Positions 1-6,042 of a DNA stretch of 6,042 nt are shown piece after piece (the stretch's first letter is position 1; each line of letters begins with the position of its first letter). The position numbers were made by a program, and so were the translations under genes. Location: positions 1 through 6,042 of the forward strand of contig CAXIUT010000120.1 in assembly GCA_964035545.1 (NCBI GenBank), given 5' to 3'. Source of the stretch: Bugula neritina. Taxonomy: Eukaryota > Animalia > Bryozoa. The notes beneath the pieces were generated by a model. That model saw only the letters and a list, made by a program, of their open reading frames with translations, was not told the DNA's origin and made no database searches.

Positions 1-87
1 CCCAACCCCAACCCCAACCCCAACCCCAACCCCAACCCCAACCCCAACCCCAACCCCAACCCCAACCCCAACCCCAACCCCAACCCC
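1..87 (+). repeat. Left telomere, (CCCCAA)n, C4A2 type
   Basis: Perfect CCCCAA tandem array from base 1 to 87, then an abrupt switch to AT-rich unique sequence (tgttttcg...). Same repeat unit as Tetrahymena telomeres. Confidence 0.99.
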
Positions 88-187
88 TGTTTTCGATAAC
101 TTATCATAACTAGCAATAAATAATAATAAACTATTATAAAATAGGTTCGTTAATTCAATTTGATTGTTTGAAATTATAAAAAAATCA

Positions 188-1150
188 ATGTCTAACTTGA
201 AAAAACTACTAAGTCAATATTTCAAAGCAGAGACTCTCTTCTCAAAAGTCTATAACCACTTAGAATCAACTATCAATACTTCAAATATCTATTCCCTTTA
301 TGAACTTCTTCTAAAAAAAACATAATCTCCATTGAAATTTAACACCTATCTCAAAGTTCTTATTCTTATCCATCGATTATTGATAAACAAAAAAATATCA
401 TACGAATTATCTCTTGATCTTCTGGCTAAAATAGCAATTATCGTTGATAAAAATTCAAATTAGATGACATCATTGGTTACAAAATTGCTATAACCTTATA
501 AATTATTCCTACAAAAACGATGTACAATTGATTTCAAACAAAATCCAGTTGATAAATAGACAAAAGTTTATCAACTGATCAATCTTATCAATTTTGGAAC
601 CAACTTTTCAGAAATGTTTTATATTGTAGGCAGGTATTATGCTAATAAAATACCATCTTGTATTGAATTTAGTAGAGTTGTTGCTGAAGATCTCTCGATG
701 ATCTATTTTAGTTTGAGTCAGTTTTTGACTAAATCTTTAACAGTATCATTAGTAGACTAAATATAAAAAATGCATTAGAAATTATATGTGATCTTCTATA
801 ATTGCTATTTTCATAAAAATGTTAGAGAATTTGTACCAAAATGGATCAAAACTGATGCTCTACCTTCTAAATTTAACAAATAAAAAAGCAAAAGCATGAT
901 ATTCCACAGAAGGATATTATCAACTACAGATAATTAAAACTCATATAACAAAAGATTTAACCTCTAGATGAAAACTGAAGTTTCAACTCCATAGTTAGAT
1001 CTGCAATACCAAAGAGAAGAAGTCGAAATATCAAGTTTTAACCAAGAAGAAGAACCATCTTTACAAAGCATATCAAATGAAAAAGAAATTTATTAAAGAC
1101 TATAATTGGTAAAAATTATGGAAAGGATAGTTTCACACATTAATTAATGA
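188..1150 (+). CDS. ANTH/ENTH-like domain protein (divergent AP180/CALM-type clathrin-assembly family), 320 aa
   Basis: ATG at 188, open to TGA at 1148-1150 when TAA/TAG are read as sense. Begins MSNLKKLLSQYFKAETLF. Contains YLKVLILIHRLL (ANTH K-x-L-x-x-x-H-x-L-L helix) and PYKLFLQKR (resembles ANTH Y-x-x-Y-L-x-x-R), followed by a polar/acidic tail. The ORF is solid; the family call is motif recognition only. Confidence 0.75.
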
Positions 1151-1188
1151 TTTACTAGCAATTATCTTTTATTATTATCTCATAACTG

Positions 1189-1203
1189 AATCATGCCTAA
1201 TAA
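1189..1203 (+). promoter_or_regulatory. Candidate upstream element AATCATGCYTAATAA, copy 1
   Basis: aatcatgcctaataa ends 15 nt before ATG 1219 and is 14/15 identical to 5142-5156. Confidence 0.3.
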
Positions 1204-1218
1204 AATTATATTAGCTAT

Positions 1219-2316
1219 ATGAGTAGTTTTATCCCACAACAAACCATCATAGGCCAAGCCTTCGCAATCGCTGGACTTGCTCTCGTGTCCTTCAATACTT
1301 TCTTCAGACGCACTTACTCTAGCGTTTTAGATGTAGTACAAATGAGTTACTTGTTCGCCATAGTTCTCTCTCCATCTATCTAATTCTTCTCTAACGGGCT
1401 TGACTATTCATGGCTATCATTTATGAAGAACTTTCTAAATTACTGTACAGATGGAGACTTTTCATGTAATTATGGACATCTTCTTTCTCCTTTGATATGC
1501 TGGGCTGGTTCTGCAATACTTCTAATAATAATTGTAGTTATTATCAGATGTAAAAAGCCAAATGCTAGATACTAACCTGTTTACACATTCTTTAAAGGTA
1601 TAATGAGATGGTTTTTTGCTCCTTTAATTTACTATTCAACAAAATAAGTAATAAAAAATCTTCAAAATTAAATAGTTAGTGATAACTTCATTCCAGCTGC
1701 TGCAATTCTTGGTTTTTTCTTCGTACTAATTTTATTATAATTAATTGGCTACACTTGCATTAAAAGATAGAACTAAAATACTCTTAAAAAATGGTGTTAA
1801 TTTTTAAATCATCTCAAATTGGCCACAATGGTGGTTCTGATAGCTATCAGTCAAACTAATTCATAAATAGCTAAATATATACTTTATGCTCCTATAGTTC
1901 TCTATGATCTTTTTTATCTTTTCAAATATAACTTTGTGTACAAAGTGTTTTAAAGAGTACTCTTTATTTTATCAGAAGTTGCATTCGTAGTACTCTATAC
2001 ATTTTTCGTAGTCTGGCCTTAAGAAATCCACAACTTCAATTTGGATTTCTTTATGATAACTCTGATACTAATCATTGAAATTTTGGTTTTGCTGTTAAGA
2101 GTAGGATATAGGTGCAAAAATGGAACTGACGAAGATAGCTATATCAATCCTGAGGAATAAATTCGAGAAACAAGAAGAGAATCTAAATTAGGAAGTAAAA
2201 AAAAACAAAATAGTTTTGCTGCTGATGAGCTAGGTCTCAATTCATATGATAACCTAAATGACATGATTTCAGGTGATTAATCTAGAAAAAAGAAAAAGAA
2301 AAAAAGAAGATAATGA
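1219..2316 (+). CDS. Multi-pass membrane protein (roughly 7-9 hydrophobic segments), 365 aa, function unknown
   Basis: ATG at 1219 to TGA at 2314-2316 with no internal TGA. Hydrophobic segments include IIGQAFAIAGLALVSF, LICWAGSAILLIIIVVII, FIPAAAILGFFFVLILL, VLFILSEVAFVVLYTFFVVW and FFMITLILIIEILVLLL. The charged tail ends SRKKKKKKRR-x-stop. Confidence 0.85.
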
Positions 2317-2422
2317 TTATCTATCATTCTTTTACCTTAACTATACGATATATATTTGTTTTTTCTTTTTATATTTTTAGCAAATACTTATTGATCTATA
2401 TATTTAATAAGAATCTTTACAT

Positions 2423-2884
2423 ATGTAAGGCGATAAATAAAAACCAGTTCTTTTCTACGATATTAACTAACCTTATGGAGAATTTAGCAACTTCTATCCT
2501 TCTCCATTCAAAGAGAAAGATACTCTCTATCAATGTAGTGAGTACTACTTTCAATCAAAAAAATTTGAAGGAACAGTAAAGGAGCAATATGTCCTTGAAG
2601 CACCCACTTCTAGAGATGCTTTTACTCGAGGGAACTAAAGAACAGGAGATCCTTTAAGAGCTGACTGGCCAGAAGTAAAAGAACAAGTTATGAAAAATGG
2701 ATTGAGATTGAAAATTGGACAAAATCCAAAAATTCTTTAAATATTGTTATCAACTGGTAATAGAGAGATCGTTTAGCATACTGAAAAAGATAAGTATTGG
2801 GGCGATGGAGGAGATGGATCTGGAAAAAATAGACTAGGAATACTTTTCATGGAGTTAAGATAGGAATTTAGAAAAGGAAAGTGA
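2423..2884 (+). CDS. ybiA: NADAR family protein (YbiA-like N-glycosidase / ADP-ribosyl hydrolase fold), 153 aa
   Basis: Translation contains PYGEFSNFYPSP, SEYYFQSKKF, PLRADWPEVKEQVM and LLSTGNREIV[TAG]HTEKDKYWGDGGDGSGKNRLGILFMELR. This is collinear with E. coli YbiA motifs (YGDFSNF, SEHYFQAQKF, WESVKEQVM, LVEHTENDAYWGDGGHGKGKNRLGYLLMELR). The ORF has 5 TAA and 2 TAG in frame and stops at TGA 2882-2884. Confidence 0.95.
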
Positions 2885-2984
2885 TATGTTAGGTAGCTTG
2901 TGTTGAAATTTGACTCTAATTTGTAATTTTATTGAATAAACAGTCTTAGAAAGATTAATATGAAGATACTATAGTAGTAGAATA

Positions 2985-4091
2985 TCATAAAACAATGATT
3001 CCTTTTCGAACAAATAATTGATGAAGTAAACTTTTATGTCTATCATCAATAACATTACCACTAACAGACATTACATTTAGCTTAGGTTTTGATGCTATTC
3101 TTAAAATGACTTCTCCAGACATTTGATTATTTTCACTCCAAAACAGCTATAAACACATCATCAACTCAGCAATCAGTTTACCTGACTCATCTGTTGCTTA
3201 TGTTTATGATATCAATAAGTTTTTCAGACGAGGAAGACCTCTAGCTATTGTTTCGATACCTGAATCACCTACTCTATTTCCTCTGATATCTAGAGTATGG
3301 ATAAAACTAAGGTTGTTAACAATTATCTTACAAGAGAGACTGGTTAGGAAGTTATTTCTGATTTCAAACTCTTTTAGATTTTTAAACAAACTGATGGTAG
3401 GAATTTATTTTATGAGATCTTCGTCTTTTAAGTCTTTATTGCTAAAGTCAGCCATTTTACTATTTTTATCAACTTTGACATTTTTCCATTGATATAGTCC
3501 AGGAACTATGTCATTTTTTTAAGGACTGTAAATCTCAGAAATAGACTTTTTGCTTTCTAAAGGAATAAGTTGAGTAGAATTTACTAGTTGTTCTACAGCT
3601 AAATATCTAAAAGGCTTTTATGTAATGTTTTCAATATTAAGTTTATCTAAAAACTATTGAATATCTTCAAGAGAATTCTCTGTTTAGGAAGTGTCATAAT
3701 ATCTATTATTTCTTTAACTAACTATTCTCATCATTTTGGATATAGATTTTGATGGTAGTTGTTGATAGTTTTTTTATAATAGTTGAGAAATCATGGACAA
3801 ATTAACTTTACCTTTAAGATGTGGATAGTAAAATTGATTGATCCATTACTGAAATATTTGTTCCTCTTTTTCTAATTTTTATAGAAACCTTTTGCTTATT
3901 TCTTGATACTTCACCTTTGCATTATATTTGACAGTATTGATTGCTTATTCATTAAGTTTGGCTCCTTCAAGTTTAGCTGATAACTATTCGATGTCGAGTC
4001 TCAAATGATCAACAGATTAGAAACAGTCAAAAGAGCCACAGATACAGCATCGTTCTTAGTTCCAGGATCTGACTATTTTGGTTGACTTCAT
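2985..4091 (-). CDS. Leucine-rich repeat protein (RI-like LRRs in the C-terminal third; N-terminal Cys cluster and helical/coiled-coil region), 368 aa
   Basis: Minus-strand ATG at 4091 open to TGA at 2987-2985; it contains the track ORF 3204..3389 in frame. LRR units: LKEFEIRNNFLT, IHTLDIRGNRVGDSGI, LKNLLISETEATDESG, LELFWSENNQMS, LNVMSVSGNVIDD. N-terminus has RCCICGSFDCF. Confidence 0.88.
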
Positions 4092-4450
4092 TTGAACAAA
4101 TATTAATAAAATTATCAAAGTTTACTCGAGAACTATAAAGTATACATCAGTATTTGGAAGTTAATGAATAGAAGATTAATTAAAATAGGTATTATTAATT
4201 TGTTTTGCATTTATATCCGTTATTTTTAGCAAATTAGATGATTAAAATCAAATAATCTCTTCTCTTGTTACAGCTGATTTCTTTTGTTTTTTTAAAGAAA
4301 TTAAAAATAATGCTAATACCAAAAGGGTCTTTTGGAGGTCTGTTTGATAGTAGTCTTGTTTTTAAGTTGTTCAAGTTTGATAGATAGAACATCAAAGACA
4401 CTTATTCCACGCTACCATTTTTTAGATATAATATAAATCACCAACCAGTG

Positions 4451-5095
4451 ATGATACAAAGGTTTGTCCTCTTGTGCCTACTCGTAGTTCTTAGTCTCTC
4501 TGTAGGATAGTTCTTCTCTGATTTCAGACAGTCATTTGGGTCAAAGAAAGGTCTTACCTTCCAAGCCACAGTCTGGCCAGAATAAAAAAATAGCTTTGTC
4601 GGAAGAATGTCATGTAATGGATGTAACGCTCAAGAAGGAGATACTTCATGCACCACAATCCTCCCTGTAACCTGTATTATTCACCACCTTAAACTTGATC
4701 GACCATGGTACAGCTTCTATCCCAATTTTACTCCTCTGAATAACCCCGATAATTCCTTTTATGAAGGATGGACTGGAGGAATCATCGCTTTAACTGACCC
4801 AGTACGAGGTTTGGAAGTCGATAGCTATATTACAGGAACCAGAATGTGTCAAAATGCCTTTGGAGGAGATGCTAAAATGGCAACCTTTACCGATGGCTAC
4901 TACATGCCTTATATGAATGGTCCTAACATCGCAATTTAAAAGCTATGGGACTGGTCTAAAGCTCAAAGAGGAGAATTCAATTTTTGGGGATATTTTAATC
5001 ATCATCATATTGGTAAGAGCTGGGTTTGGACTCAAACTACTCCAAGTGGAAACTGCATTCTCCCAAAATCCAACCCTATAACAAGAAGACCTTGA
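4451..5095 (+). CDS. Secreted cysteine-rich protein, 214 aa, resembling a bacterial (myxobacterial/xanthomonad-type) domain often labelled 'flagellar hook-length control protein'
   Basis: ATG at 4451 to TGA at 5093-5095; extends the track ORF 4607..4939 on both sides. Signal-peptide-like MIQRFVLLCLLVVLSLSVG, then KGLTF, SCNGCNAQEGDTSCTTILPVTCI, YEGWTGG, PVRG, CQNAFG, MATFTDG, FNFWGY, WVW and GNC; six Cys in the mature part. The ORF is solid; the family call is from recalled motifs. Confidence 0.85.
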
Positions 5096-5141
5096 TTTTG
5101 ATTGAATTATTGATAACTTTAATTTTTCATAAATATATCTA

Positions 5142-5156
5142 AATCATGCTTAATAA
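5142..5156 (+). promoter_or_regulatory. Candidate upstream element AATCATGCYTAATAA, copy 2
   Basis: aatcatgcttaataa ends 16 nt before ATG 5173 and is 14/15 identical to 1189-1203. Confidence 0.3.
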
Positions 5157-5172
5157 TCTTAATAATTTTATT

Positions 5173-5853
5173 ATGTAGGCCCTAACCATGAGTTGTAGAT
5201 CCATTGTTCAAGATCAATTTTTCGAGAAAAATCAAACATAAAAATTGAAGAAACATCAAGATACTGTCAATAAAATCTCTCACTAGAAATTATTTCATCT
5301 CAAATAATACAAAAAAGAAGTTTAGTCTCGAGCATCAGTCTTAAGAAAGTCTAAATCAGCTGCTAAATAATTTAGAAATAAAGAGCAAAATGTTCAATTC
5401 AAAGATCTAAACATCAAAATGCTGACTAAAATATGGCATCTTTCTCCTATCGTTGATTCTTTCAAAAATGATAAGTTTCAATATGTATCAGGAAGTAATT
5501 GGAATTATCATAAAAGGAAGCTCTAACAAATAAAGTAGTAAAATAAACTTATCAGCCAAAAATTCATCCAAAATAAGTCAGATAAAATCGAAAAAAAGAA
5601 AAAAATTAAGTAACATATCAAAGAGTATATTGAAAGGAGAGACAGCATTAGAAAATTTAGAGTTCATTCGAAAAAATTAAAACGTTGTGCTTCAGAAAAA
5701 AAGCAAGAAAATCTTCATAAAATAAATAATAAAATAGTTAATAAAGACTAGAAAGAAGATGAGAAAGAATAAGTAAATCCTGAAAAATCACAAGAATTTA
5801 CTAAAATAATGGAACATAAATAAAATGAAGTCAACCTGGAAACGAAAAATTGA
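5173..5853 (+). CDS. Lys/Glu-rich coiled-coil protein, probable CFAP97/Hemingway (KIAA1430)-like ciliary protein, 226 aa
   Basis: Open from ATG 5173 (alternative in-frame ATGs at 5146 and 5188) to TGA 5851-5853. NIKMLTKI and GSNWNYHKRKLEQIKEENKLISQKF resemble the family's N-x-x-(L/M)-L-x-K-(I/M) and S-L-N-x3-R-K-x-E-x2-R-I-x2-E-N-x2-(L/I)-x2-R-L motifs. The ORF is confident; the family call is moderate. Confidence 0.7.
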
Positions 5854-5925
5854 AAAACTCGATAAGATTCAAAATTTTAGTTATATATCTAATATCCAAT
5901 CATATAATAGAATATAATTACTTTA

Positions 5926-6042
5926 GGGGTTGGGGTTGGGGTTGGGGTTGGGGTTGGGGTTGGGGTTGGGGTTGGGGTTGGGGTTGGGGTTGGGGTTGGG
6001 GTTGGGGTTGGGGTTGGGGTTGGGGTTGGGGTTGGGGTTGGG
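5926..6042 (+). repeat. Right telomere, (TTGGGG)n
   Basis: Perfect GGGGTT array of 117 nt running to the window end. It is the reverse complement of the left array, the correct polarity for a linear chromosome end. Confidence 0.99.

Follow-up and report, generated by a model that had tools for sequence, protein, structure and literature searches.

The window, which is the whole stretch of 6042 bases that was analysed, has a GC content of about 29% and is capped at both ends by telomeric repeats that can be read directly, CCCCAA (C4A2) on the left and GGGGTT (G4T2) on the right. Since telomeres stand at both termini, the window is a complete linear molecule, namely a ciliate macronuclear chromosome with telomeres of the Tetrahymena type. 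When TGA alone is read as a stop, six long open reading frames tile this molecule at distances of 70-360 bases from each other. The window is therefore a complete telomere-to-telomere macronuclear mini-chromosome with six genes, and its features are as follows (contigs of related ciliates are cited by L numbers).

1-87, no strand: left telomere, CCCCAA repeats; related contigs are capped by the same repeat type.
188-1150, + strand: gene 1, 320 codons; TGA-only frame with 9 TAA and 5 TAG, ending in TAA-TGA; orthologues in L001, L017 and L011.
1219-2316, + strand: gene 2, multi-pass membrane protein, 365 codons; TGA-only frame with 13 TAA and 1 TAG, ending in TAA-TGA; orthologues in L001 and L017.
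2423-2884, + strand: gene 3, predicted NADAR/YbiA-like protein, 153 codons; Pfam NADAR, PDB 2b3w and alignment with E. coli YbiA; stop TGA at 2882-2884.
2985-4091, - strand: gene 4, leucine-rich-repeat protein, 368 codons; matches to LRR_4 and LRR_6; 13 TAA and 3 TAG; orthologues in L001, L017 and L011.
4451-5095, + strand: gene 5, secreted Cys-rich protein, 214 codons; TAG 4508, TAA 4583 and TAA 4937.
5188-5853, + strand: gene 6, probable CFAP97/Hemingway-like protein, 221 codons; 8 TAA and 4 TAG, including TAG 5536 and TAA 5539.
5926-6042, no strand: right telomere, GGGGTT repeats; in the relatives gene 6 is likewise followed by the telomere.

Together the six genes hold 1641 codons, among them 50 in-frame TAA and 16 in-frame TAG, while in-frame TGA is entirely missing and every gene ends in TGA. 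A preliminary description of this DNA had stated as much in general terms, and the counts bear it out. Judged by the TGA density of the other five frames, a TGA-free run of the observed length would be found by chance with p = 6e-6 to 6e-2 per gene.

Are these frames kept in other organisms? Contigs encoding homologues of gene 5 come from at least 8 distinct relatives with GC contents from 29 to 49%, which come from lake, reactor and sulfidic-cave samples. Orthologues were taken from contigs L001, L017, L011, L013, L010, L027, L006 and L008. Both L001 (the terminal part of a contig of 101,745 bp) and L017 (10.7 kb) preserve the order and orientation of the whole six-gene set, and in both a G4T2 telomere comes after it. 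Partial sets are found in L011 (gene 1 and genes 3-5), in L013, L010 and L027 (genes 5 and 6, with part of gene 4 also in L027), and in L006 and L008 (gene 5). Compared with the window, the orthologues are 29-32% identical in amino acids for genes 1 and 2, 58-65% for gene 3, 51-55% for gene 4, 62-89% for gene 5 and 44-52% for gene 6. A pseudogene or non-coding reading of the genes was also considered, and it is ruled out by the TGA-free frames, the synteny and an amino-acid conservation of 30-89%. No part of the window resembles human, viral or toxin-related sequence.

The end of the chromosome upstream of gene 1 differs between these organisms. In the window the telomere lies only 100 bases upstream of gene 1, while in L001 and L017 the same six-gene block is the terminal part of far longer contigs (101,745 bp for L001, over 10.7 kb for L017) that carry more genes upstream (L001:3891-5600 and L017:1-4400 compared with window 1-187). 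As the block is terminal on longer contigs in two relatives, the window species would have an extra chromosome breakage site, which would yield the 6-kb six-gene chromosome. At the other end, the last 90 bases of L017, L020, L022, L023 and L024, which represent one relative sampled in several metagenomes, show that the point of G4T2 addition varies over some 20 bases downstream of gene 6. Such scatter is what would be expected for de novo telomere addition in ciliates.

Gene 3 starts at ATG 2423, and its in-frame codons include TAA 2426, 2438, 2468, 2636 and 2738 and TAG 2774 and 2861. Its three longest stop-free pieces match positions 9-72, 78-107 and 123-159 of the 163 positions of the Pfam family NADAR (PF08719) in collinear order, with scores of 27.2, 17.4 and 19.9 bits, each of which alone is below the cut-off of 35.1 and which sum roughly to 64. 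E. coli YbiA (PDB 2b3w) is also matched by stop-free pieces of the gene, and the final piece of 28 residues aligns with YbiA from end to end with 40 bits. Because the NADAR pieces are collinear, gene 3 is read through its own TAA and TAG codons. With profile matches over the length of the family, it is predicted to be a small single-domain NADAR protein. It has the SE-x-YFQ and VEH...D..WG motifs in common with E. coli YbiA (PDB 2b3w) and the NADAR family (8bau); it differs from the E. coli protein in being a eukaryotic (ciliate) copy with two motif glutamates written as TAG. The gene was aligned by MAFFT with the genuine E. coli YbiA (L015:3469-3951:-) and with the orthologues from L001 and L011, and three of its reassigned codons are as follows.

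2774-2776, + strand: TAG at the Glu of V-E-H-T-E; Glu in E. coli YbiA, L001, L011 and PDB 8bau.
2861-2863, + strand: TAG at the final Glu of M-E-L-R-E; E. coli YbiA, L001 and L011 have Glu here, 8bau has Ala.
2636-2638, + strand: TAA in G-N-x-R-T; L001 has GAA (Glu), L011 has TAG, E. coli YbiA has Asp and 8bau has Gln.

The motifs SE-x-YFQ and VE...D..WG are complete in gene 3 provided that TAG 2774 is glutamate. The earlier placement of this codon on the conserved glutamate of V-E-H is upheld by every protein compared. The same placement of TAG 2861 on the final glutamate of MELRE is right with respect to E. coli YbiA; family-wide conservation of that residue does not follow, given the alanine in 8bau. 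TAA 2468 and TAA 2636 do stand opposite aspartates of YbiA (in SDDYG and GRDRS), as had been described, and TAA 2738 stands opposite alanine. Both aspartate columns are variable among the NADAR proteins compared, and as evidence on TAA they are weak. Glutamine itself is written by five codons in gene 3, all five of them CAA and among them those of YFQ, KEQ and GQN, in agreement with the preliminary description. In the orthologues, too, NADAR glutamates are written with the reassigned codons: the Glu of VKEQVM is TAA in L001, and that of SEHYFQ is TAG in L011.

The remaining genes were examined for identity and for their TAA and TAG sites. Pieces of genes 1, 2 and 5, both from the window and from the longer orthologues, gave no significant Pfam family. 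In gene 1, TAA 758, TAA 764 and TAG 776 stand opposite glutamate in both L001 and L011. The orthologues of gene 4 in L001, L017 and L011 are 51-55% identical, and TAA 4017, 3945, 3405 and 3204 together with TAG 3147 are glutamate in both L001 and L011. In gene 6, the two glutamates of ...IKEENK... in the orthologues correspond to TAG 5536 and TAA 5539, and L001, L010 and L013 have glutamate (or TAA) in these columns; the motif glutamate formerly proposed for TAA 5539 is thus recovered in the orthologues. The gene 6 orthologue piece of L001 scores 25.5 bits against Hmw_CFAP97 (PF13879), for which the cut-off is 25.6, and the window piece gives no match; gene 6 probably encodes a ciliary protein of the CFAP97/Hemingway type.

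Gene 5 is the best conserved of the six. The 110-aa open reading frame at 4607-4936 has no exact match on record. A word search with the 117-aa stop-free piece of the gene found 30 metagenome proteins whose identity over the aligned region is 61-97%; the two of highest identity cover only 20-26% of the query. Most of these homologues are fragments that start or end exactly at TAA positions of the window, and no family is attached to them. Several of them start or end exactly at TAA 4583 or TAA 4937 and therefore have TAR (TAA or TAG) there too. The column of TAA 4583 is glutamate in 10 of 10 homologues and that of TAA 4937 in all 16 that read through it, while the column of TAG 4508, right after the signal peptide, is a mixture of Q, E and D. 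The protein is about 215 aa long with an invariant E-G-W-T-G-G core, is 62-89% conserved across related contigs and occurs in dozens of metagenome samples; the GC content of its gene is locally raised to about 40%. An AlphaFold2 prediction from an alignment of 23 sequences of the family gave a mean pLDDT of 38.6 and no confident fold. In one database protein, P0025, a transglutaminase-like N-terminal part precedes the gene 5 family sequence, and this fusion is probably a chimeric assembly or an artefact of gene calling.

What, then, do TAA and TAG encode over the whole molecule? The window genes were aligned to their orthologues with X at each TAA or TAG, and the alignments were converted to a codon-versus-codon table. 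Likelihoods were calculated with substitution frequencies learned from 5254 ordinary aligned pairs in the same alignments. The results over all relatives, whose likelihoods treat related lineages as independent, are as follows.

Window TAA, 130 sense pairs: E 60, Q 12, G 12, L 9, D 6, S 5, K about 3, Y 0; Q is below Glu by 88.9 log-likelihood units, D by 127 and K by 187.
Window TAG, 46 sense pairs: E 21, Q 7, D 4, S 4, K 3; Q is below Glu by 36.4 log-likelihood units, D by 49.5 and K by 65.

The values from a single relative are the conservative ones: with L001 alone glutamine falls behind glutamate by 13.5 for TAA and 8.4 for TAG, and with L011 alone the values for TAA are -11.1 for glutamine and -26.4 for lysine. 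In columns where at least two relatives are in full agreement, glutamate is found at 14 of 20 TAA and at 5 of 6 TAG, while lysine is found at none of the TAA columns and glutamine at one. As a control, unanimous columns at genuine window codons return glutamate in 18 of 23 cases, lysine in 51 of 61 and glutamine in 14 of 20. The reverse comparison agrees, as the TAA and TAG of the relatives are most often opposite glutamate (or TAR) of the window. Two exceptions, TAG 4508, which is opposite Gln (CAA) in three relatives, and TAA 3198, which is opposite Gly in two, are both in variable stretches. The six syntenic and conserved genes contain 66 TAA and TAG codons that are read through and lie mostly on glutamate columns, and therefore the assignment UAA = UAG = Glu in the window genes is supported by these alignments.

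The amino-acid composition was compared as well. In aligned columns GAR plus TAR makes up 8.8% of the window codons versus 8.6% in L001, and 8.4% against 8.1% in the comparison with L017; over whole genes the values are 9.0% and 8.6%. The glutamate (and glutamine) content matches that of the relatives only if TAR is glutamate, and an assignment to glutamine or lysine breaks the agreement. TAR and GAR exchange at the same sites between related ciliates. The share of TAR among glutamate codons is about 45% in the window, where GC3 is 26%, versus 18-31% in L001, L017, L011 and L013, where GC3 is 55-78%. The usage of TAR for glutamate follows base composition, rising as GC falls.

There is a further question, whether TGA is the only stop. 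TGA ends all six window genes and their L001 orthologues, and the stop positions coincide between orthologues for genes 1, 3, 4 and 5. TAA directly precedes TGA in gene 1 (1145-1150) and gene 2 (2311-2316). The last codon of gene 1, TAA 1145, is opposite a C-terminal Glu codon, which TGA then follows, in the L001 orthologue, and that TAA is therefore a sense codon. Thus UGA is supported as the only terminator in the window, on a sample of six genes, with rare context-dependent stops possible elsewhere. Downstream of gene 5 (5093-5113) TGA recurs in frame at +2 and +6 past the stop; such back-up UGA stops are reportedly enriched in ciliates that use UGA only. In gene 2 (2158-2316) and its L001 orthologue a TAA stands in the same column about 50-75 codons before TGA, and beyond it both proteins have poorly conserved Lys/Ser-rich tails up to TGA. 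The C-terminus of gene 2 is the least certain gene boundary of the window.

The reading that we prefer, and hold with high confidence, is that this complete ciliate macronuclear mini-chromosome uses the 'peritrich' nuclear code (NCBI table 30), with UAR as glutamate and UGA as the sole stop. The orthologue alignments thus favour, for TAA and TAG alike, the same assignment as the preliminary description had proposed. By analogy with other recoded ciliates, Glu-type tRNAs bearing the anticodons UUA and CUA would decode UAA and UAG, and eRF1 would no longer recognise UAR, being restricted to UGA. A tRNA scan found none in the window and one tRNA-Ala but no suppressor in about 62-70 kb of related loci, which is too little sequence to expect one.

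How do other codes compare with this reading? The standard ciliate code (table 6), in which UAA and UAG are glutamine, is the commonest code in ciliates, and glutamine is indeed the second-best fit to the data, with CAA opposite TAG 4508 in three relatives. However, glutamine is behind glutamate for both codons by the margins given above, already with a single relative. The conserved glutamine columns of NADAR use CAA while TAG occupies an invariant glutamate, and the glutamine and glutamate contents match the relatives only with TAR as glutamate. TAR at conserved glutamine columns had been named beforehand as the contrary pattern to look for, and in the orthologue alignments glutamine holds only 1 of the 20 unanimous TAA columns. 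We regard table 6 as very improbable here. Still further from the data is a split code as in Oligohymenophorea sp. PL0344, where UAA is lysine and UAG is glutamate. Its published precedent is also oligohymenophorean with about 30% GC, and TAA is often placed within Lys-rich stretches in the window, such as the gene 2 tail and ...FNK-TAA-KSKS... in gene 1. But lysine accounts for only about 3 of the 130 residues opposite TAA, 187 log-likelihood units behind glutamate. It takes no unanimous TAA column, against 51 lysine columns at genuine AAA/AAG codons, and counting TAA as lysine would raise lysine to 13% in the window. The preliminary description favoured glutamate for TAA and left lysine open; the matter is now settled for glutamate, and the split code can be given hardly any credence.

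The stops allow another alternative, an ambiguous code in which UAR is glutamate inside genes and a context-dependent stop in some of them, as known for Condylostoma, karyorelicts and Blastocrithidia. TAA as the last codon before TGA in genes 1 and 2 would suit such a code, and so would the TAA shared by gene 2 and its L001 orthologue with poorly conserved tails after it. Against this, TGA ends all six genes and the L001 orthologues, the terminal TAA of gene 1 is opposite a Glu codon, in-frame TAR is distributed along entire genes, and none of the UAR = Glu ciliates in the literature is reported to have an ambiguous code; the alternative seems highly unlikely. A last alternative concerns the organism rather than the codons. 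The window and its metagenomic relatives might form a non-peritrich lineage that either arrived at UAR = Glu independently or stands midway between the peritrich code and the split code of PL0344; in the window species the genome would also have been broken into multi-gene chromosomes of a few kb. We consider this unlikely; a non-peritrich placement of the lineage would mean one more independent origin of UAR = Glu.

For the preferred reading, table 30, the most likely and parsimonious source would be a peritrich or a close relative. The Tetrahymena-type G4T2 telomere fits the class Oligohymenophorea, which includes the peritrichs. An Rfam scan of the window and about 62 kb of related loci found no rRNA. 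UAR as glutamate is the code of Peritrichia, and PL0344, with UAA as lysine and UAG as glutamate, is the sole published oligohymenophorean exception (PMC10553269, PMC11687900). With the peritrichs (Vorticella, Opisthonecta, Carchesium and Campanella) the window has in common UAA and UAG as glutamate and UGA as the only stop, and it differs in the very heavy use of the reassigned codons, about 45% of its Glu codons. With PL0344 it shares UAG as glutamate, UGA as the only stop, a GC content of about 30% and a freshwater oligohymenophorean type of genome, but UAA is lysine there and glutamate in the window. The users of table 6 (Tetrahymena, Paramecium and Oxytricha) likewise read both UAR codons as sense and stop only at UGA, and Tetrahymena has the same C4A2/G4T2 telomere; the amino acid is glutamine in table 6 and glutamate here. 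The code of the trypanosomatid Blastocrithidia (table 31) has UAR as glutamate as in the window, whereas UGA is tryptophan and UAA is also a stop in that organism, while UGA in the window ends six genes and is never in frame.

The code of the window is not new, as it is already described for peritrichs, and no new kind of code is added. The value of the result is mainly practical, for the correct annotation of such a genome. With the usual ciliate table, glutamine would wrongly stand at about 4% of codons, close to half of the glutamates, and standard or bacterial gene callers fragment every gene. What is more, the syntenic relatives are a compact test bed, in which TAR and GAR exchange freely at conserved glutamate sites with TAR rising as GC falls. 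Such free exchange is the expected look of a fully established reassignment.

The relative L007 (run SRR1560848) comes from a metagenome of sulfidic cave-stream biofilm at Frasassi/Acquasanta (PMC4288042), and L008 was taken as the same organism. On the L007/L008 contig there are also genes for SDHA, a CCT subunit and a mitochondrial carrier, each of them broken up by TAA and TAG in frame. In the succinate dehydrogenase flavoprotein gene of L008, TAA is found at the positions of E98 and E296 of E. coli SdhA.
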